Part shown: positions 1 through 60,000 of the stretch, piece after piece
How the letters are laid out: each line of letters opens with the position of its first letter
Position numbering within the stretch: the stretch's first letter is position 1
NCBI GenBank assembly: GCA_051294905.1
Contig: CM119372.1
Coordinates: 32,242,001-32,302,000 of the forward strand
Origin: Botryllus schlosseri
Taxonomy: Eukaryota
Direction: 5' to 3'
Length of the DNA stretch: 60,000 nt
Made by a program: the position numbers and the translations under genes
Notes under the pieces: model-generated
Seen by the model: only the letters and a program-made list of their open reading frames with translations
Told to the model about the DNA's origin: nothing
The model's database searches: none

Positions 1-310
1 GATTAGGACCTCTTTTTGACCAATAAATCTATACGTGGATGCAACTATTTTTAGTCCGTAGAAGTTATCATCTTTATGGGCCTATACCAGTATTCATATA
101 AATATTGTGATTAGTAGCTCCATATGAATTTAGTTCCCTATACGTTATGTATCTCTTCTTTCGATCAGGACCTCTTTTCGACCAATAAATCTATACGTGG
201 ATGCAACTATTTTTAGTCGGTAGCAGTTATCATCTTCATAGGCCTATGCCAAAATTCATTTAAATATTGTGATTAGTAGCTCCATACCTAATTTAGTTCC
301 CTACGTTATA
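1..310. repeat. Tandem repeat, period about 162 bp, about two copies visible, cut by the window edge
   Basis: GATYAGGACCTCTTTTYGACCAATAAATCTATACGTGGATGC at positions 1 and 163. Confidence 0.85.
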
Positions 311-1050
311 AATTCATCAGTTCTATAATAGTCGATCCTACACGACATATGACATTTTATGGCCTACACCAAATATCATGTGTTTTATGATGGAAGAGAG
401 CCAGAGATGAGCATTAGTTAATTTCTGATGATGTTTTTATATGGTTTCGAGGCTTCTTCTTAGTGTTTTTCAGGATTAAATGCCAGTTCTGAATTCAAAC
501 AGCTTTTATTTTTGGTGGTTTCTGATTTGCCGTAATATTTTACTATGAACTAGAGTTGGTCAAAGAGATCGGCGTTGCTACTCAAGTAGCACGAATAACG
601 CCTCCTACTTCTACTCAATTACAAGTAGAAGTGATAATTTCCAAGACATCTGAAAACTGTTTCAAGTGGAAGACGAAATGAAAGGTCTAAGAAAGTCAGT
701 AAATATCTAAGTATATTTGGTCGATGGGAGAGTGGTCGCATACATTGAACATTTAGTTGGAGGTTGCTACATACGAAATCGCAAGATACATCGTAGTAGC
801 TAACGTAAAATGACTATGATGACATCACCCATGAGTAGAATCTTTGAAAATAAATTCAGTTACTGGGATTCTGCAGGTAGCCTAAATCTAATTGATGACC
901 TCGAAAAAGTAGAAATATTCAGCATATATAATATCTCAAAGACACGATGTGATAGAGCAAAATTAGCGTCAAATTCATATTCAGCGCCCCTAATTAGGTA
1001 AACTTGACCCAAATAAGTTCTGGCGCAAAAATCGTGTAGACCGGTAATAT

Positions 1051-4000
1051 CCCAGCAAACACCCGATGTCCAGTTGACTTCCTGCGGAAAAGACGCAGGA
1101 CGCCCAGTGTTACTTCCCTGGAGTGGATTTGTCGACTACTAGAAGCGTCCTAAACACTTCCTGAGTTGGTCTACTATGGACGTGAAGCGACTCCATATGG
1201 ACTCATTGGATCTGCTGTGAACGTGACATGACTCCCTATGGATGCGTCAGACCTACTGTGGACGCGACGTGACTCCCTATGGATATGTCATTTACCACCT
1301 GTTCTATTCCTCAGGATTACCATATCAGGACTCCCCTCCTAACCTGGTGCAATTACATGGAATTCAACATCATATAAACTAACGAACTGTTTATATTGGG
1401 TTACTGTAAAACGACAATTGCAAAATACAAGTACAACATTAACTAATAAACTATTACTGGTAAACAAAGTTCAGGCTTACGTGAAAAATCGATCAGGAAG
1501 TCACTACGAATAAATGTGTCAGTGGGAATTTGCATGTAACAGCAAGTTCTAAGTCAATTTTATATTACCATTACAAACATTTCAACTGAAGTGCATCATG
1601 AAATTAGAAATAAACGTGTCACATGACTTTGAAAAAGTACAACTGCTAATACAACTAAAACAGGGAAAAGCATGGAGCAATTATAAGTAAAATTTACATT
1701 GCATATTATAAAACGATGCATTATTTGCACCGCATCATGTTAAGAGCGCGAGTGCGTATTCGCAATAAACTTGGTTGCAACAGCAGTTTTCTTCTTGGTC
1801 TTTGTTTTGCCTGAAACATATACAACAATATCAGCAAATCATTTGTAGAGCCACTCTGCTGACATAGCACATGAAATTTGCGTCAGAGCTGCTCTAATTT
1901 CTATTCCCTCATGCATTAATTGTGATCCGCTACTTCTACTTGTGCTGAGTGATAATTTATGACGATACTACAATGTCTACTCGAGTACGGGAGCTTCTGA
2001 CGTTGTGATACAGAGTTTGAAACCCGTCAGTCAAATTATATTGTGGAAACACCTCAAGTACATACTTCAGTACTTTCCAGAACTTCTACTTTACCTAAAA
2101 TAGTTTTGATAAGCCATGTATATCGCTGCTTGAGTGCTTGAACCCGAGTAGAAATACATTGCGTTACTCTTACTTGTACTAGACTACTGACGCTACAAAT
2201 ATTTCTAATTGAGTGCTGAACATGATTGCTTTCCTTATCTCTGTTTAAAAGCATACAACTACGACATTCCTCAAGTCTCCATATTTTGACCATGTCGACA
2301 CTTGGAAGTAGTTTGATGTCTTGTAAATCGCTATTTATACTATTTAGTACGGTACTAACAGTGAATACTTTGACCACCTTTATTTGGAACTTATCACCTA
2401 CTACAACTAGGGCTTGCCACGAATCTGAATAGAGCAACGATAAGTCGAAACAGATGATCTTTTAGGGTACATAAATTGTATTCAACAAGAATTAGAATTC
2501 CGATTCTATGTACCACTGCGAGGCCTAAAAACATAGATTCGTCATATCGCAGAACACGGCACATGTAGGACGTAGCTACGCACGATCGTGTGAATGACAA
2601 ATGTATTGTCTCAAAGTACAATAAAATAGGAATTATCTTAAATCTAAAAAACATTCTTCGATATGATGTAGAGCCAGTATTCATTTTCTTCGAATTCGCA
2701 TACGAGATAGATATTTCAACTTTTCCTTGTTCATAATGTTGTCACATCATATAGAGCAGAGGCTTCAATTTCAAATGTGGTCGCAGGTCAATTTCCGGAT
2801 TTTTGACGACGCAGCAAAATAGGGATATTCAATGTATAATTTCCAAGTAGGCCTTATTTGACGGGAGCTTGCAGACAGGCATTCCACAAACATCTCGAGA
2901 ATATAATTTACTATTGTATTATTCACGTTTGACACGAAAAAAATCACAGTTTTGAATATTTCAATAAAATTATTTTTGTGCTGGGCATAATTTGTTAAAA
3001 TAATGAGTTATAGAGATGATGCAATAGGATGCATCATGACATCATCAAACTCTGGGTTATACTATTTCAGTTGGTGGACCTTTGACGTGTCACAGTTGTA
3101 TTTTAAAATCTACTGAAATTTGATCTGGTATCAGAGCATTTGAGCGGTGTAGCCTAATCCGGGTTTTGATATAGTCGTGATAAGTAGGCTGTTGCTACTG
3201 TCATTACCAAAGTCAAATTAATTCAGAATTAGATGTTGACTTCGATTATTATTGGAACATATCAACAACTTTAGCCATAGTAATAGCATTGTTTCTTAGC
3301 CTTAGCAATCGCACACTTCATGCTACTCATAAGATTTCTAGCAGCCCAAAATTTATTTTCAACACAATATCTGATGGTACCTATATTAAAATCAGATAGT
3401 CAATTCACATAAAATTGCGCATAGCACGAGAACCACAGCATATAGGTCTAATTCCACGATGCATATCGTACCACAAAAGGGTCTACGGGCCCTGTTCAAG
3501 AACCCCTGGGATAGAATAGAGCACAAAATCTTCTTTTAGAACTTTTTACTTCATTTTGAAGTGAATTTTACAAGCCTGGTAAATGGCTAATTGTACAGTA
3601 GAAATTCAAGGCGTTGCAACTATTTAAACTCCGGTGCAAACAATATGTACTTTGACCACCAACTATGATTAAACGCTAAGAATGCCTACGCAACACCTCG
3701 ACCAAATCTACTTTTTCAAACTTATTATTTGTATACTTTCCAGAAGTGCATTATCTACTTCCATTTCGAGTAGATCTAACGCAACTTTAAAGTTGTTACC
3801 TCTAGGTGTGTATAAATCCATAACATTACATCTACTTCAGTTCAAAAGATGATTACTTTCACAGCCTCTGGTTTCCATGAAGTGTATTCAATGTTTTATA
3901 CCTTTTGACTTTTTCCTGAGGATGACGCAGCACCGATTTTACAGCAACGCTTGTTCCATGTGGCAGTAGTTCTTCCGAACGTTTTTGGTTCCAGTCATCA

Positions 4001-6520
4001 AGACATACTTTGTACAGTGTTCTTGACGTTGTTGAACACTATCAATTGAAGACATTGCCGATCTAAATAATCAAAGATATTATAATGTTTGTAGTGAAGC
4101 CATTTGTCAAGAAGCCAAGCCAGGAATCTAGAATATCCTGTAAAAAAAAAGACAATGAAGTTCAAGCTGGACCATTCGCACATTCTACTCACTACAATGA
4201 CTAATCAGTAGGGCTGAGCACATTGGTATGGTTACTCAAATCTCGAACGAGTATCAATTCTTATGATTCGAGCCAAGTATGTGACTATTTTCAAGACAGC
4301 CTACTGAAATTACACGCTCTGTGCCACTATAACAATGCAGTTTATAATAAAATTATAGTTCCACCCAGCACGTTTTAGCAGCCCGATTGCGAACCACCGT
4401 CAATTGTATATTTCCGCATCATCGATGGCACTTTTTTCAGGGTAATAAATTGCTAATTAATGAAATATCATAAATCATCATATATAGTTCGTAACTTCAA
4501 CTTACATAATTTAACATCTTGATCCATGAACAATGCACCACTGCGGCGCCTTCCTCTGAAGTTTAGAACTACATAACATTGCCTGTTCAATATCTAGTCT
4601 CCTGGTAGAAATGAAGTAACTTTGTATACACAAACACAGATATGTCCCATCCATATATAGTAAGAATCCATTGATAATAAGGTTGTGTTTTCTTATCGAC
4701 GGCAAGATGACCAATGTGAGCAATCAGCCTTCCTTAGGGCCCATCCATAGCCTACTTTTTTGATACTGCTGCAATGTAGGCAATGTTTCCGTGTATATAT
4801 ACTAATATCGAAAGTTATAATCAAGCAATAAAAGTATGCACGGAGGTCGTGCCAACATTGCGGTAACATTGCCAACAACCCGTCTGCACCAGGCCATGAA
4901 CATGTTAAGTTTATAGAGTTTATAATTGGTTTAGTGTTTGAGTATCCTTTGATTAGAGCGAGGTTAAAGATGGGCTAACAAACTATTATAATGTTGTTCC
5001 TAAAATACCCTAAATATAAACCAATATTGCCAAAAATTCTTACATGTTCACTGAAAGCCTCAATTATTTTATTAACGCTATTATAGATGGTTATGGTTAT
5101 ATACTGTTGTGGAAACAAAAATACGAAAATGGATGTTAATGTGATGCTACAATCTTCATGCATCCACAAATTCAGCAATCTCACATTCCATAAAGGAACA
5201 TTCCACATTTCTGTAAGCCTATACATAACATTTCAAAATTCAGTATATACCGATATGTTATAAAATACCGGTACATTACTTATGCGGCATCTGGTTTGCT
5301 GATTGGGTCCTGCAGTCCTAGGAAATCCTTGTAAAACTTTTCACAGGATGCACATGAAATGGCAAGTTATTGCTTGTGAGACATGGAACAGAGCACAATA
5401 AATCAGACTTCTATGATCAATACATTATCATATAGTATCAAATGTAGCCTACTACAAGAATTATCGGCTTGCATGAGTTACCAATTAGCAGCGGGTCGAT
5501 CAATTCCGTCAGTATAGGTGATATTACAGCCGTGTCACTATAATCATATAATCGAATTCATTATATCGCATCAGCAGTTCATGATGATCGAGACTATTGC
5601 TGTTTATTAAATATAGCACTCAAATACCAAGCTCCCTGCCCTTCCGGTACTCGTGATAGAGACATCTCACAGTCCACGCTGTTAACGTTTCCAATTATGA
5701 ACTAAACCATTACTGTGATAATTCGTCCCTCCGCCATTGCTACATACGGTGATCAAATTGAATTACACGCGCGGCGCATGCGCGATGCTCGCCAAATAGA
5801 AGAAGGCAGGCTTCTGGTTTTATGGTTGGATGAATCTGAAGCAACAGGCGTGTTCGACTCCATTATCGAAATAGCCGAGAGGATTGCTTACTGCGTTGTT
5901 CCGTGATTGGAATAGTCATCACAATCCCATCATGACGATTATCAAGTTCTGATATCGGAATATTTCACATGCATTACGAGTATTTGCCCCTGATGTGGGC
6001 ATTTTCGACCCAGTAATGTCACAATAAAATAAGCCACTGTGTCTCTGTATCGCACATTATATCGAGCCTCTTTAGCACTGTGCGACCGCAATGATCGACA
6101 GCCGGGCTTGTGAAGTTCCACGCGATGAGAAAGTCACACCATATCAACATCCACGGCATCACTCCACTAGATTTCACTTGTATCATGACTGTATTCAACA
6201 CAACTTATTCAGCATTGACTGCAGAATAATGCACATTTGAGTTCATAGAAACGATTTCCCAGTAATGACATCCAAATCAACTCCTGTGTTGGTGGCATCC
6301 AGGCATCACACTATTTTGACATCCACTGGAATGGTCATTGGTGACTGGCATGGGAGCACTCTTAAAGTTACTTCCTCTGGGGGTCTCTTGGAGTTACATA
6401 ATTGGACGTCAATTTGTGACCTACTGAGCAAGTCCTCAGTCACTAAAAGTGGGACGTGGGACGACTGGGCACAATTGTGGACGTACCCGTAAGTCCGTGG
6501 GAGATCGGGTGTTTGCTGGG
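1051..6520. mobile_element. 5.47-kb non-autonomous DNA transposon with CCCAG ends and 2-bp TSD (CMC/EnSpm-like)
   Basis: TIR CCCAGCAAACACCCGAT(G/C)TCC at both ends, AT on both flanks, about 40-bp subterminal tandem repeats at 1170-1290; no transposase recognised. Confidence 0.8.
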
Positions 6521-7326
6521 ATAGATCAAATTTACGGAACATGACTCTTCCGTGCTTGCTAATATTCTGGCACCAGACATATCAAAGCTATATCCTTATT
6601 ATCGGCTTCGAATGCTGAGACAAAGCAGAATAGAGAATGTTTCACAAATTTCAGTCTCTTATGGTAATGCCAATCGCGTCGTCGCATACTGACCTCAGCA
6701 TGATCTGTGTTGATATATCCTGGCTTCAAGTCGGACAGCTCCGAAGCAACAGGAGTCGGAATTGCAACGCCCAAAAACTCCGACATCTCAAAATGCAATC
6801 GATTACGATTCATTAGTATCGTCCCATGATTGCCTATTGTAATAAAGCTAACTATGGCAATGATTTGTAAATGTCTCATCGAAGAGTGGTAGAGTAACAC
6901 CAGTTCCGTACTATGTTAGTAGTACTAATACTATAGGCTAGCCTATTATTACTGTTTTCTACTCTATATTTTGAAGAATACAATGGCAGTATCGGGTCAA
7001 CATACCAGAATTCAAATCAAATCCATTGTCAAATGTTGACGTTAAACCCAAGTTCGAATAAATTCATGAATTCACTCGATACCCTTAGTAAATCTTTCTT
7101 AATATCCACTAATGACACAAATCCCAGCAAAACTTGAACGTACATCGGACGTTGTTATTAATTTATTCTATGAGTGATATGAGCTAACTTCGTGAATCCA
7201 GTTCGGGCTCATTATTGAAATTAATATAGCTCATTTGATATATCCTTTTAACTAGGTAATGTATCATTTAAATTCATATCCAAATGTGCATAAAGATTGA
7301 AATAATTTGTTTCGCATATGTTAGAT

Positions 7327-8645
7327 CAGGGGTGGGCAAACTTTTGAGCTCGCGGGCCGCATTCAACATCTGCATCCATTCGCGGGCCGCACTATATAAA
7401 ATTGGGATTATAAACCAAAACGCAATATTGGTATTTGATTATATAGTGAGGACATGGATATAATATATGTGCTTATTTAAAACTAAGAAAACATTGCTTT
7501 GATGATCGTACACGCGTCAGAAACAGTGGCGAGATTTTATAGGCTGGTCGACCTCAATAACGAATTTGTCGAAACTATAGAAATGAAAGTCGGTCGTCCC
7601 AGTTCTTAAAAAGTCATTCAAATCTAAATCTGTGAGCAGTGATCCGTTTCCTAAATCCACTTTTGGTTCCATTCCACGACACACAATGTTGACAGCATCA
7701 TAACAATGTTAGCTTCAAACACGCTTCTACTATATGTGTGGATAAAATATAAATACCCTAATTCTACGCATACAGACAACGAATCTACCTAAGACACGCG
7801 CGAATCGTTTTTTATAAGCACATCACTGAAATAATTAAAAGAGGAGTTGCCAATCTGAAATCACACTCGTGACCCGAATTGTGTCAATCTCATTTAGGAT
7901 TTCTGTGATATTTAGCATTTGAAACCTTTCAAACTGCGTGGGCCTTGAGATCGGGCTGTCGCGCCAGAAATTAAACATAAAAAACCTTAAGACGTTAGAA
8001 CAGTGGTTCTCAAACTTTTAAAGACACGCCACCCCCCCTTATGATGGTGAAAGATTTCGTGCCCCCTTATCGTCATATCAAAAAACGCAACCAGGATGCT
8101 GGCAAACCCAACGGACAGTTTGATGTCATGGAAGGCTACGACTGTTCAGACTAAATACAGAGCGAAAACTGTTATGTTCTTGATCTTGTTTGAACAATAA
8201 CTCAATACGACGAGGTTGCAATACGGAATCAGTATATTGTACAGCAGAATAACTTTAGGCAGCGACACGATCCAGACTGCAGTTAAATGAAAGACCACGA
8301 GAGAACAGACAAATAAGAGACAAGCGATACCAACGTAAAATGCACGAACATAACAAAAACTATGAATAGGGTGTAAGTCGCGCGAAGCGCGAAAAAAATT
8401 CAGTTGCGCTCAGTTTCACACTCCCTTCAGATGCTTTCACGCCCCCCCCCCAGTTTTAGAACCACTTCCTTAGCATTATCATGGTGAAATATACTAAGAA
8501 ATAGTTTAATCAAGTCCCTGCTGAAATTATTAGTAGGCTACGCATTTTGTCAATATTTTTAAAAGTTTCTTTAAACTCTCGCGGGTCGCACAGAACGGTG
8601 ATGCGGGCCGCATGCGGCCCGCGGGCCGTAGTTTGCCCACCCCTG
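7327..8645. mobile_element. hAT (Buster-type) composite MITE, 1319 bp, copy 1, with an inner MITE at 8001-8467
   Basis: TIR CAGGGGTGGGCAAAC, perfect 8-bp TSD TGTTAGAT; inner element CAGTGGTTCTCAAAC with a degenerate TSD. Confidence 0.93.
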
Positions 8646-9369
8646 TGTTAGATTGTCTCCGATATCTTAAGCCCGGAAAAAGCTGACTGTTCAAGAAGCT
8701 CAAGCTGTTCCATTCGCATCTAAAGTAAAATAAGCTTGTTATACAAACAAAATGACTGAAGAATATGCCAAGCTTATTAAGTTAGTTAAGATACGAATGG
8801 AACGGCCACTTGAGCGTGTGATTTATTTTCGTAAGAGATTCTTGATCCGAAGACTAAGCTATTGTACTGTCTGAAAGACTTTTAAATCATCATCCCCTTA
8901 TTTCAAACTAGTCCATCCATCGATCGTATCCGATGATCACATTTGTGCCCATAGGCATTGTGCTTACATCAATTCATTGCAATGCATATAAGGGATTAGA
9001 AGATGTTTTGAATTGGCCTAATCGCATTTATCGAAATGGAGAGTGAACACTGAACAGGATGCGACTTGAACATGTTGCATATCTAGTAAAAGGCATGTTC
9101 AAAATTGTGCAATTCTGCATACATGCTACCTCATGAGGTTGAATCAAGTCAAACTATTAAGGTGCCAACTAAGCCTAACCTACACATATTTTAGTATTTA
9201 AGCTTTCTGAACTATAGCTCAAACGTTTTGGATCAAGCTAGGATTACCTTTCGTCTTCTGAGGATTTGCCCTATTTTCACGAACGCCCAGACGAGACCGC
9301 TGAAAATTTCATTTTAACTTGGTCCCCTTCTTCAGGCTATTGATTTTGTTAAAGTCGCCAAGAGTGAGT

Positions 9370-9780
9370 TGTTCTGTAATGCCTTGGGTCACGTTTGTGG
9401 ACCAAGTGGGTTTGGGGTGTGGTATTGTATTCTACTTGTTTTAGGGGGAGGGGTTATCGCTATGCTGTTGGAATTTTGGTGAAAAATTTTCCCGTATTGC
9501 GTAATTTTATTGCTGTGTGCCGGGAAAAAAATGAAATTTTGTTCGGTTTCGTCAGATCGTTAAATGGCGAAAAAACAAATTTGACAGCTCTGCAGGAACT
9601 AGGTTATACAACGAAGCCTTTCGAGTATCCCAAACCCTCAAGTATCCCATACCCGAATAATTCAACAAAAATTGTAAATGCAACTTTTTACTGCAACTTT
9701 TGTTAAAATTAAATGCAACTTTTTCGCGATTTTAGTGCAACAAAAATTTGCCTTAGTGATAACCTAATATGGTAACCCTA
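9370..9780. mobile_element. Dispersed repeat, probably the end of a TAGGG-type DNA transposon; related inverted copy at about 59590-60000
   Basis: Reverse-complement similarity to the end of the window; the ORF-track peptides 9395 and 59717 resemble each other. Confidence 0.7.
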
Positions 9781-9959
9781 GTTAAGCAAAATTGCAAATT
9801 CATTCGAAGACTTTTCGAAACTAACGCTCCTTTGCGGGCTTCAAAATATTTTTCTTCAGGCTCCATATGACCCAAGAATAATTGGATTTGCCGTACGGAA
9901 CCACTTGCACTGTAATCGTCAAACAAAAACAATCAACAAAAACTTATAGTCGGTTGTGA

Positions 9960-11002
9960 TCACTTCGATGCTTCATCGACATCGATGATTGTGTACATAA
10001 GATTATTCCTGATATCTTGTGGCAAGTTCGTCCTCTCATTTAGCTTTTTCACGTCCTTTCGGCTATTGCTACCCATACTAGACAGAAGATGTTCCGCGAC
10101 AGTCATCACGTGAAAAAATTCAGCCTTGGTCGTTTCAACTCTTACTTGAAGATCTCGCGAAGTTTGACATGATTGCGGAAACCAAAATAGTCACACCCGT
10201 CCCTCAGCTTGTGCCTGCGTGGTCTCTGCTCAATCCCGTACACATATACAACTACGTACGTGTTAATCAAGGCGATGAATATTTCCCAGTCTTCTTCAAC
10301 TTTAGCTTTGTCGATAATCAATCGGGCATCACGAGACAGATTTAACCATTTCCATTTTCTTGCGTTGAGTATTTCAACCGTTAGCTCCGCACGCGTTTTT
10401 TGCTTCTTTAAAAACATCAATCAGATCCCGAGTACTCTGTAGCTGAAATCTGGTAATTGATGTCACTTCATTCTCATACGCTGGAAGATATGCGTTGATC
10501 AAAGGGACAATTATCTCCAAAATTGCTTTTGCTTCCTCGATTTCAAAAGGGACATCGCCCGGCGATTTATGATAGCTTGGATTTATTACGTATAGAGTCT
10601 TTTGTCGTTTCGATCGTTTCGTAGGCGCTTTAGCGCTTCTTTAAACATGGCGACGAGTTTTTGAGTTCCACATAAATTAAACCTATCTTGTCAGCCGATG
10701 TTATGAAGGAAATATGTCGTACACGCCAAGGTGGTTTAGATACCGCGTTTGACAGAAGATGTACAGTCATGAGATTTATGTCAAAATCGGGCCTAGTGTA
10801 TTCTATTTCTGTCGTGTACGACATATTTCTTTCATAACATCGGCTGACATCTATATAAAGTTCAATCTCTGCGTGACTGCTCGAGCGTGAGGTTCTTGTG
10901 GAAATTCCAATAAATTGCAGCTCCGTTACGGTGGCGTTCTGAAGAAAACGGCTGCGGACAAAGTTCTTTTTCGTTTTGCCCTTCAATTTGAGACCACATC
11001 AT
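9960..11002 (-). pseudogene. Decayed intronless gene with about three internal helical repeats, unknown family
   Basis: Hand translation across frameshifts gives IDRFNLCGTQKLVAMFKEALKRLR / ITRFQLQSTRDLIDVFKEAKNACG / CDYFGFRNHVKLREIFK*ELKR. Removing the 10689-10849 MITE restores the frame. A paralogous N-terminus lies at 32502. Confidence 0.6.
10689..10849. mobile_element. 161-bp MITE, TGT...ACA ends, 37-bp TIR, 3-bp TSD TCT
   Basis: TGTCAGCCGATGTTATGAARGAAATATGTCGTACACG and its reverse complement; TCT on both flanks. Confidence 0.85.
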
Positions 11003-14000
11003 TTATAGAGTGCAGTGCAGTCCTCGTATAGGCCTACACATGGGCTGGTAAGGATTTTGTATTCGTGAAACGTTGTTACGACATCTTGGAGGGACAAGTA
11101 ACTCACAATACTGTTGTTGATGTACGGTTAATTTATCATGGAAATTATTCCTGTCACGGGTCGCCGCATGCCTTTACCGATTCTGTTTATCTATCATGAT
11201 TACGTCTCATCGGAAAATTCTCTAGGTCTCTCACCGCATTTACCGATATTTGATCCTGATTGAAATAGTCAGATATCGAGTCGAATAAATTTGGATATAT
11301 ACAAATATACCCCACTGGAAGGAATTAATTATACTGAAAAATTGGATAACAAAATATAATCGTTTCACTAACTTCTGAAATTGGTAATGATTCTGTAACT
11401 TTCGGTTGGCCATTACGATCAAACTCAGTGTACACATCAGTTGAATTCACTCAAATCTGGTAGACGACACCCCTCTATTTCAACAATACATCAACAACAT
11501 ATTTTGCAACGTATTATCTCGAAGTTAGCAAGACTTTTACGATGGATATGCGACGGTTCTGCATTATTGAATAATAGCACCAGCATTTTCCACCAGGCAA
11601 TTCCAGCGTGCTAGGCGCCTAACAGAGAGTCCTGCTGATACCAGTTTTAACGAGATCTTTGAATATTATCAGTTGAAATACCCTATTACAACTCACTTTA
11701 TTATCACAGTCTACCACTACGCTATATCGTTGGTGTTGTCGATCATTCAGAATACTGTATTAGATCCCAGTATGTTATCAATTCGGTATAGCTATTGAGT
11801 TGCAGTCGACAACAATTGAATATACTGACAGCCTGAGGCCTCTTTTCGAACCAATCAACTTTGCTCTTCAGATGCTTAGCTATTTAACTAAATATTAATT
11901 ATTGGCAATTTATGACGGGCGCTCGCTTCCAATTTGTAATTAACGTTAGTTGGATACAATAATCATCTACACGCCGTCATGTCTGTTTTGGGACAGATCA
12001 AATACTATTTTATTAGTCGTCTCCAAATGTACTGCAAACTGCTGTATATTCATTGCAACATAATCACACACATATTACGTTGTTCACTTACTTTCGATAG
12101 GCTATCTAGTTCGATATCCTCTCATATCGAGGGGGTATTCTGTTAACTCGAATTGTAGTCGTACATAACTGAAATATATCTCAAATCCACAATCCGCGGA
12201 TTAGGAAATGAACCTAGCGCATTATCTAGCTGGAGCAAGTATATTGACAAGCAAGATTACTAGTTCAGGAACATCAAAGTTGTGATCCGCCGCAATATGT
12301 AGTCTTATGTAACAAAATTTATTAAAATCAACGCAAAATCTGATCCTATATCTGAAGATTTCTCTGTTTTATTGGCTATGAATTAATGGATATTTGTTAT
12401 AACCCTATAAACCAAGAAACACACCCAGAAAGCTTCTATCGGAATGTTGTTACGAAATTATGATGGTTGTGAAACTCAAATTTACGTAATGATGACCACG
12501 CGTTTTTGGCTCAACTGTGCTGATTCAGTGTATGCCACTACATCCGCTTTCGAACCACACTTTTGATTACGTAAAAATGTTAGTGCGCAATAGTTATTCA
12601 CTACGGCTGGTGCCAGACAAAGTTATTGTAAAAGCTGCGATTAGTGGTGCGTCGTCAGTCAAACAAAGATTAGGGAGGCACTGTACTTACATTTCCTAAT
12701 AAATTTATTTTAATTATTCCACGCTGCAAAAAGTAACAAGTATGCATTATTTTCATCGGTACTCTTCCGCACCACGTTGGTCATCCGCACTGCAATGCTT
12801 CACTATCGTACAAGTGTGTACTATCCCACAAGTTGACGAACAGTGATCAAATACACGCAGTAGAAGGCTGGTCAGGTTCGTACCAAAGACCTGGGCATTG
12901 TATGGTATTGAAGTATGGAATGGAATGGCGGAACGAAATTTCGGTATTATATATGGGAATTTCCAAGTATGGTATGGAATTTGTTTTCCATACTTCCATA
13001 CTTTGGCAGTTTTGCCATAACCATGACATTTGACAATGATTCTTCTTTCAATCTATCAAATCGATTTCATCGCTCAGATAATCGTTCACCTACAGGTCTA
13101 TCTTAATATCTCAAATTGCGACTCAGACTATCAAAACTAATGATATTCGACCGCTGCCCCGTCACAGCTTACATTTCTCTTATCGTAAATTCCAATCCGT
13201 CAATTACGAAGAGCACTTTTGAAATCGTATACTATGATAATGTAGCAGTTACATGAACATTTGTATCACGCAATATATATTTGACATGCGTATCATTGCA
13301 ATTGCCAAGATACGTAGCTTGTGTCGGAGCTAAGTTGCGTCATGCCGGCCTCCAACACGCTTTGTAACATCATGAAATCTGGTTATATCTCATAAAAGAA
13401 TGGACTCGCTGGTATTAGTTTATGAGAATGAGTATGACCCAGACATTGGTGGGGTAATCGGACATTTGATCTGCTATTGCAAAATCCATAATGATTATGA
13501 CGATGTAAAATTGTGTTCCGAGATATATTCTAATGTGACAATACCTTTGTTTTATTTAATTTTGTACATGATATTATTGCTAGCAGTGCGTTACCACACT
13601 AGATTTACATGTCATAACTAGGGCGATTTTTTTGACATGTCAAAATAAGTCAAAATTTTGTCGAAATTGTATCGTTAGGTAAAAAAATTTGTCAAAATTG
13701 TTTACAAAGTCAAACTTGTTTTGCAACCTGCATTTCGTTTGCATCGTAGATGTTTGCACAGTCGATGAAACATAGCTTATATAAAGGCTATGGATGAACT
13801 TATCATTTTACACTTCACAGCTTGTAGCCTACTTTATAGCAGTGTTGGGATCAAGTCACTACCTTCGAGTCACGAGTCATTTCGAGTCATTGCACATTTT
13901 GACTCGAGTCAAGTGAAGTCAATCGATTTTCGAAGGTGACCCGAGTCAAGTCAAGTCACTCGATTTTTAGAGGCGACTCGGGTCAAGTCGAGTCAATTCA

Positions 14001-14599
14001 AGTCAAGTCATGAGTCAAGTCACAATTCAAGTCAAGTTGCCTTTTCGAAGTATGAGGCATGATTACGTCATTGCAATTTGCTAGCTGTCTGAAATACAGA
14101 TTGAGTGGTCATTGATTTTGAACCGATGAACGACTATAGAATTATCTACACACGCAAGAAGGCGCTGTATCGCTCAGATATACGTAAAATGCTAAACTGC
14201 GTAAGTACATAATTGCATAGCCTCAGTTTATAATTACGAGCCAAAATAGAGAGTAGAGAAACGAATTAAGAAGATGCAATAAGATGCAATCCATTTACAA
14301 ATTGATATGATACAAATCGTTCCTGCGCCAATGGTTGAAGACTATATATATAAACTATATTCGAATTCAATTTCAACAAAACAAGAGATTTGGTTAAGGT
14401 AAGAACCAGGGCTGTGGAGCAGCCGTAAATTTTAACTGCTCCAGCTCCAGCTCCGGAGCTTTCTTTTATCATACATTAGCTCCGGCTCCAGACAGATTCT
14501 TTATTCGTACGATGATTGTTCACACAAATATGTAAAAAAGACAAACACAGCGATATGACCACATCAAGATGTGTAGTCTTCAATTCAGCTGTAGTCAAG

Positions 14600-14930
14600 G
14601 CGTAACGTTAGAACATTTATATCATGCAACTGTTGGTCAGTAACACTTCAACAAAAGATTAAACAACAAAACGCAAACGCAAAACAGTGGTAGTAGAAAA
14701 AATAAAAAACTGTAACACTAGTTCAAAATAAATACCAGATTATACTCTCAGGTATGAATATGTAGAAATGAGCTGAGACTTAAAATTCCGACAGATTGAT
14801 GCAAATGACAAACCTCTGTGCTCTATTGATAAGGAGTTCCAAATCCTTGGACCAACAAAAGTTAGGGATCCTTGGCACACACTAGCGGCTAAATTTTTTA
14901 TAAAGATATTTCCAGCGGTGGCAGAAATAT
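14600..14930 (-). mobile_element. 3' fragment of a CR1/L2-group LINE inside nest level 4
   Basis: Minus strand reads SLTFVGPRIWNSLSIEHR...FKSQL, like the GPxxWNxL motif at the end of ORF2; boundaries approximate. Confidence 0.65.
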
Positions 14931-14980
14931 TTCCAGCTGCGGCTCCGGCTCTGAAAACTATCGAACTGGTCTGTCTGTAT

Positions 14981-15677
14981 CAAGGATGGCCAACCCGTGG
15001 CCCGCGAGAGGGTTTTGAGGGGGCCGCGAGGTAATTTCCTGTTATATTATCGTAATCCTGTTATATTATCGAAAATGAATTGCTCAGATTGCGAAATTGC
15101 GAGGTCGACCAAAAATTACAAATCTGGCTGCGACACTTGGGATGTTAATGACTAAAATATCAGTTTCGACGCATTGGCAAATCCAGGATCCAGTCACGTG
15201 TTTAGTAAATCGTCGTACATCACAATAAACCAAAATAGTAGTGAAATTTTTCTTCACGCTTCGCGTGTTTAATTGTCACACGATTTCTTGCCTGATAGCC
15301 TACCCCCTTCTGAAAATAAAAAAGTCGCATGATTTACCCGATTGAGTCTAGCTGCATTCGCAATTGCACGGGAGAAAGTCTTTTTGCGTTTGCGCTCGCA
15401 GAAAAATCGCCGACGATGAAATGTCGGCACAAAATGATTGTCGCATATTAGCGGAAACCTTCGATATCGATGTGTGCAGATGCCGAGTAGTCGTGTCCTT
15501 GCAAACTGAGCCCAGCGGGCGGTATACAGTAGACCCGCAATATACTCAAGTAAAAATATTATTGACCTAGTTCATTTATAAACTTTGAAAACTTTACGTG
15601 CATGGCACCGCTAGTGGACCGCGCACTCGTTGGTCAATTGCATGTGCCCCTTTAGCCGAAAAGGTTGGCCATCTCTG
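14981..15677. mobile_element. hAT (Buster-type) MITE; nest level 5
   Basis: TIR CA(AG/GA)GATGGCCAACC; TSD GTCTGTAT/GTCTCTAT. Confidence 0.88.
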
Positions 15678-17539
15678 GTCTCTATAGATTACTAATCTAT
15701 GTTAGTTATCAATAGTAATATAGAGTCTGTCAGCCGTCAGTAACATCGGATGCAGCAACGAGGACATATATGCCGCCGCGCCTGCTTGTGACGTCATAAT
15801 GAATACTTGTCAATTGTCGATAACATCATGGTTGCACTAGAACGCACTCTACTCCATGCTATTGCTGTTTACAGCATTAAAATTCAGGCCTGCTGCTAAA
15901 TTATGTAAAATCAGCAGATATGATTGTTGCAGATATAATAGCCTCTCATGAAATACGTCGGACCCGGAGCTACTCCTCAAATAACGGGCTCCAGCTCCGG
16001 CTCCGGCTGAAATTTATGTAGAGCTCCGGCTCCGGCTCCGGCTCTGGTGAAAATGCACGGGTCTGGGGATCCGGCTCCTTGCTCCGGCTCTGGCTCCAAA
16101 GCCCTGGTAAGAACAGAATTAGACAATTTGCTATTGGATTACTTTACTATACTAGTGTACGACAACGCAAGCTGTAAGCTTCGTTAACTTCGTTTACAGT
16201 CAATTTATTTGTGAGACAACAATGAAGGCTCTGTAAAACGCACGATCATTGAATGATTGGTCGATGTCACGGGTTACGCCAGCGTTTCGCGAACAATCCG
16301 AACATGAAAGATGCAGTGATTTTTATCGACACCGATTATTAGATGACTTGAAATTGACTCGTGAATTTTGCTCCGAGTCACGAGTCAATCCACATTTCTG
16401 ATACGCCGAGTCAAGTCAAGTCAATTCATTTTAGCAAAGTGACTCGAGTCAAGTCAAGTCATACGAAAAAGGTGACTTGAGTCATCCCAACACTGCTTTA
16501 TAGGCCTGCCGTTGTAGGCGGCCCATTGTCTGTTCATTGTGAATCATAAACGGTCAAATGAAACAAATAGGTTGACATGTTTTTATTCTCATTGCTTAAC
16601 ATACCGCAATATCCTAACTGAAGCAAGACTGCGTGAGCATTGGTTCTTATATCAAGAAGAGTACGATGAAAATTGTCATGTAGGTGGACAACATTGTCAG
16701 AATAGAGCAATACGGTGTGTCACCTGCAGCGTACGCACAACTTCAGAGTTGCCAGCCAACAACTGCTGCTGTTGAGCGATCTTTCTCCATTCTTGGCAAG
16801 CTATACTTAGTAAGGACAGACACATTCTACCTGAGAATGTAGAAAAGTAACTTTCTTTGTGCTACAACAAATTTTAATTTTTTCTTGACATATTGACATA
16901 TTTGCTGCAATTCTTCATAGATCCGGATTTCGTTCAAATAAAAAATTTTCGTGTAAAAATCTATCAGTTTTTAAGTTAAAACAGTTTTTTTCAGGCCAAA
17001 CTACTTCGTAAAGAGAGACAGTTTCAACCAGAAATGGAGATAAGTAGTACAATTATAACATTATGCGGGAAAACACTAGTTTGCACACATTAGGTCAAAA
17101 TTAGGTTAAAATGAAGTCAAGGTTAAAAAATGTCCAGAATTTAGATTTTTCCGGTCAAAATCTTTCGTTTTTAGGTAAAAAAATCGTTCTAGTCATGACG
17201 TTTGTGTTGTGATTCCCAAATAATCCCGTATATATTTTACGTTACGTACTCGATGATTAGGCACGCTATGCATCACTGACATATGGCGCGAAGAAATTGG
17301 GAATAGAATCGGTTCATCTAAAAAAAACTAGAATATAAACGCCGGGAAATTTCCACACGTCAAAAATAGAATTTTATCTCGGAGATTGGGCAACTGCGAA
17401 AGTATGGTAAAAGTATCAAATATACTATGGAAGAATGGCGCTGTGGCGTGGAAAATTGCAAATATGGTATGGAACGACTGAGGCGGGTACGTAGTATGGA
17501 AATTTCCCATTCCATACCATACCATGCCTTGTCAAGGAC

Positions 17540-19330
17540 ACTTCTGGTCATCAGTGACCGAGCTGGAGTACATTCTCGAATCGAAATGATACATTGCTGT
17601 CAGCAATTTTTAAATAATAAGTGCAACTGATATTATTTTTGTGGTCACATACAAAGGATATATTTAGTCACTTAAAGTTCCTCTAACGGTTATGACGTCA
17701 TATGAACGGGTACCCGTCTCGTCATGGAATCATTTTGTTCTATCTCTGTTTATTACCTCCGTAAACAATAACAAATTTTGGACAGCGAAGCCAGGACAAA
17801 TTAATAAACTTTTGAAATAACATATTTCTTGTTATTTTTGTTTCCGTCGTATGCGGCTGAGGATCGAGGGTTAGATGTTACACCAGGGCGAACGGAGTGA
17901 AAAAGTTTGGGAATTACTGAACTAGCACATGTTCAGCGATATTGCGGTTGTTGTGATAGAAGTAAGCCTAACACAAACCATGTCACAGTATGCGATATAA
18001 CAATCAGCCTAGTAATACTTAGTATATTCATGTTAGGACCAATAAGTGGAACTTACTTTCACGGAAATCAATCGTTGTGATTTGTGAGTATGACAATGCG
18101 AGTTTGGCAAAAATAATATGTCGATTCCACAAACTGACAAATCATATCTTTAAAAATTCAGCATCAATCTTTAGTTAATGACGCGTTATCGTCACCGTTT
18201 ACGCACAAATCAGTCGCGATTACACGCAGGTTACCGACGCTGTCATTACCGCAAACTATATAGGAATACGTTGGTGTGATCATGAGAAATTAAAAAATAA
18301 TTATGACACGTTTGGGGTGCCTTTGTCTTGCAGTGTACATTTATTTATGAGGTGTAGTGACGGAAGGGTTGACGATATAGTTGATTAAGTCATATCATAA
18401 ACGTTATGGTCGTGTGGTATTTATAGGGTAGTGGCGTTGAAAGATAGGTTCATTGCTCGGAGTTTGCACCAGCAGTGAAATCAATGTTGTTTGATGCGGT
18501 ATGATATATTTGCAGCGAAGTGAGAATAGTTCAAACGTTGTGTTCTATACTGAAACGGTTCCAAAACGATTTGTATATTTTTGTGTCATTTTTGTTTCAC
18601 CCTAATTTTATATTCGCTGGGATTAGTCAGTTTGCGGTTCTTTGTATTTTGATGTCTGGAATCGTGATCATTATACAACAACATAAAATTAGTTTGAGAT
18701 ACAATATGTACTCGTTAACGTTTGTTTTGTATCGTTACTAACGTATCTTGCCTGTCTAGTAGTTGTTTGTTTTTGTTATTATTACTTCATATAGAGAGGA
18801 GCCTAGAAAAATTTCCGGCACTTAGGTAGGAATCCTGGAATCGACCTCGGTCGGACTCGACCCCGCAACCCATTGGTGTCGCAGCTGTGGAACGTACCAC
18901 TACGCCATCTCGGCACAGCTGTATAGGTGTGTCGTTCATCTTGATAGAACTATATACGTATTCAAGTTTATATTACGTGTTCAATCGCCAGTTTCAAATC
19001 TTGTCAATCATTAATATGTTACCGCAATCTATGGAGGGATCGCAAATCCTTGACTGATGCACGTAGAGTGGCAAATGGACTCTCGAGAATTGTTAATATC
19101 TATCCAGCCTTGGGTGAAGACTGCCACAGTGCCGAAAATTCTGGTTTGGCCTCGGGATATTTATGTATCGTAAATAATTTAGTAAATCGGTCTTCATGGA
19201 TTTTCAAAATCAACAAGGTTTCAAACACCTGGTTACGCGACAGGTTGTGCACTACACCCGAAACGTATTTATATCACGTTAGCGCTGAGTCAATGGGTCC
19301 GCGCCTATAACCATCGTTGTCTTGTGCATT
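17540..19330 (+). repeat. Old duplicated segment, copy A (continues 12700-12890 across the nest)
   Basis: Collinear similarity to 28710-30450, for example GGAGTACATTCTCGA, TTATTACCTCCGTAAACAATA, TGGCAAATGGACTCTC. Confidence 0.88.
18790..18916 (-). mobile_element. tRNA-derived SINE head
   Basis: A-box-like TGGCGTAGTGG and B-box-like GGTCGAGTCC; does not fold as a cloverleaf; not evident in duplicate copy B. Confidence 0.55.
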
Positions 19331-20346
19331 GGATACATCTGGTAGGGGCAGAAAGTTGATTAAACGGAAAGAGAGCAATGCATACGTCAAAAGCTGGATA
19401 TGGAACCCGACCTACGCGTCACATATTACGGTCGAATTCACGCTGAGAAATTTTGCGGTTTCGCTTGCGCGCCTCTCAATTATCTGACGAAAATCCGCAT
19501 GGTAATACTTGGCCAATTATCGTGTTTCCGTATCATGGGTTTCAGTCAATATATAATGATTTATATAACGATTTCATACACCAAAAGAATATCAGTTGAA
19601 AGTTTACATTGTTCTCGTTTAGCATGATGGCTATGAACCCGAAATGAGAAGCTCTATATTATTATTGTATTGCCTCGTAAAGTCAAATTCCAATTTGCGA
19701 TACTAGTAGCCATATACCATTGTCCGCAGTAGGAAAATTATTCGGAGTTGTCCGGCCGCCTTTAGATGGCTCTGCATTAGTCTTTTACTAGAAAGTGGCG
19801 GTAGTTTTTCTAGTATTCCGCTGGATAGCTTTTTTTATGTTTGTTTGGTACCTCACAGTAATTGAGGCCGTGGTATTTTATCATACTCGCGTTCCGGAGA
19901 TAACCGGATTTATATTTTAAGATCCAAATCCAAGTCCAAATTTTTTGAAAAATTAAATGTCGTATGCAAATTGGAAATATTGAAGACTTCAAGTATAGCA
20001 TATCAAATCCAAGTCGAGCTTATAAAATCGCAATTCCAATATCCGATCCGTATTCATCCAAAATCATCAAAGCCGTTTCTTTCAAATCTATATCCACATT
20101 CAAGTGTACCTCTGCGAGTTCCACTCTTAAAACCAGTCAGTTAGTTCTAGTAGCATACTTAAAGCCTATAGCTAGTCAGTAATCTGCAGTGTCGTGATTT
20201 TATAATTCCAGAAAGCATTCGATGAGAGATAGTAACCGACAAAATCGAGTTCATGTCTGTTGTCTACGCCTGCAATTCACAAATATTGTAAGAGCAAAGA
20301 TTGTGTCGATTAACATCTCGCCTTACTCCGCAGATTCTACTGTATC

Positions 20347-20474
20347 ATGCACCCGATGAGAGATACGATAATAGTAGCATTTATCATCATACTTCTTCTT
20401 AGTCTGGCTGCACCATCGAACGCTACAATCCAGCGGCAAAGAGCGCAAGTGGTGGCCTTGCCAAGAACAACCAG
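20347..20474 (+). other. Orphan exon or short ORF encoding a signal peptide (MHPMRDTIIVAFIIILLLSLAAPSNA-TIQRQRAQVVALPRTT)
   Basis: Upstream acceptor ccttactccgcag|20334, hydrophobic core with S-N-A cleavage pattern, possible donor AG|gtacaa; no downstream exon confirmed. Confidence 0.45.
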
Positions 20475-20566
20475 GTACAAAAACATATGAAGTCATGGAC
20501 TTCAAGAGCTTCTTGGAGGTACAGAACTTCAATATACAATTAAATAGTATATTCATATTGAAATGA

Positions 20567-20600
20567 ACCCGAATATTTTCGGCTGACACTCGTCAGGGGT
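20567..20600 (-). ncRNA. Second copy of the minimal hammerhead motif, in the inverted arm
   Basis: Exact reverse complement of 21794-21827. Confidence 0.82.
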
Positions 20601-20809
20601 AATCGTCAGCAACTAGTAGAGAATTGGAAAGAACATTGTATATCAACAATCGTATCACAAAATATGACGTCACCAGCATGAAATTTCGAATGAGAGAGCG
20701 TTCAATGTACTATTTTTAGGTGATACACGAACTCCTTTTGTTGACAGAGTTTTGGTTGGTGTATTTTGATAAAAGTTGATTCCAAGGCACACAAATGGAA
20801 TTGTGAACG

Positions 20810-21692
20810 CAATAACTCATTATCATTTCTGGACGTATTAGTTGAAAAGCGCAATACCAACAAATTTGAAACGTCTGTTTTCAGAAAACCGACATTCACA
20901 GGCCAATACCTTCGCTGGAATTCATTTAGTCCTCGGCGCAGAAAAATTAACCTCATAGGCACACTCGTGCATAGAGCGTTGATGATATGTTCGGGTAACA
21001 AACTGAGTTTAGAACTTGACTACATCCGAAAAATCTTACTTGATAACGGTTACCCTGAACACGTCATCAGCCGCGGCATGGAGAGGAAATTAACGCAATT
21101 CAACGCAGAAAAACGAACAGAGCCCACCGCACGAACAATAAAAGATGTTTATATCCATCTACCTTGGATTGGCCCCATTTCCACCCGCTTTGAAAAACAA
21201 TTGATTTCTGCTGTCGGTAAATGTTACGATACAGTCAAAACCAATGTGATTTTTACAACAACACAACTGCTCCCTTCAACACGCAAAGACGTGCTTCCTG
21301 CACTTCAACAAAGTAATGTAGTGTACGAATATAGGTGCCACTGTGATTGTGGCTACGTGGGAAGAACGTCAAGACGTCTGCAGGACCGCATAAACCAACA
21401 TGTCCCCAGATTTATCAGAACACGTGCGTCACGCGATGTGAAAAGCTCACCCTTAACTCATCCACTTAAGATTGATGCTGATCGATCAAAGGCAATTGAT
21501 TCTGCCATCGGCAAACATCTGTTGGATAATCCGATTTGTGCGAATAATTATCGAGACGACCGATTTCGAATCGTAGGTCGAGGCCGTTCACAATTCCATT
21601 TGTGTGCCTTGGAATCAACTTTTATCAAAATACACCAACCAAAACTCTGTCAACAAAAGGAGTTCGTGTATCACCTAAAAATAGTACATTGA
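20810..21692 (+). CDS. Penelope-like ORF, C-terminal part: end of RT and thumb plus GIY-YIG endonuclease, open to its stop
   Basis: LSFLDVLV, FRKPTFTGQYL, LLDNGYP, VVYEYRCHCDCGYVGRTSRRLQDRINQH, SAIGKHL, LESTFI; the RT catalytic core is missing. Confidence 0.92.
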
Positions 21693-21793
21693 ACGCTCTC
21701 TCATTCGAAATTTCATGCTGGTGACGTCATATTTTGTGATACGATTGTTGATATACAATGTTCTTTCCAATTCTCTACTAGTTGCTGACGATT

Positions 21794-21827
21794 ACCCCTG
21801 ACGAGTGTCAGCCGAAAATATTCGGGT
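21794..21827 (+). ncRNA. Minimal type I hammerhead ribozyme motif in the Penelope pLTR
   Basis: ACCC-CUGACGA-G(UGUCAGC)C-GAAA-AUAU-UC^GGGU: stem I ACCC/GGGU, intact core, palindromic AAUAUU stem III. Confidence 0.82.
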
Positions 21828-22071
21828 TCATTTCAATATGAATATACTATTTAATCATGGACTTCAACATACCGATATAAATGTGCAGTGATACTGTTCA
21901 TGAGATTTCATGGATTACAATATATAGTCGTGCCGTAAAACACGCGTGTAGGATATGGCGTTTTAGAGTTCAAAATTGTGTCAAAATCATCAAAACTATC
22001 CTCATGCCTGTGCTAACAATTATGTACGGTTCACTAGCTTAGTGAAATTTGTTGTCTCAATTGGGTTAGAT

Positions 22072-23390
22072 CAGGGGTGGGCAAACTTTTGAGCTCGCGG
22101 GCCGCATTCAACATCTGCATCCATTCGCGGGCCGCACTATATAAAATTGGGATTATAAACCAAAACGCAATATTGGTATTTGATTATATAGTGAGGACAT
22201 GGATATAATATATGTGCTTATTTAAAACTAAGAAAACATTGCTTTGATGATCGTACACGCGTCAGAAACAGTGGCGAGATTTTATAGGCTGGTCGACCTC
22301 AATAACGAATTTGTCGAAACTATAGAAATGAAAGTCGGTCGTCCCAGTTCTTAAAAAGTCATTCAAATCTAAATCTGTGAGCAGTGATCCGTTTCCTAAA
22401 TCCACTTTTGGTTCCATTCCACGACACACAATGTTGACAGCATCATAACAATGTTAGCTTCAAACACGCTTCTACTATATGTGCTTATAAAATATAAATA
22501 CCCTAATTCTACGCATACAGACAACGAATCTACCTAAGACACGCGCGAATCGTTTTTTATAAGCACATCACTGAAATAATTAAAAGAGGAGTTGCCAATC
22601 TGAAATCACACTCGTGACCCGAATTGTGTCAATCTCATTTAGGATTTCTGTGATATTTAGCATTTGAAACCTTTCAAACTGCGTGGGCCTTGAGATCGGG
22701 CTGTCGCGCCAGAAATTAAACATAAAAAACCTTAAGACGTTAGAACAGTGGTTCTCAAACTTTTAAAGACACGCCACCCCCCCTTATGATGGTGAAAGAT
22801 TTCGTGCCCCCTTATCGTCATATCAAAAAACGCAACCAGGATGCTGGCAAACCCAACGGACAGTTTGATGTCATGGAAGGCTACGACTGTTCAGACTAAA
22901 TACAGAGCGAAAACTGTTATGTTCTTGATCTTGTTTGAACAATAACTCAATACGACGAGGTTGCAATACGGAATCAGTATATTGTACAGCAGAATAACTT
23001 TAGGCAGCGACACGATCCAGACTGCAGTTAAATGAAAGACCACGAGAGAACAGACAAATAAGAGACAAGCGATACCAACGTAAAATGCACGAACATAACA
23101 AAAACTATGAATAGGGTGTAAGTCGCGCGAAGCGCGAAAAAAATTCAGTTGCGCTCAGTTTCACACTCCCTTCAGATGCTTTCACGCCCCCCCCCCAGTT
23201 TGAGAACCACTTCCTTGGCATTATCATGGTGAAATATACTAAGAAATAGTTTAATCAAGTCCCTGCTGAAATTATTAGTAGGCTACGCATTTTGTCAATA
23301 TTTTAAAAAGTTTCTTTAAACTCTCGCGGGCCGCACAGAACGGTGATGCGGGCCGCATGCGGCCCGCGGGCCGTAGTTTGCCCACCCCTG
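22072..23390. mobile_element. hAT composite MITE, copy 2, nearly identical to 7327-8645
   Basis: Same 1319-bp sequence with only a handful of substitutions; its own perfect TSD GGTTAGAT. Confidence 0.93.
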
Positions 23391-23457
23391 GGTTAGATAG
23401 ACGTTCTGGTTTTAGATGTTGACGCAGTGGTTAACTGGCACACAGTGTATTTTGAAC

Positions 23458-24926
23458 GAGGGCTGTGGATTCGGTCAATGTTACCACCGACTCGAACTCC
23501 AATTCCGACTCCACACATTTTCAATACACCGACTCCAACTCGGACTCCGACTCCAACAGTATTATATATGCCACAGTGACGGCTAAATGGCTATCATATA
23601 ACCATTCAACATATGCAAACATATGATTAACGATCGCAAGCCAAATTGTCTCATTGTGGCGCAGCTCGAAATATTCCATTTGCAATTAACGTGGATGAAT
23701 GCATTTTTAAATATCCTTCCTTATACATATTTTATAAGTTATTAAAACATGGAATCTATATTCTATAATACCCTAATATGTATGAATCATCCAAACATGA
23801 CATATATCCAATCCGTTATAATCAAAATGTAGATGAAGCAACAAAGTATAGGTCGTGAGTAAGAGTCAGCAATAGGGTTGCATTTAAAACAAACGGTGTT
23901 TTAAAATACTTTCTTTGAAACATGTTGTATGAGCCTACTGGCAATTACTACCCGATATAGCCGATATGGGATGGTTGGAACCCACAAAATAGTCAATTCA
24001 ACAGCAATAGTACATATATTTCGTCAAAGGAGCCATATTTACCCTATATTTTCAATTGTCAATGTCAATTCACCATGACGTCACAATTGAATATTCGTGA
24101 CGTCATGACTTTAAAATAAATGTTTCAAACAAGGGCCTTGTTTTAATTAGATTTTTGTTTCAAATGCAACCCTGGTCAGCAACCAATACAGAGAAGTAAC
24201 TTACTTCTCATTATACACGCTCATATACACGCACACACTCTCACTACTAATAAGCATTGGTTAGAAACGAAATTTAGGAAGTAGTCAGATAGCATATGTC
24301 TAGTCTACATGAAATTAGTCAAGGACTAGGACTTGCAGTCTTTCCTAATCATTTGTTCGACCCAAGCAGCTGAGCTACACTACAGATATTTTTAATTTTG
24401 TCAAGTGGAATGTAGCGTTAGGTTATATTTACATGAATTTTACAATTTTGCAAAACCAGACGATGTATTTAGTTACTCTGTCTCAGTTTTATGGTATAAT
24501 TCAAAAATTGCATCAATTTATGACTGCATAGCGAAGATGCATATTGCGATTTTCTTCCTCTATGCAACTGATCTGCAATTCTCAAATAATGTCCGATTTT
24601 ATAAATATCGTTACTAATAAGAGTGATTGATGGTACAAAATATTCTATTTTAGGTAATATTAGTAATATAAAGATACCTTTGAAAGCAAGTGTTTTCGTA
24701 ATAAAGTAGTTGGAGTCGGAGTCAGAGTCAGGGTCATTTTCACAAACTCCGACCCCGACTCTAGTCAGTATTTTTTCCACGGCTCCGACCCCGACTCCAG
24801 CCACAATAATTTTCATGACGCCGACTCCGTATCCAAGGCATGGTAAAAAAATAGAGACTCTGACTCCGACTCCGACTTCGTTAAGCGAAAAATTGTCCAA
24901 ACTTTGACTCCGATTCCACAGCCCTG
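23458..24926. mobile_element. hAT MITE with (GACTCC/GGAGTC)n repeats, containing a nested MITE at 23873-24174
   Basis: TIR (C/G)AGGGCTGTGGA, TSD TTTTGAAC; inner TIR YAGGGTTGCATTT, TSD GTCAGCAA. Confidence 0.9.
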
Positions 24927-25924
24927 TTTTGAACACACCTTTCCATATATCTGAAAGAAATTGACTAGATGGGCCATGTTGTTAGGCCTACCCGTGTGGG
25001 AAGCTATGTTGAAGTAGAATATAATTCGACCCTGAATTGCTCTTCAATCAACAGTATATCCGACACAGTTCTTCAAGTTTAATTTATTCTTGTTGCCACT
25101 GTCAGATTTTCAATCATTTCAATTGCATGATTTACGGTGCAGGTACCTTGAATCAGCAATGTTTTGTTTTCAAGGTGTTGCAGCATTGTTATAAATTATT
25201 TTGTTACATGTTGTTATATCATGACCTTCAGGATTGTCGCTATTGTGCCACTAGCGTGCCACAGTCATTTTCGGATAAGGTGTTTTGTGACCGCCGATGT
25301 TTTTCGCAGTATTTCGTGTAATCGCATGTTGACCTGAAATCCACATGTATTAGTGTGCAGTATAGTGCCGTCTTGGCCGGCACCGAAATGTCGCAGCCAA
25401 ATATACATCTGGAGTATTGTCTGTAAATTATTATGTACTGGACGGGGTATACATATATTAATTAATTTAATTACCATAAATCGGACGAGCGCGAATAAAA
25501 ATTTCAAGTCGATTAAATCTCTCAAAAATACCTTTCGACACCGAACCCCCAATTGAGGAATCTCGTGCATACTCCAACAATAGAGCTATCTATACTCACT
25601 ATAGTCAACCCAGCATTATATACTTACGGCCAATGTTCCCTTTAAGCTGCGCGCGTGCGCGGCCGCGCACTGCTGACGAAGTCTCCGCGCACAGAAAAAC
25701 GTATCCCGCGCACAAGAAAGCCGAAGTTGTTGTTGTTGTTTTTATTAACTCATATAATTGGCGCTTGCAACATCGTGGTTATTTGCGCCCACACAGTGAA
25801 TTTCATACATTTCATAATGGCATGTCTTCTTGAACTTGAGTATTTTTTCGGCTCATTTGCTGCCTCCTTTCAAGAGTTCGGCTCTCTCATCGTCTGGGCT
25901 TTTCAATGCGCTGTGTTACAGCGG

Positions 25925-26042
25925 GATCGGCGATGAGGAGCCCAGATGAACCTCCGACACATAGAAACATGGCAGAGCCGTGACTCGAACCACCAATCAT
26001 TGGTGTCGTGACTGCAGTGTTAACCAACTGCGCCACTCGCTT
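25925..26042 (-). mobile_element. tRNA-derived SINE fragment
   Basis: A box TGGCGCAGTTGG, B box GGTTCGAGTC, then GTCGGAGGTTCATCTGGGCTCCTC shared with about 48266-48290. Confidence 0.7.
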
Positions 26043-27105
26043 CCCCAGAAAGCCGAAGTGATGACCTTTTTTTCTGTCGTTACGCACTGTTTTCCGAGGG
26101 ACCGCGCCAGTGAGTTGTTGAGTGTGCGCAGACTCGTGAAAAATTAGAGGGGATATCGAGGGGCAGTATTTGATATTGAAAGCGTATTGCCTTTGGGGAT
26201 TATTTAACGCAATTTTTCAGGGAAATAGCCACAAAATGACGACTTTCAGGATTAAACGAACTTTTGCCTTGTCGGAGCACTACGATGCATATATGGTAGT
26301 AGTGGATGGGAGATGATGAACTAATCTAAAGTCTTATTCACCTCTCCAAACCCAAGATACCCTGTACCAGGCCTGAGCAAAGTGCGACCCGCGGGCCAAA
26401 TTCGGCCAGCGGAGCTATTCTGTACGGCCCGCGAAAGGTTGCTTGAAATTGAAAATATATAACCTACTTTTTAATGTTGCTGTGTATGGACTAAAACCAT
26501 AGGATGTATAAATTGAAGCTGAAATTCGTTTACTATCAAGCCCATTCGTTAACATGCCGCGATTACGCAGCCTATACGTACCTCACATGCCTAATCCAGA
26601 TTCAAAGTAAAGTCAAAGTAGCAAATTATACCGTTACAATTAAAGTCACAAGAAGTAACCAAACCTTCTTTCAGGGATATCTAGACTGTGCGGCCCGCGA
26701 GAGTCTGAAGAAACTTACTAAAATATTGATAAAATGCGTACTAAAAATCGAATTAATGCGGGGACTTGATTAAACTTATTCTTAGTAGGCTATATTTCAC
26801 CATGATAATTCTAAGGCAGTGGGTCTCAACCTGGGGGACCCGTGCCCCTTGAGGTCATGAAAGCATCTGAAGGGGATCGCGACGCTGAGCTCAACTGAAA
26901 AATTTTCTCGCACTCTGCGCGATTTACTTCCAATTCATAATTATAGCTCTGTATTTTAGTATGAATTTCATATTTAAAAATCTCTCATCAATAGTCGTAA
27001 CCTCCCATGCCACCAAACTATCCGTTAGGTTGGCTATAGCATGCTGGTTGCGTTTTGTGATATGACGATAAGGGGGCGCGAAATCTACACATATATAGTA
27101 GAAGC

Positions 27106-27366
27106 GTGTTTAAAGCTAACATGGTTATTATCCCACCCCTAAAACCTCAGATAGTCGGGTTTCTAGGTCCAGAGGACTTCACCGTTACCAGGCAACAGCT
27201 TCAAAGTAAAAAATCTGATATGTGCGCTGATCATTGTATTTCATATTTAATTAAAAGATCTCAAGGTTTTTCAACTGAACAGTATCTAAATTATTTTGGT
27301 GATAAAAAATGTGAGAATGATAAAATTGTTCGTGTTTTTGTAAAGAGCTTGATTACAGGTGCCTAA
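27106..27366 (+). pseudogene. C-terminal fragment of an adenain-like cysteine protease (Polinton/Maverick/adintovirus PRO type)
   Basis: PP....I..FL........QLQSKKSDMCADHCISYLIKRSQGFS....NYF.....NDKIV matches the QLQ..S..CG.C....R..G.S......F.....ND..V pattern; the catalytic His region is absent. Confidence 0.72.
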
Positions 27367-28709
27367 TAAACACATTAAATGTATGCATCTGTGATTCGTG
27401 ATATACTTAACACAGTGAGTCAGTTTTGCGCTGAGCAGTTGTATTTGGTTCGTATTGTGTACGCTCACGGATTGCTTCTAGACCAACCTGTTCCACGGGA
27501 AACAATTCGCGATATAACCACTATAGTGATTCAGTGGACAGGATACCATAGTCATTTGTCCCGCGGAATATGTAGGTCACTACACATTAAAAACACCTGT
27601 TTTCAAAACCGATCGTGGAAAATCAACAATATGCACGATATGCAGTGTAATTAGTTCCACGAAATACACAATGCACGTCCATGAAGCACCACAATGACGC
27701 TTTTCCGAACCTCCATAGGCTGATTTTCGACTGCTAGCTAGCTCAAAATGCTGCGTTTCTGGCTTCGAAATGCAACATTCTTGACTTCCGGTGTTTTACG
27801 CTTCACGAGCGAGCAATTATACTACTAACACATCTCACTCGATCAGCTTTACCTGTAAATGTGATTACGTGAGCAGAGACAGGATTAAAATTGATAGCAA
27901 TATATGCATTTCTCGATGATATTGACCGATTTGATCATGAATTATAGAAAATTTTAGCGCTTCGCGCGTTTAGTTGGAACGCCCACTAAACGAAGACCAG
28001 ACACAGATGATTAGTAGCGGGGGAAAGCGTGCAGCCCGAAGGGGGTCTGGGGGGCGAAGCCCCCCAGAAGTTCGGTTTATCACCCTATGGGGGGCCTGGT
28101 TGCGCACTGTTGTCCAAGGGCCTGCGCAGTGAGTTGGCGTATTTGCGCAGACTCGTGAAAAATTAGAGGGAGCATTGCTTACGGCAGCAGTATTATTGGT
28201 CTGATCCTGGTTAATTCCCCTATCTTCTGCGCGAAGGGCAGGCTCTGTACCAGTACACAGTGGAAGTGTACTCTCGTATCCAGCATGATTTCTTGCTTGA
28301 TATGTCCGATCCTATATTTCAAGCTTTAGATGCGAGGTTAACCCTACAAAATATTTGATAATCGGGCCAAACATAAAGCACGAAAACCAACGATCCAGAC
28401 TCAGAGTTACTAGTAGTTACAATGCCCAACATCTCATTAGGAATCTGTGACGGTGATGGCGAGACTTAACAATAAAGTCCGATATCAGTCTGCATATGGA
28501 AATAGTGAATAGGGGCCTACTTGATGGAATATCACGTTAAGCACGACAATTTGTTTCGGCTTACACAATATATTTTCCCCAAAATATTGATATAGAAAGG
28601 CAACGCATGGTGCGTTTTGGGTAACATTTGAATTATTTTGGACCTTCTCGTAGTCTCATTCAGAATGACTCCAGCTGAAACTCGCCGGAGGCCCTTTACC
28701 TAAATTTCC

Positions 28710-30450
28710 TAATAAATTCATTTTGATTATTCCACGTTGCAAAAAGAACGTGTACTCTTTCGCACCACGTTGGTCATCCACACTGCAATTTTTTCCAACC
28801 GCACAAGTGCATACCATCCAACAAGCTGACAAACACCGAATAAATACCCGCAGTAGGAGGCTGGCCAGGTTCATACCGAGGACACTTCTTGTCATCGGTG
28901 ACCGAAATGGAGTACATTCTCGAGTCGAAATGACATATTGATGTTAGCAAAATTGAAATATTTTTATAAGTGCCACTGGTATTATTTTTGTGGTCGCATC
29001 CAAAGAACATAGTTAGCCACTTCAAATCCATCTTACTGTTGTGACATCATAATAAGTGGTACCAGACTCGGAATCGAATCACTTTGTCTTGTTTCTGTTT
29101 ATTACCTCCGTAAACAATAGCGAATTTCGAATGGAGGAGCTAGGGCGAATTAATAAACCTTTGAAATAACATGTTTCTTGTTATTTTTATTTCCTTCGCA
29201 TGCGGCTGACGATCGAGTGTTGAAAGTTACGCTAAGGTGAACAGAATAAAAAAGTTTGGGAATTACTGAGCTAGCACATGTTCAGCGATGTTGCGATTGT
29301 GGTGATAGAGGTACGCCTAACACAAAATATTTCACACTATGCGAAACAACAATCAGCTTAGTAGTACTAGTTTATTCATATCAAGGACCAATAAGTTGAA
29401 CTAACAGAAATCGATCGTTGTGAGTATGCCAGTCAGGGTTTGGCGAATATAATATGTCGATTCCACTAACTGACACAAACGATATCTTCGAAAATCAGCA
29501 TCAATCATTAGTTAATTACGCGGTACCGCCACCGTTTACGCACCAATCAGTCGCGATTACACGCAAGACATCGACGCTGTCATTACCGCGTACCATAAAT
29601 GAATACGATGAAGCGATCATGAGAAATTAAAAGATAATTACAACACGTTTAGGGGACCTTAGGGGTAACATTTATTGATGAGGTGTAGTGACGGAAGGAT
29701 TAAGCGATCCCATTTATGTTATAATCGTGTCCTATTTATAGGGTAGTGGCATTGACAGATGGGTTCATTCCTCTGAGTATGCATAAGCGGATAAGCAGTG
29801 ACATAATCAATGTTGTTAGACATGGTAAGATATATGTGCAGCGAAGTGAGAATAGTTGAAGCTTGATGTTCTATAGTGAAACGGCACCAAACCGATTTAT
29901 AGAGTTTAACATCATTTTTGTTTTACATTAATTTTAGATACAACATTTCTTTTTACCGCTTTCAGTTTTTGCAGGACACTGCCTGGGAGCACTTAGGAAA
30001 ATTTTGTTTCAACGTAGTTGTGTCGTTCACCTTGATAAAGCGATATCAATCTTCAAGATTATATTACGTGTTAAGTCGCCGTTTCCAATCTCATCAATCA
30101 ATAATACTGTACCACAATTTACGTAAGAATCGCAAATTCCTATTTGATGCAGGTCAAATGGCAAATGGACTCTCTAGAAATTGTTATTATCAATCTAATC
30201 CTGGGCGAGGACTGCCAAAGTGCCGTATTTAAAATATTGCTTTGAACTCGGTTTAAATAAGAAACCATATTCTATGAAAATCCTGGTTTGGAATTCGGAT
30301 AGGTATTGTCTCATACATAATTTAGTACATCGGATTTCAAAGTCGAAATTGTTTCATATACCAGATTTTGTATACATTGTATACTCATTTCGTTGGCACT
30401 GAATCAACGCGTTCACTGCAATAGATCAGTCCATGGTTTTCTTGTGACAA
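28710..30450 (+). repeat. Old duplicated segment, copy B, uninterrupted by the nest
   Basis: Collinear with 12700-12890 plus 17540-19330. Confidence 0.88.
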
Positions 30451-32299
30451 ATCATGGATTGCACAACTGCATGGATAATTAGTTGATAAAAGCAGTGAAT
30501 CTCAACCTTTTTGACAGCGCGGACCGGCCAAACTTTAAAAGAAACGTTGCGGAGCAGTCAATATTGAAAAACCCACATCCTCTCAAAATTTAATTGCGAT
30601 AAATGGATGCAACTTAAATGTAATATTGGAAACTTCCCTTAATGGTGGCATAGGTGTCTTTTTGATACTAGATATTTATATGTAGTTCTATTGAAGTTTC
30701 TGAAAGGCGAAGCTCACGAAGTCCTGATAAAGACCACTAACTTGATTGTGGTATTTTGGCATCCTTCGAAAGAAATGCGACTTTGCGATTTACTATAGCC
30801 CACATGCTACATTTTTGCGTAATATTAGGGTTATGGTGGTCCTTTTCGTGTAGTCCCATTCAGAATGACTTCAGCTGAAACTCACCGGACGATGTTTTAA
30901 ATTAGAATCCCATTCCCTGGCCAAACAGCATTCGAAGTATCTCTCTTCTCTGACCCGGCATACAAAGGTTGTACGAATACGAACCTGCTTTAGAGGACAG
31001 CATACAGTTTTACAGTCCTAAATATCTCGTTGATCCTTTAAAATGTAACCTGTCTACAGATTATGGAAAGTGACCTGGTGTTGCGTAAGACGCAGAAGAA
31101 ACAGAAGAGGGCGATATCAGAGACGTCGTCGATTGTCAACATCATCATCATCATCTTCTTCTTCAGATGGTATTGTTACACGCCTTTACACGTTTTATTC
31201 ATTTCCCTCACACTACCCATAGCGTAATGGTATGTCAATAGACCATTACCACCATCATCGTCACACAGAACACCAGTCTGGTAATTATGGTACTAAGGCT
31301 TTGCACCTCGGAAAAGATTCTGTAATTTAAGGTTGCTTTAAAACAAAAATTAATTTAAAACAAACACGTTCAAAACAAGGCCCGTTTAAAACATGTTTAT
31401 TTTTAAGCCATGATGTCACGAAAATTCGATTGTGACGTCATGGGTTTGACGTGGACGATTGAAAATATAGGGTAAATATAGCTCTTTTGACGAAATATAT
31501 GTGATATTTCTGTTGAATCGACTATTTTGAGAATTCCAACCATCCGATGTTGATATACGTTGGCTATAGCGGGTGGTAATTGTCTGTATGCTCATACAAC
31601 ATGTTTTTTGGAAAGTATTTACGCAATTATGACATAATTTCACAACTTATAAAAAACACAATGTTTCTAAAAAGGCCTTTGTTTAAAACACTGTTTAAAA
31701 CTTGTTTCTGAACCACACAAGACAAATCCCATCCCGCAGGGAAAAATCATTTGTCAGTCAAGAAGAACAATTTGAAATCGTGTGCGTGTTTTAGTTTAGT
31801 ACGTTTGGGCGATTTCCATATCTTTCGACATAGCAGGCAGGAGGTCACGAAATAACATCATGTAACGAAGTCATTATTCCAACGGGCACGCCCAAACATT
31901 TTCATTATTATTTACATGCCCTACATTTTCTAAGACAACACCTCACCTTACATTGGCAGAGAGAGTACAACAAGCCTCGCTCACAAGTAGCGTTGAAATC
32001 TTATATCCTGATGGAAGCTCTGGGAGCCCAAGACCCACGTTTTTTTAGGGAGGGGGCTGACGAAGTGCTGTTTCGGCCCTGTTTATACATATGAATAATC
32101 ATAATCAGTAATCACCATACTGGTAGAGGTTCGGGTCAACGCTACAGGTACTGTGTGCTGTGCCTTCTGATCAGATGGGGAATTCATGTAGATGCTGCAT
32201 ATACGCATCATAGGTTTTCCACGTGCTATCTAAAGAAATGATGTGACGGGAATATGAAGTACGAGCCGAGAAACAGGGTCGAGAAAGTTCAAATAAAGA

Positions 32300-32502
32300 T
32301 ATAATGCTAGTAATTGCGTAACGGATTAAGCAGCGGAGACTCGCAACCGCGCCACAATAAAAATATATTTATTCAACTGGTGTGGAATGGGGAGTGTTGG
32401 AATTTTCGTTTAGTAGCAGTTCCATTACGGTGGATTTCTCAAAAAACTGGTTGTGGCTAAAAAATTTCACCCGATTTTATCTTTCATTTGAGACCACATC
32501 AT
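32300..32502 (-). pseudogene. Decayed paralogue of the N-terminus of the 9960-11002 gene
   Basis: MMWSQMKDKIG*NF/SHNQFFEKSTVMEL against MMWSQ/LKGKTKKNFVRSRFLQNATVTEL; shared TTTGAGACCACATCAT. Confidence 0.55.
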
Positions 32503-34501
32503 ATTTACTATTTAGAGCGCAGTGCCCATTTAATATCAGTTGGCGAGTCCAGCATGCTTTCTTGTTTGTTTCATCTCCTTCGTATACCCGTATATCATGT
32601 TACCACGGAACGGCCGAGAACGTAACGGATTGCCTCAGCTATTCAGAAAGTTGTTACTAATGTTGCTATCCGGTTTTGTAAATATCATGTTTCAAATTCC
32701 TAACCTGTTTAATCCACATTTGTTATTGCTGCCCCACAGGTAAACGTGTAAATCCTCACTATAAATAAGTGGAAACAATAATATTCGACACATGGCAAAG
32801 CTTCTGAAAATAGAGCGACAGAAATTCTGACTGCAACGCAGCGTTCTGTCGTAGGATACATATATAACACAATCCATTCGTAATTTCACTCGGAGGTAAC
32901 ATACAATGTATCCAAATCAACTTTCTTCTTCTCATACCGAATGTAGACGTGAGGGTACTCGGTGTAGTTTCCTGGTCTCACTGTATGAATATAGGCAGCA
33001 CAAGTACAGGCAATATATATGCCAGCGGTTCTAATTCATTAGCAAGTTATATGCCATGGTTGTCTTATGAGTTTCCACGTAATTTACCACAGTTTACAAC
33101 AGGCATGGGCAAAGTGCGGCCCGCGAAGCTATTCTGTGCGGCCCGCGAAAGGCTGCTTGAAATTCAAAATATAAAACTTACTTTTTAATGTTGCTGCGTG
33201 GATCAAAACCTTGGGATGTATATACTGAACCGCAAATCCGTTTACTAGCAAGCCTCTTCATTAACATGCCGTGCTTACGCAACCCATACGTACCTCACAA
33301 GCGTAATCCAGATTCGAAATAAAGTCATATAATGCAGCAAATTGTGCCGTTACAATTATAGTCACAAAAAGTCACCAAAACCCTCTCTATTGCCATTGCC
33401 ACATTACGCATTACACGATATATGTTTCAAATTGTTGCGTGATGCGTTCCAAGTCCCTAATTCGTAAAACAATTCAATCAGTGCCCGTGATTTCTATGAG
33501 TCATCATCACCCATAAAGGATGTCAAAAAAAGCGGAAATTTTAAATTCAAAGAAAGTTTCGGAAGAATAAATATTTGTTTACTGGAGTCAGGGGTAAACC
33601 AGTCCTTTTAGTAGTTAGTGCCTAGAAGGTCGCCGTGTTTAAGGAGTATAATAAAAGTAGGTTCTATGATAAAAACACGAAGACATACACTCGACAAAGG
33701 GACGGCGAATTTCGGAAGAATTGCATACTTGGCTTAACAACAAGGCCAATTCACCCAGCTACACACTTCTCGGAATCCAGCGACTAAGACAATAAGCTTT
33801 ATAGTATCTCAAGGACCGTAACTGCCGCACCACAAACCCCCAAATTGGGATCGGACGAGCTCGAATGGGGCTAAAAATTATTTCGTGATTGAATATAAAT
33901 TATAGAGTATTTATTTGAAAATCTATTCAACTTTTTTCAGATTTTTCTCGCCATACGTGCGATTTAGCGATTAATGGATTATAGAATTGGGCATTTTGGC
34001 GTCAGCCATTACCGTGACGATGCACGACGCACCAAGACGTATGAAGTTTTGCAAGAAAAGGACTGCCCTTATGTTGACCGAAAACCACGATGTCCAATTG
34101 TCCATAAGCAATATTTGGCAGTAAAGAAATACCAATTTGGAATCGTGCGGGTCTTTAATTTAGTACGCTTTGGCGATACAAAAAAAATCGCTCAGAAGTA
34201 GTGTTAAAACATACATCCCGATGGAGGTTTGGTCTGGGGGCAACTTTGTTTTGGGGGCAGACGAAGTGCTGTTTCGACCATCCCAAATACATTTTAATGT
34301 ATTGATATAAAATCGTGGATAAGGGTTAAAAGAAAGTTCAAAATGTATCATGATTAACATTGTTTCGAAATATGACGGCGAATAAATATTTTATTGGTAA
34401 TTAACAGTCACTCCCTCATTCCCCAATATCAACACATCCACTGAGCACCATTTAGTGTAATTCACTGCTTTCAATTTGCAAATATAATCAATACCTTAGA
34501 G

Positions 34502-36686
34502 CAGGGGTTCTCAACCCGCGGCCCGCGGGCCGCATGCGGCCCGCAGACGATTCATTTGCGGCCCGCGACTCCTTTTGATATAATCACTACTGGCCCCGTA
34601 TTGTTATGGAAGACCGATGTGTCACATTTGTCGAAGAATAGTTGTTGTAACAAAGCCTAGAAGCTTGAAATGACAGCATCTGGAGTTATACATATCAAAC
34701 GTTGCTAGCTTGGTTTCAAGCCCAGCAATCCATACTTCGAATCATTTTTAAAATTGCTGACGACGTGACAGACGCATTGAACAAAATTGCTTGGAATATC
34801 GCTAAACCCAAGAATCTGCTAGAGAAGGTATGACTTCAATAAAACTTTAACGTACTGTGCGAATATTCGCTGTTTCTGGAACTTAGCAAAAAGTCCCACA
34901 TCACCTGACAAATTTCGAAGCTACAGTTGTCTGATTCAGCAATCACCAGAAGAGTAATAGCGATCCCAGTCGATATTTTATCGCATGCTCTGTAACAGGT
35001 TGGCACGTAGACTACTTTAGCCTAACATTGGACCTATCCATCGATGCACACAGTGCACACACATTGCATAGCTAATTATCCTGGTGCTTTTTATAGGAAT
35101 GGTCATGGGCATATTTTCAGAGGAAATGCTGACGGGGCAAACGTGGGAAGGGGACCATGACATCAATTTGACAAAGCTGACTTCCATAACTATTGGTGTA
35201 GGGCTCCAGCCATGGAAGGAAAGGCGAAGAGTTGATTGATTTGCTCAGAAATGACCACTAACGTCTCAATTCTTCTCATATCACTGAGAGCTCAAAGTGA
35301 TAATGACCTCAGTAACGAAAAATTCACCGTAATTTTATACTTGCTCGCTCACGCATTGAAACAGAGAGTTCGGTTCTCTGGGGGTGGAAGGGTTTGAGGG
35401 TTTGCATATACTATAATACCGACATGGCAACGAATGGAATGTACGCTCCATGAAGGGATTTACTTAGGCCACTTGAAGATCGATATTCTCACAAAAAAAC
35501 AGCACCTGCAAACCTACGAACGCTCTCCATTAATGCTTTAGAATGAATAAAAATGCACTAAATGCTAGGGATGGTGTGAACCTCTGAAAGGTTCGGGTTC
35601 GTGTGAACGCGAACCTTTTTGAAAGGTTCTGTGTGAACGCGAACGTGAACCTCGTGACGTCATATTGCTAATTCCAACCCTACATTTCAGTGAAGTGATA
35701 GCCTTGCAATACCTAGCGACGATTCGGGCCACATAATGCCACAATGCTGAAATACCTATTGATGTTTTAAACGTCTACAGATGTATCAACTGGGGCAATC
35801 AATTGATATAATCATCCCAGAAAATCAATATCTTGCGTCCCTTTGCCACAATTTCGATGAGAACTTGCATGGGAATATAAGCTTACGCCTTGACGGTCAA
35901 GGTCAGACCGGACAATGTATTCGGCGTCCCGAGTATAGCTAAGTTGATATTGAGCAGAGTGTAAAACGGGTTTCCCTACTTGCTACCGATATTACCCCTT
36001 TAACAAGTTATACAGCAGTAGCCAACACCCCAATCCATGGAGTTGGTTTTTATGATACAATAAACATATGAAATCGAGATTGACCCCGTACGCCTGCTAG
36101 ATTTTTTTACATCAGACAACGATATCAATTTCATTGATTGGTTGGATAAGAGTCATTCGCTGACTACCTACATGTAGTATTTCGCTCTGTATGTTGTGTG
36201 ATTGCGGGTCAAGCTCACAGCAGAGATGAGTCACTAAATATTCGCAAACGGAAAGCTCGATATTTCGAGCAAACAATTGTAACAAAGCAAGTAAAATGTT
36301 TGAGATTGTCAAGGTACATGCTCGTTTAGTGTTGATTTTTATGCTGCCAGCGCCATGCATATACCGGGCCCGCAGTTGAAATGCAATAAATTTCAATCAA
36401 AGATGCCATAATAAAATGAAAATTGTAATATATGAAAAAGGTTCACGGTGCAGAACCTACCAAGGTTCGTTTGTGAACGTGAACCTCTAAATATCTGAGG
36501 TTCACACACAGAACACGAACGTGAACCTCACGTTCACACCATCCCTACTAAATGCCCGAATAAGACTGATAAATAGACCTAAATTTAATAGTAGCTCACA
36601 AATACATGGTGATAATGTTCTGCGGCCCGCAGCGTGTCTTAGTGTGAAAATGCGGCCCGTTATACGAGGGAAGTTGAGAACCCCTG
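34502..36686 (+). mobile_element. Buster-type hAT deletion derivative
   Basis: TIR CAGGGGTTCTCAAC; perfect TSD CCTTAGAG; decayed YFSLTLDLSID and KLTSIT../APAMEG DDE remnants. Confidence 0.88.
35566..36547. mobile_element. 982-bp hAT MITE with GTGAAC/GTTCAC repeats
   Basis: TIR TAGGGATGGTGTGAAC; perfect TSD CTAAATGC; relatives at 42989 and about 55022. Confidence 0.92.
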
Positions 36687-37935
36687 CCTTAGAGAGTACA
36701 GATAAAATTTCTGATTTGGCCCGCCAACATATTGTCGGCTTCTCATTTGGCCCTCGGAGAAAAAAAATTGCCCATCCCTGGTCTACAAGTATCTCGGCTA
36801 TAGTCGCTACTGTAGTAACGACTCGTGAGACCTCCTCTATTCTGTCTGATCAGTCTCGATTCAGGATAGAATAACTAAGTGCATGACGACATAGGAACAT
36901 GACGTCACACTTACAACCGCTCGTAACCGCCAATGTATTCGCGGGCTCCTAAAACTCCTGTCTCGTGTTTCAGTGGCTCGCTTTTCCTCCTCCGACGATG
37001 CGAAGCTGTTGGATAGCGGGGATAAATCCGACACGAGCGGAAGGGACTCAGATTCGAGCAGAAAAGATACACAATTCCCGACTTACAGATGGAGGAATTG
37101 ATTATTGAATTAGAGAAAACAATTATGCTTATGGAAAAGAGTGATGAATGTGCAGTGGAACACTATGCTGACTATAGGCGTTGCTCCTAATTCATGGTAT
37201 TTTGTCGCTAGAAATAATATATTTGTTCATTGATGCAAGCACAGTTCAAACCGCGACTCCTATTTCAGAGTATTACATTCAAATCGATCTTTTTTGACTT
37301 TTCTTTGTTCGGAGCAAGGCCGATACCTCCTTCAAGGGTAATCTTGAAAGATTACAGAGCCCGAACCATAATTTAATTGATATATTCGCGATCAGTGACA
37401 GAAGCTTCCGTTTAACACCGGTTTTGACAGGTTTTTCTCTCGTGTCCCCAGTTGTGAAACCACCATATCAGCACACGGAGAGACCAGAAATTATTCCAGT
37501 GACAGGCGATATTTTACAACACACAATTTTGTGAGCGATATAGAGCGAGTATATTACTTATCCTTACGGCTGCGCAAAATCGATCACCTGAGGTATTTGA
37601 TTCCAAACGAGTACTATTTAGGCTTTAAGTTGAGTATTCGAGTATCACTCATTATGACGTCATATGAGTGTGGAATATGTGGAAATTTTAATGCGTATCT
37701 TTAATGCGATCACCAAAAAAATGAAACATGAATATTTCATTGCACTTTGTTACAATTACCTCTGTGGATTGATACTATTTAACAGAAATTTCGTTCTCAA
37801 TATCATGCACAGCTTTTTATTTTTGGAGTAGCGAAATTATAATAACATGGACGGTGTAAGTCTTTGTGGAGAGGGTGTGTATTATCAGTGCTCGAAAAAT
37901 ACGTGTTCGCTACTGGACTCGGATCCATAAGACTC

Positions 37936-38440
37936 AGGGTGGTAATGACTCGACTCGCGTCGGACTCGAGTCGCGATTTTTTTTGCTGACTCGACTTGAC
38001 TAGAGTCATTTTTTCAAATGCGTAAAATGTCTCGACTCGAGTCAATTTTTGCGTTGATTCGGCTTTTACTCGATTCATTGTGATTGACGCGAACCAAGTC
38101 ATATGACTCGAGACTAGTGCGGTCAAGACAGACATTTCATTGTCACTTCGAAGAATAGTAAAGTGAACACATTTTTGGTATTTCGTCTGTCAGTCCCCAT
38201 ACCTTGAAAATAGGGTTAAACTGCTACAACTGAGGAAAATTACAATATTATGAATGCGAGCAGTTCTATATCACACGAGTAGAGTTGAGGAAGCAAGTGA
38301 AACTGGATTGAACTGAAAAATGAACAATGAACATAATGACTTGGCTCGGACTCGAGTCCCAACACTATGACTCGGACTCGACCATCTACGCCTCTACTAG
38401 CCGACTCGGACTTGCCTCGGTGTCATTCTGAAGCTCCATA
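37936..38440. mobile_element. Degenerate GACTCGAGTC-repeat MITE just downstream of the SLCO stop
   Basis: CAGGGTGGTAATGACTCG start and many GACTCG repeats; right end and TSD not resolved. Confidence 0.6.
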
Positions 38441-38537
38441 CCTGGTCCCAGATATTTCGAGTTGCACATGTGACGACAGTCTATAGTTTAATGATGGAAT
38501 AAATAGATCGTTCTCGACATAACTTCAATGGAACACA

Positions 38538-38740
38538 TTAGAGTTTAGTAACGGGCTCGTCCTGGTCATCATCATCTAGACCACGATTAACGTAAGCGGA
38601 AGTTACGTCGTCGGTTTTGTCGATTTTTTCCTCGTATGAGAGTGTGATGTCCACTTCATCATTATCGTGGCTTTTTATCGGAATATAGAAATAGTTGGCG
38701 GACGCGAAGAATACGATTGACAAGAATTTTCCTGCGATAC
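38538..38740 (-). CDS. SLCO last coding exon ([12 protein letters not shown]...EPVTKL*)
   Basis: Last transmembrane segment, acidic tail, class I PDZ-type end TKL; acag| acceptor. Confidence 0.9.
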
Positions 38741-41700
38741 CTGTAATGTAGATAAGGAGTATATTATGATTAGTTGAACCGCCATAGTTTATTGGTGAGA
38801 CCAACGCGCAGGGTTTAATATCCGGCCGCTTTCTCTAAAGAATCCAACCAATCCAACCACTGACAAGAAGAAAAAAACAGTGCTGATCCGAAGCGCAGGG
38901 TAAATGGGTGGAGTTGCTTCATGATGGGCATACGATGTAACAATTCAGCCAGACTGCTTGCAATTACTTACTTGCGAATGAATTATTAAATAAATATCCA
39001 TTTCAAACCCCTAACTTTCCTAGGTATGCCACTGCAAACGACGTGACACTACGACCGTCTTAATTCGACGATTGTTTGCGTTTAACTTCCTGCAACCAAT
39101 GATGAGCAAGACGCTGGCTATTTTGATCACCTCTAAATAAAGGTTATTCAGTTATTAAAGTGAGACAATTTAACTTTTTAGTCGGGCTGTATGTTAGCAG
39201 ATGATGTTCACGTGCTCAATAAAGACTCGAGGTCCATACCTAGTGAGCTATAAAGATGGAGATTGTTTAATATTCAAATTGCATCAGCGATTACGCACCA
39301 ATCAAGAGCATCGATAGGCCCATTCTGGCGTTGTCGTATATCCAGCATGACCCCCTTCCTGCGCCGCACAAACGTTCCTGCCATAATATGCACGTCGTGT
39401 CGATTACCGCGCCGAACGCAATAGGACCTGGTATGCTTCCCAATGCTCTCATGAACATCCACTGTACACCAATGGCAAATGATCGTTGCGAATCCGGTAC
39501 GCATCTTCAGACAAGTAAAAAAGTTATACTTTTTTGGCAGCCTCACGACAACCAATACCACACAAGATGAGATTTCATATTTTCCGATACATATCCTATT
39601 CCATATTTTATTTCTTAATCGTAGTTCCAATCCAAATGCCCATCCGTTGATACTTTTAATTTATTGAAACATCGTGACAAAAATTGAAAATTACTTGGGA
39701 ATTCAAAATTACATTCGATCAAACAAAGCATAAAAATAGGATATTATTCGAAAGGCAAATCATAATCTAATTCCGTGAATATCGTTCCATATACAGTCAA
39801 ACTGTATAATATAGACATCCGTTTTCGCAAATCAAAATGCTAATCATAATCACACGCAATGCAAATTTCGAAATCCTGTACACCAGTCTTGGTTACAAGT
39901 TGAAAATACTGATTTCTGTTGCAGATCCAAACTCTATGTGTATCATTTACAAGTGGAATTTCATATCCTAGTCAATTTTCTATGTCGTTACACTGAGGAG
40001 GTAATGAATCATAAATCTTGACTCTAATGTCTTACAGATATTGCCATGGATTTCAATTCGAAACAAAGCAGATATGAGTCGGATTTAGATTTACGGTATT
40101 AGTGAAGTCTGTTTCGGATTCGGACTTGTAATCTCGATTAATTGCAGATTTTGATACGTTTTAACCACGTACTAGATATAGATTGGGATATGAACAGTTG
40201 AACATAACATATAACATACTGTGCATTCGGATGGTAATTCGGATTGGCAACTTATATCGGGGATATACTGGATAATAGTTGTATAGAAATTACATGGAAA
40301 TCGGACAAATTCTTCAATTCAAAAATCCATATGACGTAATGAAATGTGGATTGCACGCAGTGTTCAGGGTAGATGTTTGATATGACGCCGAGAAGTTCAT
40401 TGACATTTCTCTGATTACTTGTCCGTCATTCATTTCAGCACCGCGTTGAAGTAATAAATAATTTTTATGACTATCTCTCACCTAAACGTTACAACCAATG
40501 CTGGTACCGTTGACATGAAGCAAACCATAACAACGACGAAGAACACGATCAGGAAAGGCGCTACCAGATTGCAGTTGTCTTCACACAGACCTTCCGTTGC
40601 TGTGGAATTACCGCTGGAGATGCACCCGCATTTGTTGTATTGCTATAACACAAATGCGACATCAAAATATATTTACAGTATCGCAGGCTATATATCAGGG
40701 GTGGGCAGACCTGCTTCATATGGGAGCCGCTTATCAAAAATCTTAGCCACAACACAAAAATTCGAAAATATAAATTTATGACTTTACAATGAAATGTAGG
40801 CTACCGAATGAAGTATATTATTGCGTGATGAGACGGTGTGTCTCCGCCTATGGGGTGCAAGGTCTTTGAAATCAGGCTGATATGCAGTGTTGGGATGACT
40901 CGAGTCACCTTTTTCGTGTGACTTGGCTCGACTCGGGTTAGTTTGCCAAAATGACTCGACTTGACTCGACTCGGCGTATCAGAAATGTGGATTGACTTGT
41001 GACTCGGAGCAAAATTCACTAGTCAATTTCAAGTCATCAAATAATCGTTGTCACTAAAAATCACTGTATCTTGCATATGTTCGGATTGCTCGCGAAACGC
41101 CGTTGTAACCCGTGAGAGCGACCAATCAGTCAATGATCGTGCGTTTTACTGAGCCTCCATTGTTCTCTCACAAATAAATTGACCGCAAACGAAGTGGTCG
41201 AAGCTTACAGCTTACGTGCTTCATTACTGCTAAAACTTGAGGACTCAGATAAACAGAATGGCCATCTGAGATGGAATATTCTGCTGTGTAAGCTCACTTT
41301 ATTTGTCAAATTGCCAATAACCTACTGATACAAACACATTACTGTTTAGAGATGTTTTGTTGTTGAAGTTTTGGAAAAAATATTGTTTGCGGAAATCCAT
41401 TTTCTTCTGTGATACACATAACCGGTATTCCAGAATAACTTCAAGATGAGCTGCTAGATATAAAAGACTAGGCCGGACGTTGTATGTTCATTAAATAAAT
41501 GTTCTCAATTTTGGTGCCAATATGTTGCGATCATACCCAAAGGTGTCTTCGCGGAAGCGTTACGCATCATTATTACAACCGCCGCCACCTGCACCTATCT
41601 TTGCGGAAAGGGATTGTCGGCAGTCGTTCATATAAAACAGACTGCTGGATTTTCAAGACACGACCGCATATTTCAAGAAATGCAGCTACAGAACTCTCTT

Positions 41701-44700
41701 TGAAAAAAGTTTTTCCCAATTTCTATACAAATAGTACAGGAAGTTATTTTCCAGAAAAATCACTTTGTCGCTGTTTATCGAGCCTATTACAGATAACATT
41801 TGCACAAGGCAAACGGTGGTTGCACGATAATTGGGCTAAATTTGAACAGGAATCAGGGGGTCCGCGGGGGTCGGTGACGGTCCAAAGGGGGTCCGCGAAG
41901 ACAAAAAGGTTGTGAACAACTGATTTAGTTGTTTAGAACAGTGTTTCTCAACCGCCGGTCCGCGACGATATTCCTGCCGGTCTGTCAGGTATATTACAAT
42001 TTTGTACCTTAATTTCGAGATGCAATGTTGACGGCGACAAGTACAGAATAGATACGAGCTGACTCATCGCTAAACAGCGCAGTTTGCGCGATCATTCGTT
42101 TACTATTCATTCCTGTTGTGCAGGATCGTAACTAGGGAACCCCAAAGCGCCCAATTAGAGACGGGGCTTAGCTTGAAAAGGACCAAAAATTATTTTGCAA
42201 ATGAACATAATTCATAGCGTATTTCTTTGAAACTTTTTCCAACAATTTTCAATTTCTTTTCGTGCCTTGCGCGATTTAGTGTCAATAAATGCTTTGCTTA
42301 TAGGTGCCCTTTTCCGTGAAATACGCATGATTTATAAATATAGGCATTTCGGCGTCAGCCATTACCGGGCCACGACGCACCATCACATAATGAAGTTTAG
42401 GCTAACATGGGATTCCGAAAGTTGTGCAACGAGAAAACCACGTCACGAATGATCGAAAATGTTTGCTATTGGCGCGATTAGGCTAGATAAACTCTATGCT
42501 TACACTGAGTAGAATGAATGTGCTCACAAGTACAGGTGAAGAAATCCACCGAACTGTAGGGTCTGGGGGCGAAGCCCCTGGAAGTATGGCTTATCGCCCT
42601 GTAGGGGCTCAAATCCAACGTTTTTAGGGTGGGCTGACGAAGTGATTTTCCGGCACGGATTTGCGCATAGCCGGTATAGCTGCTGTAGGGTGTTTTCTTG
42701 CAGCACGCATTGTATTCGTTGTTTCCAGAGTGGCCTGCGTCTGGTGGCAGGGGGCAATGAGCAAGGTAGCACGACAAGGTGCTTGGTTCTACTCAGACAC
42801 GCTTCTTCTATCGATATTGTCAATTACAAGAATATCACTCGGGTGGGCGTGATCGGTTAAACCCACGGCCTTTGGTGCGAAAGACTGTAAATGACTTTCG
42901 GCTGTAGCACGTTTATCTGGACAAGGCAATTTTACCTTGACTCAGCAGACTCACTACCATAAAATCACATTCATGCCGTCATGAATATTAGGGATGGTGT
43001 GAACGTGAGGTTCACGCTCGCGTTCTGTGTGTGAACCTCGGAAATTTAAAGGTTCACGTTCACAAACGAACCTTTGAAGGTTCTGCACTGTGAACCTTTT
43101 TCATATATTACAATTTTCACTTCATTATAACATCTTTGGTTGAAATTTATTGCATTTCCAATGCGGGCCACTCAATCAATGGCGCTGGCAGCATTAAAAG
43201 AAACACTAAACGAGCATGCACCTTGACAATCTCAAAATATTACTTGCTTTATGTTACAAAAGTTTGCTCGAAATATCCAGCTTTCGGTTTGTGAATATTT
43301 AGTGACTCTCGGCTGTGAGCTTGACCCGCGATCACACAACATCAAAAGCGAAAGTCACTACATGTAAATTAGCGAATGATGCATTTCAACCAATCAATGA
43401 AATTGATATCGTTGTCTGATGTAAAAAATCTAGCTGGCGTACGGGGTCAATCTTGATTTCATATGTTTATTGTATCATAAAAGTCAAATTCGTGCGATTG
43501 GGGTGTTGGCTACTACTGCATAACGTATTAATGAGGTAATATCAGTAGGAAGTATAGAAACCCGATTTACACGCTGCTCAATATCAACGTAGCAATACTC
43601 AGACGCCGAATACATTGTCAAGATAGGCCTAGACCAGGGGTGACCAACCTTTTTAGCCAAAGGGCCACATTCGATTGACGAACTATCCCGCGGGCCACTC
43701 TCCGCGCGAAGCGCGAACATTTTTCGAAGTTCATGGGTCAATAATATTGTCACTTGACTAAATTGCGGGCTTGCCGTATATCGCTGGGCTTAGTTTGCAA
43801 GGAGTGGATTATTCCGTGCCTAGACATATTGATATCGAAAGCTTCGACCAACATGCGTCAATCATTTTGTGCCTAGGTTTCATAGTCGACGGTCTTTCTA
43901 CGAGCGCCAAAGCAAGGTCGCATATGTTGAACGACACTTTGTCTCGTAATCGCGAATATAGTTGGACTTAATCTGGTACATTAGGCGTTCTTTCATTTTC
44001 ACAAAGGGGTAACAATATTAAAAGCAAGAAATCGAGTGACAGCATGTTGCGTGAAGCGTGTAGAAAATTATTACTTTTGATAAATCTATCGCAAATTATT
44101 CTGCTTTATTGTAGTGTACGAAGATCTACCAAAATGTGACTGGCTCATGGATCTGCCAATGCGTCGAAACTGATATTTAAGTCTGCACATCTCAAGTGTT
44201 GCAGTCAGACTAATCAAATTTTTGGTTGGCCTTGAAATTTCACAATCTGTGCAATCCATTGTTCATAATATTACTAATTTCGGAAAGTACCTTGCGGGCC
44301 ACTCAAAACCTTCTCGCGGGCCACATGTGGCCCGCGGGCCACGGGTTGGCCGGCCCTGGCCTAGACAGTTAACGCATAAGCTTATATCCCCTTGCAAGCG
44401 ACGGATAATATTGAATTTATGGGATTATTATATCATTTGATTGCCCCAGTTGATACATTTGGTGACATTTAAAACGTCAATAAGTACTTCAGCATTGTGT
44501 CGTTATGTGGCCCGAGTCGTCGCTACAGGTATCGTGTACATCGGTGGTTCTTAACCTTTTTCCTTCAACGCCCTTTTTCTAAAATTGCATGTGTATGACG
44601 CCTCTCTATTTTGAGGACTGTAGTAAAAAACAATGGGTAAGTGGTCGAAGCCTAAAAGGTCCTTACGAATTGGGACTTTACTATTGGAAATATTTCGCGC

Positions 44701-47700
44701 TTGAATCGCGCCCGAGGACCACTCGAATAATTAACAAGATAATAACTGTATGTGCTATATTCGGGATCAAATCAAGGTTATAGGTACGGGCTCATACCAT
44801 CTTGTTCGAGCCCGATGTACATCACGTCAGGCATTCACCTCTGCGATTGGCATTACGGGAAAGTTAATTGTATTGGGTTATGTTTTATTGCTTTGTGTGA
44901 CTAGTAAATCAACTGAGAGTGTGGTAGAGTTCTTTGCTCACATTGAATTTACTACTGCACCCATCTCTTAATTTTAACATAAATATATTCTACACAAAGC
45001 GACCCATATTATATAACGTTCATGTATATTGTGGGTCATAAAACTAAACAGTATCATCCTTTATGATACAATGAAGAAATACTCTGACGATTTAATTTTG
45101 TAGCTCTCAAATGCAAGTATAGTTAGTTAATCATTTTGGCCGGAAAGCTTCAAAGCATCTTTAATGTATAAAGGGGTGCAGCAGTGGTACAGCAGTGTCT
45201 CTTCGATTTCGACACGATGCGCGCTGCAGGATACAATGTACATGAATGTACCTATGTACCTATAGTTAGAAACATTTTGTGGAAAATAACCCGATCTAGC
45301 GTGACGGGAGTGTTTTAACGGGGAATTGACGACCTAAAAGTACGCGCACTTCATTTTACACGAATTATAATAAGCCACTGTATTGATGGCAACATCGCGC
45401 GACAAAAAATTTCTAGATTTGACAGATTTTGTCGAATTTGAATTTGCAATGAGAACTCAAGGATATATAGAACTATTATTCTATTATATAATCATATGCC
45501 CCTACTACACCATCTACTGCGACGCCATTTTTCTTCAGCGGCCTCTATACCACCCCCAGAGCCCAGCGCCCCCCATATCGCACCTGAGAGTTTACGCCAC
45601 CTTTAAAATCCAAATCGCCCCCTGGGGGCGCTCGAGACAAGGTGAAGAACCACTGGTGTACATTAACATAGGATATCACTTCATCGAAATGTAGGTTTGG
45701 TAGTAGCAATATGACGTCACGTGACGTCATGAGGTTCACGTTCGCGTTCATACATAACCTTTCAAAAAAGTTCGCGTTCACTAGAACCTGAGCCTTTCGG
45801 AGGTTCACACCATCCCTAATGAATATACCTAATTACGATCAAGACTCTCTAACTGTCACTCTCTAGCATCATATATAGTTGCAAAAAACGGTTGCATCGC
45901 CATATACTTCACATTTTGGCTTCATTTCAATTTTGAAAGTTCACCGGTCCGCCAGAATTTTTTTGGAATTTTACCGGTCCGCCAGGTGAAAAAGGTTGAG
46001 AACCACTACTTCAGAACGTGTCGTAACATTTTGTACACGGGAAGTAGATTCAACTGGTCACTAATTTCCATCTATGAAGTGATGTGAAAAGTACACAAAT
46101 ATGACATATTGACTACTCATGACATCACAGTTGATGGGGCGATATCGTATTCTTCCACTTTTTGACTGTACCGGCAAACATACGTTATACCCATAGATAA
46201 TGATACAAGTTCAAAGACGGATAGTCTGTGTGTGATCGCAGTTTCAGAGAGTCAATCAGTTTAAAATTAAAACTTGAATCAGTTTGAAATACTTTACAGC
46301 GATATATAAAACTATACATAGTTCTATATATCCCTGATATTTTAGAGCTACTTATGGGTAGAAAATGCAGATGAAAAATTATTTCCTGTGTTCGATAGTA
46401 ATATTTTGGTCTCACGCATGACCACTGTAGTCGACAAACATGAATACCACAAACTACAACAGCCGTGTATTATTAAAATGTTACTACAGAACACACTCTC
46501 TCCCGAGAGAGAGAGAGCGAGAGAGAGAGAGAGAGAATATTTTTTTTCGACAACCGGGCAAATCAGTAACATACTTGGTCGGAATGCAAAGGGAGAGATA
46601 TGATATACAGATTTGCAAGTTATTAAGTCGGGGCTGGATATAACTAGAAGAAGAAAATAACAAAATATTCCGTAATGCACAAAACCATGTACTTGCCGCG
46701 TCATCTTCCACGTAACCAGTGCATCCGGCTTGACACGGTGAAAAATATCCTATCTTGTCGTCACCGCACACTGGCTTGAAATACGCCTCCTGACAGTTGC
46801 AGTCGTAATTGCAAGTCGATGTCAAATTCGATGGCGGATGGACCATTTGAGAGTCCCTAAAATATATTTTGGAAGTTTAGAGGTTCACGCAGATCGCTCA
46901 ATAAAGTCTGTGGGCTGTGAAAGGTTTACTTACGGAGACTGGTCAACATCCTGGGTTACCAAACCCAACATCTCATCTCTTAAAGCAGGGGTCGGCAACC
47001 TTTTGGTAGTCACGGGCCAAATTTCGAGTGTACAACTTTTTCGCGGGCCGGAATTTTTATAATACTATATTTTATGCTCACTTCGGTATATTATCCTACA
47101 TTGCTGCAATCTCAATCCTACCATTAACAAAACACATTTATTTACACTTCAACAACGCAAAATAAATGTGACAATTGACGCAGCTTACTTTGTGATAGGT
47201 TTTCAACTTCTGGTAACAAGTCAGATGAAGCAAGAATCTGACCATATTTTAAATGGGCGTCCGAAATAGTGATCTTAGCTTGCTCTTCGTGAATTTCATT
47301 GTTGAAAACTATTGTTTACATGCGTACGTGCTACCAAATATCGATGCAATTTCTTTTGCATTGTTGGTCAAGTTGGGATAAAGACCAATTTCAAGAAGGT
47401 ACTCTTTGTAAAGTCATGCAGCGATATGCTCTTTGTATGAAATTTGTCTTTCAATTCAACTGCATCGCATTTCGAAACGGCCCGTTTGAAATTTTCAGGA
47501 AATGGTATTGGCGTCCACATTAAACGGACTACTGAATAGTCGGAATTTATTTTATAGAGAAGCAATTTATGAAAAGCGGGTGAATATTCAGTAAATAAAT
47601 TTCGTATCACAGTTACAAATGTAGTGTTGGTACTAGGTTTTCTCTCCTCCAGTATAGGAACGTGAGCATAATTTCTTTGTATTGTTGACATTCCCAGGGT

Positions 47701-50700
47701 CGCAGATTTGTTTCGAATGCGCCTCAACATCTCATGTATTCAGCTGTTTTCCCCCGAAGTTGCAAATTTGTTCAGATGTGACGTTAGATGTACAAAGAAA
47801 GCAAGATTAGATAACCATTTTCGATTACAAGATTATGAGTCGGCGATATTTATATTTTCGAGGAGAGTTGCTATTTCATTTCTCGGTTCGTACACTCGTG
47901 CAAGCATAGCTGCTCGACTTAATGCGCCAACATAGCAGATATACAGGTAATCGCCATATTAATTCTCTGCTGCTTGTAATTTATCTGGCGTAAATGTTGG
48001 TGATTCAGTTTGTGAGACCAAATCATATAAACAGTTCATCATTGTGGCCAAAACACTATTCAGGTTTGTTGCCTTGGCGCACAATGCCTTCTGGTGAATT
48101 TAACTATAAATAACTAACCTACGGAGGCTAGTTATTTATAATTAAACAGTGTACGTTTTGAGATTTTGTCATTGCGTCTGAGATGTTCCAAGCGTATTTG
48201 GCGGGGGGCATAGCGTATAGTGGTGACGATAAGTGCCTACCAATCTGGCGGCCCGACTCGATTCCCGTCGGAGGTTTATCTGGGCTCCTCTTCCCCCGCC
48301 GTCGTCGTTCTTACGACGACAAAAAATCCAAGAAAAAGACCCGAGAGAAGAAAGAAAGCACTCACTAGGTATGGAAAGAACTAGTAGAAAGGGCCGCGGC
48401 TTCAACAAGATCAACATCGAAAAGAACTGTGACATCAGGCACTCTAGGACGAGGTGGATGTTAGAATGACAGAATCGCAACTGCGTGTCGTTCGACCTCC
48501 TCCTATCTGTTCATGACATCGCATTGTGTCTTATCGCATGGCACATTGTGTATGACTTGTTCAGATGAAAAATATAACTCAACGATTGATTGATTGATTG
48601 ATTCCAGCAAGCAGAGGAAGGACACCTTTATTGTCACACCCCATCAGAGTGGTAAACCCTTTAAAAAGTATGGTACACCTTCGGTTGCGAGATACACCCG
48701 ATTGATAAGTTGCCTACTGATGTAGTCTACTCTACAGACAATCTCCATCTCCTATACTTCAACCACCTTCGTTGTATGGCGTAACAGTAGACTAATACCA
48801 TGTAGGCTACTTATATCGTGGATATGCCGCATTCTTTCCAAGCAGTGCTGCACTGCAGATTGAAACTCATTATGAAACGGCGGGCCGTATTCTCGTGATA
48901 ACTAATTATGATGTCGCGGGCCGGACGATTTCGCTTGGCGGGCCGGATCCGGCCCGCGGGCCGTAGGTTGCCGACCCTTGTCTTAAAGCATAGGGGTGAC
49001 CATCCTTTACTGCCAAAAGGGCCACATGAGATTTACGTACCATTGCGCGGGCCGCGTGAATGTTGATGACCTTTTTAGTCTTCCGATAAGAGCGAATCAA
49101 ATTAGGTAACGGTAAAAACAATACTCACAATAGTAGGCCTACGCATCAAAATCAAAAACAATTATAGCATGAAGACTCAGAGCCCAGCTATCACCTAGCC
49201 GCGCTCAGCGCCAAATTTTTTTAAAGTTAATGAATGAATTCGGTGAATTGGTACTTGCATATATTGCGGGTCGTCTCTGCACACCGCTGGGATTATTTGG
49301 CAAGGAAAAGATTACTCGGCGCCTGGACTTATAAATACCAAAGATATCGGCTAATATGCGACATATTGTACTTATGGTCAATGGTCATATAGGCCTACGA
49401 CGACCTATGAAAAATGTGGCGGGCACCTGACTACGCCAATGCGTCGGAACTGATAATTTAGTCATCAAAACCCCAAATTTCGATGTCAGGATAATCAAAT
49501 CTTGATTATTTGGTTTTGGTAATTTATTTTTGGATAATATAACTAATTTTGAGAATCACTCCGCGGGCCACTCAAAACCTTCTCGCGGGCCAAGTATGGC
49601 CCGCAGGCCACAGGTTGGCCACCCCTGTTCTATATGTTACACTTTCGTATTGAATTTTCCAAATATTCCAAACACTTAATATTCTGAAGATTAGAAGAGT
49701 AAATGCACATTATCCACCTCCATATTAAATTGTTTTGCGCCCACAAGCGCCACAAGCCACTCTGCTGTGCTCACAATAATTCGTGAGCCAGATTTTCGTC
49801 ACAGTCATATTGGTTGGAGCGTAAAATCCGACAGTGCGTTATTGTGTATCTGAGATTGAAATTCATTTTTCCTCCAAAGTCTTTGCGAACGTTGATCGGG
49901 AAATGCAGCAATCCAGCCCGATTTGTCAGTATAATCAGCAAACAATTGCCGCAACGCAAGCTACTCATAAACCCTTTGTGTTTGACGTAATAGACGAATT
50001 GCTGATTGCATACACGCTTTCTCGCCTGTTGTTTGTTTGTGGTATTCATTCTTTATTACGAATCCGCGTCTGACGACTTCTTAGAGCACGGTCCACTTCT
50101 GGACTTTTTTAAAACACCGCTCAAGCACATCGGATGGCGGGGAGCCTAGATAGCCTTTGAAGTCTGTAATCATATGTTACATGCACGACCTTAACTACCG
50201 CACCCCAATCCCTCAATTGGTGCATTGAGCTCGAAGAGGGGCCAAAATTATCTCATGAATCAATATAAATGATAAAGTATTTGTTTGGAGAATTATTGAA
50301 CTTCTGTCAAATTTTCTTCGCGATTTGACATCGTCAGATGTCTTCGTTTTAGGGGTACCCATCTCCCTAATAAAATAATACGCATAATTTACAGAAATAG
50401 ACCTTTTTGTGTCGGCCATTACCGCGCCACGACATACCAAGACATATGAAGTTTAGGCCAACATGCGACTCCGCGAAATGTGCTGACAAAAAATCGACAG
50501 GGAGAAAACCTTTGTCGAATAAATCTAAACCTTCGGTATGAGCATGCCGAATTGTCCATTGACTAGGCACCTAACTGTCTGTCTCTAAATATTGTTGTCG
50601 GCAACAATTCATACTAGGCCTAGTATATGCAATTGCCAATATCATTGAACGAATACGCGAAAATATTCACGCGAGGCGCGACCAGATAACTGTTACGCAC

Positions 50701-53700
50701 TGACAACATACTAAATTGGCGCCCACAAGCAGTGGTTTAAACGTTAGTCGCTAAAGGACGTCTGGTGGGTGGCGCAATGAAATTTGGATGAAAAGTGGGT
50801 CGCGAACTGAAAAAGATTGAGAAGCTCTGTTCTACGATATATTATAATAGGACAATACCTTTGTTATATGTAATTGTGTAAATTATGTTACTGGTAGCAG
50901 TGTTTACCACACTAGTTTTACATGGCATGAGATCTTTCAACGTTCGAAATTACAATCTTCTGCTCTCGTACATGGTATATAGATGACCCATTTCGCAAGG
51001 CAATTTCACCCGTGAAAATGCTGAAAATCTAATGTAACGATGACTTCTACTTTAAAAAATACGTTAAATTTAACGCGAGCTGCTCAGCTTCAGAACTGTT
51101 GAAGTAAAATTGGATTTAACCATTTCAGTAGACATAGCAAAAGTAACCAAAAACATATGAGCACTTTGAATAGTGAACGTACTGCGTTGCTGAGCTGATC
51201 ACCTCTATTAATACAGATATCATATATATGTAGGAGAGATGTGGTACCAAGAATTGCACATTGATGTCTGGCCTCCAATTGTCGGCCGATAACAACAGAT
51301 CTTTTTGCAGGCTGAACACTTTGATACAAGCTCTACCTATCAGACATATATACATGAATATCCGCCTTTTGAAAAAATATTTATGAACGTTCATAATTTG
51401 TTGCTCGAGCTTATCATCGGTCCCCAACCGGTGGGTGGGAAAGAATACGACCTGGGGACCCATGAGACATACACTCCATAACTCAAATGTTCCAATTTTT
51501 CTTGTATATTATAATCTAATCTATGAAAAGCCAAAGAAGAATGTTTGCTTGCAACTGTCGAGAAATCAGAATAAATATTACCTCAAATGTTGCCATGAAA
51601 TCACGTTTCCATTTAAGCACAAACTTACAATTTCGAGGGTACATACGCATTGCCCGTAAATCGAGATTTTGATTTCCAAATAGCTCATTATAGCGATAAA
51701 ACACCACATGTAATTCTTAAATACAGCGTCTATGTATGTAGATATGTTTCTGTTGTTGTATGACTAATGAGTCCAACTATTTTGCCTGATTTGGCTATGG
51801 TATCATTAGCATCAACTCTATAAGTTTTGTGATTAAATTGAGAAAAAATTCCATCAAAGGATGTTGTGGAATAAAAAATATGTGCCATTATATAGCGTGA
51901 TACAAGCCCTACACTTCACATTAAAAATCATTACTAGTTTGCTCGTGTTGAAGGCTATAAAGTAAAATGAATGCGTCGATCGAATTTTTTTACACCCCCC
52001 ACAACAGAAACATCTTTCAGACATTCCCTTACCCCTTACAGGTCAGGTTTTTTGCATGTGAGGAAAGATTCTGCCAGCATGCAATTGTAGACAAATTCAC
52101 GGAGTGTAATCATGGGATTATCATAGAGGACATTATTTTCGGCCCCAGTGTCTCATCGGCACCACATCTCCCCTGGGCTGTATATCCATTTGGACGGGCA
52201 TATCTGAATATCGATTAAAATCGACTGTGACAATTCGAAATCAAATATTTGAAATTCACTTGAAAGGTACATACTCATACGCTGTGTTAACGCCAGCAAT
52301 CACCGATGCGTCGCAGTGTAATAGTAGTATCGGAGACAATACTATCACGATCAAACAGCACGAGAGGCAGTACTTCAGTATGCCCGGAACAGTCATTTTA
52401 TACTTCTTCACTATGTATCCTGCCAGAAGATGCCCAATCACTCCACCCGGAACACTGATGCAACCTTTAAAAAAAATTCATCCGTTATGGTTTTGTAGTG
52501 GTGGGACCACGTGCAACTCATGATTAATTTAACCAGTTCGATAACATCAAAATACCCTCCTCCTATTTCGTGATGTCCAATTCACGACAGTAATACGAAA
52601 TTACAGACTTACTGCGCTACAATGATATTGGGCGCATAAAATTGGCCGGACATCATTAACACTGGTACTATCATTAGTCCATGCTTTTCTGCATACAAAT
52701 TATCTAGAAGTTGGCCCGGTCACTAAAGACTTTCCCTACATAAAATCGGCAGACGGAAAATCGTATTGCAAACCTCAGCAGTTGTCGCAATATGCCGGAA
52801 ATATGCGCCGTTACGACGAAAAGATAATATGATATTCATGTGATTTAGCAGCGATATGGTCAACTGGTAACGTTCGAGATCTTGCTACTTCACAGAGCAA
52901 CGAACGGGCAACAAATTTAGATATATATTCATTTTCTGCATGTGTTGAGACATATGCTAAATTTGAAACAAATGTCATCGGGTGATTGAAAAATTTACAA
53001 AGCGCTGTTTCTGAGTGTAGCTACATGACGTATTGCGATAAATTAAAAGTCATCTGCCTACTAAATACCTGCGAGAAAAGCGGCGGTACCGGCTGACAAT
53101 CGGAATTCGGTCTGAATCAACTTCGGTAGAAAAGTGGCGAAACCGCTGATCACGAGTGTTTCTGAGCAGCCCGCTAGCGTGATAAACATCAGAGTCGGAT
53201 TCTTCAACATATTTATCATTGCAATCGGGAAGTCCTTGAAAGTCTTTCCAAATCCCTCCTGTTCCGTTATCTCGGCTCCTGCTTTCGCGTGTACTTCCGA
53301 CTCTCGCATGGCTCTGTTATAAGCGGTACCTACGACAACGTATACATTTGCGTTAGAGTAGACGTGTAAGAAAAAGTTGATAATAAAGGTAGTCGGAATT
53401 GCCAAGAAATTATAAACTTTAGCTCTTATGCACCTGGCTGAATATATTTACATATGGTTGTTAATTATAGGTATGATTTATTACCCTACTGCCATAAAGG
53501 CCAGTATGATAGTCGTTAAGGACACACCGAATCTATTTCGTCTGTGATGTCGGTGCTGATGGAGGTAACCATATCGGAATTTTTAACGGACAGGAATTGA
53601 GTACATCAACGATTAGTGTATTGATCACGTTGCTTTGGGAATCGAATATTTGATGACTAGACCACTGACTCCATAATTTGTCTCCAACGCATGAGTCATT

Positions 53701-56700
53701 CAGACAACGTGACTCACTCATCCCAATATTGTTTGGAATATTTACCTATTCCACAGGTTCCTGTTTGATTGTTTGTTTGAGGTGTTCATGGTGCGCGTAG
53801 ACTACAATGATAATTTACACCACGCCGGTATTTCTTATTCTTTGATTCCGCAGCTGCCAACTTGTCGCGCGGTCCACTTCCAAGCTTTTGTCAGACACCG
53901 CGCTTGCACGGATGAGATGGTGAGGAGAAGTAAAGGATTTAGACTTTTGCTTTAGATTCAAATATAACACAGCAATTGGGTAGATCCGCAACTGTTAAAT
54001 GATTTGAAATGTCACCTCAACAGAACGGTGCGGATTCTCTTATTGCTATAATAAGTAGCGCCTGTGAATCAATATATGTGGCGTCATCAGTTATTCTGAA
54101 TTGATTATAAAAGAAAGGTTTACAACGCCTGTTGTCAATCGATTACTTCTTTGAAATACCTGCCTACATTTCAAACCTCGTTTTAGCATGTGTCGGTTAT
54201 CCCTACCTCAGATTTGAATTGGTAAGTAATTTTGCAATACCTTCATTTCTACTTGAGTAGCCTCAGTGGACTACAATGATAGCCATGGACTGGTCATGTT
54301 ACATCAAGTACCTGGTAATTGTTTCGGAAAACCTGACATGGGCCCAGTGACAAGCACAAATGCCATTGCGGCGGATAAGAGCATTCCGATCCACCAAGCT
54401 CCGACCCATCTGGGATCACTTGGTTCCAATGTTAACCTGAAGAATATTTCTTGGTAGTGAGCGGAGCACAGTTTCTTAGAAGTCGACAACTTACTGATCC
54501 ATCGCTTCCGGGTCTTCGAAATCCACATATAGAAATAGAAAGCCGCCTCCGAACACATATCCCAATACCGGGCCAAAGATGGACAACGCATTTGCCAGGC
54601 CTAAATTATCAAGCGAGCTTTCAACTAATAAAGTATACATAATGTTATTTCAGCATATTATGACAATAATTACGATTAGATTGTTTTATGGACACACTTC
54701 ACAACTATATGAAGCTTCGAATTCTGTTGAAGTTTGCAATTTGAACATTCTGTATTGCTTGACGTTAAGCATTCTATATCCTTGGCAAGGAGATTGGAAT
54801 GGAAGAGCTGAAATATCAAATTCCAGTATCTATACAGATATATCTAATTATATAGTTTCCCTGTGAATAGTCGTTGTGTAGAAATAAGAGACAATGAGGA
54901 AAAGTCGCTGGGCTTATGCCATATGGGAAGCCGATCACCAAAGTAGAAACAATCCAACAGGAAATGAAACTGTGATTAGGGCTATAGAGACAAAACGATG
55001 ATGACCTTTTATATTCAACAGTATGGATGGTGTGCACGTGACGTTCACGTTTGTGTTCGTGAGTTTGAACAACCACAGACATTTGGAGGTTCGCGTTCGC
55101 AAACGAACCTTGGCAGGTTCTATACTGTGAATCTTATATATATATTACATATTTGGCACGACATTATTGTATATTTGGCTGAAATGATATCCATTTAAAC
55201 TCTCTGCAAGGCTCCAGCAAAATAAAAAGAAATTCAGCACTAAAGGAACATGCACCTAGCTCTTTTCGAAAATTTCATTTGCTCTGTTAAAATAGTTTCC
55301 ACGAAATATTGAGCTTTCCGTTTGTGAATATTTAGTGAATCTCTGATGTGCTCTTGGCTGGCAATAAAAATTATCATCTATGATTGTCATCAACGAAATA
55401 GATATAAATAATGCATGATGTTGACGAATGTGAAAATATATCAGGCGCACAGGATCTATCTCGATTTAATATGTTTATTGTATCATTAAAACCATGTCGC
55501 ACATTCGCTAGTTCTCGAGAACCCGAGTTGTGATACAAATAAAACTGATCCTACAATTGGTATTGCTATGACGAAGCGCTATAGGCATACCAAGGTACCA
55601 CGAAGCCTGTTCTTTCCTCACACTATCTTCAATAAAAGAATATCCAAGAGTATAGAGAGGGGTTGCGCCGGCACCATGTAATAGCTGCCCGACTATAAAT
55701 ACATAGAGGTACGCGTGCAGATTTTCGGAGTCTTCGTTTGATGTGGAACAGTCGATTGGCTTATCGGAGCAAACGTCTGAAAATATGTATATGTTACAAT
55801 GGAAACGTGTTGGGGAGATGTGGTACCGATGGATCACTGGGACCGAAAATACTTGAAAAATTCTCCATGATAATTCCATGATTACACTCCGTGAATTTGT
55901 CTACAATTACATGCTGACAGAATCTTTCTTGACATGCGAAAAAATTCGACCTGAGTGAGTTATGGGGTCTGTGACGAATGATTTGCGATTTAGGAGGTGT
56001 AAAGTAAATTTGGATCGACATTTTCATTTTTCTATATCACCTTCCAGACTAACAAAACCGGCTTAATTTTTGATGTGAAGTATAGGGCTTGTATCAGGGT
56101 ATATAATGGCACATATTTTTTGAATCAATACCATCCACGAGTGGACTATTTTCAAGTCTATTACAATATTTATGGGGTGGGGGACCTATGGTACCATAGC
56201 CAAATCCAGCAAAATAGATAGACCAACTAATCACTTAACAACAGAAACTCGCCTACATATATATAGGTTGTAAATCATAGTTACCTGTGGTGTTTTATCG
56301 CTACTACGAGGTATTTGAAAGTCAAAATGTCGATTTGCGGGTAATATGTATGTGGCATTAATTTTGTAAGTTTAGGCGTAAATCAAAACATGATTTTATG
56401 CCAACATTTGAGTTGATATAATCTATTTTATTCTTGAAGGTCGCTACGAAACATTCTTCATTGGCTGCTGTAGCTTTGCTTATAGTACACAACAAAACAA
56501 GTTGACAAATTTGAGTTTTTGAGCGTATGTCTCATAGGTCCCATGATCGTGTGCCTTTGGACCCACCGGGTGGGGACCGATGACACGTTCGAGCATCAAA
56601 CTTTAAACGTTTATAAATATTTTTTGAAAAAGCGGATATTCATGTAAATGTCCGCGATAGGTAGGGCTTGTATCGAAGTGTTGAGACAGCAAAAGATCTG

Positions 56701-59182
56701 CTATTCTCGGCTGAAGATTTGAGGGCCAGAATCATTTTGCAATTTTTGATCCATCGGTACCACATCTCCCCTATGTAAGTCTGTAACTATTTTGTGCAAT
56801 TTGTGACTAGTAACTTGCGACTAATAAAGTAAATGTGACCAATCATACATTATTATGACAAATGAGCATAGTTTTAAAACATATGGATTACAAGTTTTCA
56901 GTTTAATTTTTATGTGACAGAATACATTCACATGATTCATCCACATTATTAAAACAATATTAAAAATAGGCTGGTGGCATCAAAAGAGTGTTGGAATTCC
57001 AGATGCTCATGATAAAATAGCCTCTTCTCTAATGCAGTAAATTAGATCATGTGGAATTGCGTCTTGTCTCTCATCTCCACTATAAGTTTGGTAGACTGCG
57101 GTACTGCACTATAGTAAGAGTTACTTTTGACATTGAAATTAAAATACTACTGCCTAAATTCCAAGTTGTTCCTACCTGAAAATCCAGTATCATACTGGTA
57201 CAGACCAGTTATGAAGTGAGGCAGCGCGAAAATAATGGCGCCAAATCCTAGAATCACAGATCCAATGGCAAGTAAACGTGGCCTTGAATAGAAATTCATT
57301 TCTTAAATCTATAAAACGAAATATTATGAAACTGTCTCGACAAAATTCTATTGCGATAGACCAGAGGCGGGCAGCATACGGCCCACGACAGGATTATAAG
57401 CAGACAGTTTCCCCGGGCCTTACATGATGATGTGGCCCGGGTTCTACATACATTGGCGAGCATACATATTCGACCATGAACATCAACAATACAAAGCTAC
57501 GTTCCAATCTAACTGACGTTCACGTGCAGTCTTTACTAAGGGTTTTTACGTCCGACATGCAGCCAGTGTTCAAAGAACTTTGACAACTTTGATTGACCAC
57601 AAATATCTCATTGACTTCAACATCTATTGAAGTACATCACGTTGATAAATTCGTTGAATACTCTATTTGGTCATTATATTTTAAACTTGAAGTTTACATT
57701 AAATACGACTTATTTCTTCTATAGGGGGTTAAATACGCTATTAAAGTTCGAGTCATGAATCACGCCCGCTGATTGGAGAAATTGCCCGTCCCCGCGATGG
57801 ACGAACTCAGTTCAGTGAAGTACGCTTTAAATATGCTATTAACGTTTGATCGATGCATGCCTAATTTATGAGACAAAATGTGTAAGAACTAGCAAAGTTT
57901 CTGATTCCTCGTGCTACGCAGTCGTGTGGAAGTCACCTCATATAACCACTTGGTGGACCAAAAATTAGGAGCTTTTTCGTATGTACCCTACACATAACAC
58001 ATTTGCATAAAATCTGAAGTGGTACCTGTGAGCATGATTTCCGTAGTAAGTAACAAAAAGGCACAACGCGAAAAATGCAATGTCGTAACTGCATCCTATG
58101 ATTCCCAGTTCAAAGCTGGTTAATTCAAAACGACGCTCCAGCGTAGAAAGGCTGACGTTAATCAAGCCATTCACGAGCATTCCTAAAATAAATAAGAGTT
58201 TACGTTGGAGCTTCGCAACAAATCGATTAGCAAGGGATAATGATATTGTGGTTACTTAATATCAGAGATGAACTAGCGTCATTTAGATTCGGAATCGATA
58301 AAACCGAATTGAAGGTTCGGTTAGATTCAAATGGGATATATATCGTTGAACTATTTCTGCCTACTGGATTCGAATTTCGCCTACTGATAATTTCATATGT
58401 TCAACACGTAACTGACAAATAAATTGTAGTCGTTTGCAGACTTGGACTTGTATACATAATACAGAATGGATTCTGGATTCGGATTTGAACCCGGATTCGA
58501 AACTCATATTCGAGAAAGGGGTTTGGATTTGAAGGTTTCTAAGGCTGGACTGTAGCCTACCCTTGGGGTGTTTATCTATCTTCGTTTGAACGCAAAGCCT
58601 TTACATAGAGATTACCATTCCACATCGTCATAATCATGTGAACCAACATTATATCAAATATGATGAATATGCCTAATGAAGAGATAAAGATCGCAATGAA
58701 CGCAAATCAAACTTACTTGTGTCGACGATAAGGCTTCAACGCAGTTAGCATATATTGACATTGTGTATACAAACATTACATCTTACCAGATGGGTACAGG
58801 AAATATGTCGTTCATTAACCACGAATCATGAGGTAAATAAATTGATTATTGTGACGCTAGATGAAAAGTGACAATTGACTTTTCAAAACCGATTGTCAGA
58901 GACACTATTACCGATAGTGATCTTACCCTGCGTGATAGAAAACAGTCCAAAGGACACGAGAAAACCTGTCGGGTTGTTAAATCTTTGTAACCAGTCAGGC
59001 GTGTAATTCAACCAGCCGTATCGTCCTTCATCTTCTGTTACGTAAGGTTTGATGTCCAACGATTTGACCTCCCTACCCGTCTTCTCGCATTTGATGGAGT
59101 CAGCATCTTCGCTGCTTTCGCGCAGGGTCACGCTCCGTTTAGTATCCGTCGTATCATTATCAGCAGTCACTTGATTATCCAT
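38538..59182 (-). CDS. SLCO4A1: SLCO/OATP organic anion transporting polypeptide, SLCO4-like, 12 coding exons, about 705 aa
   Basis: Exons 59182-58927, 58182-58026, 57282-57176, 55776-55591, 54600-54495, 54436-54312, 53329-53069, 52464-52275, 46856-46697, 40642-40482, 39504-39299, 38740-38538 total 2118 nt with compatible phases. Contains the OATP signature [21 protein letters not shown], a Kazal-like loop ([20 protein letters not shown]), [14 protein letters not shown] and C-terminal VTKL. Family is secure; the subfamily symbol is a best guess. Confidence 0.93.
39299..39504 (-). CDS. SLCO coding exon 11 ([16 protein letters not shown]...[34 protein letters not shown])
   Basis: Strongly conserved OATP block. 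Confidence 0.95.
40482..40642 (-). CDS. SLCO coding exon 10 ([24 protein letters not shown]...PALVVTFR)
   Basis: Y..C.C and A..G.C...C OATP motifs; atag| acceptor and AG|gtgaga donor. Confidence 0.92.
40865..41215 (-). mobile_element. Partial inverted copy of the 13840-16495 MITE family
   Basis: Reverse-complement similarity to 16170-16495; start coordinate approximate. Confidence 0.8.
41330..41922 (+). mobile_element. Buster-type hAT 3' end with a decayed transposase C-terminus
   Basis: [24 protein letters not shown] remnants; ends AAAGGTTGTGAACAACTG. Confidence 0.65.
41939..46008. mobile_element. Nested hAT MITE cluster in SLCO intron 9: outer 41939-46008 contains 42989-45818, which contains 43635-44358 and 44542-45655
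   Basis: TSDs GTTTAGAA/CTTCAGAA, ATGAATAT, GCCTAGAC and GTGTACAT respectively, each with matching TIRs. Confidence 0.88.
46505..46536. repeat. (GA)n microsatellite
   Basis: Interrupted GA run. Confidence 0.9.
46697..46856 (-). CDS. SLCO coding exon 9, Kazal-like extracellular domain
   Basis: [32 protein letters not shown]; the 3' boundary is inferred as a GC donor (GCG|gcaagt) because phase 0 is needed. Confidence 0.85.
46986..48980 (-). mobile_element. Buster/GTF2IRD2-type hAT deletion derivative with a transposase C-terminal remnant
   Basis: TIR CARGGGTCGGCAACC; perfect TSD TCTTAAAG; minus strand [17 protein letters not shown] and [10 protein letters not shown] remnants. Confidence 0.88.
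48203..48603 (+). mobile_element. SINE with tRNA-like head, RTE-LINE-like tail and (GATT)n end
   Basis: GGGGCATAGCGTATAGTGG...TCGATTCCC head, core shared with the 25925 SINE, RKGR-containing RTE-like peptide, terminal GATT repeats. Confidence 0.6.
48991..49627. mobile_element. hAT MITE related to 43635-44358
   Basis: YAGGGGTGRCCA TIRs and shared GCGGGCCACTCAAAACCTTCTCGCGGGCCA; TSD not resolved. Confidence 0.75.
51233..52173. mobile_element. About 940-bp MITE with GGGGAGATGTGGTACC TIRs, probable TA target (Tc1/mariner-like)
   Basis: TIRs; TA on the left flank; inverted relative of 55812-56771. Confidence 0.8.
52275..52464 (-). CDS. SLCO coding exon 8 ([21 protein letters not shown]...[14 protein letters not shown])
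   Basis: OATP motif C....AGV..Y; aag| acceptor and GA|gtatgt donor. Confidence 0.92.
53069..53329 (-). CDS. SLCO coding exon 7 (GTAYNRAMR...LKNPTLMF...[22 protein letters not shown])
   Basis: OATP motifs NP and FLPK..E/QF; canonical splice sites. Confidence 0.94.
54312..54436 (-). CDS. SLCO coding exon 6 ([20 protein letters not shown]...GFPKQLPG)
   Basis: OATP superfamily signature; canonical splice sites. Confidence 0.95.
54495..54600 (-). CDS. SLCO coding exon 5 ([36 protein letters not shown])
   Basis: GPxxGY..GG..L.YVD motif; ttag| acceptor and CA|gtaagt donor; followed by a 58-bp intron. Confidence 0.93.
55591..55776 (-). CDS. SLCO coding exon 4 (DVCSDKP...[24 protein letters not shown]...WYLG)
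   Basis: OATP motif [11 protein letters not shown]; tttcag| acceptor and G|gtatg donor. Confidence 0.94.
55812..56771. mobile_element. 960-bp MITE of the same family, opposite orientation
   Basis: TIR GGGGAGATGTGGTACCGATGGATCA; TA on the right flank. Confidence 0.83.
57176..57282 (-). CDS. SLCO coding exon 3 ([36 protein letters not shown])
   Basis: Translated by hand; RPR and LPHF motifs; aag| acceptor, G|gtagg donor. Confidence 0.92.
57362..57794. mobile_element. Degenerate hAT MITE
   Basis: Imperfect TIRs; TSD CGATAGAC/CGATGGAC. Confidence 0.7.
58026..58182 (-). CDS. SLCO coding exon 2 ([23 protein letters not shown]...YYGNHAHR)
   Basis: ttttag| acceptor, AG|gtacc donor, OATP motif. 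Confidence 0.93.
58927..59182 (-). CDS. SLCO coding exon 1 (MDNQVTAD...FGLFSITQG)
   Basis: ATG at 59182; [15 protein letters not shown] resembles the OATP N-terminus; donor CAG G|gtaaga; upstream acceptor near 59268 suggests a 5' UTR portion. Confidence 0.88.
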
Positions 59183-60000
59183 TATTTCGATATGCACATC
59201 AACTTGGATTACCAACTCACAAAATGGTTTCACCCACTCGATTGCATTGAACTATAGGAATTGTGATCTGTAAGTAGCATGGAAATATTGAATATTTTTG
59301 GGAAATTGTAGCAATGAGGTGAGAGAAGAAGCAGTGGCGAACGCCAAACATGCAATAGCCTAATCTAAATACCCAAGTTTAACATCGGCAATAATTTGAA
59401 AGTAAAAAGCAATATATTTCGCTAACAGCGTTTGCGGAAAGAATATGCGCTAACAGTACATTTTAGTGGCAACGACTTTACTGGTGACCAGCGCATGATC
59501 ATATTGGAAAAAGCCTATATGATTGGATCTTGTATGTTATTCACTCCAACGACGAGGAAAGCCCACATATATACTATATAAAACTTCGTAACATGGTAAT
59601 TTCGAGATCAATAAATATCTTACTAGGGCAAGTTTATGTTGCAATAAAATCGCAAGAGAGTTGCATTTAATTTTACCAAAAGTTGCAGTAGAAGTTGCAT
59701 TCACAATTTTGTTGAATTAATAGGCTATGAGATATTTGAAAGGCTTCGTTGTAGAACTTAGTTCCTGCAGAGCTGTCAAATTTGTTACTTCGCCATTTAA
59801 CGGTCTGACGGAACCGCCAAAATTACATTTTACCCGGCACACAGCAAGAAAATTACGCAATGCGGTAATAAGTCCCCCCCTCCCAAAAAAAGCCAAACAG
59901 CATAGCGATAATCCCTTCTTCCCAAAACAAGTCGAATAACACACCCCGAATCCCCTAGATCTACGAATGTGACCAACGGTATTACATAAAAACTCACTCT

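Follow-up and report, generated by a model that had tools for sequence, protein, structure and literature searches.

A polymorphic, 5′-truncated Penelope-like insertion in Botryllus schlosseri, likely made of two separately primed cDNAs joined head to head

Inverted, 5′-truncated copies are frequent among Penelope-like elements (PLEs), according to the general scheme of Craig 2021 (PMC8557442). The closest described cases are Pen2a_Av and Pen2_Av of Adineta vaga (Arkhipova 2013, PMC3846280), which show an inverted 5′-truncated copy at the 5′ end, a tail of 31 bp on one side only, first ORF codons within the pLTR and tail, and target-site duplications (TSDs) of 8–10 bp around the unit. For PAc, a Poseidon element of Anolis carolinensis, both target strands are cleaved and extended, two start sites of the reverse transcriptase (RT) bound the tail, and a dimer is predicted (Frangieh 2024, PMC11167929). 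Metazoan PLEs also carry minimal hammerhead ribozymes, and dual motifs on opposite strands, 100–700 bp apart, have been noted; in monomeric form these motifs did not cleave, and as dimers they did so at a low level (Cervera and De la Pena 2014, PMC4209133). Dimer-cleaving minimal variants are attributed to Lunse 2017, as cited in PMC6466107 and PMC6765202. Loop II pseudoknots occur in all three hammerhead types, in about 40% of representatives, and the active ribozyme with a 1-bp stem II and a 6-bp pseudoknot is a type II metagenomic one (Perreault 2011, PMC3088659).

We have analyzed a 60,000-nt stretch of Botryllus schlosseri DNA, termed here the window, which contains a PLE insertion of this kind (Table 1). 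Like the A. vaga elements, the insertion has an inverted 5′-truncated copy at its 5′ end, a one-sided tail (33 nt), first ORF codons in pLTR and tail, and a TSD around the unit. It differs from them (PMC3846280) in its 13-bp TSD, in having neither an upstream direct pLTR nor a junction palindrome, and in belonging to another family and host. With PAc the window family shares an RT with C-terminal GIY-YIG, a hammerhead beside the start codon, and two 3′ ends that bound a tail within the start of the ORF. The start codon follows the predicted cut here, whereas the PAc cut lies 26 nt after the start codon, and the end points fall at codons 6 and 17–18 against +111–118 in PAc (PMC11167929). Head-to-head copies that combine a TSD, a pLTR hammerhead and a tail on one side are an already described PLE form, and we are nearly certain both of the Penelope-like identity of the element and of its belonging to this known architecture. 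The fuller description, held with good confidence, is that an abundant Penelope-like retrotransposon with an endonuclease has left a polymorphic, 5′-truncated insertion here, which is likely very young and likely consists of two separately primed cDNAs placed head to head.

Table 1. Features of the insertion, with positions in the window.
Feature	Position	Strand	Remarks
Left TSD copy, 13 bp, TCATGGACTTCAA	20493–20505	+	Single copy at the empty allele
PLE tail, 33 nt, codons 7–17 of the element ORF	20506–20538	−	Only on the inverted arm
Inverted, 5′-truncated copy of the element 3′ end	20539–20809	−	271/271 identical to 21585–21855
Hammerhead motif with pseudoknot strand in the inverted arm	20567–20610	−	Descriptor match; predicted cut opposite 20571
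Putative 5-nt microhomology at the head-to-head junction	20805–20809	+	Contains an in-frame Glu codon
5′-truncated PLE ORF	20810–21692	+	No internal stop
Direct element 3′ end, tail-less	21585–21855	+	Tail-less family ends lie behind 21851
GCUGAC pseudoknot strand, predicted 6-bp helix with loop II (21807–21812)	21784–21789	+	Compensatory changes in L009, L003, L007
Minimal type I hammerhead motif, predicted cut after C21823	21794–21827	+	Descriptor match; core pattern
Element ORF start codon inside the pLTR	21838–21840	+	14 nt after the predicted cut
Right TSD copy, 13 bp	21855–21867	+	First T common to the element end

The two arms are exact reverse complements along 271 nt, without a mismatch, and are separated by 775 nt; the perfect inverted copy described in an earlier note on this DNA is hence borne out. 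The note had taken the whole arm as pLTR, which holds for part of it only: 163 nt are 3′ UTR/pLTR, and the other 108 of the 271 nt are the end of the ORF, with the stop codon at 21690–21692. The left boundary it had set at 20539 had to be moved to the true element end at 20506, while its outer coordinates, 20493 and 21867, stand as the limits of the TSD. Direct repeats of at least 13 nt were shared by only 4 of 20,000 random pairs of 60-nt windows.

The tail brings the inverted cDNA to 304 nt. The proposal that it is filler or transduced flank was rejected, since it is family sequence. Matching to the element stops before 20504, with unlike flanks beyond, in 340 contigs of X1 (which may be the assembly's own sample), 368 contigs of X5 (another sample, from another study), 54 contigs of X6 and 308 reads of the RNA run X23. 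A second, tail-less family end lies near 21851 (100 X5 contigs, 54 X23 reads), the two end points being about 33–37 nt apart. From the start codon onward, pLTR and tail encode MNILFNCILKFCTSKKL, in agreement with the N-termini of full-length homologues, and the core of the tail is common to the L009 family, one of the related families found in metagenomes. This core (AAGTTCTGTACC.CCAA; 20506–20530 on the minus strand, L005:1410–1430) is kept at nucleotide level between families of about 52–55% protein identity. TTNAA words stand at both family end points and at the TSD end beside the inverted arm (20501–20505, 21850–21854), and likewise at ends in the L009 family (junctions of L019 and L035); they may mark a preference in targeting or priming. 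Over the last 200 nt (21700–21855 region), contig depth is several times that at the ORF end, summed contig depth being used here for 3′ bias only and not as a copy number. Of 3,394 X23 reads that could be placed, 98% continue into unlike sequence, which points to many very short 3′ copies lying within host transcripts.

The truncated ORF comprises RT motif 7, the thumb, a linker without Zn finger, and a GIY-YIG endonuclease with CCHH. Its own Pfam match is weak (GIY-YIG, E 0.11), but 65 longer homologues combine RT and GIY-YIG, the best with 60% identity (E 1.6e-104), and the two homologues scanned with Pfam gave RVT_1 followed by GIY-YIG. The endonuclease pattern VYEYRCHCDCGYVG...H...H is present in the window protein and in 121 of the 128 proteins tested. 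The Zn-finger motif Cx2-5CxxC was found in none of 128 linkers, the window's included; this linker motif characterises Neptune and Nematis, and its absence suggests the Penelope/Poseidon clade. All 27 homologues of at least 800 aa have the DKG motif, which in the window copy has been truncated away together with the RT core; lacking most of its RT, this copy was likely dead on arrival. The sole named homologue is a tapeworm hypothetical protein (32% identity). None of the 65 longer homologues, of which the best reaches 60%, is a full-length protein of the window's own family, a blank that weighs little; closer relatives do exist, namely a protein from another public contig with 235 of 236 residues identical and a sibling at 82%. 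Among 40 candidate PLE relatives in viral contigs, none was confirmed. The Penelope-like identity claimed by the note is supported by the 65 RT and GIY-YIG homologues, the CCHH and the pLTR features; of the characters of endonuclease-bearing PLEs, a pLTR with hammerhead, the optional tail of 30–40 nt, an arrangement that may be direct or inverted (inverted here) and a TSD are all present. Non-LTR retrozymes, defined as tandem non-coding repeats with a sense hammerhead in each (10.64898/2026.07.22.740005), were considered and rejected, as the locus has a coding remnant, inverted and not tandem arms, and one motif per strand.

The insertion is polymorphic. An empty allele is present in X5, on a 1,960-nt contig where 20492 is joined straight to 21855 with one copy of the repeat, and the variation in presence between individuals raised by the earlier note is herewith documented in a second sample. 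On an X1 contig the left junction is found with 0 differences at a depth of 7.9. Over 19942–20358, X1 shows two haplotypes, with 0 and 32 differences and depths of 7.7 and 10.2, the second of which has variants in common with the empty X5 allele. Because this second haplotype carries empty-allele variants and the junction contig stands at haplotype depth, X1 is probably heterozygous for the insertion.

These data also bear on whether the inverted arm could be an assembly artefact, that is, a fold-back chimera. Zero mismatches between arms would suit such an origin, as would the fact that the inner and right junctions were not found among the 24 records listed (142,002 more lay outside this listing); X1 depth is zero at 21901–22000, a hole that by itself proves nothing. 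The left junction, however, includes the inverted tail on a contig that has the depth of one haplotype and no differences. Further, a genuine family tail sets the two ends apart, the empty allele bears out the TSD, and the head-to-head form recurs in other copies and families. We hold an artefact to be extremely improbable. An older insertion would be conceivable if a short tailed copy had landed on a truncated copy already in place, or if gene conversion had kept the arms identical. PLEs tend to insert beside existing copies (review PMC6765202), and short 3′ copies are far deeper in contigs than the ORF. Such histories nevertheless have to account for one TSD that brackets the whole unit, for an empty allele without both arms, for the absence of a duplication at the inner junction, and for a unique body that is an open frame nearly identical to another copy; we consider them very unlikely. 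Identical arms date an insertion loosely, but a single and very young insertion is the likely reading. Recent activity of the family, as the note had proposed, is upheld by the identical arms, the intact TSD, the uninterrupted frame, the empty allele and the nearly identical protein encoded elsewhere.

With respect to how the insertion was formed, the asymmetry of the arms is informative. The tail is found on the short arm alone and the segment 20810–21584 on the long arm alone, so neither arm is a sub-copy of the other. By sequence logic, fold-back of an integrated, long target-primed cDNA would run into the flank and not into a tail. We favor, by a modest degree of confidence, an origin of the window copy from two primers. 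The RT-GIY-YIG protein would nick both target strands 12–13 nt apart; the 3′ end of the top strand (...TTCAA) would then prime at the downstream start site, in the first ORF codons, giving the 304-nt tailed cDNA, and the end of the bottom strand would prime at the upstream site, giving a tail-less cDNA of 1,046 nt. Both would be separately primed, templated on one RNA or on two. Their 3′ ends could anneal over about 5 nt, and repair would fill both strands. The junction microhomology is probable and rests on a conserved Glu: the in-frame codon at 20805–20807 falls within the inverted arm, Glu occupies this position in 139 of the 145 homologues holding the motif, and the chance of such a coincidence is about 2 in 64. 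At the right junction there is only 1 nt of match to the target, which speaks against this origin.

A comparable process is twin priming of L1, in which both target nicks prime and leave a copy whose 5′ part is inverted, with microhomology at the junction and a single TSD. In L1 the inverted part is upstream sequence and the 3′ end is not duplicated, whereas here both cDNAs would start at the 3′ end and so generate an inverted repeat.

The alternative is a self-priming fold-back on an antisense or extrachromosomal intermediate, followed by an endonuclease resolution that leaves one tail, as was proposed by Arkhipova 2013 (PMC3846280) and Craig 2021 (PMC8557442). Our search for priming models, with most subscription journals outside it, found only this 2013 self-priming proposal and the 2024 in vitro paper. 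The behavior of the family at other sites has to be weighed here. Of the 15 joints listed (out of 1,663 in all), 13 connect the left arm with the right one and can be assigned to further head-to-head copies, whose arms measure 35–153 and 49–259 nt; 3 of the 13 occur in two runs. At least 30 letters on the short side are present in only 4 of these 13, the others being soft, as repeats can yield such joints. Near-equal arms, within 32 nt of each other, are found in 10 of the 13, a pattern that fold-back explains no less well than two primers do, and microhomology at the inner junction is compatible with either model. From the 80 related metagenome loci we chose 9 whose 5′ side bears an inverted copy. 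Direct words of 12–13 nt stand at the ends in 5 of the 9 (4 distinct insertions); of the other 4, one has an 8-nt word, and no such word is present in the remaining three, one of which lies at a contig end. L019/L023, L027 and L035 each have a single tailed end, that of the long arm, an arrangement which does not discriminate between the priming models. In the window copy, by contrast, fold-back of target-primed cDNA would need a further template switch or trimming to explain a tail on the short arm together with 775 extra nt on the long one, and no palindrome is present at the inner junction; moreover, two RT start sites and the cutting of both strands have been shown in vitro for a relative (PMC11167929). 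Fold-back is regarded as a doubtful, if serious, explanation of this copy, and the two-primer origin is retained as the working reading.

Each arm carries the motif ACCC CUGACGA G UGUCAGC C GAAA AUAU UC^GGGU, composed of a 4-bp stem I, CUGACGA, a 1-bp stem II, GAAA, the palindrome AAUAUU and the cleavage triplet UUC. Positions are numbered in the usual hammerhead scheme (G10.1–C11.1, C3, G8). The core CUGANGA, GAAA, an NUH triplet, a closing stem I and G10.1–C11.1 are all present. These two are the only matches of the hammerhead descriptor in the whole 60 kb, and the core pattern, matched twice in the window, was matched in none of 100 shuffles. An Rfam search gave no hammerhead match; two weak snoRNA matches (E 0.81 and 5.1) were rejected as chance. 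In the inverted arm the motif without its pseudoknot strand spans 20567–20600 on the minus strand. The minimal type I motif with palindromic stem III recognized by the earlier note is thus confirmed in sequence; its location about 30 nt inside the outer ends is right for the right arm (predicted cut 32 nt in) and wrong for the left, where it lies 65 nt inside the true end. Stem I covaries in a 14-row alignment (A2), and the stem III palindrome, AAUAUU in the window, is AAGCUU in the L009 and L007 families; the self-duplex predicted for stem III is weak (−0.2 kcal/mol). With the PLE hammerheads of Cervera and De la Pena 2014 (PMC4209133) the motif shares the core, the 4-bp stem I, G10.1–C11.1 and the palindromic stem III, but it departs from their consensus, which has a stem II of 6–8 bp and a bulged base after position 9: both are absent here, and a 1-bp stem II with a 7-nt pairing loop and a pseudoknot is present instead. 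The window motif is to be taken as a true structural relative.

The predicted helix between loop II and the strand on the stem I side covaries in other families (UCUGAC/GUCAGA, UCCGAC/GUCGGA, UGACGC/GCGUCA). Random 21-mers reach a 6-bp helix in 0.5–1.8% of draws; a fifth family has a helix of 5 bp (5% of random draws). In A2, which consists of 14 hand-picked rows, ten of them from one family, with near-duplicates and the doubtful L064 excluded, 88% of the pseudoknot cells pair, as against 79% when shuffled and at most 52% when slid; as L003, L007 and L041 are misaligned at the pseudoknot, these figures are indicative and the random 21-mer comparison is the fairer one. A relaxed hammerhead descriptor, adopted because the strict one gave 6 matches in 5 of 80 related metagenome loci, gave 23 matches in 22 of the 80, plus the two of the window. 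As a control, 39 core-pattern matches in viral contigs, chance-like and with several duplicates, included 0 with a stem I of at least 4 bp, 6 with a palindrome and 1 with a pseudoknot-like helix. Core position 3 is U and not C, with G8 kept, in 17 of 18 hammerhead rows of the L009 family (e.g., L005:1337–1396), the canonical C3 being found among the L009-family rows (L001–L060) in L009 alone. A second CUGACGA at 21785–21791, 13 nt upstream of the true core, forms the pseudoknot strand, and the same word is present in the L009 family. A loop II/stem I-side pseudoknot is common to the window motif and to those of Perreault 2011; the window hammerhead differs from the 1-bp stem II example of that paper (PMC3088659) in its dimer-type stem III and in a core to which loop II can pair. 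PLE hammerheads with such a pseudoknotted stem II may already have been described, in Lunse 2017 or in the supplements of PMC4209133 or PMC8557442.

Loop II can also form 5 bp with the core, in competition with the pseudoknot strand, the predicted probabilities being 0.59 and 0.40. The monomer fold that is predicted is not a hammerhead, as core/loop II and CCGAA/UUCGG hairpins win, and stem I has a pairing probability of 0.00–0.04 without the antisense arm, in a model blind to pseudoknots, dimers and any assistance by protein. Within full-length tandem transcripts, the motif would likely fold with the loop II pseudoknot and a dimeric stem III, probably with help from protein; the two hammerheads at this locus would be passive copies of the single pLTR motif.

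We finally considered whether the locus itself could act, being transcribed through, with the 271-bp hairpin feeding siRNA and the hammerheads cutting transcripts of either strand. The core, stem I, palindrome and pseudoknot are all intact in sequence, a perfect duplex is predicted for the read-through RNA, and rotifer PLE families give small RNAs (PMC3846280). Transcription of a plus-strand read-through RNA would pass the antisense arm before the sense one, and the fold predicted for it has all 271 arm pairs formed (duplex −101 kcal/mol) and the motif covered; because this pairing buries the motif, cleavage and hairpin are mutually exclusive in one molecule. Since each strand carries one sense hammerhead, no cis dimer is possible. 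Monomeric minimal hammerheads, moreover, did not cleave and their dimers cleaved little (PMC4209133), and the Anolis motif needed protein and had no RNA-seq ends at its cut site (PMC11167929). The note's self-cleavage site on either strand is accordingly retained as a sequence motif and is weakened by the single motif per strand, the non-hammerhead monomer fold and the burial in the hairpin; its read-through hairpin stands as a predicted fold, set against essentially no RNA reads on the flanks. In X23, which belongs to another study and probably to another individual that may lack the insertion, and whose library does not capture small RNA, depth on the unique flanks is 0–0.17 and, in the roughly 6% of the run that was read, there is no place where many molecules begin or end, so that this evidence weighs little. 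No host gene was found over the site, with 1 of 148 ORFs of at least 62 aa below 45.3 kb having a Pfam match in a survey that misses small exons. All together, a working hairpin or ribozyme at this locus is judged unlikely, and we hold with considerable confidence that the window copy is inert both as ribozyme and as siRNA source. Selection as a regulator is improbable for a single copy that is itself polymorphic; by analogy, some contribution of hairpins of the window's family to small RNAs is plausible.

The one ORF with a Pfam match belongs to an OATP exon at a distance of 17 kb. The gene, an OATP (SLCO) transporter with a Kazal domain, has exons on the minus strand at 39294–39506, 46487–46876 and 55511–55900, the insertion being located about 17 kb past the last OATP exon found. 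To the left, a 40-codon, signal-peptide-like frame (20356–20475, plus strand) ends at a GT 18 nt from the TSD; as a host exon it was rejected, having no Pfam match, no homologue, Atlas scores of only 0.79 and no RNA depth. To the right, high-copy MITE-like repeats occupy 22046–22100, 22442–23391 and 26367–27131, several with inverted partners 3–4.6 kb off.

Taken beyond this copy, the data tentatively suggest, at somewhat less than even confidence, that PLE integration is two-ended: a dimeric RT-endonuclease would nick the two strands 12–13 nt apart and make one cDNA at each of two TTNAA-like sites near the ORF start, head-to-head products with one tail would arise directly, and the hammerhead would act as a pseudoknot-gated switch, loop II keeping the core off until the upstream strand, a partner and protein engage. 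The locus is of little import in itself; it can be used as a presence/absence marker and testifies to an active PLE family in B. schlosseri. This family has two sharp 3′ ends and apparently many inverted junctions, and its relatives have TSDs of 12–13 bp, so that two-primer and fold-back origins could well be told apart in it; its pseudoknotted, dimer-type minimal hammerhead with a 1-bp stem II is a cheap assay target. If integration is indeed two-ended, the window copy, with its tail on the short arm, would be a discriminating case.
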